A stretch of 64,000 nt of DNA from a virus. Every line of letters begins with the position of its first letter. Position 1 is the first letter of the stretch. Positions 1-64,000 of this stretch are shown one piece after another. The stretch is taken from positions 52,878-116,877 of the IMG/VR virus record IMGVR_UViG_3300025636_000001. One strand, given 5' to 3'. Both the position numbers and the translations under genes were made by a program. The notes beneath the pieces are model-generated. The model was not told the DNA's origin and ran no database searches. It saw only the letters and a program-made list of their open reading frames with translations.

Positions 1-3000
1 CAATCAAGTAAAGACATGCTCTTTTTTGTAGCACCAACCTTAGTAGTTGTTTGTGGTGCTGATTCTAAAGCAGCTAATTCTGCATCATATTTAGCATTAA
101 TTTTGTTAGTATTTGTTACACCTTCTTTAAAATTATCTAATTCATTTAATAATGCAAACAATTCATCTCCTAAAAATTCACCTCCAAAAGGTAAAAGTTG
201 AGTTAGTTTATTTTTATATTTAGAATCAACTACCTTATCTCCATTTACAAAAGACATTTTTAATATTTTGTTTTCTAAATTTTCTTTTGTAGGAATATTA
301 TTTAACTCTTCTTGCCTTCTTTTTTCTATATCAGCTTTTTTAGCTTCAATATTAGTTGTTTGTTGTCTTGGTTGTTGACCACTTTTAGAATCTCTAACTT
401 CTTTAGCTTTTTCTATAAGTTCAGTAAATAATTCATTACGTTCATCTACTTCTAATTTTCTAGGTTTTAATCTAGCTAATACAATTTTACCCGTAAGCGG
501 ATCTTTTATAATACCAACATACCCACCTTTTGACAAAGCTTTTCTAAACATGTTAGACCCTTCTTTGGATTTACTATCAGATGCAGGTGTTGATTCAAGA
601 TCTTTAATAAGCTTCTGTATAAAAGCTTCATTCTCTTTAGGATCTTCAATATCTGTTTCAAATCTTTCTCCTACTGTGTCTACGTTTCTTGTATTAACTA
701 TTACAACCTTATGTCCATCATATGTATTCTGTGCTAGATCATCATATGAGTTATCATAGTTTTCTGTATCCTCATACTGACCACCTGTTACTTTAACTGA
801 GAAACCTAGTTCTTCTAAGTCTGCTATAGTAATAGCAGCATTAGTTTTGTCTTTCATGAACTCATCAATCTTCAAAGTAAAGTAGTCTTGCTTAAGCATT
901 TCATTTCTTAATTCAGAAACGCTTACACCTGTAGGTGTTATATACCTATCAATTACTTTATCTTCAAGCTGGCTAATCTTTACAATTTCTTTTGGATTAC
1001 CGTTTTTAGTAAATCTAAAATGATCATTTCTTATAAAACCAATAGAACCATCCCAATTTTGAGGATAGTCAAAACCATCCATATTTTTAGCAATCTCTTC
1101 TCTTAATACTTCAGGTATAAATACTTCTATTGAATATTTATCACCTCTAACAATAAGCTTGTTTTCAGTTGTATCATCACCAGCTCTAAGAAAATTAGAT
1201 GATTGATTTGGATTTGGTCTTATTCTTATTTCTAAAGCAGAGATTTGCTCAGGAGATAATAAAGACAAAACCTTATTAAGTCTTAGAGCTGAATCTGCAT
1301 CAACTGCACCAAATGATTTAGGATATAAACCATTTACTTCACCTGGTAATAATTTTACAGCATCTGTTGAAAGCTTAACACCTTCAAATGTTTCTTCAAC
1401 CTTTGTATATATGTCTGAGAATCCTGCTTCTTCAACTGTAAAAGATGCAAGCGTTTTATCGTTGCCCTCAAGATCTTTTTTATCTAAAGCAATTAATTCA
1501 AGCTTTGCTGCATTTTTAGCAGAAGTTGAAGTACCAAGAACTACAAATTTATTTCCATCTACATCTTCTACAACATCTAAATTTACTAGCGTTGTACCAT
1601 CAAAGTTAAATGGTGTTGTGTCAGGCATTAGTTTCTTTAATTCATCAAAAGCTTCAACAGCCTCATCAAAATTTGTAAATGCTGCCTTGTCTAATCCAGC
1701 CAATTCCAAAAGATCTCCGGATAAAGTATCACCGTTATTATCAGTTAGAACATATATTGTTTCTCTCAACTCAGAAGCATCTTCATTATCAATAGAATCA
1801 ATACTAGCTATTTCTTTTTTAAGAATATTTACACCAGGTCCTTTATCAGCCCATTCCATTAAAGGATCATTCTCAACAACTGAGTCTAATCCTTCATTAG
1901 TCTCATTTCTTTCTATATCAGCTGCTTTTAATCCAGCAAATTCAAGGGATCTGTATACAAAAGTATCATCCTTTTGATCAAGAATCCATTGTTGAAAGCC
2001 TTCTTCACTTTTAGTAATATTGTTTTTAGCTTGCTCTGATAAAGCTTTATTGCTTTCTGAGGCTAGCCATATACCTTTAATTTTTTCTAACCCTGCAACA
2101 GCGTTAGTTCCTTCTTTTGTATTAATCCAATCTGCTTTGCTAAGTATTGTTTTTTTACCTAACTGTTGTTTTTGTTTATACTTTAAATATAAATCATCCA
2201 ATAACAATTTTGAAAAAGGAGATTCATTTTCTTTTAAAATATCAACACCCTCTTCAACATTTGCAATAGGACTATCAGAAGTTAATTTTAAATATTCATT
2301 TAACTCTGATGTTTTATTTGAACTTGTATCTTTCTGATTAACATCTGTTTTTTCTTCTTCAGCTTTTTTATCAGCATTTTCAGTTTCAAACTTTACTCTA
2401 TTGTAATTATCAATAAGTGTTTGTATTTTCTGATAAAGTTCATTGTTATTAGATTTAAAAACTTTACCAGCTTCAGTATAAAAATCTGTTAATACAGATG
2501 TATCACCAGTCTCCATAAATTTAATGGACTGTTCTGTATCTGCATACACACCTCCGTTTTTATTTTCACTACCTATACCAGCTAGAGCTTCAAGTAAAGA
2601 AACTCTTTCTTGATTTTGAATACCTTTTATGACACTCTTCTTAAAATCAGCTTTAATATTATTAAAACGTGTTAAGAATATTTCACTAAGTCTATCTGAC
2701 ATTTCAGTAAACTTAACATTATCACTAAACATAGAAACACTACGGGCATATACTTGAGCTCTCTTGTCTAAATAACTGTGATCTACTAACTGCTTTACCA
2801 AGTATGATAACTTAGCATCATCAATCATTGCACCTTTTGATACAGCCTCAATATATGATTTAAGTGGAGTTTTTAAATTTTCCATCTTATCTCTATCATA
2901 TACATCTGAGTCTTTATCATATATACCTTCTAGAGTTGTTAAGTAACCAGCTAGAGCTACTAGTTTATCTTCCTTATCAGTAAGAATTTTTTTATCTACA

Positions 3001-5483
3001 TTTTCAGAATCCTTTAAAACTCTTATCTCATCTGACAATAAAGCTATTTCTCTTTGTATAGAATCAACAGCTAACAATGGTGTAAGGTCATTAACATCAG
3101 TACTACCTTCAACTGTTGAAAGTTTTAATGCTTGTTCAATAGCATCTCTTCTGTTTGCTGCAGATTTAAAAGATTCTTTACTAACTAGATAAAGCAAACG
3201 TCCGTGTTCTACAGCACTGTATTTTGCCAACTCTGCATTAAATTCCTTTGTACCTTTATCAAATCTTTTAAAAGCATAAGGGTTTTGTATAACATCAAAA
3301 GATGCATCATAATCTTTTTTAAAGTCCTTAACTCTATCAATTGATTTACCAATACGTTCTTTAAACTTACCAGACTCTATATCTTCTTTTTGATTAGGGT
3401 ATGCTTCTATTAAAGCTTCATCTGATAGTTTTTGTAAGTCTTCTAACTGCTCAATATATAAACCTTCAGTTCCATTAGTAACCATGTGATGAGCATTCAT
3501 AATAAAGGAATCATCCTTACTATCTCTCATACCCAACTCATCATCTTCAAACATGTGCTTATCACCGTCATCTTCAGATTGCTTTTGAGCAAAAAAGTTT
3601 AGTTTAGAAGAGCTCATAAAGTTTTGAGGATCTTTAGCTACTTCTTCAGCTATATTATTAACCTCATCTACAAAAGCATCTCTTTGTTTTTTATACTCTT
3701 CATATTGTTTAGGATCTCTTTTTTGTTGTATGTAATCAGGTAATACTTCAAAGAATAATCTTTGAGGTCCTTGAACCAAACCACCCATTAAAAATCCAGA
3801 TAAAAAAGTTTCAAAACCTTGACCTGTCATTTGACTATTAAAGCCTGATTGAAAAGCTGCTTTTTGAAGATCGTGCCTGTTTGCATTTGGGTTTTCTAAT
3901 AATAATGAATGATAATCAACAAGTCCTTGAGATACACCTTCTTGAAACATTTCCTGAAAACCTTCTCCCAATCCACCAGATGAGTATCTAAGTATCCCAC
4001 CTGCTGTATGTTTGATACTACCTTTAACACCTAAAGCTTTTAACTGATTCCAACCAATTAATTTACCAAATATTGTTTTATTAGATGTTTCTTGAAATAA
4101 TTTACCTGCTGTTTTTCCAGCAGCTCTATTCTTAACAAAGTTTTCTACTGTTGTCCTTCTAACAATATTTTTAGAATTACCAAGTTTATTAAATATTCTT
4201 CTTAGTTGTGGAGAAAATCCACCAAGTGCTTTACCTAATGCTATTTTATTAGTTACAAAAATTACAGGAGCATTAAACAAAGCAGCATTTGAAGCCGCCT
4301 TTAATGCTTCTTCATTAATTTCACTTAATTGATCTGGTGTTAATTGAGCACCTCCGTTTTCACGCATCACTCTTTCAACATTTCTACCAAACATATCTTG
4401 ATATACAAAACCTCCTTCAAGTTTTGATTCGCTTATTGTAAGGTTTAATGCTCTAGCATCTCTATAAAAAGCACCAAACCCTTTTGATGTTTTAGCTAAA
4501 TTACTTAAACCTTTTGCCGCGCTTTCTGTTGATTTAAAAGATTTTAATGTAGCTCTTAATTCTGGTGTAAAGAAATCACCTGCAAGTTTACCACCCGTTT
4601 TAGCCACGCTCCAAAAATCTTTTGCTTTATCTGCTGTTCTAAGTGTAGCTAAAACATCCTTACCAAGCCTCATTGTTCTTGTAACATCAAAAATGTTACC
4701 AATACTTTTAACACCCCTAACAAGGTTTTTACCCGTCCTTGCTAAAAACATAGGTGCCGCACCACCTTCAGTGGCAGCAGTAGCACCGGCTAATACTAAT
4801 TCTTCAGCTAAAATCTCACTAATTGTACCTAAAGTTTGAGCTGCGTTTAAATTAAGATTTATCAAAAAACCTGTTGCACCACCTCTTGTGCTTGCCCCTA
4901 ATCTATTTGCTTCAGACATAGCTGCAGCACCTTCTAAATCTGCAGATGTCCAATAACTTTCATCACCTGAAAAAAGATCACCCCAAGATCTAAATGCACT
5001 TCCAAAACCACTAGAAAAATTAGTCAACCAAGGCATTACTGATCTTTTATAATCATCCCATCCTGTTGTGTTTGCATTATAATAAGATTCCATATCCATA
5101 TCAGGTCTCCAACCTAATTTTTCAAAAGCACCCATTCTTGCATACCTATCATAACCGGAAGATTTAATTCCAGATATAATAGGGTCTTGTATTTTCATTT
5201 GCTGTTCACCTCCTAGAAAAGGAGTTGGAGCATTAAAAACTTTTTTAAATGATTCAAAATTATCAAACCCAGGTTTTGGTGAGTTATGTCTTGACATAGG
5301 TAAATCAAGAGGTATAGCAAACTGATTCATCTTTGGTGCCAAAGATTCTAAATCTTTCATGTAATCACCCATATCTTGAACGCTTTCAACGTCAAAGTCT
5401 AAGTCAAACATTTCATCAATTGGTTTAAACTGAAAATCATCTGGTTGATACATAGGATCAGTTTGGATATTTGAATCTTGCAT
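1..5483 (-). CDS. Giant virion/ejected protein, N-terminal ~1827 aa, open to the window edge (crAss-like cargo / virion RNA polymerase cluster)
   Basis: ATG at 5481-5483 (MQDSNIQTDPMY...). Frame read as open near both ends, and the ORF track shows no stop-terminated minus ORF here. Gly-rich hydrophobic segments (GLGEGFQEMFQEG, FLSGFLMGGLV). Position matches crAss-like giant genes. No polymerase catalytic motif seen in this part. Confidence 0.8.
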   Translation of the reverse strand, partial: MQDSNIQTDPMYQPDDFQFKPIDEMFDLDFDVESVQDMGDYMKDLESLAPKMNQFAIPLDLPMSRHNSPKPGFDNFESFKKVFNAPTPFLGGEQQMKIQDPIISGIKSSGYDRYARMGAFEKLGWRPDMDMESYYNANTTGWDDYKRSVMPWLTNFSSGFGSAFRSWGDLFSGDESYWTSADLEGAAAMSEANRLGASTRGGATGFLINLNLNAAQTLGTISEILAEELVLAGATAATEGGAAPMFLARTGKNLVRGVKSIGNIFDVTRTMRLGKDVLATLRTADKAKDFWSVAKTGGKLAGDFFTPELRATLKSFKSTESAAKGLSNLAKTSKGFGAFYRDARALNLTISESKLEGGFVYQDMFGRNVERVMRENGGAQLTPDQLSEINEEALKAASNAALFNAPVIFVTNKIALGKALGGFSPQLRRIFNKLGNSKNIVRRTTVENFVKNRAAGKTAGKLFQETSNKTIFGKLIGWNQLKALGVKGSIKHTAGGILRYSSGGLGEGFQEMFQEGVSQGLVDYHSLLLENPNANRHDLQKAAFQSGFNSQMTGQGFETFLSGFLMGGLVQGPQRLFFEVLPDYIQQKRDPKQYEEYKKQRDAFVDEVNNIAEEVAKDPQNFMSSSKLNFFAQKQSEDDGDKHMFEDDELGMRDSKDDSFIMNAHHMVTNGTEGLYIEQLEDLQKLSDEALIEAYPNQKEDIESGKFKERIGKSIDRVKDFKKDYDASFDVIQNPYAFKRFDKGTKEFNAELAKYSAVEHGRLLYLVSKESFKSAANRRDAIEQALKLSTVEGSTDVNDLTPLLAVDSIQREIALLSDEIRVLKDSENVDKKILTDKEDKLVALAGYLTTLEGIYDKDSDVYDRDKMENLKTPLKSYIEAVSKGAMIDDAKLSYLVKQLVDHSYLDKRAQVYARSVSMFSDNVKFTEMSDRLSEIFLTRFNNIKADFKKSVIKGIQNQERVSLLEALAGIGSENKNGGVYADTEQSIKFMETGDTSVLTDFYTEAGKVFKSNNNELYQKIQTLIDNYNRVKFETENADKKAEEEKTDVNQKDTSSNKTSELNEYLKLTSDSPIANVEEGVDILKENESPFSKLLLDDLYLKYKQKQQLGKKTILSKADWINTKEGTNAVAGLEKIKGIWLASESNKALSEQAKNNITKSEEGFQQWILDQKDDTFVYRSLEFAGLKAADIERNETNEGLDSVVENDPLMEWADKGPGVNILKKEIASIDSIDNEDASELRETIYVLTDNNGDTLSGDLLELAGLDKAAFTNFDEAVEAFDELKKLMPDTTPFNFDGTTLVNLDVVEDVDGNKFVVLGTSTSAKNAAKLELIALDKKDLEGNDKTLASFTVEEAGFSDIYTKVEETFEGVKLSTDAVKLLPGEVNGLYPKSFGAVDADSALRLNKVLSLLSPEQISALEIRIRPNPNQSSNFLRAGDDTTENKLIVRGDKYSIEVFIPEVLREEIAKNMDGFDYPQNWDGSIGFIRNDHFRFTKNGNPKEIVKISQLEDKVIDRYITPTGVSVSELRNEMLKQDYFTLKIDEFMKDKTNAAITIADLEELGFSVKVTGGQYEDTENYDNSYDDLAQNTYDGHKVVIVNTRNVDTVGERFETDIEDPKENEAFIQKLIKDLESTPASDSKSKEGSNMFRKALSKGGYVGIIKDPLTGKIVLARLKPRKLEVDERNELFTELIEKAKEVRDSKSGQQPRQQTTNIEAKKADIEKRRQEELNNIPTKENLENKILKMSFVNGDKVVDSKYKNKLTQLLPFGGEFLGDELFALLNELDNFKEGVTNTNKINAKYDAELAALESAPQTTTKVGATKKSMSLLD

Positions 5484-5506
5484 GTTGATTATTTTATTTT
5501 AATATG

Positions 5507-8500
5507 TTATTGTGCTGCTTTGTTTTTCTTCTTCCAAGCTTTCTCTGTTTCAATATTTCTTCTAAACTCTTCCATCATTATTAATTGATAATGATTTACA
5601 AAGTTATCAATATTATGCTTACCTGCAGGTCCATTTTCATCTTGAACTAAAATAGGATCTTGTATACCTGCTGAATTAAACAAACCTGTCTTTGGATCTA
5701 GCTGCATCATTTCCATTGCAACATAATAATTGTTATTATTTTTAAAGACTTTAAAAGACCCAGCTTTTTCAGAAAATGCATCATAGTTATAAACTTTATC
5801 TTCTGATAAATCAATGGCTGTTTGAATAGCTGATACATTATACTGACCAGCTCTTTTTGGATTCATGTCTTGTTCTGATGGTACTAATACTTTAATACTT
5901 GTGTATTCGGGTATTTGTGTAGGATTTAACATTGCTGTGTTTTTACCACCCCCTGTACCTTTTGTTGCACCGGAAAATTCTTTAATATAATCATAATCAG
6001 TTTTAAGAGTATATGATGCAAATGATTTACCATCTATTGTTTCAACGGGATTATATTCTATTTGATATGATAGTTTCTTTGAAGCTGCTGATTTTGGATT
6101 AAGCATTGCCTGTCTACTATCTCTTATTATTTCATCAACAATAAATTTAGCATTTGCATTGTTTTCAACTTCAGTTGCAGATTGAGTCATAACAACTTTA
6201 TCCGCTGACATATCATACTGTCTCTTAAAATTAAAAATCATTTCTTGAGCCTTTTTATCCTTAGCTATAGTACTAACACTAAATGTGGCACCATATCCTT
6301 GATAAGTAAACAAATTACTTTCATTCATTTCTTCTAAAGGAACACCTCTAAAAACAGCTTCTGCTGAAAATGGTTGGAATGTTCTTGACCCACCCATTTC
6401 ATTCATATTTAAAGTACCATTTATAGATTGATTTAATAAACCATATTGTACTTTATAAGCTTCTTCAGCATCTTCCTTTGCTCTTTTTTCTACAAATATT
6501 GTATTTCCAAATAATTCATCTGTCTTTTTACCAAGATAATTAGCTATTCCTGGAAACATGCTTATTTCAATAAGATCTTTACTACCATCGTCATTCCTAC
6601 CATTTCTACCTTCTATGTAGTCTTTACCTTTTATTACACCTTTTTTTGCTCTCTCTACATATTCAGCAATAAAATCATCTTTGGATAAAAGAGCTCTTTG
6701 AGTGTCATCATTTTTACTTGTGATAACAAGCTCAGGCATATTAGCTTCAAGTTGTCTTTTTAATTCTGCACCTTGTTTTGTAGTACCTACTTTTAATAAA
6801 TCATAATTTTTACCAAGAACTGTATTTAAACTTTTTTCATAAGCAATAGATTTACTTTGTCTTCCTTGTATTGTATTATACATACTGTAAGCTTCAACCA
6901 GTTGAGGACTTTCTAAAGCTTTAGGATTATTAGTGGGTAGTTTATTTGTAAGAGTCTTTACAGCATTATCATAATTTAAATCAACTAAGTTTTCATTTCC
7001 TTCTTCTGATAGTTTAGCTTTTATTTGATCATAAGATCCTTTAAATGTGCTACCATCATTGAGTTTAATCTCCATACTATTATAGTTAGTATTTTGAAGA
7101 CTTCCACCCATCTTACTAAGTTGATCTATTTTAAGTATAAAGTCAGTTTTACTTTGATTAGTTTCTTGTGCATAAGCTGCTGCTCTCTGAGCATTATCAG
7201 CCATTGCATCTTCAACCTCTCTAACCTCAGTTGAATTTTTTGTTATACCTGTTGTTGAACCACCAAACAAAGCATCAACTAAATTACCATCAGCTGTTGA
7301 TTGCAATGTTGGATCTAATTTTGCCTTTAATTCTATTTCTTTTTTTCTATTAATGTGCTGTTGCTCAATTTTAGCCATGCTATATTTATGCTGAACCTCT
7401 AATTTTTTATAAGGGTTAGCCGTAATAGTTCTGGAATAATCTTTCATACTATGAGCTTTAGCCGCTCCTAAGATATCAGAGCTGAGGTTATAGTTCATCA
7501 AAAGATTAAAGGCTTTATTTAAAAGCTCAGGATCCTCATCAATATTTATATTATCAACTCTTTGTAGAGTTTCTTCATTTCTTTCAAGAGCACCTCTGCT
7601 TTTGTCATACTGCTCAATAGCTTCAAGCATTGCTTTAGCTTCAGGGCTGTTTGGTGTAACACCTGATGTTCTTTCATACTCTTCCCAATTCTCTTTAGCT
7701 TTTAAAGCTTCATCAAATTGTTGTTTGATAATCTCATTGGCAGTAGCATTTCTTTGAGCAAGATCACTTAACTTATCTTTTGCCCATGCAGTCTGTCCCT
7801 CTAACACAGTAGAGTATAAACCGTTGTCTAAACCTTTTTGAGCAAAGTTTCTAGAATCAACATAACCACTTGCTCTGTAGGCATCCATTACTCTTGGATC
7901 CTCTATTAAAGTTTTTTGTAAAAAATTATATGCACCTGGTACTTGTTGTTTACCATTCTTCTCTCTGATAATCCAATGACCTGTTGGATCTGGAATATCA
8001 ATTTCTACATCTCCAAATCCAGCATCTTTTAAAAGTTTAGTAGACATTGAATATAAATCAACGTTTTCTATATATGTTGGTAGACCTTGCTTTAAAGCTG
8101 CATCTCTATCAGCAGTTTTAAAATCTTCCATTTGATAGTTCAAGTATTGCATACCTGTAGACCAATATTTTTTTCTTTGATCTACATTATCAGAATCTTT
8201 AAATGTCAACGCACGTTGTGCATTTTGTTTATACTGTTTTGTATAAACAAGATCTTTTACAATAAGATCATCCTCATAAAAAGGTTTAAAAACGCTCTTA
8301 GCTGAATCAACATTTTGACGTAGAGAAAGATCCATGCCTGAAATTTGTTGAATCTTTGGTGCAAGTTGATTTGCATACTGATCCCTCATTGCAATTGTAT
8401 CTTCTCTTGATAAATCTGCATATACAACCTTACCATATAAATCACTTAATTGTTTATAGTTGGTATCATAGCGATCCTGTCTTGTATCCAATACAGAAGA

Positions 8501-8575
8501 CAAAAACTTATAGTCTGGTGTAAATGGTTGAATCTCTCTTGAATATGTCTTACTTCCTGGTACGTATGTTGCCAT
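5507..8575 (-). CDS. Large virion cargo/ejection protein (1022 aa)
   Basis: Long, largely helical ORF lying between the cargo genes and the giant gene; function inferred from synteny. Confidence 0.6.
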   Translation of the reverse strand: MATYVPGSKTYSREIQPFTPDYKFLSSVLDTRQDRYDTNYKQLSDLYGKVVYADLSREDTIAMRDQYANQLAPKIQQISGMDLSLRQNVDSAKSVFKPFYEDDLIVKDLVYTKQYKQNAQRALTFKDSDNVDQRKKYWSTGMQYLNYQMEDFKTADRDAALKQGLPTYIENVDLYSMSTKLLKDAGFGDVEIDIPDPTGHWIIREKNGKQQVPGAYNFLQKTLIEDPRVMDAYRASGYVDSRNFAQKGLDNGLYSTVLEGQTAWAKDKLSDLAQRNATANEIIKQQFDEALKAKENWEEYERTSGVTPNSPEAKAMLEAIEQYDKSRGALERNEETLQRVDNINIDEDPELLNKAFNLLMNYNLSSDILGAAKAHSMKDYSRTITANPYKKLEVQHKYSMAKIEQQHINRKKEIELKAKLDPTLQSTADGNLVDALFGGSTTGITKNSTEVREVEDAMADNAQRAAAYAQETNQSKTDFILKIDQLSKMGGSLQNTNYNSMEIKLNDGSTFKGSYDQIKAKLSEEGNENLVDLNYDNAVKTLTNKLPTNNPKALESPQLVEAYSMYNTIQGRQSKSIAYEKSLNTVLGKNYDLLKVGTTKQGAELKRQLEANMPELVITSKNDDTQRALLSKDDFIAEYVERAKKGVIKGKDYIEGRNGRNDDGSKDLIEISMFPGIANYLGKKTDELFGNTIFVEKRAKEDAEEAYKVQYGLLNQSINGTLNMNEMGGSRTFQPFSAEAVFRGVPLEEMNESNLFTYQGYGATFSVSTIAKDKKAQEMIFNFKRQYDMSADKVVMTQSATEVENNANAKFIVDEIIRDSRQAMLNPKSAASKKLSYQIEYNPVETIDGKSFASYTLKTDYDYIKEFSGATKGTGGGKNTAMLNPTQIPEYTSIKVLVPSEQDMNPKRAGQYNVSAIQTAIDLSEDKVYNYDAFSEKAGSFKVFKNNNNYYVAMEMMQLDPKTGLFNSAGIQDPILVQDENGPAGKHNIDNFVNHYQLIMMEEFRRNIETEKAWKKKNKAAQ

Positions 8576-8634
8576 AATACTAAATTACTAAAATTTTATA
8601 AGTTTTAAAAACTTTTTCAATACACTTTTTGAGT

Positions 8635-11310
8635 TTAATAACCCGTTTTACCTGTATAAAAAGGAACAACATATTTTTTCATCTCTTTTCCTTTCTTTCC
8701 AGTTGTTCCTGGATAACCGCCTGTTTGACTTAGCATCTTTAATGCATCCGCATATGGATTAGCCCCATAAGATGGAGCACCTTTTGTAGAAGAAGTTTTA
8801 GAACCAGAACCCATTATGGTTTTAATATCTTCTTCACTAAAGCCGTCTTTTTGTAGTTGTGAATAAGCGTTAGCTCTATCTGTATAACTACCATAATTGT
8901 TAGTATTAGCTGCTGATTTATTAGCAACTATTGCAGGTAAATTATCAGCCACATTTATTACACCACCAGTTGTTGGATCTATATTAAAATATGGATATAA
9001 AGTATTTAAGTTTGCTGTGTTTGCTCTATTGGTTATAGCCGTATTCATCAAACCTGTATACTGCTCCCTATCAAGATTTTTTTCATCCATATAGTTTTGC
9101 AATGTCAACTGCGTATCATCATACAATTTAACATCTCTATCTCTTTGCTCTCTTTTACCTGCTGCTTCTAATTGAGCATTCATTGCTAAACCTCTATTAA
9201 CAGTGCCTATATTTCTTTGATGAACTTGAGCAAAAGTATTTGCATTTTGCGCAAATGCTTTACCTTGAGCTTGTGATGCTCTAGCATTAAATGATTGAGG
9301 ATTACCAAATGAGGCAGCACCTTGAGTTATAATATTTAACTGTTCATTTACATCAGCAAGTTGTCTTGTAGGTTCTTCTAAAACATAATCAGCTTTAGGT
9401 ATTTCTACAGCAGGTTGCCATGGTAAAAACATCTCCCTATCTCTCATTGCAATTGCAGCAAGATTATTTAAATCCTGTGTCCAGTATTCAGGGCGTAAAG
9501 GTGCTAGACTTTTAACTTCAGGAATATCAGATTCTTTTTTCTCTTCCTCTTTTTCTTTCTTTGGTTCTGGTTTTTTTGATTCCTTTACCTGTAATGTTTG
9601 ATTCAAAGTGTTGTTACCGTAAAATCCTTCAGCTTTAGAAATTGTTTTATTATCTGCCCAGTTACCTTTTTGATCAGGTCCGCTAGCAACATAATTTAAA
9701 TTAGGGTTGTCACTTTCATTATCTGCTAAAGTAACAGCTTGAAAAAATAACTGATTCATTTTAGTTGTAGCGTCATCTATTTGATAAGCTTCATACTGAT
9801 CAGGATATAATTCAGCAGTTCTATTAAACAACTTCTGAGTATTTTCATTCTTCTTTACATCAGCTGCCTTATCACTACCTTTATCTAATTGGGTTGCATA
9901 CCTGTATTCATCAGGAACTAAATCTTGAATCTTATAATTATTTTCTTGATACTTCAAAAAGTTTTGCATTGCAACATCTTTTGTTGGTATCTGATCTTCA
10001 GCTATTCCTTGAGCAAGTGCATTTGCTTTAAACGCAGCATAAGCTCTATCAGTTGTTGCTTTCCATTCAGGGGAATCAGAAGTAAATAAACGCTCTAGTT
10101 CTTGATACTGTTTGTATCCAGAACCTAAAGATCTACCACCTTTAAACCCATCTAGATCTATTCTTCTTCCACCTATCTGTCTACCTGTAGTTCTACGTTC
10201 TGTATTAGTATTGCTTTGAGTATTTGTATTAGTGTTTGTATTGGTGTTTTGATTTGCTGCATCTTGATTAACACTTGTTATACCAAAGTCTGTAAGATCA
10301 GGTTCATCTTGCTTTATAGCAGTATTTCCAAAATATTTTTCTTCAAAAGCTTTATTTTTTTCTTCATCTTTTTCAAACTGGTCTTTCGCGTCTTTAAAAT
10401 CAAACACACGTGGTTGAAATACTCTGGTATTATCTTGCGCTACTGTAGGTGGTATAAAATCATACTTAAATTCATAATCATTTTTACCATCTTGAGCCTT
10501 TGGTAATTCACTACCATATTTAGCCATAGGCATTTGTTGCTGTTGTCCAGCTTGTGCCATCATCTGCTGAAGAGCTGCCATTTTTGCTTGTTCTTCAGGA
10601 GGTAAAGATTGTAACATTCTTTGTGCCGCTTGCTCTGCAGTTATATTCTCAACCTTTTGAGTAAACTCTATAGGATCAATACCCATACCTATCAAATACG
10701 GATGAGATGCAAGTGGTACTCCATCTTCAAAATTCTTTTTTGATTCTTGAGCAAAAGCCAACTTAGATAATTTATTTTGATTTTTATCAATCATTAGTTC
10801 AGCACTCTTAAATTTTATAGGATCTATATCCTCAGAGTCCATTGCACCAATAAATTCATTAAGTTGATATTTTTTTGATATCTGTGCTGGAGTCATTTTC
10901 TTTTTTGATTCTATACCAAATTCTGCAAGCTCTCTTCTATTAAGCTTCATCTTTTGTGTATCAGAAAAAACAAATGACTGTTCTGGTAAGAACATAGGAA
11001 CACCACCACTTCCATGTCTAGGACCAGTTATATTATATAAACCAAATTGACCATCATCATTAAGATCAGTAAGAACTGTTTCTCCACCTTCAGCTTCAAT
11101 ATTAGCCATATCTCTAGGTACTGAAGAAAGTGAATATCTTATTGATTTACCATCTTCATCATTAAATTGCTTGGGTGTAAGATTATTTGTAACAAGACCG
11201 TAACCAGATTGATCACCTGTGGTTGCACCACCTTGCTGCATTGTCTTTACAACCTTACCTTTTTTTAATTCAAAACCTTCAGGTAATTTATTTATTTTAA
11301 TTTTTGCCAT
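8635..11310 (-). CDS. Virion cargo protein (891 aa)
   Basis: N-terminal NIEAEGGE...GPRHGSGGVP...FVFSD block resembling crAss-like cargo proteins; Q/N-rich linkers; xxGG motifs. Confidence 0.6.
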   Translation of the reverse strand: MAKIKINKLPEGFELKKGKVVKTMQQGGATTGDQSGYGLVTNNLTPKQFNDEDGKSIRYSLSSVPRDMANIEAEGGETVLTDLNDDGQFGLYNITGPRHGSGGVPMFLPEQSFVFSDTQKMKLNRRELAEFGIESKKKMTPAQISKKYQLNEFIGAMDSEDIDPIKFKSAELMIDKNQNKLSKLAFAQESKKNFEDGVPLASHPYLIGMGIDPIEFTQKVENITAEQAAQRMLQSLPPEEQAKMAALQQMMAQAGQQQQMPMAKYGSELPKAQDGKNDYEFKYDFIPPTVAQDNTRVFQPRVFDFKDAKDQFEKDEEKNKAFEEKYFGNTAIKQDEPDLTDFGITSVNQDAANQNTNTNTNTNTQSNTNTERRTTGRQIGGRRIDLDGFKGGRSLGSGYKQYQELERLFTSDSPEWKATTDRAYAAFKANALAQGIAEDQIPTKDVAMQNFLKYQENNYKIQDLVPDEYRYATQLDKGSDKAADVKKNENTQKLFNRTAELYPDQYEAYQIDDATTKMNQLFFQAVTLADNESDNPNLNYVASGPDQKGNWADNKTISKAEGFYGNNTLNQTLQVKESKKPEPKKEKEEEKKESDIPEVKSLAPLRPEYWTQDLNNLAAIAMRDREMFLPWQPAVEIPKADYVLEEPTRQLADVNEQLNIITQGAASFGNPQSFNARASQAQGKAFAQNANTFAQVHQRNIGTVNRGLAMNAQLEAAGKREQRDRDVKLYDDTQLTLQNYMDEKNLDREQYTGLMNTAITNRANTANLNTLYPYFNIDPTTGGVINVADNLPAIVANKSAANTNNYGSYTDRANAYSQLQKDGFSEEDIKTIMGSGSKTSSTKGAPSYGANPYADALKMLSQTGGYPGTTGKKGKEMKKYVVPFYTGKTGY

Positions 11311-11312
11311 GA

Positions 11313-13355
11313 TTATAATATTTCTATATCTGCACCTGCAGCTATTAATGCTGCTAGCGTATCATTATCTATTTCTATTTCACCACCACCTTGCATTTCA
11401 TCTTGATGTAAAAAACCTAATTTAGCAAATCTATTATGATCTGCTTCTACATTAGCTTTATAACCTTTTCCTGATACAGGATCAAACATCATATGAGGTT
11501 GAAACTCACCTCCTGATTTATATAGTTCTTTACCATACATTGCTTGAGCATAGTAATCAACAAGATTATCTGGTTCAGCTAAACCTGAATTTGCATCAAA
11601 AGTACCTCTTTTATTTACAGGATTTTCTGTTGCTAAATAAATATTATCTGCAGCTGTTGAATTTCTTAACTTATTTCTGTAATCATCAAACTCTTTTTGT
11701 TGGAATATTTCATTAGCTAAGTTTGCTCCTTTAACAGCAAAATCTGAGACATCACCAAAAGCCCTCATTGCTGGGTTCTCTTTAATAAATGTTTCAGCTT
11801 GATTAATTGCATTACCTATTGTTCTTTTTCTTGCAACTTTAGGTTCTACATTTTCAATAATATCAGTTTCAATATTATTAATGCTAGGTGTAGTTAAACC
11901 AAAATCTTCTTGAGTTTGTTTTTCAAAAGGTGTAGGACCTAAATTAGATTGTTTCTGTTGTAACTGAGCATCTGCTACTATTTGAGTATCTCTAGCATAA
12001 TCACTTTGTCCTTGATTTTGCAAATATTCATTCATGTCAGGTAGTGAATATTGATTTACAAAAGTAGAAAGGCTATTCATATCCGGAATTCCTAATTGAG
12101 CTTTTGGTAAATCACCTCCATATTTAAACTCGGTATTATTATATATTTCTTTAGCTTCAGCTTTACTTTTATCCATTAAAGATTGTGAGTTTTTAACATA
12201 CCATTCTTTAAAGTCTGGTATATTAGCAACCATTGGTTTATCAGAATTTGGTATTGTTAAAATACTTCTTTGATTAGAATTAACCGGAGCTTTAGACTCT
12301 TCAATTTGAAGTGTAGGTATAGCATTAGGTGTTAACCTTTGAATACCCAACATTATATCTCTAAAAGAATCTTGCTGTGCTTTACGCTGTCTGCCTGTAA
12401 GGTTTGCTTGTGTTCCAGGACTATATGATCCAAAGCTTCCTTCTTCATTCATAAACATCCCCCTACCTTTATCATACTGCATTCCTTCCAGTAACATCTC
12501 TTTATCTTCTTTACTGTAGTCAGATATGTTATTAATAAAGTCTTGTAATGCTATTGTGTTTTTGTTTTGATTTTTACCAAATGTTTTAGCTTGATTTTCT
12601 GAAAAAGCAAGAGCTCCTGTATATTTATTTGATTCTGGATCAAAGTTAAGTCTGCTATACTTTGCAACATCTGAGGCTATTTCTTCATTAGTTCTAAGTT
12701 TACCTTTATCTAAATCTTCAGCTGTAACTATATAATCATTAGGATTGTTAGAACCAAAATCTACTTCATAAGATTTATTATCAAGTTGTTTTTGTTTATA
12801 TCTAGCATTTTTAGCTTCCCAATCTTTAAAAGTGCCATCCATTAAACCGTCACCATCTTTATCAGATGTTCCAAAAAATTTACCAGCAGCATCATCTAAT
12901 AAAAATGCAGCACCTAATACATTCCCTTTAGCAGGAACAGGAGGCATATAAATAGGACGCTCATCTTGTGTAGTTGGTGATAAATAACCTGAAGAAACAT
13001 TACCACCATATTGCATTGGAGGTTGCTCTTCATTTTGTGGTTGCATCATTGAAGGTTCAATTGGTGAAGGTTGTTGAGGTTGTTGTTGAGCTTGCTCTTC
13101 TTGAGCCATCATTATCTCAACATTTTGTAGCAACTCACCAAATAATGAAGGATCTAAGCCTGCTGATTCAAAAGCCAATGTAAGCTGATCTACAGGAATA
13201 CCTTGTAGTAAAAAAGTTTTTAATATTTCTTCTGGAGATCCGCCGCTTTCTATATTATTTTTTATAACATCTGAAAGCTCACTAACTACAGGATTTATAG
13301 AATCCTTAGCTACTGAACCTCCTTCTTGATATAAACTTTTTTTGTTTGCTTTCAT
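11313..13355 (-). CDS. Low-complexity virion cargo protein (680 aa)
   Basis: Q/P-rich, several [QKY]xGG motifs, located in the cargo cluster. Confidence 0.55.
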   Translation of the reverse strand: MKANKKSLYQEGGSVAKDSINPVVSELSDVIKNNIESGGSPEEILKTFLLQGIPVDQLTLAFESAGLDPSLFGELLQNVEIMMAQEEQAQQQPQQPSPIEPSMMQPQNEEQPPMQYGGNVSSGYLSPTTQDERPIYMPPVPAKGNVLGAAFLLDDAAGKFFGTSDKDGDGLMDGTFKDWEAKNARYKQKQLDNKSYEVDFGSNNPNDYIVTAEDLDKGKLRTNEEIASDVAKYSRLNFDPESNKYTGALAFSENQAKTFGKNQNKNTIALQDFINNISDYSKEDKEMLLEGMQYDKGRGMFMNEEGSFGSYSPGTQANLTGRQRKAQQDSFRDIMLGIQRLTPNAIPTLQIEESKAPVNSNQRSILTIPNSDKPMVANIPDFKEWYVKNSQSLMDKSKAEAKEIYNNTEFKYGGDLPKAQLGIPDMNSLSTFVNQYSLPDMNEYLQNQGQSDYARDTQIVADAQLQQKQSNLGPTPFEKQTQEDFGLTTPSINNIETDIIENVEPKVARKRTIGNAINQAETFIKENPAMRAFGDVSDFAVKGANLANEIFQQKEFDDYRNKLRNSTAADNIYLATENPVNKRGTFDANSGLAEPDNLVDYYAQAMYGKELYKSGGEFQPHMMFDPVSGKGYKANVEADHNRFAKLGFLHQDEMQGGGEIEIDNDTLAALIAAGADIEIL

Positions 13356-13401
13356 TGATAGTATTATATATAACTAATATACAAAATATTGACGAGATTG
13401 C

Positions 13402-16400
13402 CTAATCATTACCTGCATTCATTAATACACTTAAAATATAGTTTGGTACAGTTGTTCCAGCTTTCTTTGCATCTTTATAATGTACTCTATTAAGTTTGTC
13501 ATATACTTTTTGTGCTTCTTTTTCTTTTGGTGTATTATCATATATCCCATTTACATAATTGTTAAATACTTGATATTCACCGCCTTTTGCCATTACTTTT
13601 GAATCAAAAGTATTATTATTATTTACATCTGCATACTGTTTTTTATTTTTATTATAAACTTCATTTATGTATCTATTTGATTTAGACACATAACTTTCAT
13701 CACCTTTATCATTAGTAATATCATAAATAAGGTCACCAATACTACCAAGATGATTTAATTTTGTAGATGATACATCTTTTATGTTTCCTTGATATAATTT
13801 TCTTAAACTTTCAATTTGTTCTTCAATTGTTCTATTATCCCCAGGGCCAGATAAATTTCTACCTGTTTTCAATAACAAATTTGTACCTTGATTATGTGCA
13901 AGTATAGACATATTTTTTACATCTTGATCTGATAATCCAAACTCCGGATATTGCTTTGCATAATTTTTAAATAGCTCATAGTGTTTAACTAATAAATAAC
14001 TTGCTGCATCTACTGCTTTATTATCATTGGCCAGATCTTCTGCGCTATTAATATTAAAATACTGTTTTGCAAAATTATCTAAAGAATTAAATTTTACTTT
14101 ACTCACACCTAATGATATATCTTCTGGTGTTTTACCCTTCCATGCATAAGCTAGTCCTTGCAAGCCAAAATTTTGACTAGCCGCTTCTTCTGCAGTTCTT
14201 GGTGTATTAGGTGAAATTCCTGCAGAACTTTCAACACCTGTTATTGCAAATGTTGCTGCTTCCAACCAATTTTTGTCAACTGATGAATTAAGCATTTCAG
14301 GAATAGTTTGTGCATTGTATCTTGACCTTTTCATTATATTACTAACAACATCTTTTTCATTAGTTGTTAAAGGTCTTTCTTTTTTTGCTTCAAAATTAGA
14401 AATAAGATTTTCATCTACTTCTATATTTTGATATTCAGAAGCATCATACTTTTTGTTAAGTTTTATATTTTTGTCTGGTCTTGATATCCAAGTTGTTTGA
14501 AGCTGATCATACGGCTGCTGTAACACTTTACCGTTAACATTATGAGTTATAATGGGTTTACCATTCTTATCAAAATCAGAAACAAAACCAACGTGTGTAT
14601 TAAACGTTTTTGAATTTTTCAAAGTTTCTTCATGGTACTTTGAATTAGGCCAATACAAACCAACAATGTCTCCAACTGCATAATCTGATTCTTTTGTTTG
14701 TGAACGTTGTTTAACTTTTTTGGTTATTGATTTAAGTTCTTCAGCAGATGTATCTGGGCCCAAAGTAACAAATTCAGGTTCATCATATATATTATATATA
14801 CTTTTACTATTACCTGCATTCATCATATTTTCATGAATGTCCCAAGCATTTTTATACTTTACACCTAATGATTCAGTAATTACATTGTTGTCTTCAAGTA
14901 TAGAACACATTCCCGCAGCACACCTTGGATCTTCTAATTTATTAGGTATCTTATTAAATATAAAAGATTGAGGGTCTTCACTATTTATTGAAGAATTATA
15001 TTCTTGAAGAGCCTGTTTAGTTCTATCTCCAAACTTACCATCTATATTAGTTTTACCTTCTTTTGTTTTTTCAGACAAGTAACCTTTTTCTACAAGTTCA
15101 GCTTGAAGTTTTTTAACGGGTATTTTATTATTATTAGAATATTTTTTGTAAAATTTATCTATATTATTTAAACCCAAATCTCCTTCAGAAATTAAACTTT
15201 CATATGCAGCTTTTGTCTTAGGTCCAAACTTACCATCCACACCATTTTCATTATCCCCAAAATCACCCAATAAACTACCATATCCTTCTTTAATTAAAGT
15301 TTTTTGTAATTCTTTAATTTCAGTTTCTGAAGCATTAGTATAATCCTTTTCATATTTATTTTTTGGTTTGTAATCATTTACAGTTTCTGTAAAACCACTT
15401 ATTAAATTGGGTCTTTCATATTCTCTTTCTGCAATATCAAATCGTTCTTTTGTGAATCGTCTATAGTCTATTTGTTTTATTGGTTTTACATATGTATTGT
15501 CTTGAGCTACCGTTGGTTTATCAAATTGATATTCCCTTTGATCAATATCAAATTTTTTTAAATTATTTACCTTAACTAAATCTTTATTAACTGCAGGTAT
15601 ACTAACCCTAGTATTATCTTGTGCAACAATTCTTTGTTCTTGTTCAAACTTATCTCCAACGTTTTTAAAATAAGGTGAATCCATAAGCATAGAATATTTA
15701 GAATCTTCTGTTTTTTTACTAGGTACTTCACCTTTAAGTTGATATTTATACAATTCTCTTAAATCTTTGTATTTATCTTCTTTAGTTGCTTTCTTAAAAT
15801 TTGTTTGAACATCAGGTCTTTTCTCTGTTACCCCATCATAGACAATCATGTCTATGTACTCTCTAGTTTCTTTAGGTAATTGTTTTGTCCAATCATTACT
15901 TTTATAAATATCATTACCTTTAGCTTTTTCTGCTTCTAATATGGCTTTTACTTTACCTCTCCCATAATTATAAGAAGCTAAAGCTTTAATTAATCTATTT
16001 TCTGCAGTAGCACCTGGTTTATCTATAAATGAAGCATTGTATAATTCATTCATAGACCATTCTTGAACATCATGATTCTGTCTTGGATTAAATGGATCTA
16101 CTTCTTTAACACCTGTTGCTTTCTTATAATCTGTTATAACACCTTCTCCTATCTGTCCTAATCCCATGTAGCCTAAACTATTTTTTGCTTTAGGGTCTAA
16201 TCTTGATTCTACAAAAGCCTGCTTATAAAGTAACTGAGGTGTTATTTTATAATTATCAAATGGTTCTGTTTTAACAGCTTTATTTAATTTATCAGATACT
16301 TTTTCAACTTGAACTGTCGCATTCTTTGCACTAGTTGGTTTAAGATCTGTAGTATATCTTTTTCCATACCACACAAATTCATCTTCACCTGCTTCACGTG

Positions 16401-18042
16401 CTGCTCTAAAAGCTTGTTTAAAATCACCATCATCATCTCTATCACTAACACCCCAATTCATAGGATTTAAATAATCACTCCAAGATGTTTCTTCAGGTTT
16501 TTGTACGTTATCTTGTACATTATCTTGTGCAGGAAATTTAATAGTTTGGTTTAATTTAAGATTTTGAATATCTATTCCTGGATTAGCCTTTATCAAATCT
16601 TCTTTTGATATATTGTTTTTATTAGCAATACCATAAAATGTATCTCCTGATTTTACTTTATATTCACCACCTTCTTGTAATTTATCTAACGGTGCTTTTT
16701 TATAAGCCCAAAAAGGATCCTTTTTATAAAAATTAAAATTCTCAACATCTCTCATTTTAGGCTTCATAATAGCAACATCTCCAATTTGTTTATTAAAAAG
16801 CCTTGAGTCAAGAGACATGGTTTTCAAATATGCTGGTTGAAAGTATGAATCCATACCTTGATATTTAATTGGATCTGATGGATTAAACTCAATCAAATAA
16901 TCAGCACTTCCCGATCTTCCTCTAGTATTAGGAATACCATCTAAACCAGGTCTAGACTTTTTGTTATAATCAAAAAATGTTTTTCCCTTTTGAAAAAATG
17001 GTCCCGGATATCTTTTATCTAGTGAAAAACTTACACCTGTTTGTTGGTTTTTTAACGCAGCAAGTTTTTCTGCAAAAAGTCGCGGACTTATTTCTTCACC
17101 TATTTCTCTTACAGTACCTGTTGCTTGTGCATCTCTAATTGCTGGTTCCCCAACTTGTCTTAACCATTTTTCATTTTCTTTATTAAACTGTAAAAACTCT
17201 GGAAGCTTTGAGTTTATATTATTATATGCCCAAGGGTTATATTTATATAAATCTTTCTGAATAAACTCATCCTTATATTTAGCTGCATTTTTAATAACAT
17301 TTTTTCCTGCTTTAGTAGCATTCTTACCTTGCGCTAACCAAGCGGGTACTACAGGTATTGCACCTAATGCATCAAACCCAGCATCAAGATATTCTCCTTG
17401 ATCTACATTACGTTTAGAGGATGCCGCATACTTTGCCCAAGCAAATGGATTGATCATATCAATTACTCCATCAAATGTATTTCTATTTTCTGCACTAATT
17501 GGTAAATTATCTGGTAAGTCTTGATTCCTAGCCAAGTAACCAAAAGCGGTCATAGGACTTGCTAAATAGTCTACTGCTTTTTCATACCAAGCTGGTTCTT
17601 CGTAAGCAGATATAGTTGCCTGTTCACGCCCATTCTGTGCTGTAGGTAAAGCTTCTCCCCCACACTTATGACAAGTTGTTACATCATTACCACCATCTGC
17701 AGCTTTCCATGACCAACCACAACTATTACATTTCATAGTCTTAGTTAAAAGAGCACCTCCTCTTTTATACATTGGAGTTTCAAATACAACATCACCAGGA
17801 AATTTATAATCATTACCTGGTATCATAGCTTTACTATTACCTAAGTTATCTATACCTATAACAGGGAAGTCTACACCTTTCATAGTTATATCACCTGAAG
17901 GTATAATATTAAAAGGGTTATTTACATCAGGACTATCTGATTTATAACCCTCTGTACTAAATATACCTGATACATGAGTTATGTATTCATTAGGTCCACC
18001 CGGTAATCCTATTCTTTCTGTGTATTCAAATTTCTTTTTCAT
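13402..18042 (-). CDS. Multidomain virion-associated peptidoglycan hydrolase (Zn ribbon, LysM, SLT transglycosylase, 2 PG-binding domains, CHAP/NlpC-like, second lysozyme-like domain)
   Basis: LysM YKVKSGDTFYGIA...NPGI; SLT VES...GYMGLGQI...ALASYNYG; PG-binding ELQKTL..GY..DGKFG twice; C-H-H triad RCAAGMC/HVGFV/ITHN; GVESSAG...LAHNQG. Confidence 0.8.
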   Translation of the reverse strand: MKKKFEYTERIGLPGGPNEYITHVSGIFSTEGYKSDSPDVNNPFNIIPSGDITMKGVDFPVIGIDNLGNSKAMIPGNDYKFPGDVVFETPMYKRGGALLTKTMKCNSCGWSWKAADGGNDVTTCHKCGGEALPTAQNGREQATISAYEEPAWYEKAVDYLASPMTAFGYLARNQDLPDNLPISAENRNTFDGVIDMINPFAWAKYAASSKRNVDQGEYLDAGFDALGAIPVVPAWLAQGKNATKAGKNVIKNAAKYKDEFIQKDLYKYNPWAYNNINSKLPEFLQFNKENEKWLRQVGEPAIRDAQATGTVREIGEEISPRLFAEKLAALKNQQTGVSFSLDKRYPGPFFQKGKTFFDYNKKSRPGLDGIPNTRGRSGSADYLIEFNPSDPIKYQGMDSYFQPAYLKTMSLDSRLFNKQIGDVAIMKPKMRDVENFNFYKKDPFWAYKKAPLDKLQEGGEYKVKSGDTFYGIANKNNISKEDLIKANPGIDIQNLKLNQTIKFPAQDNVQDNVQKPEETSWSDYLNPMNWGVSDRDDDGDFKQAFRAAREAGEDEFVWYGKRYTTDLKPTSAKNATVQVEKVSDKLNKAVKTEPFDNYKITPQLLYKQAFVESRLDPKAKNSLGYMGLGQIGEGVITDYKKATGVKEVDPFNPRQNHDVQEWSMNELYNASFIDKPGATAENRLIKALASYNYGRGKVKAILEAEKAKGNDIYKSNDWTKQLPKETREYIDMIVYDGVTEKRPDVQTNFKKATKEDKYKDLRELYKYQLKGEVPSKKTEDSKYSMLMDSPYFKNVGDKFEQEQRIVAQDNTRVSIPAVNKDLVKVNNLKKFDIDQREYQFDKPTVAQDNTYVKPIKQIDYRRFTKERFDIAEREYERPNLISGFTETVNDYKPKNKYEKDYTNASETEIKELQKTLIKEGYGSLLGDFGDNENGVDGKFGPKTKAAYESLISEGDLGLNNIDKFYKKYSNNNKIPVKKLQAELVEKGYLSEKTKEGKTNIDGKFGDRTKQALQEYNSSINSEDPQSFIFNKIPNKLEDPRCAAGMCSILEDNNVITESLGVKYKNAWDIHENMMNAGNSKSIYNIYDEPEFVTLGPDTSAEELKSITKKVKQRSQTKESDYAVGDIVGLYWPNSKYHEETLKNSKTFNTHVGFVSDFDKNGKPIITHNVNGKVLQQPYDQLQTTWISRPDKNIKLNKKYDASEYQNIEVDENLISNFEAKKERPLTTNEKDVVSNIMKRSRYNAQTIPEMLNSSVDKNWLEAATFAITGVESSAGISPNTPRTAEEAASQNFGLQGLAYAWKGKTPEDISLGVSKVKFNSLDNFAKQYFNINSAEDLANDNKAVDAASYLLVKHYELFKNYAKQYPEFGLSDQDVKNMSILAHNQGTNLLLKTGRNLSGPGDNRTIEEQIESLRKLYQGNIKDVSSTKLNHLGSIGDLIYDITNDKGDESYVSKSNRYINEVYNKNKKQYADVNNNNTFDSKVMAKGGEYQVFNNYVNGIYDNTPKEKEAQKVYDKLNRVHYKDAKKAGTTVPNYILSVLMNAGND

Positions 18043-21000
18043 TACCTAAAAGATAAATTTAATTTAGTATTAGCTAGTTTAAAAAGCATTTTTCTATTTT
18101 TAGATTTTTTTCTTCTAAAAAGTATTTTATTATAATAATGTCTAAATTTTTTATGTTGAATTTCTTCTTTATTATAATTAAGATTTACATTATTTAAGTC
18201 TTTAATATAACCATTTACTTGGGTAATAAACTGATTATTTTGAACACCAGTAAATTCACCTCTATCGTTAGTAATGTCATAGAACTGATTAAATCTAAAT
18301 TTTTGTTCTTCTTTAGAATATAGAATTTTAATATCATTAAATCCTACTAAAGGATATTGAATCATTGCATATGGATCTTCTTTAGGATGCATCTCTAATT
18401 TTAATAATCCTGATATTTGTTCTGAATTATATATAATAGATTCATCAAAATTGTAATCTAAATCATGCCATCTATCATCACCACAACCATTTATAAGATC
18501 ACCATCATACACATAAGATTCTAATTGATATTCAACACTTTTTAATGTCATAACATTTTGACCTGTGTTTTCTATTATTTCTACTTCCCATGGGTATTCT
18601 TCATCATAATATTTAGCATAGCTTTGACAAGTTGCATTATGTCTCCATATACCTCCTTTATCTGTAACTGCTGCGCTGTTATTTGTTTTAGTAGTAAAGA
18701 AATGATTAATACTTGGTAGCACAAGTTCAGGATGCCAATCATGAAATGAAATCCAAGTTCTTGATTTAGGATCATATGATACAGTCCATGATGCATCTTC
18801 AAAAAATATAGGGTTTCCTATTTCCAATTTAATTTTAGAAGCACCTACACCCATATAATAAAATGTATTATCAATAAGTAAAACTTTACCTGTTTGATCT
18901 GCTTCTTCATTATTTAAATCAGGTACATATTTTTCCTTTAATTTATAATCTTTTTTAGTAAAATAAACTATATCATAATTAGGATCATAAATTGCTTGAC
19001 AACCAACTCCAACAACAGGGTTATCTGATAATGGGCTTTGTTCTAAATCAGGAAATTGTCTAACTAATATTGATGGTAAATATTTATTAAACCATTGTTT
19101 CATTCCTGCATTAGCAATGTTATCAAGTTTTCCGGTATAATGAAATATCTTACCTTGTGCTTGAGAGATAAAAAATAAACCAAAAGGTGTATTAATAACA
19201 CCTCTCATACTTTCAGATGAACCATATTCATTTGATAAATCTGAATTTACAATATTTTGAAGTGGTTGGTTAAATAGACCACCATCACCTATTGTAACTT
19301 TAGTACCTAGATCTGTTTGTAAAGTATCAACACCTTGAAACATTACAGGAGACTGATATGGAAATAATATCACAGCTCCACTCTTACTAATAGGTTTTAT
19401 AGTATTAACCTTTGTTTTAAAATCTTTATAATTATTTGGTAAGAACACCCTCCAAAAATCTTTTTTAGATTCTTGTTGAGATCTTAAAGAATATAATAAT
19501 CTTTTTGGGTAATATTGATAACAACTTTCGGCAACACTAGGGTCATAATCCCTTGGTTGAACATTACCAAAAGATGTTACTTGTGTAACAAATTTAGAAA
19601 TGCTTAATGATAAATCATATTTATAAAAATTACCTTTCTTTATTATGTCAGCATGAAACAAACCATCCGTTTCTGCATACTCTATATAATCATAATGACG
19701 TTTATCATCTGTATCATCCCAATCTCTATGCGCTAAATTATACTCAGACTCAACAAAAAAATCTTGGATACCATTACAATGAGTATACATGTAAGCATAT
19801 CTCATAGCAAAAGATGGATTAGGATCACTACCACTACCTAATAAACTTCCAATGTTGCTATTACAAGAACTATTACCTCTATCTAAATAAAATAAATCAT
19901 TTGGTAAAGGATCACTTGTTGATGCTAAACTAAAAGTAGCTATTTCTTGACCTAATCCAGTCATATCAAATTTTCTAGTATCCATCCAAAATCTTGGATA
20001 TGGTATATTTATACGTTGTAAATAATCATAAGTATATTGATCAGGTTGTCCATTTAAAAAATCAGAAAATATAGGCATGACTGTTTTTTCTGTATACCTA
20101 TTAATATATACATCTCCACTAAATATAGGTTCACTAGTAAATTTTTGACCAGGGTTGATTGCATTAATAAATTCAATACAACCTCTCATTTGAACTTGCT
20201 TAACTCCATCAAGTTGACCATATTGATTATCAAATTGAAATTTTAAACCTCCATATAAACAAGAAATTGTTTTTGATTGAAATTCTTCTGGTTTTTTTAA
20301 ATATGAGTTTCCAAAATCAGAATCAGCATCTCCACCTACTACATATCTAGAAATATCTTTTGTGCCAGGATCATCTAATTGATCTTCTGTTGCAATAGCA
20401 ACTGTTGCAGGTCTAAATAAATTATTAATTTTATGACCTTCAAATTCTTGAAAAGAACTTCCTAAATAATTTGAATTTAAAGTTTTAGTTCTATATTGTT
20501 GAGTCTTAGATCTTTTTGTAAAATTACTATAGAATCCATGTGAGTTATGTTTAAAAGCAAAATCTTCTTCTTTAACAAGGTTGTATATTAAATCAATTAT
20601 CTCTTGACCACCTATTGCTATATTAGTTGCACCTATCTGAGTACCTAATACAAGTCTGACAAATCTTGGTAAATTTGAAGAAGCTGTATTAAAAGTATAT
20701 GCATTGTTTGTTGTACCTCCTAATATACCAGGAATATTTCCTAAATTTTTTGCAATACCTGCGTCAACTTGTTGGCTTACGTATGCCAATGATCCACCAT
20801 CAACAATAGAAGCTAAAGAAGTTGCATCATCAATAAGAGTTGCTATTATCACATCTGCAGCTGTAGATCCAATTAAACCAGCTCCAACTGCAGCACTAAT
20901 TCCAACTTGTGCTACACCTGGTCCATTACCAACACCTGCTGGACCACCAAAACTAAAGTTAGCTGAAGACATATTACCTTTAGGACCTTCGTATTCAATT

Positions 21001-23084
21001 TCTCTTGTCCCTTGTACTTGATTTATTGCATAACCTACTCCAATAATTGCAGCTATAATAGCACCACCATTTCTAATAAGTTTATTTTGTGGGTGGTTCT
21101 CTGATTTAATAAAATGACCTATTGAAGTTCCATCCAACTCTCCATATATTCTAGTTTCATAAGCGTTTAAAAAAGGTCTTCTAAACATTAAATCTGGCGA
21201 ATGAAAAGTAAAATAATCTTTTTTATAACCTTGAATAGGTTTAAAATCTCTTTTGGAATTTCCAAAATTATCACAACCATCCGTTCTATGTGTATCAGGA
21301 TCAGCCTTACCATCATGAAAATAAACATCAGGTCTTAAATCATTGTAAGGATAGTTAGGGTATAACCCTTTGTCATTACCAAGATTTTGACCACCTTCTG
21401 GGATGGTATATTCTCTCATGTTTCTAAATATACCTTTTGCAAGAATAGATTTATGTCCTTCTCTTGATCCTCTTAGTATTTCATAACCAACTATATTTTC
21501 TAATAAATTACCATCATTATCAACTGGTGGGCTTATATTTTCAAATTGAACACCAAGAACTCTTATTTTTTCTTTTGAATCATTTGTTAATTCAACTTGT
21601 TGAGCCGTTTCTTCTGTTGGCATTTTATGATGTCTAATAGGTAATCCGCAAAGATCACCCCAAATATCAGGTCTTATTGGAGAATATATTTCAGTTGATT
21701 CCCAATATGCCATATCTCCTTTTGCAATCAAAACACCACCATCGTCAAGTGGTATATTTAAATTGTTAGTAAGTGTTGCTGTATTATATACTTGCCAATT
21801 TTTTTCATCAGAACTTAAAGCATTTACATTACTAGTAGATGCTTGTGTTGTTTCATTGATTGTTTGACCAAATTGATTAAACCCATTAACTCTAGGTTCT
21901 CTACCTGGTATATGATATGAACTTGAACGCTCTCCAGTATTATAAATCCAACGTATAAAAAAAGCATATTGTTCATCTCTTAAAAAACCTACTTTATTTC
22001 CGCCTTTATAGTAATAAGTTGAATCATATTCTGCAACTGTCCATTTACATTTAATTTTATTTGCTAAAGGTTGATAGTTAAAATCAAATTGTTCTCTTGG
22101 GCCTTTTCTTATTAAATAATCATTTACCACAAACATTGCATCTGATTTTTCATATGCGGGAGTTCTAAGAGGTATAAGTTCTAAAGGTATAGTAACCAAA
22201 GACTGATCAATGTAATCTACTTGTATAGCTGATGTTTCTGTACTATATAAACCTATTTTTTTTGCAACTGTTTGTTCTTGATTATTAGATAATATAACTA
22301 ATTCAAAATAATCAAATTCTTTATCTAAATTAGATACATTAATCACCAAACTTCCAGAACCACCTAAGTGATCAAACACTGATTGAATATTAGAAATACC
22401 AATATAATCAGTTACTCTTTGTTCATTAACTGTATAAGCTACATATGCTTGATATGATCCATTTCTTAATTGACCACCACTTTCTGATTTTCTTATGTCT
22501 ACACAAGGTGTATCTAATAAAGGTGCTAATCTAATTTTTTCACAATCTAATTCATTTGTATCTTCATATATAACGCAAGGGTCTTTACCTGATACAATAA
22601 TTTGTTTATATGGTATATTATCTATATTAAGAGTTCTTGATGGATTTTTACCATCATCCCAATATACTTGCCAAGAACAATCAAAGTTTTCTTTACCGGC
22701 ACCAACAACTAAATTTTTTCTATTAAATTGTAAACATTGATCATTGACTATTGTTTTATATTCACATTTACTATCATCAAATCTACCTATTTCAGAATTA
22801 ATATCATCTGTAGAATAAATAACCCATTGATCTGCATATAAATGAATAGCACCAATAATAGTGTATGGTGCAGCTGCACAACTAATATTGGCAGGTTCAT
22901 TCCCTAAAACAGCTAAATCTCCATCTACAGAATTATTTATAGCATTACGTGCATGAGACCAAGATTCTTTTGCTTGAAAAGAAGCATTAGTATCTTTAAC
23001 CATCCCCTTTAAAAAAGTTCTACTGTCAACAGTAGATGTATTTTGCATTTTAGGTTTTGCTTTGTTTACTCTTTTCTTTGCCAT
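18042..23084 (-). CDS. Tail stabilisation / muzzle protein (P22 gp10-like class, crAss-like)
   Basis: 1680 aa beta-rich protein with WDDGKNPSRTLNI, FTFHSPD, GDVYINRY and WISFHDWHP motifs; follows the ring proteins. Confidence 0.7.
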   Translation of the reverse strand: MAKKRVNKAKPKMQNTSTVDSRTFLKGMVKDTNASFQAKESWSHARNAINNSVDGDLAVLGNEPANISCAAAPYTIIGAIHLYADQWVIYSTDDINSEIGRFDDSKCEYKTIVNDQCLQFNRKNLVVGAGKENFDCSWQVYWDDGKNPSRTLNIDNIPYKQIIVSGKDPCVIYEDTNELDCEKIRLAPLLDTPCVDIRKSESGGQLRNGSYQAYVAYTVNEQRVTDYIGISNIQSVFDHLGGSGSLVINVSNLDKEFDYFELVILSNNQEQTVAKKIGLYSTETSAIQVDYIDQSLVTIPLELIPLRTPAYEKSDAMFVVNDYLIRKGPREQFDFNYQPLANKIKCKWTVAEYDSTYYYKGGNKVGFLRDEQYAFFIRWIYNTGERSSSYHIPGREPRVNGFNQFGQTINETTQASTSNVNALSSDEKNWQVYNTATLTNNLNIPLDDGGVLIAKGDMAYWESTEIYSPIRPDIWGDLCGLPIRHHKMPTEETAQQVELTNDSKEKIRVLGVQFENISPPVDNDGNLLENIVGYEILRGSREGHKSILAKGIFRNMREYTIPEGGQNLGNDKGLYPNYPYNDLRPDVYFHDGKADPDTHRTDGCDNFGNSKRDFKPIQGYKKDYFTFHSPDLMFRRPFLNAYETRIYGELDGTSIGHFIKSENHPQNKLIRNGGAIIAAIIGVGYAINQVQGTREIEYEGPKGNMSSANFSFGGPAGVGNGPGVAQVGISAAVGAGLIGSTAADVIIATLIDDATSLASIVDGGSLAYVSQQVDAGIAKNLGNIPGILGGTTNNAYTFNTASSNLPRFVRLVLGTQIGATNIAIGGQEIIDLIYNLVKEEDFAFKHNSHGFYSNFTKRSKTQQYRTKTLNSNYLGSSFQEFEGHKINNLFRPATVAIATEDQLDDPGTKDISRYVVGGDADSDFGNSYLKKPEEFQSKTISCLYGGLKFQFDNQYGQLDGVKQVQMRGCIEFINAINPGQKFTSEPIFSGDVYINRYTEKTVMPIFSDFLNGQPDQYTYDYLQRINIPYPRFWMDTRKFDMTGLGQEIATFSLASTSDPLPNDLFYLDRGNSSCNSNIGSLLGSGSDPNPSFAMRYAYMYTHCNGIQDFFVESEYNLAHRDWDDTDDKRHYDYIEYAETDGLFHADIIKKGNFYKYDLSLSISKFVTQVTSFGNVQPRDYDPSVAESCYQYYPKRLLYSLRSQQESKKDFWRVFLPNNYKDFKTKVNTIKPISKSGAVILFPYQSPVMFQGVDTLQTDLGTKVTIGDGGLFNQPLQNIVNSDLSNEYGSSESMRGVINTPFGLFFISQAQGKIFHYTGKLDNIANAGMKQWFNKYLPSILVRQFPDLEQSPLSDNPVVGVGCQAIYDPNYDIVYFTKKDYKLKEKYVPDLNNEEADQTGKVLLIDNTFYYMGVGASKIKLEIGNPIFFEDASWTVSYDPKSRTWISFHDWHPELVLPSINHFFTTKTNNSAAVTDKGGIWRHNATCQSYAKYYDEEYPWEVEIIENTGQNVMTLKSVEYQLESYVYDGDLINGCGDDRWHDLDYNFDESIIYNSEQISGLLKLEMHPKEDPYAMIQYPLVGFNDIKILYSKEEQKFRFNQFYDITNDRGEFTGVQNNQFITQVNGYIKDLNNVNLNYNKEEIQHKKFRHYYNKILFRRKKSKNRKMLFKLANTKLNLSFR

Positions 23085-23088
23085 AATA

Positions 23089-23970
23089 TTATCTTAATGT
23101 AGGACTGCTTTTAAACATGTTGTAATAGTTATGGTATTGAGCTTTTCTGTTCACTAACCACATTTTCTTCAATTCAGCAAAGTCTGGAGTATTAATAAAA
23201 GACAAAGCGTTATTTCTTGCAGCTCTTAATCTTTGTTCTATTAACCCCATTTGATTACCTACAGGCTCACCTGCAAAAATCATGTTTTCAAGTATACGCT
23301 GCTTAAGTGCATACTCATAATATTCATTACAGTAAGGATGATCTAAAACTAAAAGATTACCACTATTGTCTTCCATGGCTCCTTGATAATTTATGTAAAC
23401 CTTACCACTCTTAAAATTTGTTTTTAAAAAACCATCTTTAACCTCACCTACGTTATCTGAAACAACGTTTATGTTTGGGCAATCACAAGTAGAATCATTT
23501 ACAGTAGCAATGCGTAAAGGAGCAAAAGCTGTATAAGATCTATATTGACTTCCTGCTACTTTGTGAATTAATTTGTATTCTTCACCATCAGGACAATTCT
23601 TAATAACACAAACATCATTACATTTACCGTCACTACATGAATCTGTAAATCCTGGATCAGGAACATAATCTACATGAACATCTTCAACATGTGTGCCTGA
23701 AGGCATTTGAGTCTCTATAGTGTACTCACCACAAATAAATGCATAATTTAAATATGCAAAATCATGGGGTAATTTAGCTTTATTATGTTCTACTTCTAAA
23801 ACAACTTGTTTTGTTCTATGTATTTTTATACCTAGATCATAATTAACTCTTGTTGCTACTTTAATAAGCTGAGCAGGATCTATCATGCCATCTAAAGCAT
23901 AAGTAGAAAAGTCAATGGAAACATCTTCCATCAAACTATCAAAGGTTCTGTATTTATGTGAAATTGCCAT
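23089..23970 (-). CDS. Tail tubular / ring protein
   Basis: DGFLKTNFKSGKVYINY motif; lies just upstream of the muzzle gene. Confidence 0.6.
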   Translation of the reverse strand: MAISHKYRTFDSLMEDVSIDFSTYALDGMIDPAQLIKVATRVNYDLGIKIHRTKQVVLEVEHNKAKLPHDFAYLNYAFICGEYTIETQMPSGTHVEDVHVDYVPDPGFTDSCSDGKCNDVCVIKNCPDGEEYKLIHKVAGSQYRSYTAFAPLRIATVNDSTCDCPNINVVSDNVGEVKDGFLKTNFKSGKVYINYQGAMEDNSGNLLVLDHPYCNEYYEYALKQRILENMIFAGEPVGNQMGLIEQRLRAARNNALSFINTPDFAELKKMWLVNRKAQYHNYYNMFKSSPTLR

Positions 23971-24641
23971 TATCTATGTAAATTAATTTTGTTATCTGAA
24001 TCTTCTGAAGGTATCTTAAGAGTGTTCATCATAACTCCTAATACTTGCTGTTCTATTTCAGCAAACAGTGACTCAGGAATATTAATATCCTGTTCATATC
24101 TTGGCGTGCATTGATCTTTGGTTTCACATAACCAATCAGATATATCATCATCAAAAACACCTTCTAGTTTTATTGCATCCCATTCTAAGTCTGGTAAATA
24201 CAAATACCCGTTAAGGTACCAGAAGTACTTTTTGTTATTGTATCTAAATGAAGTTGTTTTTGTCAATGAAGTGTAAGTACCCGGATGAGTAGCTTGAAGC
24301 TCTTGAGAGCCGTCTATTGAACTCACAGTTCTAATTAAAGGACCCCAATATCCTTCTAACATATTAGGGAGTTTATTTTTTGTACGTTTTATTGTACAAC
24401 CTGATTGTATTCCTGTGCAAGTTGCTTCTACTTTATCTACTTCAATTAATTCTATAAAAGGAAGAGTTTTCCATATAGCATTAAATTTCATAAGCTTATT
24501 TGCATTGTCTTGTCTTCTAATTAAGAGTTGTGCAAATTTTTGTATTAAGCTATATACATATCTATCAGTTACAAAAGCATCTTGCGTTTCTGCTTTTACC
24601 TGACCTCTTATTCTTGATATTACTGATCCTATAGTTGTCAT
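23970..24641 (-). CDS. Tail ring protein
   Basis: FIELIEVDKVE..C..CTIKRT..KLP, YFWYLNGYLYL, C-terminal DxDN; crAss-like ring pattern. Confidence 0.6.
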   Translation of the reverse strand: MTTIGSVISRIRGQVKAETQDAFVTDRYVYSLIQKFAQLLIRRQDNANKLMKFNAIWKTLPFIELIEVDKVEATCTGIQSGCTIKRTKNKLPNMLEGYWGPLIRTVSSIDGSQELQATHPGTYTSLTKTTSFRYNNKKYFWYLNGYLYLPDLEWDAIKLEGVFDDDISDWLCETKDQCTPRYEQDINIPESLFAEIEQQVLGVMMNTLKIPSEDSDNKINLHR

Positions 24642-24646
24642 GATGT

Positions 24647-25213
24647 TTATATTTCAAATTCATCATAGTCCTTTAGTGCTTTGTTAGTATTTTTTAAATT
24701 AGGATCATACAGATGTGAAACTTTCATTTTACTCTGCATCTTTATATACTTTGTCCAGTTCTTAGGATATTCTTTTGCAACTGATCTTTTAAAATCTCTA
24801 CAAGCTGTGAATGACCAAAGCTCTCTATTTTTAAATCTGTATTTAGTTGACCAGTTTGTATAAAATATTTTTCCTATGTTTCCGTCTGTATCCCAATTTT
24901 TATTTCTTAACACTTTACCATACTCATTTGATTTAGAATAATCTATATTAACAGTCTTTGCTGGAGGACATGTTCCTATAAATAAATAACCCAATGAGTC
25001 TGGTAATTCAACACCGTCTCTATGTTTTATTACGCCTTCCCACAATGCTTTATTATATAATTTAATAATACTTTTTAACTTATTATTATCAATATGTGAA
25101 TATAGTGGTCTCTTGTCTTTAAATTCTTTTAACGTTTCTTTGTTTAGTATACCTAAAGTTTTACTTCTATATCTAGGAGCATTTAAATCAGGTTTATTAA
25201 AATTATTAATCAT
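24647..25213 (-). CDS. HU/IHF-like DNA-binding protein
   Basis: Basic; helix followed by DGVELPDSLGYLFI; IHF-like genes occur in crAss-like structural modules. Confidence 0.55.
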   Translation of the reverse strand: MINNFNKPDLNAPRYRSKTLGILNKETLKEFKDKRPLYSHIDNNKLKSIIKLYNKALWEGVIKHRDGVELPDSLGYLFIGTCPPAKTVNIDYSKSNEYGKVLRNKNWDTDGNIGKIFYTNWSTKYRFKNRELWSFTACRDFKRSVAKEYPKNWTKYIKMQSKMKVSHLYDPNLKNTNKALKDYDEFEI

Positions 25214-25271
25214 ACTTATATTATTAATTTACAAAAAAAACAGCACTTATGAAAGTATAAGTTGTTGTTCT

Positions 25272-26486
25272 TTATATTGCCTGATATGTTAATTCAGTTA
25301 TTGTACCTATAATTGGATCTTGAAGTTCTAATTTACCTGATCTTCTATTGCAAGTATATTTATTTGAATAATGATAGTAATCTGTTTTACCTAAACTTGG
25401 TAAACTCTTTTCAATAAAACCAGCAGTTTCATTAGAAGTCATATATTCTGTTTTTCTATCTGTATGAATGTGACCTTTAAATAATGTTCTGTTGATTGTT
25501 TTACCCCATTCAATAGGATATTCACTAGCATAAACTAATGGTGTATTTTTAGAATGTTTATCTCCATGCTCAAATGCATTAAAATTATTATGATAAACAT
25601 GTACTTTTCTTTCATCATATTTTACATCCCATTCAATTTCATCAGATTTAATTGATTTAGAAAGGGCATGTGCTAAATGATAAGATGATAATCTGTCATG
25701 ATTACCCGGGATATAGACAACTACTAATTTTTCACAAAATGCTTTGATATAATTAATAGCCCAATGCATTGCATCAAAAGCTTGTTGATAAGCCTCTGTA
25801 GCATTCATGCAGTTATCTAAAGGTGTTCCGCTTGTGGTTGTACCAGAAAAGGTGTCCATGTTGATTAGATCACCTCCTAGTACAAAATACATTTTTTCTA
25901 TGTGATGTGTAGGTACAGCTCTTTTTATTAAGTTTTTGATTGTATCCTCAAAATCTTTATCTATTGTTTCATTACCTTCTTTACCAAAATGAATATCTTG
26001 TAAAGACATTACACCACAAACTACATCTTTATTAAGCTTGTTTAATTTTACTTTTGGTATTTTAAAAGTCTTAGGTTTCCATTTTTCTAATAAATCCTTC
26101 AATAAATCTCCAGGACCTTCTTTTACTTTACTAACCAAAGCTGATACACGCCAGTGATCAGACATTTGTTTATTCCAATATTGAGATAATTTCCACTGAG
26201 TTGTGTCAATTTTTAAAAGTTCTATAATCTCCTCTGCTGATTTAGGTTCAGTAGTTGAGGAAATTGAAAGTGTTTTTTCACCTTTATCTAAGTCAACTGA
26301 TTCTGTAAATTTACTAGTTCCATCATTTATAATTTTAGATCTTTTTTTTGCTTTACGTCTTTCTCTAAGTATTTCTTTTTTAATTTTAATATACTCTGAT
26401 TCAAGTATACCTAACCTGGCAGCACAGTATGTTGGATTTTTTTTCCATCTAATTGTTTCTGCAACTTGTTTTTTTAATGAACTCAT
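25272..26486 (-). CDS. Calcineurin-like metallophosphoesterase with N-terminal extension
   Basis: Motifs DIHFG, GGDL, PGNHD, HGD, GHIH. Confidence 0.85.
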   Translation of the reverse strand: MSSLKKQVAETIRWKKNPTYCAARLGILESEYIKIKKEILRERRKAKKRSKIINDGTSKFTESVDLDKGEKTLSISSTTEPKSAEEIIELLKIDTTQWKLSQYWNKQMSDHWRVSALVSKVKEGPGDLLKDLLEKWKPKTFKIPKVKLNKLNKDVVCGVMSLQDIHFGKEGNETIDKDFEDTIKNLIKRAVPTHHIEKMYFVLGGDLINMDTFSGTTTSGTPLDNCMNATEAYQQAFDAMHWAINYIKAFCEKLVVVYIPGNHDRLSSYHLAHALSKSIKSDEIEWDVKYDERKVHVYHNNFNAFEHGDKHSKNTPLVYASEYPIEWGKTINRTLFKGHIHTDRKTEYMTSNETAGFIEKSLPSLGKTDYYHYSNKYTCNRRSGKLELQDPIIGTITELTYQAI

Positions 26487-26533
26487 ATAAAAAATATTTA
26501 TAAATTAACCAAATGTATGAAAAAAAATTTAAT

Positions 26534-26568
26534 AAAAAAAGAGAAGGCCCCTATAAAGGGACCTTCTC
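26534..26568 (-). terminator. Intrinsic terminator
   Basis: Minus strand GAGAAGGTCCC-loop-GGGGCCTTCTC followed by T7. Confidence 0.7.
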
Positions 26569-26607
26569 CACCGTTAGTAGTAGAAAACCAACAAACCACT
26601 ACTTTTT

Positions 26608-27204
26608 TTATACTAATGTTTTAACTAAAATTTCAACACTGTCACATAATGCACTTCCGTCAGTTGACGTAAGTTTTATTTTATATTCAGTATCTGGACT
26701 TAAAGTTGTAATATTAAAATCATTTATTGATGATGTTAATAATACACTGTTGGCTTGAACCCATCCTGATGGACTTGTTAAAGTATCATAAAATACATTT
26801 ATACCTAAACTTAAAGAGGAAGTATTATTCCAAACTATAGATAAACTTGTGTCTGTAATATTTTCAGCGTATACATTATAAGGAGCGTGATGTACATTAT
26901 TTGCTGTACATGTACCTAATCCATTTGCAATCATTAAGGCAAACTTTTGTATTACTTGATCTAACCGTTCACCTGAATCTATTTTTAAAATACCATTGGT
27001 TGTTTCTATTTGAAAAGATGTACCACAATAACTAACACACTCAACACATTGAACATCATCACATCTTTCATTACCAACACCACATTGAGTATAACCGCAT
27101 TGTGTTTCATATGCTACATCAGAGCAACCACATGGTAATTTTGAACAAGAGCAATTTGAATTTTGACATCCATTACAATTTTCACAGTTATTATTACAAG
27201 CCAT
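26608..27204 (-). CDS. Cys-rich protein with C-terminal fibronectin type III domain
   Basis: Cys-rich N-terminus; APYNVYAENITDTSLSIVW...LSPDTEYKIKL. Confidence 0.7.
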   Translation of the reverse strand: MACNNNCENCNGCQNSNCSCSKLPCGCSDVAYETQCGYTQCGVGNERCDDVQCVECVSYCGTSFQIETTNGILKIDSGERLDQVIQKFALMIANGLGTCTANNVHHAPYNVYAENITDTSLSIVWNNTSSLSLGINVFYDTLTSPSGWVQANSVLLTSSINDFNITTLSPDTEYKIKLTSTDGSALCDSVEILVKTLV

Positions 27205-27228
27205 TTTATTTAATTTTTTATATTTTTA

Positions 27229-29427
27229 TTAACAAGATGCTATTATTTGGTCATTTATAATTGTAGCATCAAAGGTACTATTAAATCCACCATCTGTTGC
27301 AGTAGCTAAATATTGCCATGGATAAACAGTTTCTCCGTATGATGTTGTAAAAGTAGCATTAACACCTGCTCCTAAGATAAATATTTTAACTCCTTGACTC
27401 TGAGCCGAAGCTGCTAACGATTGAATAAATGTCCAATCACTATCTTCAAAAGATCCATCATCACCACCTGGTAATACGTCTGTACCAACAATAATATATT
27501 TAGCAACATCAGGTCTCCATGCGTTTGTAAAATCGTAACTCAATACTCTACTTATAGCTTGATCTGTACATTCAGGTCCAGTAGAACCTCCATTACCCAT
27601 ATTAATACAAGTATCATCAACACCACCATTAAGCTTATTTAATGCTGCTGTTGCAGAAGCCCCATTATTATCTTGGAACATTTCCCAAGCAGTAATAAAT
27701 AATTGATGGGAATCGCCACCTGTATAATTTAATCTTTGTGCTTCAGGTAAACTTGTATAATCTTCACAAGAAGCATAAGCTGGAACAGTTGAAGATATTT
27801 TTTCATCTGCTGTAACAATAGAAAGTCTATAGTTATTCACTCCAGATGAACTTTGTATGGTAGTAATTAAATTTGCAAAACCAGTTTTTAATGTTTCTAT
27901 TTCATCTCCCATACTTCCTGTATAATCCATAATAAAGGCTACATCCATACCATTAGAACAAGATGTTTCAGCTGATATAAAAGTAACCGGACTACAAGTT
28001 TGAGTAACACCATTTAATGATATTTCTAATACAACTTCATAATTAGTATTTGCTTCCAAACCTGTCAGATCTACTGAAGGATTAAAAGGTAAATTAGAAA
28101 CCGATATTATATTATTACTACTACCATCATCTAAATCTGTAATAGTAAATTTAAAAATTGCACTTGTACCTAATGTATTTGTAAAACTTAATATAGCTGA
28201 TTCTTCAGTTATATCACTTACTCCTAAGTTTGTAGGACAAGTTATTGCAGCTTCAACTGAAGAAGTTACTGTTTCTTCACATTGGTCTGTTCCATTTGTA
28301 ACACAAAAAGAAATAGATGTATTTAAATTAGAATATAAATTTAAAGTAGAACTAGATAGATTAAACTCATATGTTGTATTTGTTCCGGCATAATTAGAAA
28401 ATGTAAAATTATTATTAGCTAATACACCATTACTATCAGTGATAGAAATTGTTGTTTGACCACCACAATCTGTAAAACCACTAGGAATATTAGAATTAAC
28501 AAAATTAAATTCTACTCCAGTTGGATTTCCTACACTGTTTGTTATAATAGAAGTTTCATATGAAAAAATAGTTTCATCACAAGGACCAGGACAACAATTT
28601 GTTTGAATTGTTTTAATAGCTTGATACATGTCACATATTACTATCCAAGCGTTACCTACTGCATGTGCTAAAGTTGTTGGTGTTTCAATCCAACCAGTTA
28701 TATTATCATAAGTTCCTGAAGAACTTAACATAGGTTCACTATTTGTAATACAAACAGCTTGATTAATTGCTGCATTAACTAATGGAGGTGTACCTACAGC
28801 TTCTCTTAAATCACAAAAAGCAGTTTCTAATGCTAATAATAAAGTAGATGCTGCTATAGTTTGATTTTCTAAAATACAAGTTGAAAAAACATTAGGATCT
28901 CCTCCTCCAAGATTACAATCACCGTTTGAATCTAATACACAAGACTCAATAACTTGTATTCTTGTTTCATGATCTTCAAGTTGCGTATTAATTTCATTTA
29001 TTTGTTCTAATATAGAACATATTTCATTTGCTATAACTTCAGCATATATATCTAATTGTAAAGCTGTATATTCATCACCGTTACCATCTGTGTAGGGTGA
29101 TAAACATGTAGGTAGTTCTAAGATAGGTAGTTCAGAATTTTCTTCTGTTTGTAAATTACATACATAATCAATAATTAATTGAACAACATCTTTTAATTTA
29201 GGTGGTTCAATTTGACCTTGAGGTAATACACATAATAAATCTAAACCATTTGAATCTGGTTCTGGTATAACTAAATCACATAATTTTTGTGCTAATGCTG
29301 CAACCACATCACTTACTGTATCACCTGTGCATAAATCTATACAAGAAATATCCGGCCCTTGCCAAACAACACAGTTTGAAGATATATTAGTACATGGTGC
29401 AATACCATTGTTAGTTTTTGGCAACAT
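27229..29427 (-). CDS. Cys-rich structural protein with FN3 and vWA domains
   Basis: FN3 CPTNLGVSDITEESAILSF...LEANTNYEV; vWA DVAFIMDYTGSM, IIVGTD, GVKIFILG. Confidence 0.75.
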   Translation of the reverse strand: MLPKTNNGIAPCTNISSNCVVWQGPDISCIDLCTGDTVSDVVAALAQKLCDLVIPEPDSNGLDLLCVLPQGQIEPPKLKDVVQLIIDYVCNLQTEENSELPILELPTCLSPYTDGNGDEYTALQLDIYAEVIANEICSILEQINEINTQLEDHETRIQVIESCVLDSNGDCNLGGGDPNVFSTCILENQTIAASTLLLALETAFCDLREAVGTPPLVNAAINQAVCITNSEPMLSSSGTYDNITGWIETPTTLAHAVGNAWIVICDMYQAIKTIQTNCCPGPCDETIFSYETSIITNSVGNPTGVEFNFVNSNIPSGFTDCGGQTTISITDSNGVLANNNFTFSNYAGTNTTYEFNLSSSTLNLYSNLNTSISFCVTNGTDQCEETVTSSVEAAITCPTNLGVSDITEESAILSFTNTLGTSAIFKFTITDLDDGSSNNIISVSNLPFNPSVDLTGLEANTNYEVVLEISLNGVTQTCSPVTFISAETSCSNGMDVAFIMDYTGSMGDEIETLKTGFANLITTIQSSSGVNNYRLSIVTADEKISSTVPAYASCEDYTSLPEAQRLNYTGGDSHQLFITAWEMFQDNNGASATAALNKLNGGVDDTCINMGNGGSTGPECTDQAISRVLSYDFTNAWRPDVAKYIIVGTDVLPGGDDGSFEDSDWTFIQSLAASAQSQGVKIFILGAGVNATFTTSYGETVYPWQYLATATDGGFNSTFDATIINDQIIASC

Positions 29428-29559
29428 AAAATCCTATTTTACAACTTAGAAAACTTATTTGTATCTATACATAATATACAAAAGTTTTTGTAATCAAGCA
29501 AGAACTTAACCACTTAAGTTATAAAATAGGATTTATATAAATCTAAAAAAAGATTTTTA

Positions 29560-29850
29560 TTATTCTGAAACTACTTCCATAGAAGAATTTTCTTCAACAG
29601 GTATATCTGAAATAGTACCATCAGCAAGAGAAATATTTACTTGCCCATACTTTTCTTCAAGTTTAGCTGAAGCTTTTTGCATTTCTGATTTCATAGTAGC
29701 ATGATCTTGTAATAATTCATACTTTGAAATTTCAATACTTGCAAGATTATTTACAATAATACCAATTTTTTGTTGTAAGCCTCTTAATGTTTCTAATTCT
29801 TCAGCAGTAATTTTTTTATCTGCTACTTCTTTTGTTGCTTTTTTTGCCAT
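29560..29850 (-). CDS. Small coiled-coil protein
   Basis: Heptad pattern ending EEKYGQVNISLADGTI; follows the tail fibre cluster. Confidence 0.6.
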   Translation of the reverse strand: MAKKATKEVADKKITAEELETLRGLQQKIGIIVNNLASIEISKYELLQDHATMKSEMQKASAKLEEKYGQVNISLADGTISDIPVEENSSMEVVSE

Positions 29851-29909
29851 GGTTATTTTTAATTAAATAATTATTATTATTACAAATATACAAATTATTA
29901 TTTAATTAC

Positions 29910-30266
29910 CTAATTATTTATAGGATCGTCAGCTACAGTTAGTGTAACTGATACAGGTGTGATTAAAGCGTTAATTTGATTTTCAATACTTTCCTCTATA
30001 CTAGCAACCTGCTCCTCTCCCATAGCTTCTTTAACCCATCCTATAACATCGCTATGTACTACAGTATCAAAAGCTGTAAAATTAGATAAGTCTTCTGTAC
30101 TTAAAGATTGTGTTCCTATGTTAGTACTTGAGTAAGGATTGCCTTGAGGATCAACTTGATCTGAAGTACCTGTTACTCTCCAATGCACATTATACACTAC
30201 ATCAGATTCTCCTCCGTGTGTTGGGTATGTGTCAACCGTTTTGCAATTCCAATTATACGTTATCAT
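29910..30266 (-). CDS. Tail-fibre-associated small protein (paralogue 2)
   Basis: MITYNW...VVYNVHW.VTG...VIGWVK; adjacent to tail fibre genes. Confidence 0.6.
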   Translation of the reverse strand: MITYNWNCKTVDTYPTHGGESDVVYNVHWRVTGTSDQVDPQGNPYSSTNIGTQSLSTEDLSNFTAFDTVVHSDVIGWVKEAMGEEQVASIEESIENQINALITPVSVTLTVADDPINN

Positions 30267-30627
30267 CTTCTATATTTGTTTCTGGTTCTACTGGCTCTTC
30301 TGTTGCTAACCAGTCTAATTCTGTTACATCTTCGTTAGTAGGCACAACCTTAGCTTTAATACCTTTTTCAATAACTTCATTCATATGATCTACAGGGTGA
30401 TTTGCTTTTGCCCACTCGATAACCATATCTTCAGTTAATGTTTCAATACTTGCAAAGTTTTCAGCAGATGGTGCTCCTACGGGGCAAGCTCCATTAAATG
30501 TGTGGGACTCTCCAGATTCCGCATCAGTACCTGTATAATCAAATTTAATGTGTGTAATCACATTAGACAATCCGTCTAGCGTTGGTGCTTTCTTTAAAGC
30601 CGTGATTTTCCAATTGTAAGTAATCAT
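30253..30627 (-). CDS. Tail-fibre-associated small protein (paralogue 1)
   Basis: MITYNW...VITHIKFDYTG...VIEWAK. Confidence 0.6.
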   Translation of the reverse strand: MITYNWKITALKKAPTLDGLSNVITHIKFDYTGTDAESGESHTFNGACPVGAPSAENFASIETLTEDMVIEWAKANHPVDHMNEVIEKGIKAKVVPTNEDVTELDWLATEEPVEPETNIEDDNV

Positions 30628-30629
30628 AA

Positions 30630-33600
30630 TTATTTATTTTCTAATGTTTGTATTCTTGTTTCTAATAATTCTATTTTTTGTATTGCCTCTTTTAGTGCTG
30701 CTGTAAGGACAGGAATCACTTTACTATAATCTAGATCTTGATAAACAGGATTACTATTCTCATCTACTGCATCTTTTACTCCTGTTACAGCTTCTGGGAC
30801 TACCTCTGCTACTTCATGAGCTATAAAGCCGTCAACTTCAATGCCGTTTTCAATCCATTCAAATCTGCTTGGTTTTAATTTTTTTACTTTTTCTATACCA
30901 TTTTCTAAGTCTACCACGTTTGTTTTTAACCTATAGTCTGAGGTAGTTCCGTAGTTAACAGTTGTAGAAGAAGGCATTGATATTTTACCGGCTTGAGTAT
31001 TCGCTGAATTTCTAAAATCAATAACAGAACCCCCGTTGCTTATATTTTTAATTTGTATTAAGTTAGATGTTGTAGGATTAGTTGACCCAACTACGGTTAT
31101 TTTAGCAACAGGGCTGTAATCTCCAAGACCTAAATTACCGTTTGTCTTAAACGTCATGTTAGTTGAAGTATTCGCAGAAGTACCTATTACTTCAAATCTA
31201 CTGTTAGTAGCAGAAGCGTCATCAGGTGTATTTACCAGTAACCTACCGTCATCCGTTAAACGCATTTTTTCCGTTTGACCAGATCCTGTTCTAAAAGCAA
31301 TCTTATAAGTGCTGGATATATTTAAAATAGTATTAAATGGATTTATAGAACCCATAAGAGCGGAGCCATCATAAAAGTCTATGCCATTTCCACTATCAAT
31401 TCTCATGGTTCCACCTTTAACGTGTAGTCTTGCCGAAGGGTTTCTGTTTCCTATACCTACATATCCATTAGATTTTATATTTAGGTTATTACTACTCCAT
31501 CCGCTAGAAGCTCCTAGACCCATTATACCGTTTCTAGATACAACATACATATCGTCAACAGTATCCGATATTTTTAAACTTGTATTTATTCCAACAGTGT
31601 TTTCAAATACTGCAACAGTTCCCGCGTTGGCCTGAGCAGAAACTCTAAATGGTCCTATTCCAGTTGCACCATCATTTGTATTTACAACGTCTAGCTTATA
31701 ATCTGTTGGACTAGTAGTCCCAATCCCCACGTTGCCTGTATCAGTCAATGACATCATAGTGCCAACACCTGTAGTGGTTTTACCCATATAGAAGTCAAGT
31801 CTTGCTGAGTCTGTTCTTACTACTGAATGCGTAGAGTAGCCTTCAAAAAGAGTACCTTGACTACCAGTAGTAAAATTACCAAAACTTAAAGTTGAAACAA
31901 ATTTACCGTGATTTAATCTAGAAGTGCTTGCTGGGTTTAAATAATAATTAGTGTCGTTACTGTCGTAAAAAATAGGTGCTCTTGATGACCCTGGGGATAA
32001 TGTGTATGAGTTAAAAACTTGAAACTCAAGATTATTGTCGCAATAAAGCTCTAATGGGTTTGTACCTGTTTGAGTTCTAACCGCCCAATTACCATCATTA
32101 TCTAACAACCCGAATCCTGTTCCATCAGCAAATACATACCCTTTTCTAGTACCACCACCGTTTAAAAACTTTATACCACCTGTAGTAGCATCTCCATACT
32201 TAAAGTTTAAATAACTATCATTACCATCATCATAGAACCTTACGTTGTCATTAAAATGTAGTTGAGAAACGTAATTTACTTCTGTGTTATTCACATTTAT
32301 GCTTCCACCCATAGTCAAAGCATATCCAGCAGATATAGAGGTTCCTCCAATACTCATTTGACCTCTTAAATATACATCGTTTCCAGACTCTCCAAGATAC
32401 ATTCCTTGTGAACTTGTATCTCCATACCAATGCTGTCCCTGTATAACATAAAAAGCAGTATCATACCTAGGGATAGCACCAGATGAAGAGGTTTGTATTT
32501 TATTAAATCTTGAAGTACTATTTGGGTCTACATAAAAAGCTGTGTCGTTTGAGTCATAAAATATAGGTGCTCTCATATCTACCGTACTTCTTAGTGAATT
32601 CACAAAGTTTGTATCAGTATAATTCCAAGTGTGAGTTATAAGGTTTGATCCTTCATATAATCTCCAATTTACATTAACACCATTTCCATTAGCGCCGTCA
32701 TTAAAATGTGGATAGTGATTTCCATTAGAGTCATGCGGATTAAGATAATAATGCCCACTATAAACATTATTTCCGCTTAAAAGTGAAACAGCAGTATCTG
32801 TACTCGCACCTCTTGCTGTTACGGTAGCTAAAGTATCTGTTTCCGAGTATGATGTAAGAAAAGCAGAAGCATGCTGCCCATCTAACAAATCAGCATCTAA
32901 TCCTGAGTCTGAGCCATCGTTGCCGTCTGTCCATATTTTTTGCCAAGAGCTCCACGCTGTGTTAAAACTTCTAGTGTAAGGCAACCCTGAAACAAAATGA
33001 GTAGCTAACTGCCCTGTTACATTATCGTTATTACCAAAAGTAGTTATAGCGTAATGCTCGTTTGTAGGATTACTAGCGTTAGGATCAACCCTTCTGCTAG
33101 AAGGAGTAGTATAATCAGGTGAGGTTGTGTTTCCTAATTGTTTTACAAAACCCGTAGAATCAATACCATCTAAAAGGTCAGAGTCTGCGGCTTTACCTGT
33201 TGTTGTTAAGTAACCACTTAAATCTTGATCTCCTGTGTTAGTACCAGAAAGATTAGTTGCAAAAATATCTCCACTAAAAGTTCCTCCATTAGCAGCTGAT
33301 ACAAAATCAGTTGGAATAGTGTTTGTATCCTGTGTTAAATCTCTCCAAGAATACCAAGTTCCATTATAGTATTGTCTTTGGTATACATTTATAGAGTTAT
33401 ATTTACTATATCTTTGTACTGTAAATAAACCGTTGCCGTAATCATCGTTGTATACTTCTAAAATACCAGCTGAATCTGTTGGATAATTACTACCGCTAGC
33501 TGCATCAGCATTGGCGTTTTGACAAAATATACCTGTAGTTCTATATGTATTTAAATCTACACTTCCAGGTATTTCACCTCCTTGTAATCTGAAAGCCCCT

Positions 33601-34067
33601 GAATCTAAGTTTATACCTGTACCTGCTGTGTATGTTGTATTTGCATCAGTTCTCCACGCTGGATTACCTGTTGCATCAGTTTTCCACACTTTATTTGCCT
33701 GTCCTGATCCTTGAGCAACATAACCATCTGAATCAACTGCGTTAGCCCTCCAAGTGTTAGTATCTGTCCAAGGCACGTTTATAACCGCTTGGTTAGAAGA
33801 GTTTAATTGTAGCCCATAAGTTCTATTTGCTGTTGTTGTAACTGCGTTAGCGGCTACTGTTTGGTCGGTGTTATTAAATAACTTAATTAAACCTAATGTA
33901 GTATTGGTTGCAACAGTTGTATTTAATAAGTACCCACTTAAATCTTGAGTACTTTGATCTATCCAAGCGACACCTGTACCTGTAGATGATAACACTTGTC
34001 CATTAGTACCTGTACTGCCACCAATCTCTACACCTGCCTGTATTTTTATGTCACTTTTAAATTTCAT
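30630..34067 (-). CDS. Tail fibre with C-terminal peptidase S74 intramolecular chaperone
   Basis: SDYRLKTNV...GFIAHEV.EVVPEAV...LDYSKVIPVL..A; GNVGIGTTSP; knob-like DLNTYRTTG..WYSW; ADLLDG repeats. Confidence 0.85.
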   Translation of the reverse strand: MKFKSDIKIQAGVEIGGSTGTNGQVLSSTGTGVAWIDQSTQDLSGYLLNTTVATNTTLGLIKLFNNTDQTVAANAVTTTANRTYGLQLNSSNQAVINVPWTDTNTWRANAVDSDGYVAQGSGQANKVWKTDATGNPAWRTDANTTYTAGTGINLDSGAFRLQGGEIPGSVDLNTYRTTGIFCQNANADAASGSNYPTDSAGILEVYNDDYGNGLFTVQRYSKYNSINVYQRQYYNGTWYSWRDLTQDTNTIPTDFVSAANGGTFSGDIFATNLSGTNTGDQDLSGYLTTTGKAADSDLLDGIDSTGFVKQLGNTTSPDYTTPSSRRVDPNASNPTNEHYAITTFGNNDNVTGQLATHFVSGLPYTRSFNTAWSSWQKIWTDGNDGSDSGLDADLLDGQHASAFLTSYSETDTLATVTARGASTDTAVSLLSGNNVYSGHYYLNPHDSNGNHYPHFNDGANGNGVNVNWRLYEGSNLITHTWNYTDTNFVNSLRSTVDMRAPIFYDSNDTAFYVDPNSTSRFNKIQTSSSGAIPRYDTAFYVIQGQHWYGDTSSQGMYLGESGNDVYLRGQMSIGGTSISAGYALTMGGSINVNNTEVNYVSQLHFNDNVRFYDDGNDSYLNFKYGDATTGGIKFLNGGGTRKGYVFADGTGFGLLDNDGNWAVRTQTGTNPLELYCDNNLEFQVFNSYTLSPGSSRAPIFYDSNDTNYYLNPASTSRLNHGKFVSTLSFGNFTTGSQGTLFEGYSTHSVVRTDSARLDFYMGKTTTGVGTMMSLTDTGNVGIGTTSPTDYKLDVVNTNDGATGIGPFRVSAQANAGTVAVFENTVGINTSLKISDTVDDMYVVSRNGIMGLGASSGWSSNNLNIKSNGYVGIGNRNPSARLHVKGGTMRIDSGNGIDFYDGSALMGSINPFNTILNISSTYKIAFRTGSGQTEKMRLTDDGRLLVNTPDDASATNSRFEVIGTSANTSTNMTFKTNGNLGLGDYSPVAKITVVGSTNPTTSNLIQIKNISNGGSVIDFRNSANTQAGKISMPSSTTVNYGTTSDYRLKTNVVDLENGIEKVKKLKPSRFEWIENGIEVDGFIAHEVAEVVPEAVTGVKDAVDENSNPVYQDLDYSKVIPVLTAALKEAIQKIELLETRIQTLENK

Positions 34068-34083
34068 ATATTATTTTTTATTA

Positions 34084-35436
34084 TTAGCCTATCAACTGTA
34101 TCAAAGCTATTACACCTGTTGGTTCAGTTACTCCATAAGTAACAGAAAAAGTTGTAGTACTTAATCTTTGTACATCTGCGTGTACTGTTTCTCCGTTTGA
34201 ATCAACTAATTGTATTAATACATTATTTGTACTTGTAGCTTCCATACTGTTAGGGTATGTATATGTTGCTGAGGTTGGGACAGCAATACTTCCAGATTTT
34301 GCAGTAATTAATGTATTAACTTCATTAGTTAAATCAGAAGAAGTTAAAGCCGTTACATGACCATAGTCATCTAATGTTACATCTTGTATAACTGTAAGAC
34401 CTGAATTGTCTACTGATGCTTGATCAGAAGTGTCTGCGTGAGATATTGTGATTGTTGTAGCATCTGCATCATTAGCTGTAAACGTTCCTGAACCTATAAG
34501 TCCATTAGTTCCTTCTACTGTTAATATTGCATCATTAATATCATCTAAAAGAGCAATAGTACCTGTAGCGTCTGGTAATGTAATTGTTCTATTTTCTGTA
34601 AGAGTGCCTGCTAATAATGTTAATGCAATATCATCTGAAGCTACATTACCTTCAAAAATAACTCCATTACTTGTAGATACTGTTTCTACATTATTTGTAG
34701 TTGTTGTACCTACAACTTGTAAATCACCAGGAATAACAATAGTAGATGTTTGACCACCAAGTGTTAAACTATTAGCACCAATAGATGCACCAATAGTTCT
34801 ATCACCAGCAGCAAAATCTAAAGATGTTAAACCATTTAACAATGTTGATGCACCTCCTAATGAAATAACTGTTGTACCAATAGTGATTGAACTATTAACA
34901 AGTTTATCATTAGTAATAGAGTTGTTATCTATACCAAGAGTAATTACACCATCGCTTGTAATTGGAGATCCTGAAACATTAATACCATCATTACCTGATA
35001 TACCAATAGATGTTACTGTACCTACAGTTGAACTCCAATTTTGATCATTTTCAAAATTACTTAATTTAATTTCAGAAGCTGCTTTTCTACTTTCAGTTTC
35101 ACCATCTTGCAAAATGAATTCAGTAGCTCCTGTAATATCAGCAGTCATGTCAGTTAACTCTGAGAAGTCAAGATCAAGAGTTATAGAACCAACTGTACCA
35201 CCTCCTGATAAACCTACGCCTGCTATAATATCTGTAATATCACCAGATGCTGAAACCCAGTTTGCCCCATCCCAAACCTCTAAAGCTTTTAATGTTCCAT
35301 TATAAACTGTTTGACCAACTGTAGGGTTTGCAGGCCTAGTTGCAGTAGTTAAAGGATGTATTACCACATTGGATAATACATTTTGTTGCATATCTATTGC
35401 TAAACTTTCTATATTAGAAAAATATTTAATTGCCAT
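34084..35436 (-). CDS. Tail fibre / fibre-like structural protein
   Basis: T/G/S-rich; RPANPTVGQTVYN..WDG..W, AGVGLSGGG, DDYGHVT. Confidence 0.65.
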   Translation of the reverse strand: MAIKYFSNIESLAIDMQQNVLSNVVIHPLTTATRPANPTVGQTVYNGTLKALEVWDGANWVSASGDITDIIAGVGLSGGGTVGSITLDLDFSELTDMTADITGATEFILQDGETESRKAASEIKLSNFENDQNWSSTVGTVTSIGISGNDGINVSGSPITSDGVITLGIDNNSITNDKLVNSSITIGTTVISLGGASTLLNGLTSLDFAAGDRTIGASIGANSLTLGGQTSTIVIPGDLQVVGTTTTNNVETVSTSNGVIFEGNVASDDIALTLLAGTLTENRTITLPDATGTIALLDDINDAILTVEGTNGLIGSGTFTANDADATTITISHADTSDQASVDNSGLTVIQDVTLDDYGHVTALTSSDLTNEVNTLITAKSGSIAVPTSATYTYPNSMEATSTNNVLIQLVDSNGETVHADVQRLSTTTFSVTYGVTEPTGVIALIQLIG

Positions 35437-35473
35437 AATTGTTTTTATTTATTTATTTTTACTTATTGTTTTA

Positions 35474-35995
35474 TTAATTTAAATAAGCTGTACCAGATAA
35501 AGGAACAGCAAAAATTATTTTTAATGTGTTTAAATCTATATAATCAATTTCAGCAACAATATCATTTCCTGCTAAATCTTCAATTCTAACAGAAGGTTTT
35601 TTTTCTAAATCATGTGTTATAGTCCAAACAGCAAGAGCTGTTGATTGTGTATGAACATAGTTTAAATCTTTTTCATCAACCGCATTTGCAAAAGTTTCTT
35701 CAAGTATTTGAAGTCTATCAATTAAAGCTTGCACATCAACTGAAGTCCAAGTTGTTGTTCCTGTTTCTGTAGGTGTTAGACAAACTTCAACTCCTAACAT
35801 TGAAGAATAAACATCTGATAATGCTACATCTGAATTTAATTCTTGCCAGTCAGATAATTCTTTTTTAATAGATACTTTTTCCATATCTAAAATACAACAA
35901 GGAGTCATACCAAAACGTATAGAATTAAAATTTTTATATACAGCCGTAGCAAATTTTTTTTCAGTTTCTATAGTTTTTATTAGTTTGCTATCCAT
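35474..35995 (-). CDS. Structural protein with fibre-type C-terminus
   Basis: NYVHTQ..A..WTITHDL.KKPSV...AYLN C-terminal domain. Confidence 0.55.
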   Translation of the reverse strand: MDSKLIKTIETEKKFATAVYKNFNSIRFGMTPCCILDMEKVSIKKELSDWQELNSDVALSDVYSSMLGVEVCLTPTETGTTTWTSVDVQALIDRLQILEETFANAVDEKDLNYVHTQSTALAVWTITHDLEKKPSVRIEDLAGNDIVAEIDYIDLNTLKIIFAVPLSGTAYLN

Positions 35996-35998
35996 TTT

Positions 35999-36124
35999 TT
36001 ATTTTTTTTCTAAGCTTTTTTCTTCATATGCTTTAACACAAGTTTTATGGACTATTGATCCATCAGACGCTTTTGTTTTTTGACAGCCACAACTAAAGCT
36101 TTTATTACATTGTTTACAATTCAT
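35999..36124 (-). CDS. 41-aa Zn-finger-like protein (not in ORF track)
   Basis: MNCKQCNKSFSCGCQKTKASDGSIVHKTCVKAYEEKSLEKK; fills the gap between two genes. Confidence 0.65.
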   Translation of the reverse strand: MNCKQCNKSFSCGCQKTKASDGSIVHKTCVKAYEEKSLEKK

Positions 36125-36145
36125 AATTTGTTGGTTTTTAAAAGT

Positions 36146-36697
36146 TTAACATCCAATTGTTTTACAAGATATTTTTTGCAGTCTTTTTTTAGCATAATCA
36201 TATAAATCCATTCCTTCCCCAGGACTGTTACAATATTCAACTTTAGCTATAGCTGCATCAATTAATGTTCTAATATATTTCATTTCATTAATTAAATCTT
36301 TTCTTTCACTATGTGGTTCACAATCATTTACATCAATGTGACATAATGTTTCATAATATAACTTTAAAAGATTTGTAGTTCTAAGATGATTGTATTCAAC
36401 ATAAACTTTATTAGTTGGTGCTACACTATACTTAATAATGTAAATACCATCGGCTAATGCAGTTCTCATATCACCACAATTTTCAGTTTGTGTTCCTAAT
36501 AAACAACCATTTAAGTTAAGATTAAAATTAGGGTTTAATTTAATCAGTACAGGAACCGTATAACCAGGACTAGTTATTAATAATTCTCCACAGTCAATAT
36601 TTAATTGTTCAACGTATTGACTTGTATCTTTGATGCTTAAAATTTCACAATTAGAAACTGCAGGTAATTCTAAACTTAATATATGTTTGCTTGCCAT
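36146..36697 (-). CDS. Structural protein (tail hub-like)
   Basis: LADGIYIIKYSV motif; first gene after a late promoter motif. Confidence 0.5.
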   Translation of the reverse strand: MASKHILSLELPAVSNCEILSIKDTSQYVEQLNIDCGELLITSPGYTVPVLIKLNPNFNLNLNGCLLGTQTENCGDMRTALADGIYIIKYSVAPTNKVYVEYNHLRTTNLLKLYYETLCHIDVNDCEPHSERKDLINEMKYIRTLIDAAIAKVEYCNSPGEGMDLYDYAKKRLQKISCKTIGC

Positions 36698-36767
36698 ATC
36701 AATCTTATTATAATATAGTTATATTACTATATATATAATATACAAAAAAAAGCTGATATTTTGAAAT

Positions 36768-36799
36768 AAAAAAAGGCAGGAGATTTACCCCTGCCTTTT
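36768..36799 (-). terminator. Intrinsic terminator (possibly bidirectional)
   Basis: AAAAGGCAGG-loop-CCTGCCTTTT with A/T runs on both sides. Confidence 0.75.
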
Positions 36800-36821
36800 A
36801 TATTAAAAACTTTTATTAATC

Positions 36822-38033
36822 TTATTGATCAATAGAATCTTCTCTTTCAATTGGATTACCTGATGCATTTGCAGCAGCTACTAAAATATCCAATAAAGCT
36901 TCCACTTCACCTTGAGTTGTAGTATCATCACACTTAACAAAGATTTCATATACATATTGATCATTATCAAATACGCTAGTTGCATTGTTTAAACGTGGTA
37001 CACTGTGTTGTACATAGTATGTTTTATAAAGAGCAGAACGGTCTACTGCAGAAATTACTTCTTCAGAACCTTCAATCTCACGCATACGTACAGCATCTAC
37101 ATTACCTTGGTGATAAGGAGCTTGACCGTAAGACTCAGTTAAAAGAATATTTCTCAATACGCTTTCACCTGTTTTTTGTTGCATTGTACCTGGAGTAGTT
37201 ACTACATCTCCACAGTCATTACAAGGATTTCCGCTTTCATCCATAATAGATCCTATTAATTGAATAGGTTCTTTTCCAAAGTAATCACGTGTGTCAAAAG
37301 AACAATCACCAAATTTAGTGTCAACATAAGCACCTATAAAAGTTACAGTAGCTGATACTTCATCACTAATTGGATCAACAGAAGGAGTATAAGTTCCATC
37401 TAACACTTCTTCAATTGTATAAGTAGTTGTTACAGCAGAACCTGAAGCACTTGAAGTAACAGAAACACCACCACCTGCAGCTTCTTTAACAAAAGGTTCA
37501 ATGATTGGATCAGCCAATAACATTTTAGCTGCTTCAGCAATAGCTAATGCAGGATCAATAAATTCTTGACCATCTTCACAACAAACACCAGCAGAATCAC
37601 CGATAGCATAAGCATTATGATTTAAAAAACGTAAAGCAGGAGCACCTTTAACATCCAATCTCATCATAAGAGATGATCCACATGGTGCACATTTAGGTCC
37701 TACAGAAATAGCAACAGTTGCAGAAGTAGCATCAACACAGCTAGATTCCCACACTCTTGTTAAGTATTTAGGATTAATTCCTTTAGATTTTACAGATTCA
37801 GCGTAACCACCGTGAAATTTATTCCCACCAATAGTATCACTATTGTGTAAAGAACCTTGTACAAGGTACGCTAATCCTGGTTTTGGGAAAGCACCAGTTG
37901 CATGAGCAGTCCAGTCTTTTCCATCAACTAATGCTAATTGACCAGCAGCCAACGCAGAAGTTTTTGTTCCATTAGCAGCAGAAGCATCTGTTGCTAAAAA
38001 GCTTTTATAAAAAGCATGATTAAAATAAGCCAT
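36822..38033 (-). CDS. Abundant structural protein (auxiliary capsid-like), 403 aa
   Basis: Has its own promoter motif and terminator; A/T/S/G-rich; lies downstream of the capsid genes. Confidence 0.5.
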   Translation of the reverse strand: MAYFNHAFYKSFLATDASAANGTKTSALAAGQLALVDGKDWTAHATGAFPKPGLAYLVQGSLHNSDTIGGNKFHGGYAESVKSKGINPKYLTRVWESSCVDATSATVAISVGPKCAPCGSSLMMRLDVKGAPALRFLNHNAYAIGDSAGVCCEDGQEFIDPALAIAEAAKMLLADPIIEPFVKEAAGGGVSVTSSASGSAVTTTYTIEEVLDGTYTPSVDPISDEVSATVTFIGAYVDTKFGDCSFDTRDYFGKEPIQLIGSIMDESGNPCNDCGDVVTTPGTMQQKTGESVLRNILLTESYGQAPYHQGNVDAVRMREIEGSEEVISAVDRSALYKTYYVQHSVPRLNNATSVFDNDQYVYEIFVKCDDTTTQGEVEALLDILVAAANASGNPIEREDSIDQ

Positions 38034-38117
38034 TTTTTCAAAAATTTAAATTTAACAAATATATAATTGTGCGTCATTGCACATATATAATATACAATAT
38101 TTCTTTTAATTTACCAA

Positions 38118-38594
38118 TTAACTAAGAAATAATAATTTATACTTAGCAGAATTAATTTCATCTTTGATAAGATCTAAATTATTAACCACTTCTGAATGAG
38201 GTATCACATTTTGAGCCTCAGCTACTTTGGAGGATAACATTCTTAAATATTCTACAGCACCTTCTACACTTGTTAAAGTAACAGGAGCCTTATCTGGATA
38301 GTTGAGTATTACCTCACAAGCACCTTGATAACCTTCTGCTACTGTATCAATAAGATCTGGTAATGCATCATATATTTCATTTAATGCTTTATGTTGTGCA
38401 TAAGAACCCTCACCTGTTACTTGTAAATGTAGTTTATGAAAACTAGTTCTAGCATTCATAACTTCAACAACTAAATCTGCAGTTAAAGCATCAATTTGTT
38501 TCATCTCTGAAGATCTTTCCATTGTAGCTTTTTTTACAGAAGGTCTTTTTAATCCTTCAGATCCTTTTGCTTTTAAAGGTCTTTTATATTCCAT
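38118..38594 (-). CDS. Dps/ferritin-like protein
   Basis: HKLHLQV.G..SYAQHKALNEIYD...D.VAEGYQG...KYKL four-helix pattern. Confidence 0.7.
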   Translation of the reverse strand: MEYKRPLKAKGSEGLKRPSVKKATMERSSEMKQIDALTADLVVEVMNARTSFHKLHLQVTGEGSYAQHKALNEIYDALPDLIDTVAEGYQGACEVILNYPDKAPVTLTSVEGAVEYLRMLSSKVAEAQNVIPHSEVVNNLDLIKDEINSAKYKLLFLS

Positions 38595-38596
38595 AA

Positions 38597-39298
38597 TTAA
38601 TTATTTCTTTCAGCATCTTGCTGATTAGTTTGATATTGATTAAAATTTTCAATGTCACCTGCAATTACAGCTGCTGTTTCATCTAATAAAATTTCCACTA
38701 TATCATTTTTAAATTCACATGAAACATCAGCAGTTGTAGTACTTCCATCATAAGGATTTTGACAACCGGCTATTTCAATAAGTACAGGTTGTCTATAGTA
38801 TGTTAAATTAACATCTGTAATATTAAAATCTCTTTTGTATATTCTAATATCATTTCCAATCCAAGTACAATATGTTTCACCCCAATCATAATCAGGCCTC
38901 TTTAAAGGATCTCTCATAAGTAGATCTACATTGGCTTCCTCAGCTAAATAAACTGTCATTGATCTAGGTTGAGGACAACATTCACTGGTAGCAAATGCTG
39001 ATATTCTTTTGAATTCCATATAGTCACCTGGTATAGCTGTTGATTCAAAATAATTATTTGTGGAAAAACCAGGTAACTTGGCTTCTTCTAATAAATTTTG
39101 TAAATCATCAATTCTTCTTTTAGACATTTCATCTCCCTCACGGAACATGTTATTTCCATGTAATTGACGTCTAACCCATTCTATTTGAGCTTTATTAAAA
39201 GCTTCAACTATTTGCCAGCATTCTATATTATCATAGTCATTACTGGCAAGTTTGTTAAGCCTTTGTTTTAATTTAATTTGAAGAGTCTGATTATTCAT
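38597..39298 (-). CDS. Neck / head-tail ring protein
   Basis: RLNKLASN...FNKAQ..W...RRIDDLQ.L...YYRQP...CEF pattern; second gene after the capsid gene cluster. Confidence 0.6.
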   Translation of the reverse strand: MNNQTLQIKLKQRLNKLASNDYDNIECWQIVEAFNKAQIEWVRRQLHGNNMFREGDEMSKRRIDDLQNLLEEAKLPGFSTNNYFESTAIPGDYMEFKRISAFATSECCPQPRSMTVYLAEEANVDLLMRDPLKRPDYDWGETYCTWIGNDIRIYKRDFNITDVNLTYYRQPVLIEIAGCQNPYDGSTTTADVSCEFKNDIVEILLDETAAVIAGDIENFNQYQTNQQDAERNN

Positions 39299-39308
39299 TA
39301 TTTATTGT

Positions 39309-40325
39309 TTATGAGTTCCAATATGGTTCAACCTTGGACAATAAACTTAATAATGTATCTTCATTTCCTGGATTTTTTAGATATTCAATTACTTCACTAG
39401 ATCTTTTACCTAGTTTTTCTGAACTATCTATTGTTTCAATCCAACCTGAAGATTTAGGTACTAAAAATCTATAATACAAAGAATCTTTAACTAAAGCTCT
39501 TACTTTAAGATTTTCCATAGAATCTTTAGCAGCATCTAAGAAAGATTGAGCTGCTCTTTTTTTGTTAGATTCTGTACCTTCACCATTTATATACATGTCC
39601 ATATTTTCATACATAATGTCATTAGGTGTTGACTTAGTGTATTGTACACTTTCCACATCAACACTTTTAGCAACATACATTAGCTTAGTAACATCTGTAT
39701 CATACAATTTTTGTAATTCAGATAAAGCTCTATTTCTAAGTTTAGTATATTGTGTTCTTTCACTTATGGTTTCTTCTAATTGATCTAGATAAAATTTAGG
39801 TGCATTAACTGCTTTTTTTGCTTCTTTTAATGTTCTAGCCACCATAGCAAAACCTCCAGCATTAATAGCATAAATTTTAATTAAATCATAAGCATCTTTT
39901 TGTGGATCTAAAAAAACAGGATCATTACCACATCTTAAAGATATTTTAGACCAAAAAGCATCATTATCTGGTTTAAGTAATGTTACTTTATTCCAAAAAT
40001 CTTTATCTTCTACATCTATAACATTAGCAGCTAATTCTGCTTCTAATTGTGCTACAGTATTTCTTATTTCTTTAATCTTAATTTCTTTTTCTCCGGGAGA
40101 CAATTTTTTTACTTCAGGAGCAAACTCATTTAATCCTGTAAGATATCTTTTAACTCCATTCATCTCTAAACATGCTAGAGACTCTTCATGCCAAACACCT
40201 TCATGCAAAGCCATCCCATAATTTTGTAATCCCATATTATCTTTATTAGGATTAAAAAATGGTCTTATTGCAATAGCAGTGTTTTTATTTTGTTGGTACT
40301 TTTCTACAATAGTGTAATCACTCAT
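39309..40325 (-). CDS. Conserved capsid-module protein (portal-vertex auxiliary-like)
   Basis: RYLTGL, FW..I.L...LDP...DLI; synteny after MCP. Confidence 0.5.
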   Translation of the reverse strand: MSDYTIVEKYQQNKNTAIAIRPFFNPNKDNMGLQNYGMALHEGVWHEESLACLEMNGVKRYLTGLNEFAPEVKKLSPGEKEIKIKEIRNTVAQLEAELAANVIDVEDKDFWNKVTLLKPDNDAFWSKISLRCGNDPVFLDPQKDAYDLIKIYAINAGGFAMVARTLKEAKKAVNAPKFYLDQLEETISERTQYTKLRNRALSELQKLYDTDVTKLMYVAKSVDVESVQYTKSTPNDIMYENMDMYINGEGTESNKKRAAQSFLDAAKDSMENLKVRALVKDSLYYRFLVPKSSGWIETIDSSEKLGKRSSEVIEYLKNPGNEDTLLSLLSKVEPYWNS

Positions 40326-40449
40326 TTAATTTGGTTTTAAAAATTAATAATTATTTGTTTTAAACTCAAAGGTACATAATTATGTACAATTTATTATTAA
40401 TATTTCTAAAGTCAGGTTATACCTGACTAAAGTTCTTTGAATTTACAAA

Positions 40450-40629
40450 CTATGCAGGATTTTCAAGACCTGCAACTGTTGCTTTTAAAGCTGCAATTTC
40501 AACTTCTAATTCATTTATTTTTTCAACAAGTACATTATTATGAGCAAATGTTGAAAAACCATGCTCTGATCTTTCGCTTTTTTTAAGCACTGGATCATTT
40601 ACTATTTGTTTTTGTTTTGTTAATGCCAT
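40450..40629 (-). CDS. 59-aa protein with coiled-coil end (not in ORF track)
   Basis: MALTKQKQIVNDPVLKKSERSEHGFSTFAHNNVLVEKINELEVEIAALKATVAGLENPA; directly after MCP. Confidence 0.65.
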   Translation of the reverse strand: MALTKQKQIVNDPVLKKSERSEHGFSTFAHNNVLVEKINELEVEIAALKATVAGLENPA

Positions 40630-40654
40630 TGTTTTAGTATTAAAAGGTTAAAAT

Positions 40655-40685
40655 AAAAAGGGAGGAGGTATTAACCCCTCCCTTT
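40655..40685 (-). terminator. Intrinsic terminator after major capsid gene
   Basis: Minus AAAGGGAGG-loop-CCTCCCTTTTT. Confidence 0.75.
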
Positions 40686-40697
40686 ATATTACAATTC

Positions 40698-42314
40698 TTA
40701 GAATGATCCTCCAGTTACTGGGTTTCTCATTACAATTTTTAATACTTTGGTTGGATCCTTCACCCAAATAGCTGGCATAGTTTGAGTCATATAAACTCTA
40801 TAACCATTAAAGTTACCGCTAGATGCAAAACCTTGAGTTCTTCCCATGTAGTCCATAGTACCATTTTGGTAGAACCACTTAAGTTGATTATCCCAAGATA
40901 ATTTCAATAAGTGAATGTTATCATTTCCATTTTCACTTACATCAAAGATGATAAAGCTATAAGAGCTTAAAGGACGTCCATCAATTAATGGATTCTCAAC
41001 ATCATTAGTATGTAAGTTGTCAAATGCAGGATTCAATACAAATTTAACATTTGCAAGGAAAGGAATAGTAAAGCTTGTATAAGCAAAACCAAAATCTAAA
41101 TCCATACCAGAACCTTTAACTGCACCAATTTCAGAAGCATTTTGAACTAATCCAGAACCATATACTTCATCAGCAATAGCTTTGTTGATTAATTGCATAC
41201 CACCAATACCAGTTTGTACAACTAATTGTCTTTGTGGGTCCGGTCCTTTAAATTCAACTTTACCTTGGTAGAAGTTGTATAATTCAGACTTGAACATGTC
41301 TAAAGTGAAAGAAGACTTGTTGTATACTCTCTTGAAAGAGTTATCCAACTGAGACCATAAACCTACAGATAATCTGATATCATCTGGTCCATCTTGTTTT
41401 ACTTTTCCACCTTTACCCCACATTAAGTAAGTTTCAATGTCATTTGCAATTTTGCTTAAGTGAGCAGCTTCCATATTAGTAACAAACGTTCTTGATAAAC
41501 GTCCATCTTCCATTGCTTCACGTGCACCGGCTTTACCCATTGATGCTACTAATTGCTCAATAGAAGATACAGAAGGATTTCCACTTTCATCAAAGTTTCT
41601 CCAGATTTCTGTTACAGGTACAGTACCGTCAGCATTTAAACCACCTTTGATCATAAGATCAGCACGGCTAGAAATAGAGTAATGTACATGTGCTTCAGCT
41701 CCACCAACAAAGTTGTAAAACTCACGGAATCCAGATCCAGTTTCAATGTCTGAGAATCTTTCACCATACTCACCACGCGCAGAACCTTTTCTAAAGAATT
41801 TAGTTCCTGGTGCTAAATAAGCGTTATCTAATGATACTGCACTATTATTATTTACAAGTTGTACAGTGTAGATAAATCCATCACCTGCAGGGATAATATC
41901 ATCTGCTGTAATGTATAATTCTAAACCATTATACTTGTCATAAGTAATAATGTCACCATGTCCAAAAGCTCTTTTAGACACTTTAATTTTAAAAGTAGTA
42001 CCGTCAATACCTTTTTCATCATTTGCAGGCTCAATGTCTGCAACTACAAAAGGTAGGTCTTGTGCAATTGGCGTTTGCCATTTGTACTCACCACGAGCGT
42101 TATCTACTAAGATTGTGTTCTTTCCACCAAAAGAAGCCATTTGATACAAAGGCATTTCTACCTTCTGGGTCATAGCCCAAAGATCAACTGGTCCCATATC
42201 CATAGGCTCAGAAGATCCAAGCATTTGGGTAAGGTGATAAGAATCAACGTGAGAACTTGCTTTATAAGCAGTATCTCTAAGGAAAATTCCATTGTTTAAT
42301 ACAGGAGTTGCCAT
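40698..42314 (-). CDS. Major capsid protein (crAss-like)
   Basis: 538 aa; order terminase-portal-acidic protein-MCP; YLMWGKG, GLWSQL, VQTGIGG, WVKDPTK; followed by a terminator. Confidence 0.85.
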   Translation of the reverse strand: MATPVLNNGIFLRDTAYKASSHVDSYHLTQMLGSSEPMDMGPVDLWAMTQKVEMPLYQMASFGGKNTILVDNARGEYKWQTPIAQDLPFVVADIEPANDEKGIDGTTFKIKVSKRAFGHGDIITYDKYNGLELYITADDIIPAGDGFIYTVQLVNNNSAVSLDNAYLAPGTKFFRKGSARGEYGERFSDIETGSGFREFYNFVGGAEAHVHYSISSRADLMIKGGLNADGTVPVTEIWRNFDESGNPSVSSIEQLVASMGKAGAREAMEDGRLSRTFVTNMEAAHLSKIANDIETYLMWGKGGKVKQDGPDDIRLSVGLWSQLDNSFKRVYNKSSFTLDMFKSELYNFYQGKVEFKGPDPQRQLVVQTGIGGMQLINKAIADEVYGSGLVQNASEIGAVKGSGMDLDFGFAYTSFTIPFLANVKFVLNPAFDNLHTNDVENPLIDGRPLSSYSFIIFDVSENGNDNIHLLKLSWDNQLKWFYQNGTMDYMGRTQGFASSGNFNGYRVYMTQTMPAIWVKDPTKVLKIVMRNPVTGGSF

Positions 42315-42366
42315 AATTGTTAATTGTTATTTAGTTAATTATTATTGTTTATTGTTGTTTTACTTA

Positions 42367-43653
42367 TTAAAACCTTTTAAATATGTTATTGCTTCTTGGT
42401 ATCTTTCTTTTTGTAGAACGTGATTTTGTTTCTTCTTCACGTTGATCTACTCCAAGAGAGGAACCTCCAGCATTAGCTTGCTCAGTCTTTAGCTTTCTTA
42501 CTGTTTTTTCAACACTACTTTGTGCTCCTTTATCCATGATCTTGGACTTATATCCATCAGGATCAGATAACAACCATAGTGCTTCAGAAATTAAAGTATA
42601 GTTTGGTTCTACAAACTGATACTTCTCAAGCAAATGACCTAACAAGTTTGTGTTCTTTCCACTAACAGAAGGGTAATTAGGTTGAACTAATCCGTTATAT
42701 AGCATAGACTGTGTCTTTCTATCAACTTTTAAATCACCCAGTGATCCTTCTTTTAATGTGTTATACACATTCTCCATATACTGTTGAGATGCTTTTTGCT
42801 GTTGTGCTTTACGCATCTCTTGTTCTTCTAGCTTTTTAGCTAAAACTTTTTCTTGCATCTTGTCCAACTTAGGTTTAAATTTCATAGCCTGTTGTTCAAG
42901 CTTTCCTAAATCTTTCCAGATCTCAATCTCTTCAGCAATCTCTTCAGCATTACCGTAGCCTGTTGCTTGCAAGTAGTCACTGATTATAATTTCTTGGTCT
43001 TTTTCTTTGGTAACATCTAAGCTTTTTTTTGTCTCAGCTTCTGCTAACGTAGAAAACAAACCTTTTAAATCTTGACCACCATCAGCTACATAACGTGCAG
43101 CAATTTGGAGTTCTTGTGGTAAACTTTCAAAGAACTGTTTAGGAGTTTCTCTTCTAACCTGATTTGCTTTTTCTTCCAAGTTAGCTTCTATAAGCTCCTG
43201 CCAATCCTTAGCAGAATAATCTGCTAAATCTTTATCATCATCAAAAGGAACAATTTTGTCTTCTTTAATAAGCTTTGAAAAAACATCACTTATACCAGAA
43301 ATCTTTTTTCTTCCTCTTGTTTCTTTTTCTTCTTTCTCTTCTTCTTCTGATGATTCATCATTAAATGCATCTAAAAAATCTTCTGCATCTTTTTTATCAT
43401 CATCACTAATTTCTTTAGACTCTGATTTTTTTTCAGTGTCTTTACTTGCTTCAGCTTCTTTGTCATCCTCCTCTTTATAATCAGGATCTGCAAATGACAT
43501 GTCTACTTTTTCTGGTTTGGTAAATATAGATTTAGGTTTATTTTCTTCAGGTACCGTAACACTTTCTGCTCCGGCTGCACCATCAAATAAGCTATCTAAA
43601 TCAATATCCACTTGAGCTACATTGCTCTCAACTGTTTTACTTTCTGTTGCCAT
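42367..43653 (-). CDS. Scaffold-like acidic protein
   Basis: Very acidic N-terminus plus coiled coil; between portal and MCP. Confidence 0.65.
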   Translation of the reverse strand: MATESKTVESNVAQVDIDLDSLFDGAAGAESVTVPEENKPKSIFTKPEKVDMSFADPDYKEEDDKEAEASKDTEKKSESKEISDDDKKDAEDFLDAFNDESSEEEEKEEKETRGRKKISGISDVFSKLIKEDKIVPFDDDKDLADYSAKDWQELIEANLEEKANQVRRETPKQFFESLPQELQIAARYVADGGQDLKGLFSTLAEAETKKSLDVTKEKDQEIIISDYLQATGYGNAEEIAEEIEIWKDLGKLEQQAMKFKPKLDKMQEKVLAKKLEEQEMRKAQQQKASQQYMENVYNTLKEGSLGDLKVDRKTQSMLYNGLVQPNYPSVSGKNTNLLGHLLEKYQFVEPNYTLISEALWLLSDPDGYKSKIMDKGAQSSVEKTVRKLKTEQANAGGSSLGVDQREEETKSRSTKRKIPRSNNIFKRF

Positions 43654-43692
43654 AATATTGTTGGTTTTTGTAATTAATCTTTCTTACATATA

Positions 43693-43704
43693 TAATATAC
43701 AAAA
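43693..43704 (-). promoter_or_regulatory. Recurrent late promoter-like motif TTTTGTATATTA (representative copy)
   Basis: Same motif upstream of minus-strand starts at 13375, 29472, 36736, 38088 (shorter) and 53404; variant at 25225. Confidence 0.65.
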
Positions 43705-43803
43705 CATTTTCATAAATAAACTTACAAAATGCAAAAAGAATTTGCCATTTTTTGCAGTATATAGCTATCTATGTTTTTTTTCTTTTAAAAGTATCTAAAA
43801 AGT

Positions 43804-46557
43804 TTATTTTTCCTTCTTAGAATCTTTAAAATCATATTTGTTTTTGTTCTCTCTTGCTATTTGTAACTGTTTGTCAGCAATATCTTTTTGAGCTGCAATT
43901 TTTTCTCTTTCTATCTGAAGTTTTGTCTGATCATTAGAATTTTTTAAAGTTGCCTGCTGTCTTTGAAAGTCCATTTTTTCTCTGTCTTTTCTATCAGCTC
44001 TAATGTTTGCCATTTCATCTTGGTAGTCATTAATCTTATTTTCATTAATGTCTGACATAGAACCATAACCAGCAGCTCTGATTTGAGCCACCTCTAAATC
44101 ATTCTGACGTTCTTTATCAGCTTCCATAAGTTCAAACTCACGTTTCAGTTTTTGTTCTTCAGCACTTGCTTTAAGTTGCTGTTCTTGCATTTCACGTTGC
44201 TGTTGCATTTCTTGCTGTCTTTGAGCTTCTTGTTTGCCCTCAGCATCTTTTAATATATCAGTTACTTCAGCAATAGAATCAGCTTTGATTATATTACCTA
44301 AATCATAAATGCTTGCTCCTGAAGTATTATTTGTAATTGCTAATTGTTTCAATTGATCTAATACAGATCTGTGATTTGTTTTAGTTGTTGCAAATACGTT
44401 AAAGTCTCTTAATAAAAGATCAGTACCATTTATAGTAAAATTAACTTTTTCAGCTTCTGAACTGATATAAGATAGTCTTACGCTTGGGTTATTGCTATAA
44501 TAGTATTGTGCAACATCAGTTCTCATTTGATGAACTCTAGGCATTAGGTGATCTGAATGCTGTGTAAAGTAAACTTCAGTTTGAGCATAAGATTGATTTA
44601 ATGCTTGCGTAACACCTGTTGCTGTTTGTTGTGCTATAGGTGCACCTAATCTTTGAGGATTAACACCAATTGCATCAAATGCTTGTTGTTTAAAATAATT
44701 AGCTAATTGAATACGTGACATTAATCTACCTGTCTGCTCCATGTTAAGAGTTTGATAATGATTAAAGTTTGTAGCATTCTCAGTATTAGTAATTGATGTA
44801 TCTAATGGTAACATGCTAAAATCTTTCATAGCAGTGTATGCCTTAGCATAATTACCTTTACCCCAATCTTCACCCATGGAGTGACGCGGTAAGGCATTTT
44901 GATCAAACATAATTATAGTACCTAACTCATCTACCAGAATATCTGCTATTTGATTATTTACCATGTTATATCCCACTTGATAAGCTTTCATTAAATCAAC
45001 TAAAGATGTTGATCTTGTGTTTCTATCTGAAAACACTCTACCTTCAACAGGTAATTTACAACCATATAAAGAATTGTCACCTTTAAATTGAAAAGGTACT
45101 CTACCTGGTTTCTTTTTATTAATACCTAAATAAATAGGATTAATATTATCACTTGCATTAGATTTCCAAAAAGCTGGAAGGTTTGGTCCTATCTTAACAC
45201 CACCCCATGTTTCATTAATCCAAATCCAATCTATATGTTCACCCTGCAATAATGTTTCTTTGTTTTTATTCTTAAACAATGAATCATCATATATAGGTTT
45301 TTCTGTTACTTTAAAAGTTTCATCAATGATTTCTTGAATGACTTCACCTGTTTCTGTTATTTTAGTAAGATGACCAACCTTACGTTGAGTCTTCCAGTAT
45401 ACAGTTGTTACTCTCATTAGAGAACCTTCACCCCAATTTGTAACGTCATCACCTTCACTTAATATGGAACTAATAACATCACCACCATATTCAGGAGAGG
45501 TGTTCCAATTAGAAACAAATTGTCTATAACCTAAACTTGGAGAACCTGTATTCCACTCATGTGATTTAGTAGCATCATAGTAAGCACCATCATTTTGATA
45601 ACCTGACACTTGATATGCACCTGATTTTGCTGGATATATTTCCTGCAAAGATTCCAGTTGTTTTTGATTCATCAAATAACCATACTTATCTATCACATCA
45701 GCAATGGTCATAAGATCCATTTTACCTGCATAATTAGATTGTGATATATATCTTGTATCTGGAGATTTTTGATAGAATGTAAGAACAGGGTTCCATAATT
45801 CTAATTCATAATCATCCTCAAGCATTCTAAAATGCCAGAACTCTCTATCCGTAATAAGCATATCACGGAAAGCACGTTCCTCTAATTCTTGCATTTTAAA
45901 TCTTTCTTCATCAACATTTAATTGATGAGATGCCCATTCCTCAACCATACTTCTATAATCCTTAGAAAAGAAGTCTTCTATTTCAGGTAATGTTTTAAGA
46001 TTTTCTGGAGAAAGTTTTTGTTGAAATTCAGGATCTTCCGGGTTGGCACCCATTTCAATCATTCTGAATAAAAGTTTTTCTTGTGCATCTGCTAATAAAT
46101 TTTCCTCAACCAATGCTCTTTTTTGTTCAAGCATTTCATTGTAAGATAAATCATCTACAGCTCTAAACTGAACTTTAGAATATCTTTTAGAAAATTCTCC
46201 TGATAGTACATTTACAACATTTGGTATGATTGGATAAAACTTAAGTTCTAGTGCTGATTCATCTTCTTTAGTTAATACATCAACTAAATCTTTATAATCA
46301 TTATCCTCTTCTACAATGTAGTCAGTTTTATCAATAATCCCTTTAGCAAGCTTATAATTCTTTAATAACTTTCTAGAATTTTGTTTTAAGAACTGCATAC
46401 CCTGCAATTCAAGCCAGTCTAAATTCCATGCAGCCCAATCTTCATTTTTCTTTTTTGAAGGTAAAAACTGTATTGGTTGTGTAAGGCTGGAAGTTGACGG
46501 ATAGCCGCTATCAGCTTTAGCACCGTTCTTCAATTGCATTGCATTAAACACTTTCAT
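43804..46557 (-). CDS. Portal protein
   Basis: 917 aa next to terminase; FYPIIPNVVNVLSGE, WINETWGG.KIG, IGVNPQRLG, Q-rich coiled-coil tail. Confidence 0.85.
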   Translation of the reverse strand: MKVFNAMQLKNGAKADSGYPSTSSLTQPIQFLPSKKKNEDWAAWNLDWLELQGMQFLKQNSRKLLKNYKLAKGIIDKTDYIVEEDNDYKDLVDVLTKEDESALELKFYPIIPNVVNVLSGEFSKRYSKVQFRAVDDLSYNEMLEQKRALVEENLLADAQEKLLFRMIEMGANPEDPEFQQKLSPENLKTLPEIEDFFSKDYRSMVEEWASHQLNVDEERFKMQELEERAFRDMLITDREFWHFRMLEDDYELELWNPVLTFYQKSPDTRYISQSNYAGKMDLMTIADVIDKYGYLMNQKQLESLQEIYPAKSGAYQVSGYQNDGAYYDATKSHEWNTGSPSLGYRQFVSNWNTSPEYGGDVISSILSEGDDVTNWGEGSLMRVTTVYWKTQRKVGHLTKITETGEVIQEIIDETFKVTEKPIYDDSLFKNKNKETLLQGEHIDWIWINETWGGVKIGPNLPAFWKSNASDNINPIYLGINKKKPGRVPFQFKGDNSLYGCKLPVEGRVFSDRNTRSTSLVDLMKAYQVGYNMVNNQIADILVDELGTIIMFDQNALPRHSMGEDWGKGNYAKAYTAMKDFSMLPLDTSITNTENATNFNHYQTLNMEQTGRLMSRIQLANYFKQQAFDAIGVNPQRLGAPIAQQTATGVTQALNQSYAQTEVYFTQHSDHLMPRVHQMRTDVAQYYYSNNPSVRLSYISSEAEKVNFTINGTDLLLRDFNVFATTKTNHRSVLDQLKQLAITNNTSGASIYDLGNIIKADSIAEVTDILKDAEGKQEAQRQQEMQQQREMQEQQLKASAEEQKLKREFELMEADKERQNDLEVAQIRAAGYGSMSDINENKINDYQDEMANIRADRKDREKMDFQRQQATLKNSNDQTKLQIEREKIAAQKDIADKQLQIARENKNKYDFKDSKKEK

Positions 46558-46559
46558 AC

Positions 46560-48749
46560 TTATCTAAAATTTTTATATGCTGATCTTTTTATTTTTGGAC
46601 CACCGTTAGCAGTTTTAATCCTTCCAATATTCTTGAACGGACTATACTTTAATTTATGGAATTTTTTTGAATTATCCAAGTAATCACCTGATTCAGATTC
46701 ACTTCTTCTTAAATAACCTCTATTTGATTCTTGTATTCTTACAAAAGCAACCAATGCTGCAAAAGTTACAAGCCTATCCACGTTGAGTCCTGGATAGTAT
46801 GCAAGCATTTCTTTTAATAACATTGGATCTGGTATTCTTTCTATACCTAAAGTTGTTTTTATTATGTTACCATCATCATCTGTTTCTTGATCTATTTCTT
46901 CTCTAAGAAATTCAATAGCATAAGAAATTAAATGATTTTTAAATAATGTACCTGTATTTTTCCAACCATATTCTTGATAAACAGATTTGTTTGAACCAAG
47001 ATCTTTTAAAAACATAATCTGTTGTTTTGGCACAAGATACTTTTGTTTCTTTTTAGATATCATATGTTGTATAAATAATGATATATTATTCTCAACAATA
47101 GTCCAAGCATTATACCATTCAACAATTAATTCTAATTGCTGATGTGTTTTATTAATATCATCATATCTACCACACCAAGATGCTACAATTTTACCAGGTT
47201 CTATAAAACGTTCAATACCCTGGGGACCTTCTCTTGTTATTTCAACAGAGTTCTTATATACAATAATACTACACAATGAATCTGAAGTAGTTGTCTTACC
47301 TTCTGATACAGGGTCAATAGATGCATAATAGGCACCAAACTCAGGATTAGAAACAGGTCTTTCCCATGTAACCAAACATCCAGTTTTATCTTGTGCTTTT
47401 TTACTTAATGGGAATTCAGATATTGGTAACTTATTTGATCTTTTAGCAAGAATACCATCACTAACTCTTTCAAGTTCTATATGCTCATATGCATATTCTT
47501 TCTCTTCAATTCTTTTTTGTTGTTGTGATAAAACACCTTGAGGAAATACTGATTCTTTTCTATAAGCAAAAGCTTCAGCAATATTAGTTGGTTTCTGAGA
47601 AATACGTAATTGATATTGCTCAGGACTTAAATCAGCTTTCCATTGAGCTCTTTCTGCTTTTATTGCATCAAGTGCTTCTTGTATCTTGGAGTTACCGTAA
47701 TTATCAATATAAGGGGGCATAGACCATTGCTCTGGAATAAATAAACCAGCTAGTCCAATAGTACCATCTTTGTCCATTAAATCAGTTTCTACAGCATATA
47801 TATCATTTGCTGTAGGATTCAATATCATTTGTTTCAAAGGCTCACACTGATCAAGATCCCCTACGGAACCTGCAGCTATAAACATACCTGTTGTTACCAT
47901 ACCAGAAGACATTGCAGGTCTAAGGTACTCATATGTTTTATCCATTTTAGGTGCAATACCAGCCTCTTCATGAAAAAAGATTGTTGTAGGTCCACCAACA
48001 CCTGTTGTAGCATTCTTCTCAAAAGATGCACCTTGTATCTTAGACTTAAGACCTCTAGATGTTTTTCTATTACCTACTTTTACTTCAATCTGCTGTTGCC
48101 ATAATAAAACCTTTTCAGGATTACTAGGTCTATACCAAGCAGTATGCTCATTTAAAAATGTTTTGTATTCATCAAGAAACTTCCATGAACCTTTATCATT
48201 AATGTAATCCTTTAGAGAAGCACCTATCTTACAAGTACTACCCTCTTCAAACCAATATGTATTAATGATCTTACCCATGTGAAAGTAAGAAGATGCAATC
48301 TGACGTTTCTTTAAAATAGCAGAATGCTTATAACTAAGCTCAGCAAGCATCTCATATAAAGCCATATGATATTGTGCATCTCTGACTTTAGCAAATCCAT
48401 ACTTCTTTTCCTCTTTATCATAGATGGGTAAGAAGTTTAACCACATGTAATAATCACGTGTTAAATACCAAGTAAGGGGCCCATCTTTATAGATAACCCC
48501 CACACGGCATTTGTTTTTTTGATCATTCCAGTAACTTATAAAATCTGTTGATCTAAAAGGAGCTGAACAATAAAATCCATCTTTGTTAAAATTAATAGCC
48601 TCTTGGTTAAAAATTAAAGATGTATCATTAAACTCATACAAACCAGGTTCTTTAAAAATTGATAATACAAATTCTTTAAAACTATCTCTTGTATCAAACT
48701 TGGTTTCAGTCCATTTACCAGATTCATATGTTGGAATGGAAATATACAT
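46560..48749 (-). CDS. terL: Terminase large subunit
   Basis: Walker A-like LKKRQIASS, Walker B IFFHEEAG, nuclease YASIDPV, IVENN, NVDRL. Confidence 0.9.
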   Translation of the reverse strand: MYISIPTYESGKWTETKFDTRDSFKEFVLSIFKEPGLYEFNDTSLIFNQEAINFNKDGFYCSAPFRSTDFISYWNDQKNKCRVGVIYKDGPLTWYLTRDYYMWLNFLPIYDKEEKKYGFAKVRDAQYHMALYEMLAELSYKHSAILKKRQIASSYFHMGKIINTYWFEEGSTCKIGASLKDYINDKGSWKFLDEYKTFLNEHTAWYRPSNPEKVLLWQQQIEVKVGNRKTSRGLKSKIQGASFEKNATTGVGGPTTIFFHEEAGIAPKMDKTYEYLRPAMSSGMVTTGMFIAAGSVGDLDQCEPLKQMILNPTANDIYAVETDLMDKDGTIGLAGLFIPEQWSMPPYIDNYGNSKIQEALDAIKAERAQWKADLSPEQYQLRISQKPTNIAEAFAYRKESVFPQGVLSQQQKRIEEKEYAYEHIELERVSDGILAKRSNKLPISEFPLSKKAQDKTGCLVTWERPVSNPEFGAYYASIDPVSEGKTTTSDSLCSIIVYKNSVEITREGPQGIERFIEPGKIVASWCGRYDDINKTHQQLELIVEWYNAWTIVENNISLFIQHMISKKKQKYLVPKQQIMFLKDLGSNKSVYQEYGWKNTGTLFKNHLISYAIEFLREEIDQETDDDGNIIKTTLGIERIPDPMLLKEMLAYYPGLNVDRLVTFAALVAFVRIQESNRGYLRRSESESGDYLDNSKKFHKLKYSPFKNIGRIKTANGGPKIKRSAYKNFR

Positions 48750-49033
48750 TACTCTTCTTCTTTTAAAATTGCATGAATATCCCCAACATTAATAAGTAAA
48801 TGCATAGCACCCTCATGCTCCATTTCAGTTGGAACACAGTATTCAGCATATTGTATTAAATCACCTTCATTAATTTCAGTAACTTCTGTACCTACACCAA
48901 TAACATAAGCTTTATACTCTTTTTGTATTGCTGAGTCTGGTATAATAATGTTAGTTCCCGGTACTAATCTTGTTACTTCTTTTGGTTTTACTAAAACCTT
49001 TTTCCCTACTGGTATTACTTTTGTTTTTATCAT
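48749..49033 (-). CDS. groES: Co-chaperonin GroES (Cpn10)
   Basis: PVGKKVLVK...IIIPDSA...VIGVG...EGDLI.Y...DIHAIL. Confidence 0.85.
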   Translation of the reverse strand: MIKTKVIPVGKKVLVKPKEVTRLVPGTNIIIPDSAIQKEYKAYVIGVGTEVTEINEGDLIQYAEYCVPTEMEHEGAMHLLINVGDIHAILKEEE

Positions 49034-49126
49034 TTTTTGTTGATTTATTATTTATTGTTTTATCTTCTTCAAAGTGTGGTTCATCCCAATAACAAAACAC
49101 CCATTTTTCTTTTATTTCTTGCATTA

Positions 49127-49645
49127 TCAAAGTTGATCATAAGCTAATCCTGCACCACCTCTAACTGAACTTTCTTGTTCTTCCTTCATATCACTAAATG
49201 CACCCTTATAAGAATTTCTTATTTGTTCAAATTTAGCGGCAGCGTTTACCATAGAATTAATGTTACCATCTCTACCATGTTCTATTGCTGTAGTTTCCAT
49301 GTATCTAGCCAATCTATCAAGCATTGATTTAATACCAACATAAGCTCTATATGTAGGTGTTTCATAAAGCTTTCTAGCCATCTCTAAAGAATACCTAATT
49401 TTAGCATCTTCTGTTGATTCTTCAAGACCTATTTCTTCAATTATAATATCTTCTTTCTCATGCTCTGGTAAATTAAAGAAAGGATTTAAATCTGGATTAG
49501 GACAAGACATGTAAAATAAATATTGATAAACACTCATGTATGTATCAGGATATTCATCCATTAATTCTTTTAAAAACTTTAAAGTATAACAATGTTCTGT
49601 TGGTATAACTTTACCGTTTTGTATATCAAATAATCTTACTATCAT
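49127..49645 (-). CDS. Conserved helical protein (possible terminase small subunit)
   Basis: Helical, ends VRGGAGLAYD; upstream of terL. Function is inference. Confidence 0.45.
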   Translation of the reverse strand: MIVRLFDIQNGKVIPTEHCYTLKFLKELMDEYPDTYMSVYQYLFYMSCPNPDLNPFFNLPEHEKEDIIIEEIGLEESTEDAKIRYSLEMARKLYETPTYRAYVGIKSMLDRLARYMETTAIEHGRDGNINSMVNAAAKFEQIRNSYKGAFSDMKEEQESSVRGGAGLAYDQL

Positions 49646-50457
49646 TATATATTGTCTTTATGCCACATCATTAAAGTTCTAACTTCATCTTTTAGATATG
49701 GTAAATTATACATTTTAATCTCTTCAATTACAGGTTCCCCATTAACGTGTTCATTAATTGGGTATCCATTTTTATCTGTACCAACTTGTTTAAATTTAAC
49801 GTGTTGAACAACAAGCTCACCTATTTTTAATTTAGGGTTGTGCTTTTTAATAATATACGCATAAATACTGAGTTGTAAGTTATAATGATTCAAATTACAA
49901 TCATCTAAGTGACTTACAGGATTATACATTTTTGATGTTATACCTTCCCAATTAGTAAAACCTTTTTCTTTTATTTCTTTATTTGTTTTGTAATCTGTAA
50001 TATTAATGTATCCATTTACAACTTCCACTAAATCAGCTTGCCCACACAACTGTGCTGATTTTAAATAAACAAAATGTTCAGGATATACTCCGTCTTTTAA
50101 CTTCTGCTCAGGAGCAGTTTTAACTCCGTCATCATCAACTAAAGGTTTGATTATAGGTACTTCAATACCATGCCTTTCAATAGTTTTAAAGTCTAGCATA
50201 TCCGCCTCTCTCTGATTATGATACCAGTTACCTAAACCTATTGCTCTTTGTGTTTCTGATTCCCATGCAGCTAGTATTTCTTTTTGAGTCATACCATACC
50301 ACTTAGATCTTTTATTATTAGCTGATTTTTTAGCCTGACCTTTTGCATCAAATTTAGGTTTAAACTTACCTATAAAAGATGTAACACTTGTCCAATCTAT
50401 TTTTTCTTGGTCATTGCTTTCATAAATATGACCTTCTTCTTTAAATATTACTGCCAT
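49645..50457 (-). CDS. PD-(D/E)XK exonuclease
   Basis: H.Y, SVTS, G..YH, PE, GQADL, DYKT, Y.LQLS.Y motifs. Confidence 0.85.
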   Translation of the reverse strand: MAVIFKEEGHIYESNDQEKIDWTSVTSFIGKFKPKFDAKGQAKKSANNKRSKWYGMTQKEILAAWESETQRAIGLGNWYHNQREADMLDFKTIERHGIEVPIIKPLVDDDGVKTAPEQKLKDGVYPEHFVYLKSAQLCGQADLVEVVNGYINITDYKTNKEIKEKGFTNWEGITSKMYNPVSHLDDCNLNHYNLQLSIYAYIIKKHNPKLKIGELVVQHVKFKQVGTDKNGYPINEHVNGEPVIEEIKMYNLPYLKDEVRTLMMWHKDNI

Positions 50458-50701
50458 CTATATCTGCTTTTAGGTTATTACAATCCATTGAACCACCTGT
50501 AGTACTGCTATACCAAAAAGGATGACCTGGTTCAACAGGAGTTATGTTTGGTACACCTATCGGTTGAAAAGGTTGTAAAGGTGTTGTATTAAATTTTTTA
50601 TTGGCCTTAGCTTCTGATTCAGCTTTTAATAAAACAATAGCTGCTTCTGCAGTTATCATGTTATTATCTAATAACTCTTGTACTATTTCTGTTACTGTCA
50701 T
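50441..50701 (-). CDS. Hypothetical protein (86 aa, start MTVTE)
   Basis: ATG abuts the stop of the upstream gene; LLDNNMITAEAAIVLL. Confidence 0.55.
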   Translation of the reverse strand: MTVTEIVQELLDNNMITAEAAIVLLKAESEAKANKKFNTTPLQPFQPIGVPNITPVEPGHPFWYSSTTGGSMDCNNLKADIDGSNI

Positions 50702-50703
50702 AA

Positions 50704-51006
50704 TTATAAATTTAGTTTTTCTTCTTGTTCTTCTGTCAACCAAGCACCCCATTTTTCTTTAGGACAATTTGATGATAAAGATCTTGTTTTAAATTGCAAA
50801 CTACAACCACATTCAGAACAACAAGGTTGAGTTCCGGGAGCTAAACAGCTACTTCCTTGATTATCAAGGTGTTCACAATTTAAACAAATTTTAAATCTTT
50901 CTTCTGCAATTATTTCTACTTCCTTTTTTGTAAAAATAGTATTTAAGACACCTTCTTTTATCTGATCAAGATTTTTAAATGCGTTTAGTAGTTTTTTTAA
51001 ATTCAT
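50704..51006 (-). CDS. Cys-rich metal-binding small protein
   Basis: R..IC..C...C..CGC....K......CP..KW. Confidence 0.65.
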   Translation of the reverse strand: MNLKKLLNAFKNLDQIKEGVLNTIFTKKEVEIIAEERFKICLNCEHLDNQGSSCLAPGTQPCCSECGCSLQFKTRSLSSNCPKEKWGAWLTEEQEEKLNL

Positions 51007-51361
51007 TTTTTTTCTGTTTAAAATCTGCTTTATCTTTTTCTACTTCCTCAATCATACTTTGCATTTTTTCTAACTCTTTAAGTTTTTCAGATACTGCAAT
51101 ATGCTTTTCATACCCTTTGTATGTTTGTTTTTCAATATTACCTAAAATACTTTTATTTTTAATTATAGAATTATTTAAAGCTTTTTTTCTAATTTTAAAT
51201 GTTCCAAGACCTGTTACTGTAATTGAAGGATAAGTTAGACTTGAAAGGTTCTTCCTAAGTTTAGCATAATAAAAAGTAATAAGTTCATCCACCATGTCAG
51301 GATGCACTCCAACTTTAAATGCAATATCTTTTTTAAAATTTTTATAACTTTTAGCTTTCAA
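50975..51361 (-). CDS. HU/IHF-like DNA-binding protein
   Basis: IA..VG....V...I...ITVTGLGTFKIR. Confidence 0.65.
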   Translation of the reverse strand: MKAKSYKNFKKDIAFKVGVHPDMVDELITFYYAKLRKNLSSLTYPSITVTGLGTFKIRKKALNNSIIKNKSILGNIEKQTYKGYEKHIAVSEKLKELEKMQSMIEEVEKDKADFKQKKNEFKKTTKRI

Positions 51362-51713
51362 TCCCTAATATTTTATAATCTAGTAATACAGGACCTTTTA
51401 TCTGTATATTTAAATCTTTATTTACAAATATTTTCTTTTTATTATTTCCATCTTTTATAACAAGATTTTTTTTACTTGCTTTTGTAATTGCATTACGTGC
51501 TGACTGAGCACTTTTAAAAATGCCCATGTCAGTAACGTCATTACAAAATAAAGTAAGCTCTACTTTTTCTTTTTTAGCTAATTCAGATAAACATTCTAGA
51601 TCAGCATTGCTTATTTTTATATTATTAAAAAAACAGTAGGTTACTATTTGATATTTGATTGTCGTATCAATATCAACTTTAGCTTTTTGATCTACTTTAT
51701 TTACTATTGCCAT
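51351..51713 (-). CDS. Winged-HTH-like protein
   Basis: S.QSARNAITK..KKNLVIK. Confidence 0.5.
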   Translation of the reverse strand: MAIVNKVDQKAKVDIDTTIKYQIVTYCFFNNIKISNADLECLSELAKKEKVELTLFCNDVTDMGIFKSAQSARNAITKASKKNLVIKDGNNKKKIFVNKDLNIQIKGPVLLDYKILGIES

Positions 51714-51714
51714 A

Positions 51715-52629
51715 TTATAAATTTAATAACATATCAATCAAGTCAGGATGTGGGTAACAATCAAATTTATCTCTTCTAACATTTGTATGTGTTAAAAGAC
51801 CTTTGACTTTACCATAGTATGCATCCTCTTGAAATTCAAATGCTTTGGTTGGTCCATATTTTTTAATCCATTGTACTAATCCAATACGTATATCAATATT
51901 ATCTCTATCAGCTATATATCTTAACCATAAATCCAACGCTTCTATTTGTGCAGGTGAATAATTGTGCCATTCAATATAACCTTTAAAAGGTTCTTTTAAT
52001 TTACATATTTGATCTTCATGTGCAGTAGTTCCTGCATATGTCTTTCCATTTTTGATATAACCAAAGTTATTAATCTCAATACCTACAGAATGACGGTTCA
52101 TAAAACCAGATCCTGTTTTACCAAGATGCCAACCTTGACCACCTTCTGGGAATGCTTGCACCATTACACCATCATACTCATCATCATTATTTTTGATATT
52201 CTGACCTCCTAGTACAAATTCAGTAGCAACTTTTCCACGGCTATCTCTACCCCAACTATCTATAGTTTTGTAGGGATTATTCCACCCTGCTGTATGATGT
52301 ATAAAAACATAATCATTAGTAACAGGACCTTCTAAGTATTCTCCTTTAGGTAAAAAATATTTATGAATTGTTTGATTGTATGAAGTTGTAAAGTATTGTT
52401 TTGCAACATCAGTATCTTCATCTATGGCTTCAAATTCAGGACCGTTTGTAATTAAAAGCGTCCATGTTTCATTACCTACAATACCATCTGCACTTAAATT
52501 ACGCCCAAGTTGAAATCTAATAACTGCTTTTTTAGTAGCCGGTCCAAAAATACCATCTTTTTTAAGACCAAGTAATTGTTGTAGTTTACTTACGTCTTGA
52601 CCTTTTGAGCCCTCTTTTAACATCTCCAT
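51715..52629 (-). CDS. Endolysin: PG-binding domain plus N-acetylmuramoyl-L-alanine amidase
   Basis: LKEGSKGQDV..LQ..L...DGIFG..T..AV..FQ; IHHTAG, WHLG, SVGIEI, HTNVRRDKFDC. Confidence 0.9.
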   Translation of the reverse strand: MEMLKEGSKGQDVSKLQQLLGLKKDGIFGPATKKAVIRFQLGRNLSADGIVGNETWTLLITNGPEFEAIDEDTDVAKQYFTTSYNQTIHKYFLPKGEYLEGPVTNDYVFIHHTAGWNNPYKTIDSWGRDSRGKVATEFVLGGQNIKNNDDEYDGVMVQAFPEGGQGWHLGKTGSGFMNRHSVGIEINNFGYIKNGKTYAGTTAHEDQICKLKEPFKGYIEWHNYSPAQIEALDLWLRYIADRDNIDIRIGLVQWIKKYGPTKAFEFQEDAYYGKVKGLLTHTNVRRDKFDCYPHPDLIDMLLNL

Positions 52630-52946
52630 TACTTTTGTTTTTTAAGGGTTCTTGTTTTTGTTTCATTGACTGCATTCATAGCAGCTTCAAAATCAGCTCT
52701 AGCTTCTGATGGTTGTTCAGGTTCATCTTCTTGTTCTCCTTCTTCTCCTGCTGCATAAGCCTGAGCTAAAAACATTTGAGATTGTAATCTTTCAGCACGT
52801 GCTTTTTCTACATCTCTTAATAGTTCTTCATATTCTTTTTGAACCTTTAAGTGTTTGATGTTGTCTTTGTAAAAAGCAGTGATTTCTTCTCTACGCTTTT
52901 GTAGTTCTTCTTTGGAAAGTTCTGTTGGTTTTTCTTGTGTTGACAT
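52629..52946 (-). CDS. Hypothetical coiled-coil protein
   Basis: ORF track; likely start MSTQE. Confidence 0.6.
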   Translation of the reverse strand: MSTQEKPTELSKEELQKRREEITAFYKDNIKHLKVQKEYEELLRDVEKARAERLQSQMFLAQAYAAGEEGEQEDEPEQPSEARADFEAAMNAVNETKTRTLKKQK

Positions 52947-53091
52947 ATTTGTTAATTTTTTTATGTTTAACAAATATATATAATTAAAAGTTTAAATGCA
53001 AAAAGTTTAACCGTTTATTTATAAAACCGTTTTAATTTTTATATATTAACCGTTTGTATTACGATTCCACGCATTCAAAAAAAGAATATTA

Positions 53092-53376
53092 TTATTTTAT
53101 CATTTTATGTAGTGTAGCGCATTTTTCATATTCTTCAAATTCAGCAAACCAGTCTATCATAATCTCTATAGTTTCTTTGTTGAATCCTTCATCAATATCA
53201 TGCATGACAACAGTATAACTTTCATTGTTTTCTATGTCTTCAGCAAGTAGCTCTTCAAAACTTAATTTTTCTGTTAGTATTCTAAAAGAGTTATCATATG
53301 CTTTTTCAAGCATTTCGTCAGAAACATCTATATCTTCAATGCCATCTAAGTTATCCCAAAAATCGTCTTCACTCAT
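53092..53376 (-). CDS. Acidic hypothetical protein
   Basis: C-terminal F...EEYEKCA motif; preceded by a late promoter motif. Confidence 0.6.
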   Translation of the reverse strand: MSEDDFWDNLDGIEDIDVSDEMLEKAYDNSFRILTEKLSFEELLAEDIENNESYTVVMHDIDEGFNKETIEIMIDWFAEFEEYEKCATLHKMIK

Positions 53377-53439
53377 AGTAATATTATTAGACCTTTATAA
53401 ATATAATATACAAAATATTTAGCATATTGTTACTTTATA

Positions 53440-53685
53440 CTATATATTGTCAAATACTTCTATTGTTTGTTTTATATATTCCTTTTGTTTATCCTCTAAA
53501 TAATTTATTTCTCTTTGTAAGTAATCTAATGCTTTGCGTAAGTCCTGTAACTCGTCATTCTTCTTACCTGCTCTTGCTACATACTTTAAAATATTACCTC
53601 TGTTAAAGTTAAGAGAGTAATCCTTACACACGTCTATAATATCGTAGTCCTTACCTGTTTCATAATGTAATTGTGTACTTCTCAT
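53440..53685 (-). CDS. DUF3310-like protein
   Basis: HY...F.RGNILKYV.RAGKK...DLRKA..YL. Confidence 0.8.
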   Translation of the reverse strand: MRSTQLHYETGKDYDIIDVCKDYSLNFNRGNILKYVARAGKKNDELQDLRKALDYLQREINYLEDKQKEYIKQTIEVFDNI

Positions 53686-54083
53686 AGTTTTTCTAATCTT
53701 TGTGTTAAAAGTTTAATTTTATCTTCTAAATCTTTCTTTTCTAATTTTTTATTTTCTTCTTCCTTTATTAAATGTTTTGCAACTTCATCATTAACCCAAC
53801 CCATTAACTGTTCATCATTAAAAGATAAAATTTGTTTTGGTATATATGAAAAATCATTAGTAGTATAGTCTTCATATGGTATTTGGTCATCATTAAAAAT
53901 ACAAATTTCATCTTTATCTATTCTAAAACTATAATGTTCTATAAAATAATCAAAACCTTGAATATAATAACAAGACATATTTCCTAATAAATCAGGATAA
54001 ATATCTTTATCATTTAAAATGTGTTCTTGTTCCGATATAAAATTTAATATCTCCCAAATTCTGTACAGGTCTAATGTTTTCAT
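53682..54083 (-). CDS. Hypothetical protein
   Basis: 133-aa ORF overlapping the next start; first minus-strand gene. Confidence 0.55.
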   Translation of the reverse strand: MKTLDLYRIWEILNFISEQEHILNDKDIYPDLLGNMSCYYIQGFDYFIEHYSFRIDKDEICIFNDDQIPYEDYTTNDFSYIPKQILSFNDEQLMGWVNDEVAKHLIKEEENKKLEKKDLEDKIKLLTQRLEKL

Positions 54084-54140
54084 AACCTCTATTCTATTAT
54101 ATTTTTTAGTTCTTTTGTTTCAATTTTATATAAAATAAAA

Positions 54141-54260
54141 GAGAGGCTTCGGGTCTTTCAAGGTTACTGACTAAGCCTGATTTTACCTATACCTACTGTT
54201 AACCTTTTTTCAGTATAGTCACCTTTATCAGTGGTGTGCTCGTTACAGCTTCACTACCTC
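54141..54260 (-). ncRNA. Candidate structured RNA (three hairpins, loop-loop complementarity)
   Basis: GC-richer intergenic island directly downstream of a TATATTTG box at 54274-54281; stems and 7-nt loop complementarity found by eye. Confidence 0.45.
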
Positions 54261-54273
54261 TTTTTTATTTTTT

Positions 54274-54281
54274 CAAATATA
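54274..54281 (-). promoter_or_regulatory. Bacteroidota-type -7 box TAnnTTTG (representative copy)
   Basis: TATATTTG on the minus strand; similar boxes near 26511, 29883, 40367 and 52971. Confidence 0.5.
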
Positions 54282-54454
54282 GTAAATTTTTTATATCCCC
54301 CCAATTTTTAAATGTGATAACATACCCCCCCCGGTCCTGCTAAAGTTTTGTGTTTGGCATTGTTAGGAGGTGCTAGCTAAACCATTCCCCAGTAAAGTTC
54401 TGGGATAGTCTACCCCCCTAGAAGTGGTAGACAACATTTAAACATTTAAGCATT

Positions 54455-54739
54455 ATGTATTTTTACAAATTCACACAGACAAAGAAAGGTATCGTGACTA
54501 GCACTGAACCACTAACAGGAATGAAGACTACAACCAAGATGATTGGTGGAGTAGAAGTAGAAGTGAGAGAGCAGGCTGGTGCACAAGGTGAAGTTAAATT
54601 TGGTTTTACTGCTATAAAGCCGGAATTAGCATCACAAATGAACGTGGCTGTTGGAGATGAGTTGCCATTGGAGATAACTGAGAAAGCAGTTGTTGACGGG
54701 AATGGTGAGGCTATTCCAAACTTGTTCTGGGCACATTAA
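54455..54739 (+). CDS. Early hypothetical protein, copy 1
   Basis: 94 aa, ends PNLFWAH. Confidence 0.75.
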   Translation: MYFYKFTQTKKGIVTSTEPLTGMKTTTKMIGGVEVEVREQAGAQGEVKFGFTAIKPELASQMNVAVGDELPLEITEKAVVDGNGEAIPNLFWAH

Positions 54740-54754
54740 GCCAAGATCAAGAAC

Positions 54755-54778
54755 AGAGAGGTGGGAAACCATCTCTCT
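54755..54778 (+). terminator. Stem-loop after copy 1
   Basis: AGAGAGGTGG-GAAA-CCATCTCTCT; weak T tail. Confidence 0.55.
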
Positions 54779-54789
54779 TGCTCACCATG

Positions 54790-54856
54790 TTGCATTCACT
54801 AGTTAGTGGACTAAACTTTTCCCTAGCTGTGCTTTGCAATTGCATTCACTAGTTAG
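54790..54856 (+). repeat. 17-nt direct repeat TTGCATTCACTAGTTAG x2
   Basis: Exact copies at 54790-54806 and 54840-54856. Confidence 0.85.
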
Positions 54857-54938
54857 CATACTGCAACATGTGGCTATTAAACTTTTCCCCAGCCACATCT
54901 TGCAATTATTATTAATTCATATAAAAAACAAAACAATT

Positions 54939-55229
54939 ATGGCTTACTTTTTTAAATTCACTCAGTCTGGTAAAGGTATAGTAACCAGCTCTGAGCCGTT
55001 GAACCAAACAATGGAAACAAAAAATATTGGTGGTGTTGAAACTCAAGTACGCGTACAAACAGGTGCTGCGTCTGGAGAAATTACATTTGGCTTTACCGCT
55101 GTTAGTCCAGAGGTATCTAGTCAAATGCAAGTAGCAGTGGGAGATGAACTTCCACTAGAGATCACAGGGAAACCAGTGATTGACAACACTACAGGTGAGG
55201 CTGTGCCTAACTTATTCTGGGCACACTAA
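54939..55229 (+). CDS. Early hypothetical protein, copy 2 (start MAYFF)
   Basis: Collinear paralogue of 54455-54739. Confidence 0.75.
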   Translation: MAYFFKFTQSGKGIVTSSEPLNQTMETKNIGGVETQVRVQTGAASGEITFGFTAVSPEVSSQMQVAVGDELPLEITGKPVIDNTTGEAVPNLFWAH

Positions 55230-55235
55230 GATAAT

Positions 55236-55272
55236 TGGTGGGGATGTAACAATCCTCACCATTTTATTCTTT
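55236..55272 (+). terminator. Intrinsic terminator
   Basis: TGGTGGGGAT-loop-ATCCTCACCA followed by a T-rich tail. Confidence 0.7.
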
Positions 55273-55559
55273 TTAATGCATAAACTATTTATTTCTGTGT
55301 GTTAAGTAGAGAAGGTGTGTCATCATACACCATATTCTTTACCTTCACACTCACTATAATTTTTATTATGCCGTATATATATTTATATAGCTATAAAACA
55401 TACACATGCACTCAACTTGCACTCAATCTATAATCATAATTAGTATTGTCTCTCTCTATATGTTTCTTTATAAGAGAAGTATACTATTACCCGCAATATC
55501 AAAACAATTACAAACAATTATTAATAAACTAAAGCTGGAGAGCATTGTACTAAAACATT

Positions 55560-55820
55560 ATGGACATAAAGATTATAAGACTTATTACTACACGTTATGA
55601 TTATGATGTATTACCTGTAGTTAAAAAAAATATTATAGGTGTTGTCAATGTAGATGAAGATATCACTGACTTGGTAGATTTGTATCATGAAAAACATAGA
55701 ATGACGTGGGATAGTCCTGATACACCTGAAGAATATAAAGGTATGTGTGAAGAGGAAATACGGACAGAGATAGTAAAAGTATCTACTGTACAAGAATTAA
55801 TAACTGAATATAACTCCTAA
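55560..55820 (+). CDS. Hypothetical protein
   Basis: ORF track; A-rich start context. Confidence 0.55.
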   Translation: MDIKIIRLITTRYDYDVLPVVKKNIIGVVNVDEDITDLVDLYHEKHRMTWDSPDTPEEYKGMCEEEIRTEIVKVSTVQELITEYNS

Positions 55821-55920
55821 GTATAACTAGAGAGATGAGTCAAGCAATACCACTTACTATTCTGAAATAGTGTAAGCCATAGGATAAGCACTCTAGTTAT
55901 ATATTTTAAAACTAATAACC

Positions 55921-56112
55921 ATGTTTTACTCAGAAGAATCAGAAAAAATATCAGAAGTTAAAATATTAAAATCAGCAGCAGGATATTACATAGGTTACTT
56001 GTACTTTGATACAGATATGAAAGTATGGTTACCTTATGATAGAATATCTGGCTACTATGCAACCAAAGAAGATGCAGCTGAAGACTTACCTTCATTTATA
56101 GAAGAAGCATAA
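55921..56112 (+). CDS. Small conserved-looking phage protein
   Basis: ILKSAAGYYIG...PYDRISGYY.T.E.A. Confidence 0.65.
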   Translation: MFYSEESEKISEVKILKSAAGYYIGYLYFDTDMKVWLPYDRISGYYATKEDAAEDLPSFIEEA

Positions 56113-56136
56113 ACTATTTACTTAAAACTTAAAATC

Positions 56137-56319
56137 ATGAAAAAAATAACTTATTACTTTTTCCTATTAGCATCACTATACTTGTCATTCCAATTATTCA
56201 GGGTTGCTTATATAGAATTTACTAAGGATAATATATTAACAACAATACTATTTGCTGTACTAGCATTAGCAACAACACAAATTCCTTCAATATTAAAACC
56301 ACATAAACCTAATTCGTAA
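56137..56319 (+). CDS. Small membrane protein
   Basis: Two hydrophobic segments. Confidence 0.55.
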   Translation: MKKITYYFFLLASLYLSFQLFRVAYIEFTKDNILTTILFAVLALATTQIPSILKPHKPNS

Positions 56320-56323
56320 TCAA

Positions 56324-57043
56324 ATGAAACACATTAAATCTAAAACCAGTAAGAACTACAGCATGTTTAGTTTACTTCCAATGAATCGTGAAATAAATCC
56401 TAAGCATGTTGAGAAAATGTTAATGTCACTTAATACAGTAGGCTGTATTCGTGATGTAATTGTAGTTACAACCAAAGCCTTTGAAGGTGTAAAGAAGAAC
56501 TACATCATAGATGGTCAACATCTATACACTGCCTTAGTTCGTGAAAACTTACCTATATCATACAGAACTCTTAATATTACAAGCGTTGATGATATTATAA
56601 AAACTATGGCAGGTCTTAATAACTCAAGTAAATCTTGGGGTCTTATTGATTATGTTAATGCTTATAAAGTAGTTAACAATGATTACATGAAGCTCTTAAA
56701 GTATATCAACATGTATAACTTAGAAGCATCAATGATTGCTATGATAGCAACAAGTAATCCTACACCAGGAAGAATCGGCAAACTTATTAAAGAAGGAGAC
56801 TTTGTTATCACTAACTCTAAGACAGAGGCTATGTGTAAAGAATTCTCTGATATCTTTATTAAGATAGGCAAAGCAGACAGATGGGTGAAGTTTAACTTCT
56901 TATCAGTCTTCATGTCAGTTTATGGTAAATATAATCATAAAAAAGCTTTAGTTAGTTTAGATAAACATCTACCTACAATCAAAGCAATGTCTGATCAGCA
57001 TTATGCATCTGAGTTTATAAGAAAGAAAATATTCAATGCATAA
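56324..57043 (+). CDS. ParB/Srx-like N-terminal domain protein
   Basis: NREIN..HV, IIDGQH...A, LNN..K.W. Confidence 0.7.
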   Translation: MKHIKSKTSKNYSMFSLLPMNREINPKHVEKMLMSLNTVGCIRDVIVVTTKAFEGVKKNYIIDGQHLYTALVRENLPISYRTLNITSVDDIIKTMAGLNNSSKSWGLIDYVNAYKVVNNDYMKLLKYINMYNLEASMIAMIATSNPTPGRIGKLIKEGDFVITNSKTEAMCKEFSDIFIKIGKADRWVKFNFLSVFMSVYGKYNHKKALVSLDKHLPTIKAMSDQHYASEFIRKKIFNA

Positions 57044-57059
57044 ACTAATATAAAACAAA

Positions 57060-57269
57060 ATGAAAAACACTAAAGTATTTCTTATATCAACTTTGGTACT
57101 AATAATCACATTTATCCTTATAACCACATTAGCGTGGTGGGTTTCAGAATCTATGACATGGAAAGCATGTATGACACATGGCTTTACCATAGTTACTATG
57201 ATTTTTTTAGGATGGATACCAGCTGTAATAGTTGGCTGTGATTATGAAGACTATTTAAATAACAAATAA
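57060..57269 (+). CDS. Small membrane protein
   Basis: Two hydrophobic segments. Confidence 0.6.
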   Translation: MKNTKVFLISTLVLIITFILITTLAWWVSESMTWKACMTHGFTIVTMIFLGWIPAVIVGCDYEDYLNNK

Positions 57270-57270
57270 C

Positions 57271-57555
57271 ATGCGTATATACATTAATAACCCAGAATCG
57301 TTTGCCTATAATGGAGGCAAAGTCGTAATCAAACTAAACACCGTGAATTATAATTCTTTAATTCGTGATCACTTAGGTGATTATAAAACCGTAAAAGAAA
57401 GTTCATTAACAGGAATTACCTTAGATGAACTCAAAGAAGAACTAATGAGTAATGCTATACTACGTGAAGCAGCAGTAAGTGATAACCTAATAGAAGTTGG
57501 GGACTATCACAATGATGATAACAACTATATGAGTTACATGTCATCATACTCATAG
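57271..57555 (+). CDS. Hypothetical protein
   Basis: ORF track; followed by a hairpin. Confidence 0.55.
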   Translation: MRIYINNPESFAYNGGKVVIKLNTVNYNSLIRDHLGDYKTVKESSLTGITLDELKEELMSNAILREAAVSDNLIEVGDYHNDDNNYMSYMSSYS

Positions 57556-57564
57556 TAAAAAAAT

Positions 57565-57595
57565 AGAGATGGGATTTTATTATTCCATCTCTTTT
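57565..57595 (+). terminator. Intrinsic terminator
   Basis: AGAGATGGGA-loop-TTCCATCTCT-TTT. Confidence 0.6.
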
Positions 57596-57625
57596 AATAT
57601 CTTTACTAGTCTAAATAATAATATT

Positions 57626-57778
57626 ATGGATACTAAAGAATGTACTTACACTTACTTTAAGGATGGATATGAAATGATTACTCCATCTTTAGATCATGCA
57701 ATAGAAAGAACAGATCAAAAAAAAATAAAATGTAAATGCTCTGATGATAAGGAGTATAAAATTATAGAGTTAAAATGA
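57626..57778 (+). CDS. Hypothetical protein (50 aa, start MDTKE)
   Basis: The upstream ATG lies inside the terminator, so the downstream ATG is preferred. Confidence 0.5.
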   Translation: MDTKECTYTYFKDGYEMITPSLDHAIERTDQKKIKCKCSDDKEYKIIELK

Positions 57779-57891
57779 AACAACTAACAACCATATTAAA
57801 TTTTACAGTAGCACTTTTTTTAGCTACTCTATTATTATTTGCTGTTACTGGGATAGTAACTGCAATATATTATTTATTTACAAACTTATAA
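57775..57891 (+). CDS. 38-aa single-TM protein (not in ORF track)
   Basis: MKQLTTILNFTVALFLATLLLFAVTGIVTAIYYLFTNL; ATGA overlap with the upstream stop. Confidence 0.5.
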   Translation: MKQLTTILNFTVALFLATLLLFAVTGIVTAIYYLFTNL

Positions 57892-57903
57892 AAACATTAA
57901 ACC

Positions 57904-58029
57904 ATGAAGAAAATTAAATTTCACATTCAATTTGCAGAATTTGTAGGACTAGGTCTTGCATATCAACCAGGGACATTTGCAATCCTAATACCATTTGCAA
58001 TGATAGAGATATCATGGAAAAGAAGATAA
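57904..58029 (+). CDS. 41-aa hydrophobic protein (not in ORF track)
   Basis: MKKIKFHIQFAEFVGLGLAYQPGTFAILIPFAMIEISWKRR. Confidence 0.5.
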   Translation: MKKIKFHIQFAEFVGLGLAYQPGTFAILIPFAMIEISWKRR

Positions 58030-58598
58030 GACAACAGTTAGATCTAAAAGTAAAAGAAAGAGCTTTAAAAGATTACTTACATGTAAATATCTTGAAATCA
58101 CAACAAGGTAAGTTGTTTAAAGGACATAGAGTAAACATAAGTTATGATGAGGGTGAAGGTAGACAGTATATAACTTTTATGAATAGGTACTATAATTCTG
58201 TAGTACTTAACAAGTATGACTTTACAACAGGTATGTCAAGGATAATTGTATCGGTGACTGCACCTATGACAAAGTATCTTGAAAGATTTTTCAATAACAT
58301 TACTGATAACGGTAAACTGGAGATCAGTTCTGTTGAGATAAATGATATTCATAAGAATTATAACAGAATTGATATGTATGGAGGATTCATGGAGTTGCAG
58401 TATTGTGTATTTATAGATCGTTTTACCGCATTCAATCATGAAAACAATATAGAACTATGCAATGAGGCAAAAAGACGTCTTAAAACGTTTAAATCAATAA
58501 TCCGTGAAAATGGAGATGATCTTGACTTTTGCAAAAGGGTCACATATGTAGACCATTACTTTGCCAAAGTTTATATAAGTGAATCACTATATACATAA
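58014..58598 (+). CDS. Hypothetical protein
   Basis: 194-aa ORF. Confidence 0.6.
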   Translation: MEKKIRQQLDLKVKERALKDYLHVNILKSQQGKLFKGHRVNISYDEGEGRQYITFMNRYYNSVVLNKYDFTTGMSRIIVSVTAPMTKYLERFFNNITDNGKLEISSVEINDIHKNYNRIDMYGGFMELQYCVFIDRFTAFNHENNIELCNEAKRRLKTFKSIIRENGDDLDFCKRVTYVDHYFAKVYISESLYT

Positions 58599-58605
58599 AA
58601 AAAAG

Positions 58606-58683
58606 GAAACTATAGTTACCCCTAACAGTACCAGTATACTAATAGAGTATATTACTATAAGGGAAAAAGAAACTATAGTTACC
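58606..58683. repeat. 15-nt direct repeat GAAACTATAGTTACC x2
   Basis: Exact copies at 58606-58620 and 58669-58683; core AACTATAGTT is palindromic. Confidence 0.85.
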
Positions 58684-58714
58684 TTTTTACATAACCTTTT
58701 AATACAGTAACAGT

Positions 58715-59209
58715 ATGGATGATAAAACCAGATATAAAATATTCAAGAAAGGATTAGAGAATAAATCAAAAAATAAAGATCTTGTACTGTCTATAATGTT
58801 TAAGAACATTACTTCTAATACATCAGATTACTTACTTGATTTACTATATAGTGATGAAGAAGCAACCGTATTTAGGAAAGGAGACTATATTAAAACACCA
58901 ATTGAAGCATATCATGCCAGAACATATTTTAACTATGATACATTGCTTGAAATGGGTTTAATATGTGTAGAGACATATTCTGTTTATGGTTATATAGTTG
59001 ATGACGGTAGTTGGGGTAATGATTTTGACCCTCATTATGGCCAAATGAAAGTAGATTTATTATATCATGATGATGATGGTAATATATTTAAACATCAAAC
59101 TACTCTAAATACTACAAGTTTAACTAGAGTAAATAAAAAAGATATAAAACATTTTAAATTTACTAAAAATGGCACTAATAAACCATCACCTATTAAGAAA
59201 GGAAATTAA
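58715..59209 (+). CDS. Hypothetical protein
   Basis: 164-aa ORF. Confidence 0.6.
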   Translation: MDDKTRYKIFKKGLENKSKNKDLVLSIMFKNITSNTSDYLLDLLYSDEEATVFRKGDYIKTPIEAYHARTYFNYDTLLEMGLICVETYSVYGYIVDDGSWGNDFDPHYGQMKVDLLYHDDDGNIFKHQTTLNTTSLTRVNKKDIKHFKFTKNGTNKPSPIKKGN

Positions 59210-59366
59210 GAATTGGGGTACACTAAAAAGAATGTACTCAAGACAAGTACATAGCTTTGGAAGTTATATGAATAAAAAATATCATTTTAATAATGATAAA
59301 CTAGTTGAAACTATTAGTAGTATATCAGCTATTAAAATAATTCTTGAAAGACATGTCAAATATTAA
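59169..59366 (+). CDS. Hypothetical protein
   Basis: 65-aa ORF overlapping both neighbours. Confidence 0.45.
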   Translation: MALINHHLLRKEIKNWGTLKRMYSRQVHSFGSYMNKKYHFNNDKLVETISSISAIKIILERHVKY

Positions 59367-59601
59367 AAGATTTGGTATAGTTAATCAAGAAGTTTTAAAA
59401 GATCCTGAATTAAGTCTTCAAGCTAAAGGTTTATATAGTTTTCTATGTACATATGCAGATAAAAATAGAGAGTGTTTTCCATCAAGGAACACTATAGCAG
59501 ATCACTGCAATATATCTGTAACATATGTTGGAATACTAATTAAACAGTTAAAAAAAGCTGGATATTTAAAAAGGGATGGTAGAATAATAACATTAAAATA
59601 A
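59353..59601 (+). CDS. Helix-turn-helix protein (replication-initiator N-terminal type)
   Basis: DPELSLQAKGLY..L..YA.....CFPS..TIA....IS...V...IKQL..AGYL. Confidence 0.8.
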   Translation: MSNIKRFGIVNQEVLKDPELSLQAKGLYSFLCTYADKNRECFPSRNTIADHCNISVTYVGILIKQLKKAGYLKRDGRIITLK

Positions 59602-59713
59602 TATACTTAGCTATATACTGCTAATTATATTTAGAATTGAGACCTTAAGATGGCTATTATATTTTCACAATATAATTAATATATCTAAATTTACAACAAT
59701 AGTTGTAAATAAA

Positions 59714-59995
59714 ATGATATATCAATTACCAAACGGACGTATAATAGAAATTTCTGTAGAGCAGTATTTAGAATTAACTGACACAGATATTAAAGATCTT
59801 AATGGGCTTAGCTCGTCATACAGTCTTGAATGTAATAATCCATTTTATAATTTATTTGCAGGATCAAAAGTACAACAAAAAATAGGAGAAGAATTGGAAT
59901 CAGATGATGAATTTGAACCAGATCTCTTTGATGTTATAACAACTGATCCAAATGATAGATTATCAGATGATTATTTTCATTCAGATGACATATAA
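59714..59995 (+). CDS. Acidic hypothetical protein
   Basis: MIYQLPNGRII.ISVEQYL.LTD; acidic tail. Confidence 0.6.
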   Translation: MIYQLPNGRIIEISVEQYLELTDTDIKDLNGLSSSYSLECNNPFYNLFAGSKVQQKIGEELESDDEFEPDLFDVITTDPNDRLSDDYFHSDDI

Positions 59996-60019
59996 GTTAA
60001 ACAATTAAATTTTTAAAAA

Positions 60020-60631
60020 ATGCAAAACAAAGTTCAAATTAACCCAGATGAAATGGGTAACGTAATCCGTGTGTCTAAAAATAACTCAGAATTTGGTCAC
60101 GTTAGACTAACACAAGAAAGAGTATCATTTGGTAATACAGGTTGGGTAAACCGTAAACAACTAAGTACATTATTACATGGTAAAGTAGAAGACTTAAGAG
60201 AAATGGGTATTCACAATATGAAAGATTTACCAGGTAAAATTGTAGTGCGTGAATCATTAGAACCATTTAGTTCAACTGATCCTGATCGTGATCTTAAGAT
60301 TGCTGGAGAAACAGGTATTATTTGTTGTCAAGATGGGCAACCTATTTATAGGAAAACAATGTACGTTGCTGATGTAACAGCTGAAGACGTACTTGTAGCA
60401 CACAATAATGGTGATGCAATCCGTGAAGCAAACGGTACTGAATCTAAATTAGCTTCTTTTAATAAGCCACAAACAAATAATGTGACACCATCTGAAGCCT
60501 TTGATATAGAAACAGAAGCAGAAGAAGTTGTATCAGAAGATAATCAAATTGATTTAGAAGATTCAATTGCTGAAGTTAATGCAGAAGCAGAATTAGAAGT
60601 AGTGGAAGATGACACTGCTTTTGAATTATAA
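60020..60631 (+). CDS. Putative single-stranded DNA-binding protein
   Basis: Beta-rich N-terminal domain, long acidic tail ending in hydrophobic FEL, followed by a terminator. Confidence 0.45.
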   Translation: MQNKVQINPDEMGNVIRVSKNNSEFGHVRLTQERVSFGNTGWVNRKQLSTLLHGKVEDLREMGIHNMKDLPGKIVVRESLEPFSSTDPDRDLKIAGETGIICCQDGQPIYRKTMYVADVTAEDVLVAHNNGDAIREANGTESKLASFNKPQTNNVTPSEAFDIETEAEEVVSEDNQIDLEDSIAEVNAEAELEVVEDDTAFEL

Positions 60632-60661
60632 TAGTACTTATTAAATAAATCTTTTATTTAG

Positions 60662-60694
60662 GAGGGTTGGTAGAAATACTAACCCTCTTTTTTT
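60662..60694 (+). terminator. Intrinsic terminator
   Basis: GAGGGTTGGTA-GAAA-TACTAACCCTC-T7. Confidence 0.8.
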
Positions 60695-60723
60695 ATTACT
60701 CACCTTTATATATACTTTAAAAC

Positions 60724-61236
60724 ATGTTAACAAATGAACAAAAACAGATCCTTAAGCTTGAGAAGCAAATTCAAGAATTACAAGCCCGTAAAGAAAGATA
60801 TGAATACTTAGGAATATTAAGTGAATATCAAATTCAACCTGAGATTATAGCACAAAGGTTAGATTACACAAAACTTAACCCACAACAACACTTTCTATTT
60901 AAGAGAGTGCTACATGGTTTAAATGTTTATAGTCCTGCAGAGCAGGCTAAACTTCACTGGGATAAGAAAAGAAGAATCAAAAAAGTATGGCAGCGTGGAC
61001 AAAGAGAGGTAAATGCTTGGAAACAAGTGATTACAGCTAAGAAAATTCAAACTATTTTTAGTATCTTTACAAACACACAGTTTGGTAGAGATTTAAATTC
61101 CATACCTGTTGATGAGATTGATCCTAATTACATTAATACTGTAAGTTTAAAAGATCTAAATATCAAATATGAAGATTTGATTTTATTTTATATGAAGAAA
61201 GGCTTATTGCCTAAAAACTTTTTAACTGTCAAATGA
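60724..61236 (+). CDS. Hypothetical protein
   Basis: 170-aa ORF ending GLLPKNF. Confidence 0.6.
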   Translation: MLTNEQKQILKLEKQIQELQARKERYEYLGILSEYQIQPEIIAQRLDYTKLNPQQHFLFKRVLHGLNVYSPAEQAKLHWDKKRRIKKVWQRGQREVNAWKQVITAKKIQTIFSIFTNTQFGRDLNSIPVDEIDPNYINTVSLKDLNIKYEDLILFYMKKGLLPKNFLTVK

Positions 61237-61637
61237 TTGAGAAAAAGAAAAAGCTATGCAATAATTGCAATACTGAGCAGTTTATCTGGAAAAATGATAA
61301 AGGTAGCCGGTATTGCAAGAATTGCTGGTATAAATCAAAAGAGAAAGATAGTAAACCACTTCAAAAGAAACCTATTAATAGGAAATCTAAAAAGATGGCT
61401 ATACTTGATTCTGCTTACACTAAACTTAGAAGAAAGTTTATGGAGGAAAATCCAATGTGTCAAGCAGCACTACCAGGCTGTAATCATAATTCAACTGATG
61501 TACATCATAAAAAAGGCAGAGGTGTTAATTACTTAAAAGTCAGCACTTGGTTATCCGTATGTAGGCAATGTCATACATATATAGAAGAGCATCCAAAAGA
61601 AGCTAAAGAATTAGGATTTTCAGAAGATAGATATTAA
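61233..61637 (+). CDS. Zn-finger plus HNH-like nuclease
   Basis: C..C...C..C, then C....C....DVHHK.GR...VCRQCH..I..HP. Confidence 0.75.
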   Translation: MIEKKKKLCNNCNTEQFIWKNDKGSRYCKNCWYKSKEKDSKPLQKKPINRKSKKMAILDSAYTKLRRKFMEENPMCQAALPGCNHNSTDVHHKKGRGVNYLKVSTWLSVCRQCHTYIEEHPKEAKELGFSEDRY

Positions 61638-61647
61638 ACTTAAAAAG

Positions 61648-61953
61648 ATGATACCAGGGGTACAACCTAAATTACTATTAAATTTAGATACAGGAGAACC
61701 TAAATACAGGTTAATTAGAGAAAGAGACAAGCTAGTAAAAGAATCAGCTAGGATATTATGGTTAGAGTGGAATGAGGATGGTACATTCAAAGATAATTTT
61801 GAAGAACCAGCCGTAGGTCGTTCATTAATTATGTCTCCATTCAATGATTTCTTTACTTGGCAGACTACAACAGTAACAGAGATTGTAGAGCAAAGAGAAG
61901 ACTACATAAAGTTTAAGACAGAGAATAGTAACTACGAATTATTTAATATATAA
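61648..61953 (+). CDS. Hypothetical protein
   Basis: WQTT.VTEI...FKT.NS.YEL. Confidence 0.6.
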   Translation: MIPGVQPKLLLNLDTGEPKYRLIRERDKLVKESARILWLEWNEDGTFKDNFEEPAVGRSLIMSPFNDFFTWQTTTVTEIVEQREDYIKFKTENSNYELFNI

Positions 61954-61961
61954 AAACAGAT

Positions 61962-62462
61962 ATGATGTGGAAAATTAAAAGATTAATATATAGATTAAAA
62001 CGAGTTATAGAATTCATTCCTGTAATATGGAAAGGGTATGATTTTGATTACGGTTCATCCATAGAACTGTTTAAATATCAGCTAAAACGAACAGCTAAAT
62101 ACTTAGAATCAGATAAAGCTTATACTGTAGAAGCAAAAACAAATGCTACTAGAATATGGACTGCTGTTGAATTGATGGAGAAAGTATATGATGAAGAGTA
62201 TATTACGGAGTATATAGATATCATTGAGAAACTTTATGGTAAAACTCATTATGAATTTGTTGAGTTAGAAGATAAAGATGAAAAAGGTGATCCATTTTAT
62301 GAAATGAAAATATGGAATGATTTCGCAGTAGATGAAACTCATCAGAAAGTAATTGATGAAGTAAGACATCAAATGTTCTTATTAGGTAAAGATAAACAAA
62401 AACGTGCTCATAAGTTACTTTGGGATTATATAGAACACAACATTCAAAATTGGTGGGATTAA
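61962..62462 (+). CDS. Hypothetical protein ending WWD
   Basis: PVIWK..DFD...NIQNWWD. Confidence 0.65.
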   Translation: MMWKIKRLIYRLKRVIEFIPVIWKGYDFDYGSSIELFKYQLKRTAKYLESDKAYTVEAKTNATRIWTAVELMEKVYDEEYITEYIDIIEKLYGKTHYEFVELEDKDEKGDPFYEMKIWNDFAVDETHQKVIDEVRHQMFLLGKDKQKRAHKLLWDYIEHNIQNWWD

Positions 62463-62464
62463 GT

Positions 62465-62794
62465 ATGTTTGAAAATATATTAAAGGGATTACAAAAAGAT
62501 CTAGTAGGTTTAGATTTTGTTTACAAAAGCAAATACGGTGGTGAAGTAAAAGGAACTGTTAAAGGAGTTTCAATCACACATCAACTTAATGCTGATAAAG
62601 AAACTAATCGAAAAATGTTAGTAGGTTTAAGTAAAAGAACCTCTAAAATACAAATAACTGAAGAGGATGAAATTGAACTAACACCTGATTTTAAATGGTC
62701 TGGTTGGAGTTTTGAAATAATGATTACTTCCGAGAATGGAATTTCATACAATATGAAGAAAGATAACATATATTTTATAAATAAAGATGAATAA
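62465..62794 (+). CDS. Hypothetical protein (start MFENI)
   Basis: ATG immediately after the upstream stop. Confidence 0.55.
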   Translation: MFENILKGLQKDLVGLDFVYKSKYGGEVKGTVKGVSITHQLNADKETNRKMLVGLSKRTSKIQITEEDEIELTPDFKWSGWSFEIMITSENGISYNMKKDNIYFINKDE

Positions 62795-62975
62795 ATGAAA
62801 AATAGTTAAACCCAAATTTATGATGTTCGGTCATATCCATAACAATGAAGATATAATAAATGTAGGTATTAGAAAGGTCTATGGTTTAGATACTATATTC
62901 TCAAACGGTTCTGTGGTTACTGATAGAAAATTTGGTAAATTAACAAGTAACGGAAATATATTCGAATTAGTATAA
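62795..62975 (+). pseudogene. C-terminal remnant of a metallophosphoesterase
   Basis: VKPKFMMFGHIHNN...FSNGSVV...; N-terminal motifs absent, and the ATG at 62795 is out of frame by one base. Confidence 0.6.
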
Positions 62976-63005
62976 TAAAAATAATAACTTATAAAAATAA
63001 TTAAA

Positions 63006-63299
63006 ATGGCAAAATTTAAAGTAATTGATGAGGCGTGTATTAAATACCAAATGACAACCTGGCAAGGTGAAATTGAAATCAATGGAGAAACAATCCTATA
63101 TCGATACTCTGAAGATGATAACGGTGCAGGGTTATATGTATATAATGAAGCAGATGGATGGAACAGAGTTGAAGCAGATGATAACGAAAACTACGCTATA
63201 TTGTATGCTGCTATCGGTGAGTGGGGAAATCCAGAAGAATTTGGAGCAAAGGGTGAAGAAGTTGAAATTGATGATACAATCGTCGAAGATTATATATAA
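63006..63299 (+). CDS. Acidic hypothetical protein
   Basis: 97-aa ORF. Confidence 0.55.
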   Translation: MAKFKVIDEACIKYQMTTWQGEIEINGETILYRYSEDDNGAGLYVYNEADGWNRVEADDNENYAILYAAIGEWGNPEEFGAKGEEVEIDDTIVEDYI

Positions 63300-63302
63300 G
63301 TA

Positions 63303-63821
63303 TTGGAGGAACAAAGTAAAACACTTGTATTAGATTCTAGCCATACACCTCGTGGAATTATAACTAGCCTAAGAGCTTTTACTATAGTTTATAAAGGAAA
63401 TGCAGATGTAGTTCATGAACATAAAGAATCATTTAAACTATGCAATCCAGAACTTATAATAAAAAAGCCTTCTATTATTAGAGTTCCTAAATATGTTTAT
63501 ACTAAGAATCACAAAGTTCCAATGACTAGGAAAAACATATACCGTAGAGATGGAAACACATGTGTTTATTGTGGTGAAAAAATGCACAAGGAATTAACAC
63601 TAGATCATGTAATTCCTAGATGTAGAGGTGGTCAAAATACTTGGGAAAATTTAGTAACAGCCTGTAAAGACTGTAATAACGAAAAGGGTGATATTAGTTT
63701 TGAAGAGTACTGTATTTCAATAGGTAAAGATATAAAATATCCTAAGAAACCACATCATTTAATGTTATTAAGTAATATTAAAGGAACTCCAGAAGAGTGG
63801 AAAATATATTTAAATTATTAA
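63303..63821 (+). CDS. HNH endonuclease
   Basis: RD..TCVYCG...LTLDHVIPR.RGG..TWENLVTACK.CN..KG. Confidence 0.9.
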   Translation: MEEQSKTLVLDSSHTPRGIITSLRAFTIVYKGNADVVHEHKESFKLCNPELIIKKPSIIRVPKYVYTKNHKVPMTRKNIYRRDGNTCVYCGEKMHKELTLDHVIPRCRGGQNTWENLVTACKDCNNEKGDISFEEYCISIGKDIKYPKKPHHLMLLSNIKGTPEEWKIYLNY

Positions 63822-63879
63822 TATTAAATTGAAACAAACGAATTTTAAAACATATAAATACTATTAAATAAATAAAATT

Positions 63880-64000
63880 ATGAAAATATTATACTTTAGT
63901 GCAGCATGGTGTGGACCTTGTAGATCATTAGCTCCAATCATGGAAAGCCTAGCAGATAAAATCGAATATGAAAAGATAGATGTAGATGCAAATCAAGATT
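63880..64000 (+). CDS. Thioredoxin (truncated by window)
   Basis: MKILYFSAAWCGPCRSLAP...KIDVD. Confidence 0.9.
   Translation, partial: MKILYFSAAWCGPCRSLAPIMESLADKIEYEKIDVDANQD

Follow-up and report, generated by a model that had tools for sequence, protein, structure and literature searches.

A candidate small RNA with a covarying pseudoknot at the head of the late strand of a marine crAss-like phage

What is the compact, apparently structured sequence at the head of the late strand of a marine crAss-like phage, and why does the phage carry it? We analyzed a 64,000-nt stretch of this genome (the window; positions 52,878 to 116,877 of IMG/VR record IMGVR_UViG_3300025636_000001), in which a preliminary description had noted three minus-strand hairpins with complementary loops and proposed a new riboswitch, ribozyme or small RNA that is pseudoknotted and outside Rfam. 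Judged from comparative sequence analysis, positions 54140 to 54263 on the minus strand are more than a chance pattern, and the broad proposal is supported by covarying homologues, the match to a family covariance model and the lack of an Rfam match. We lean toward the view that this module is a pseudoknotted RNA gene of about 120 nt, that it belongs to a large phage family and that its product is a free, stable small RNA.

Fold and conservation of the module

The conserved fold opens with the closing helix P1, junction AGUGAAGC, P2 and the hairpin P3; the P3 loop forms a pseudoknot with the bases just 3′ of P2, and junction GAAAGACCCGAA then leads into the 3′ strand of P1. All positions given here are on the minus strand. 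In the window copy P1 joins AGAGGU (54256 to 54261) with GCCUCU (54142 to 54147), a pairing found both in the alignment and in the covariance model. Across the 80 aligned sequences the junction J1/2, AGUGAAG (54249 to 54255), is invariant or nearly so, and the next base, a C, opens P2, in which CUG (54246 to 54248) pairs with CAG (54167 to 54169). P3 is formed by CUAUACU (54212 to 54218) and GGUAUAG (54187 to 54193), and the pseudoknot by AAGGUUA in the P3 loop (54200 to 54206) and UAACCUU directly 3′ of P2 (54160 to 54166). The 3′ junction (54148 to 54159) is kept exactly in 35 of 39 members found independently by a pattern that excluded the junction, and the other 4 are one base off each. 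Both junctions are unchanged in the window copy. A lineage-specific insert hairpin (54220 to 54236) occurs only in the window, L003 and L084, and a U-rich tail, read from the sequence, lies 3′ of P1 (54128 to 54141).

The family covariance model, R1, matches the whole module from its first to its last position (1 to 109 of 109) with 86.7 bits (E of 2e−18 to 2e−21), a score that is partly by construction, as the window sequence is itself among the 80 behind the model. The family is backed independently of this match by the L084 copy and by diverged members. No second R1 match occurs in the entire 116,877-bp genome.

At least 118 stretches in IMG/VR match the family, and a 5′-side pattern led to 25 further loci. 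Among 105 unique pattern windows, 13 had no recognizable J1/2 motif, some of these being plainly chance matches in coding sequence; 93 windows were parsed, and dropping 6 with fewer than six P1 pairs and 2 chance matches (L221 and L233) left 85 contexts with 80 distinct sequences. The aligned members are 87 to 126 nt long.

The 80 sequences (the window and 79 relatives) were aligned with MAFFT, blind to structure. The share of paired cells in this alignment is 84.4%, compared with 69.2% after shuffling, and none of 500 shuffles matched the observed paired cells, both-sides changes, pair types or covariation score. When the 3′ partners were slid by 1 to 3 columns, only 35 to 53% of the cells were paired. 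All helices covary, including the 7-nt loop-loop pairing. All eight family pairs of P1 show both-sides changes, and 87% of the P1 cells are paired, a percentage inflated by the choice of a set with at least six P1 pairs; P2 and the pseudoknot are unaffected by that choice. P2 has no unpaired cells (CG in 80 sequences at one pair; UA in 76 and AU in 4 at another; GC in 68, AU in 10, CG in 1 and UA in 1 at the third). In P3 all four modeled pairs show both-sides changes and 81.7% of the cells are paired. The corresponding value for the pseudoknot is 92.5%, with covariation at both variable pairs, the first with 50 GC, 26 AU, 4 GU and none unpaired and the second with 35 UA, 33 AU, 5 CG, 1 UG and 6 unpaired. 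G-U pairs are frequent, for example UG in 28 sequences at the innermost P1 pair, which fits an RNA made from the minus strand.

All strings quoted in the preliminary description are present in the minus strand at the coordinates it gave. The complementarity of GAGG (54260 to 54257) to CCUC (54146 to 54143), listed there as an alternative, is the closing helix P1 of the family, and that of loop segments AAGGUUA and UAACCUU is the conserved pseudoknot that covaries among the 79 relatives. CUGAU (54231 to 54227) is complementary to AUCAG (54181 to 54177), as it had said. Of the hairpins, CACC..GGUG (54236 to 54220) is the insert, which is identical in all copies and thus offers no variation to compare. 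UACUG..CAGUA (54215 to 54194) is there as a string, but as a hairpin it overlaps and competes with the conserved P3. The outer stem of AGGCUU..AAGCCU (54178 to 54144) did not hold up either: it is unconserved and specific to the window copy, it is broken in the L084 copy with its single mismatch, and its 3′ strand consists of bases that belong to the 3′ strand of P1. By predicted energy this competing hairpin reaches −28.0 kcal/mol, against −22.3 kcal/mol for the family fold plus about −5.6 kcal/mol for the pseudoknot. Taken by itself, the sequence of the window copy has no folding advantage over shuffled versions (z = −0.99; 30 of 200 are at least as stable).

Genomic settings of the family and of this copy

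Where does the module occur? In 49 of the 85 contexts a tRNA gene begins 1 to 9 nt downstream of it, and in 26 a tRNA ends 0 to 3 nt upstream, with P1 extended to as many as 10 pairs. The module has the same orientation as the neighboring tRNA genes. No tRNA lies within 400 nt in 21 of the 85 contexts, several of which place the module directly before or after ORFs. A position in a tRNA array is therefore typical of the family, not defining, and the window copy departs from it: the entire genome of this phage has no tRNA or tmRNA gene, and accordingly there is none in the window or within 400 nt of the module. In this copy the module functions, or has at least been retained, in a phage that lacks tRNA genes altogether.

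R1 matches in contigs of Bacteroidota metagenome-assembled genomes reach 75 to 96 bits. When prokaryote genomes were scanned with a pattern, 79 matches came up, about 70 being expected by chance; of these 79, R1 scored 3 at 75 to 96 bits, 3 at 29 to 40 bits and the rest at about 28 bits or below, so that the scan says little beyond the family being rare outside viruses. In blastn, the 1.3 kb surrounding the site had no match among cultured phages at an E-value of 1e−5.

In the window the module has a promoter-like box of its own, TTTACTATATTTG (54274 to 54286), which holds TATATTTG at 54281 to 54274; both this box ahead of the module and the U-rich tail after 54141 had been mentioned in the preliminary description. 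The box is a variant (TTTACTATATTTG versus TTTTGTATATTAT) of the motif TTTNSTATATTNK, which occurs 8 times where 1.04 occurrences are expected, a count reached by none of 100 shuffles. Six of the eight are on the minus strand, five in gaps before late-strand ORFs and the sixth being the box of the module. For the generic form TAnnTTTG the window shows no excess (38 found, 37 expected). A sigma-70-like site, TTGAAA-16-TATAAT (54096 to 54123, minus strand), precedes ORF 53682-54083; with 11 of 12 matching positions it is a consensus match only. A scan for intrinsic terminators between 53500 and 55000 returned no site. P1 is followed by the U-rich tail and encloses about 100 nt, unlike a classic terminator hairpin, which is short and G+C-rich, has a loop of 3 to 8 nt and runs directly into a stretch of U.

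The copy in L084, an unrelated phage, differs from the window copy by one base and has unlike flanks. It has no U-rich tail, and the tail therefore belongs to the context in the window rather than to the module. In the lineage of L084 a QueC-like gene precedes the module, and L084 has a gene for a homing endonuclease about 3 kb away from its copy. In L003 the module is directly followed by 378 additional nt. Contigs from three RNA runs and one DNA run match 54134 or 54139 to 54261 only and then diverge into several sequences; the RNA-run data are assembled contigs, from which starts, ends, strand and level are not readable and which may contain DNA. The summed contig depth of the module is higher than that of its neighbors in run X10 and about equal in X20, but such depth cannot rank genes and identical copies from several genomes sum, so that it is not taken as evidence of expression. 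Uncovered stretches in the RNA runs carry no meaning.

Among 80 comparison phages with related terminase (TerL), the module (by blastn and nhmmer) and two ORFs are absent. In the 28 of these 80 that could be mapped upstream, the late strand begins with the homologue of ORF 53092-53376. The sole relative found for ORF 53682-54083 is one near-identical contig. We hypothesize that horizontal transfer recently brought the window copy into a region of variable cassettes heading the late strand; it would have been exchanged very recently between unrelated marine phages. A conserved block upstream of the module (54300 to 54440) gave no pairs on either strand in RNAalifold.

Possible functions

How could one module serve both in tRNA arrays and in a phage that has no tRNA gene? 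We suggest that within arrays it would be cut from the precursor as the neighboring tRNAs are processed, and that in this phage a late-type promoter-like box of its own may drive it, with its 3′ end formed at P1 and the U-rich tail. Either setting would yield a free, stable small RNA with closed ends. The unpaired core is almost invariant across phages of distant hosts, and because the junctions hardly change between phages of Bacteroidota and Enterobacteria hosts, the RNA most likely binds something universal in bacteria and not a host-specific target. Its partner would probably belong to the machinery of tRNA or translation. Junctions that are nearly invariant agree with a catalytic core or a ligand pocket as readily as with a binding site. 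The tie to tRNA gene arrays suggests that phages handle tRNA or translation through some general step not yet described. To our knowledge, few widespread and strongly conserved bacterial or phage RNA folds remain absent from the catalogues, and many earlier finds of this kind proved to be ribozymes, riboswitches or key cofactors.

An unlikely alternative to the free small RNA is that the module is a putative new class of small self-cleaving ribozyme, a portable RNA-processing cassette of phages. Cleavage at the edge of the module or close to it would release the ends of neighboring tRNAs and, in this phage, would shorten the late transcript's leader. Its small size, the pseudoknot, the covarying stems and the near-invariant unpaired junctions across hosts of different phyla all agree with such a role. 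The Rfam ribozyme families do not match the module even at E-values up to 10. HDV-like theta ribozymes are reported to be borne by gut phages and associated with tRNAs, with Bacteroidota as about 90% of their predicted hosts and a cleavage site that adjoins tRNA 3′ ends (PMC10879173). They resemble our module in being phage-borne and set directly against a tRNA end, and the placement of P1 within 3 nt of a tRNA 3′ end in the 26 contexts is the one reported for them (PMC10879173). However, theta ribozymes are nested double pseudoknots, whereas in the module the two ends pair as P1 and the P3 loop pairs 3′ of P2; this order of the paired strands rules out an HDV-like topology. HDV-like ribozymes cut at the outer P1 bases, which vary freely in this family. 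Moreover, tight spacing is not peculiar to the module, as the tRNAs of the T4 cluster are likewise separated by gaps of 1 to 10 nt. A wider form of this proposal, which we also regard as rather unlikely, covers either a putative new self-cleaving ribozyme or a self-contained RNA device acting on the tRNA-processing machinery. Such an element would be portable across many host phyla, would form the tRNA ends of arrays without some host enzymes and would here be reused at the head of the late transcript.

Could the module act purely in cis, as a structured end-piece that terminates or insulates units and shields its neighbors from exonucleases or misfolding? P1 leads into U-rich sequence in this copy and in several more contexts that lack tRNAs, the contexts that have no tRNA within 400 nt include several adjoining ORFs, and the module stands at the junction of variable gene cassettes, as the additional sequence after it in L003 illustrates. 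We nevertheless consider this explanation improbable. A simple hairpin would suffice for the purpose, and twenty invariant unpaired bases together with a pseudoknot kept across phyla exceed what a terminator needs. The 10 nt after P1 are not richer in T in contexts without a tRNA (mean of 4.7) than in those with one (5.4), the L084 copy does without the U tail, and termination right before tRNA genes would silence them.

Of the three options first proposed, a riboswitch is the least likely, because the genes downstream share nothing. A putative riboswitch, with a core that binds a small molecule and with P1 and the U tail as a ligand-controlled terminator of the late operon, would account for the aptamer-like core with its invariant junctions and pseudoknot, and for an alternative hairpin that rivals P1 at nearly equal predicted energy in the window copy. 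The position of the module after the QueC-like gene in the L084 lineage would also be in keeping with it. Across contexts, however, what lies downstream is either a tRNA gene, of which there are 12 different kinds, or an unrelated ORF, and no common pathway emerges. The alternative hairpin is confined to the window copy, neither preQ1 nor any other Rfam riboswitch family matches the module, and only 10 of 81 QueC-linked loci carry it. We therefore deem a riboswitch very improbable. Hardly credible is a DNA-level site (for recombination, homing or attachment) or a chance pattern, for which the sharp borders and near-identical copies in unrelated phages (suggestive of mobility), the nearby homing endonuclease gene in L084 and the nonsignificant single-sequence fold might speak, against compensatory changes in four helices, frequent G-U pairs, an orientation shared with the tRNA genes and covariation that no shuffle reached.

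Comparison with known RNAs

The preliminary description had called for a search of Rfam and for a check of homologues for covariation. The latter yielded the compensatory changes in P1, P2, P3 and the pseudoknot, and the former no matching family: Rfam 15 has no match at the gathering threshold in the 64-kb window, and at E-values up to 10 the region from 53950 to 54550 gave four matches, all at 10 to 17 bits against thresholds of 50 to 100. In L084, two tRNAs match Rfam models and nothing else does.

Small RNAs inside a phage tRNA cluster have a precedent in T4, where the cluster is processed by host enzymes. T4 rnaC (species 1) and rnaD (species 2) resemble the module in lying within the cluster on the same strand as the tRNAs and, according to the annotation of AF158101, in being 119 to 139 nt long and a few bases from a tRNA gene, as the module often is. 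They are not members of the family: R1 with filters off found nothing at 4909 to 5172 of the T4 stretch (L283), and its best matches in those 10 kb, at 15.0 and 12.6 bits, are away from both genes. On reading, the T4 RNAs and the module share no motifs and have no relation in sequence or structure; rnaC ends in a tRNA-like arm, and the module has no such arm.

GOLLD and ROOL RNAs are several hundred nucleotides long and are catalogued in Rfam, in contrast to the module with its members of 87 to 126 nt. They are described as structured RNAs without an assigned function, often found near tRNAs and in phages or prophages (PMC5737381), and in being structured, near tRNAs and associated with phages they are like the module. 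We also considered the double T-loop module, which is tied to tRNA biology and has the signature AGNNA ... UGNNA with six highly invariant core residues (PMC3664808). The phage module shares an invariant AGUGA in J1/2, and the sole candidate for a second T-loop is YGAAA, in which the first base is U in 44 of 80 members and C in 36. This reading, which would recall the tRNA elbow, was set aside with its short signature only half present.

Structured-RNA predictions from IMG/VR have been published as covarying intergenic phage motifs named DNAVirus_X, with 8,495 models in the supplements (PMC10690425). These candidates are like the module in origin, covariation, intergenic position and phage source; those of the main text are tRNA-like elements, terminators and leaders of gp20 and gp32, and differ from it. 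The family is apparently undescribed so far: our literature search found no prior account, and the supplements of this 2023 catalogue may list it (PMC10690425).

Cultured phages carry the module as well. R1 matches Klebsiella phage RaK2 (NC_019526, about 177021 to 177118) with 73.1 bits and Erwinia phage Hena1 (NC_048828, about 53722 to 53829) with 60.1 bits, which makes the question of its function directly testable. In Hena1 the module fills the gap between the genes for tRNA-Gly and tRNA-Glu.

Conserved pseudoknotted structure of the module

Our work showed that the module, an RNA of about 120 nt at 54140-54263, is a conserved pseudoknotted structure formed at the RNA level on the minus strand, which is portable between phages and usually occupies a tRNA slot. 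It genuinely belongs to a large family of phage RNAs that is apparently undescribed. The module sits in a gap of 371 nt that separates ORF 53682-54083 (minus strand) from ORF 54455-54739 (plus strand). The sequence of minus-strand 54260-54141 is identical to the one in the preliminary description, and all three hairpins listed there, the 7-nt complementarity AAGGUUA/UAACCUU and the GAGG/CCUC complementarity are present, as are the TATATTTG box at 54281-54274 (minus strand) and the U-rich tail after the module. The single-sequence fold of the stretch is no better than that of shuffled sequences (z = −0.99; 30 of 200 shuffles equal it). A search of the whole window with Rfam 15, which had been proposed as a check, gave no match at gathering thresholds; at E-values up to 10, just four matches lay around the site, with 10 to 17 bits against thresholds of 50 to 100.

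The evidence for the structure comes from its relatives. Of 105 unique windows, 93 could be parsed, and 80 distinct sequences with at least six P1 pairs were retained, aligned by MAFFT without the use of structure, and then scored for the proposed pairs. In this alignment 84.4% of the cells are paired, compared with 69.2% in shuffles, and none of 500 shuffles reached the values observed for paired cells, for cells with changes on both sides, for pair types, or for the covariation score. Sliding the partners by 1 to 3 columns as a control left 35 to 53% of the cells paired. The covariance model R1, made from the 80 relatives, has 109 positions and 21 pairs; the window copy scores 86.7 bits with it, and its alignment to R1 places all elements on the minus strand. 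Helix P1 (54261-54256 with 54147-54142) joins both ends of the module and has both-sided changes in 8/8 pairs. The three outer pairs of P2 (54248-54246 with 54169-54167) contain no unpaired cells (CG 80; UA 76 and AU 4; GC 68, AU 10, CG 1, and UA 1), and P3 (54218-54212 with 54193-54187) covaries in all four modelled pairs. The 7-nt kissing interaction of the preliminary description turned out to be the family pseudoknot (54206-54200 with 54166-54160), with covariation at both variable pairs (first, GC 50, AU 26, GU 4, none unpaired; second, UA 35, AU 33, CG 5, UG 1, 6 unpaired). The search pattern had fixed four of the seven bases of the pseudoknot 3′ strand and left the 5′ strand and column 112 free. 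The junctions AGUGAAGC (J1/2, 54255-54249) and GAAAGACCCGAA (before the P1 3′ strand, 54159-54148) are invariant or nearly so. A second scan, built from the 5′ half alone, yielded 39 distinct members; 35 of them have the exact 3′ junction, and the other 4 differ from it by one base.

The core idea of a pseudoknotted RNA outside Rfam stands, and the hairpins as drawn require correction. The second (54194-54215) overlaps the conserved P3 and competes with it, while the outer stem of the third (54144-54178) uses the P1 3′ strand, is unconserved, and is broken in L084, an unrelated phage with a near-identical module copy. The first (54220-54236) and the CUGAU/AUCAG pairing lie within an insert known from identical copies only. 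For the window copy, the predicted energy of the family fold (−22.3 kcal/mol for the nested part, with about −5.6 more from the pseudoknot duplex) is not separable from that of the fold with the third hairpin (−28.0 kcal/mol).

Distribution and transfer between phages

Many short contigs from three marine RNA runs and one DNA run match 54134/54139 to 54261 alone and continue on both sides into several different, dissimilar sequences, which indicates that the module is a discrete unit in several genomes. Two 21-base patterns led to L084, a 42-kb viral contig in which the copy has 1 mismatch inside the module and flanks unrelated to the window. This copy has tRNA-Ser on one side, tRNA-Gln on the other, and a QueC-like gene upstream. 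Homing-endonuclease and QueC-like genes (L084:7004-7648 and L084:4466-5287) adjoin this tRNA and module cluster. Among 80 relatives of the L084 QueC-like gene, nhmmer identified diverged copies in L091, L086, L105, L125, and L138 and weaker ones in L137, L156, and L159. R1 matched in 10 of 81 QueC-linked loci, 6 times at full length and 4 times as a variant without P1 and part of the junctions. This variant (L137:5514-5604, L152, L156, and L159) keeps P2, P3, the pseudoknot, and GAAAGACC, has another closing helix and other junctions, and begins directly after a tRNA 3′ end.

The shared core AACCYYGAAAGACCCGAA has matches in at least 118 viral stretches. R1 also matched Klebsiella phage RaK2 in an unannotated gap (73.1 bits) and Erwinia phage Hena1 exactly between tRNA-Gly and tRNA-Glu (60.1 bits). 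Prokaryote genomes (596 Gb) yielded 79 pattern matches, by our own arithmetic about the number expected by chance; three of these score 75 to 96 bits with R1 (Bacteroidia, Flavobacterium, and Flavobacteriales MAG contigs), and three further ones score 29 to 40 bits. Members of the family occur essentially in viruses, whose hosts include at least Bacteroidota and Enterobacteria.

tRNA slots and possible mode of action

In 49 of 85 distinct contexts a tRNA gene, of 12 different kinds in all, begins 1 to 9 nt after P1, and in 26 a tRNA ends 0 to 3 nt before it. A same-strand tRNA lies within 400 nt in 64 contexts and is absent from that range in 21, the window included. We hypothesize that in tRNA arrays the enzymes trimming the flanking tRNAs release the module as a free RNA whose ends P1 holds together, and that in this phage the promoter-like box, followed by P1 and the U tail, would give rise to the same RNA. 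Some 20 unpaired bases are constant in phages of distant hosts, which suggests that the partner should be universal; candidates are a component of the tRNA or translation apparatus, a widespread metabolite, and chemistry carried out by the RNA itself.

On balance, we lean towards an RNA that is stable, acts in trans, and binds a universal component of the host. The main rival, a self-cleaving ribozyme, has its strongest point in the placement flush with tRNA 3′ ends, which PMC10879173 reports for theta ribozymes, and we consider it rather unlikely. A purely cis-acting end-piece fits less well and seems improbable. A riboswitch also fits less well and is very unlikely, as is a chance pattern or a site that acts at the DNA level.

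Nearest in role to the module, for which we favor trans action, are T4 rnaC/rnaD, with GOLLD and ROOL, which also occur near phage tRNAs (PMC5737381). Membership in rnaC/rnaD was rejected, as R1 found no match with filters off, and so was membership in GOLLD or ROOL. For the crAss-like phage phi14:2, a study reports intergenic RNAs that are abundant and have no known function (bioRxiv 10.1101/2020.03.07.982082). The module fits only half of the double T-loop signature AGNNA...UGNNA (PMC3664808): AGUGA in J1/2 is invariant, and the candidate second loop opens with U in 44 of 80 members. Searches of article text gave no published description of the family, and the 12-letter junction string returned two unrelated matches that do not describe it. 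Among the 8,495 candidate RNAs catalogued from IMG/VR in 2023 (PMC10690425), the family may be listed under a number. The function of the module can be tested in cultured phages.

The phage and the surroundings of the module

We read the source as an uncultured marine crAss-like phage. The window (bases 52878-116877 of an IMG/VR virus record of 116,877 bp) has on its minus strand the genes for TerL (terminase), the portal, the major head protein, and the endolysin, together with very large ORFs. All TerL matches to cultured phages are below 60% identity (best, 27.8%, to Flavobacterium phages), and among the records matched are Flavobacterium, Bacteroides, and Cellulophaga phages, which we take together to be crAss-like. 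The sequencing runs containing the stretch are marine or seawater metagenomes. ARAGORN found no tRNA in the window, and the whole genome has no tRNA or tmRNA genes. R1 found one module copy in this genome, at 54140-54263, the divergence point of the two gene blocks.

Here the module is preceded by TTTACTATATTTG, a variant of the motif TTTTGTATATTAT and similar. The motif TTTNSTATATTNK occurs 8 times versus 1.04 expected; five are found in gaps on the minus strand that precede late-strand ORFs (13374-13386, 29471-29483, 36735-36747, 43692-43704, and 53403-53415, minus strand), the last of them in front of the first late gene, which is conserved; the box before the module is a sixth. The TTTTGTATATTAT/G motif, which also stands at the start of the late strand in related phages, is probably the middle/late promoter of the clade. 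Downstream follow the module, the U-rich tail, a sigma-70-like site, and ORF 53682-54083.

Blastn and nhmmer found no module homologue in eighty phages with 76 to 94% identical terminase, and ORF 53682-54083 has a single near-identical relative, L002/L003. In 28 terminase relatives with enough upstream sequence, the first late-strand gene is the homologue of ORF 53092-53376; thus, the module and ORFs 53440-53685 and 53682-54083 form a lineage-specific insert. L003 and one DNA-run contig contain 378 nt more directly after the U-rich tail, which places the module at a junction of exchangeable cassettes.

The small, lineage-specific ORF 53440-53685 (minus strand) of the same insert carries a DUF3310 domain (E-value of 6e−13). 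In the divergent gap, about 110 nt at 54300-54440 are strongly conserved in 25 related phages and include GGGGAG and an AATGC.AAACACA-like run; RNAalifold found no shared structure on either strand, and this block may hold a promoter, an operator, or an origin, or act as an unstructured leader for genes of the plus strand. The gap has G runs of 6 to 8 at 54320-54335 and 54295-54302, and the homopolymer length is polymorphic, since L003, a 99% relative, has 5 G where the window has the 8-G run, and a DNA-run contig is 3 bases shorter there. The plus-strand ORFs 54455-54739 and 54834-55229 are neighbouring paralogues (64 to 66% identical over about 95 residues) with no Pfam or PHROG match, and in some related phages the plus-strand block opens with relatives of them. 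Bases 1-100 of the whole genome record recur at 115551-115650 (window, about 62674-62773), about 1.3 kb before the record end, and the first 200 do not, which represents a short direct repeat near the termini.
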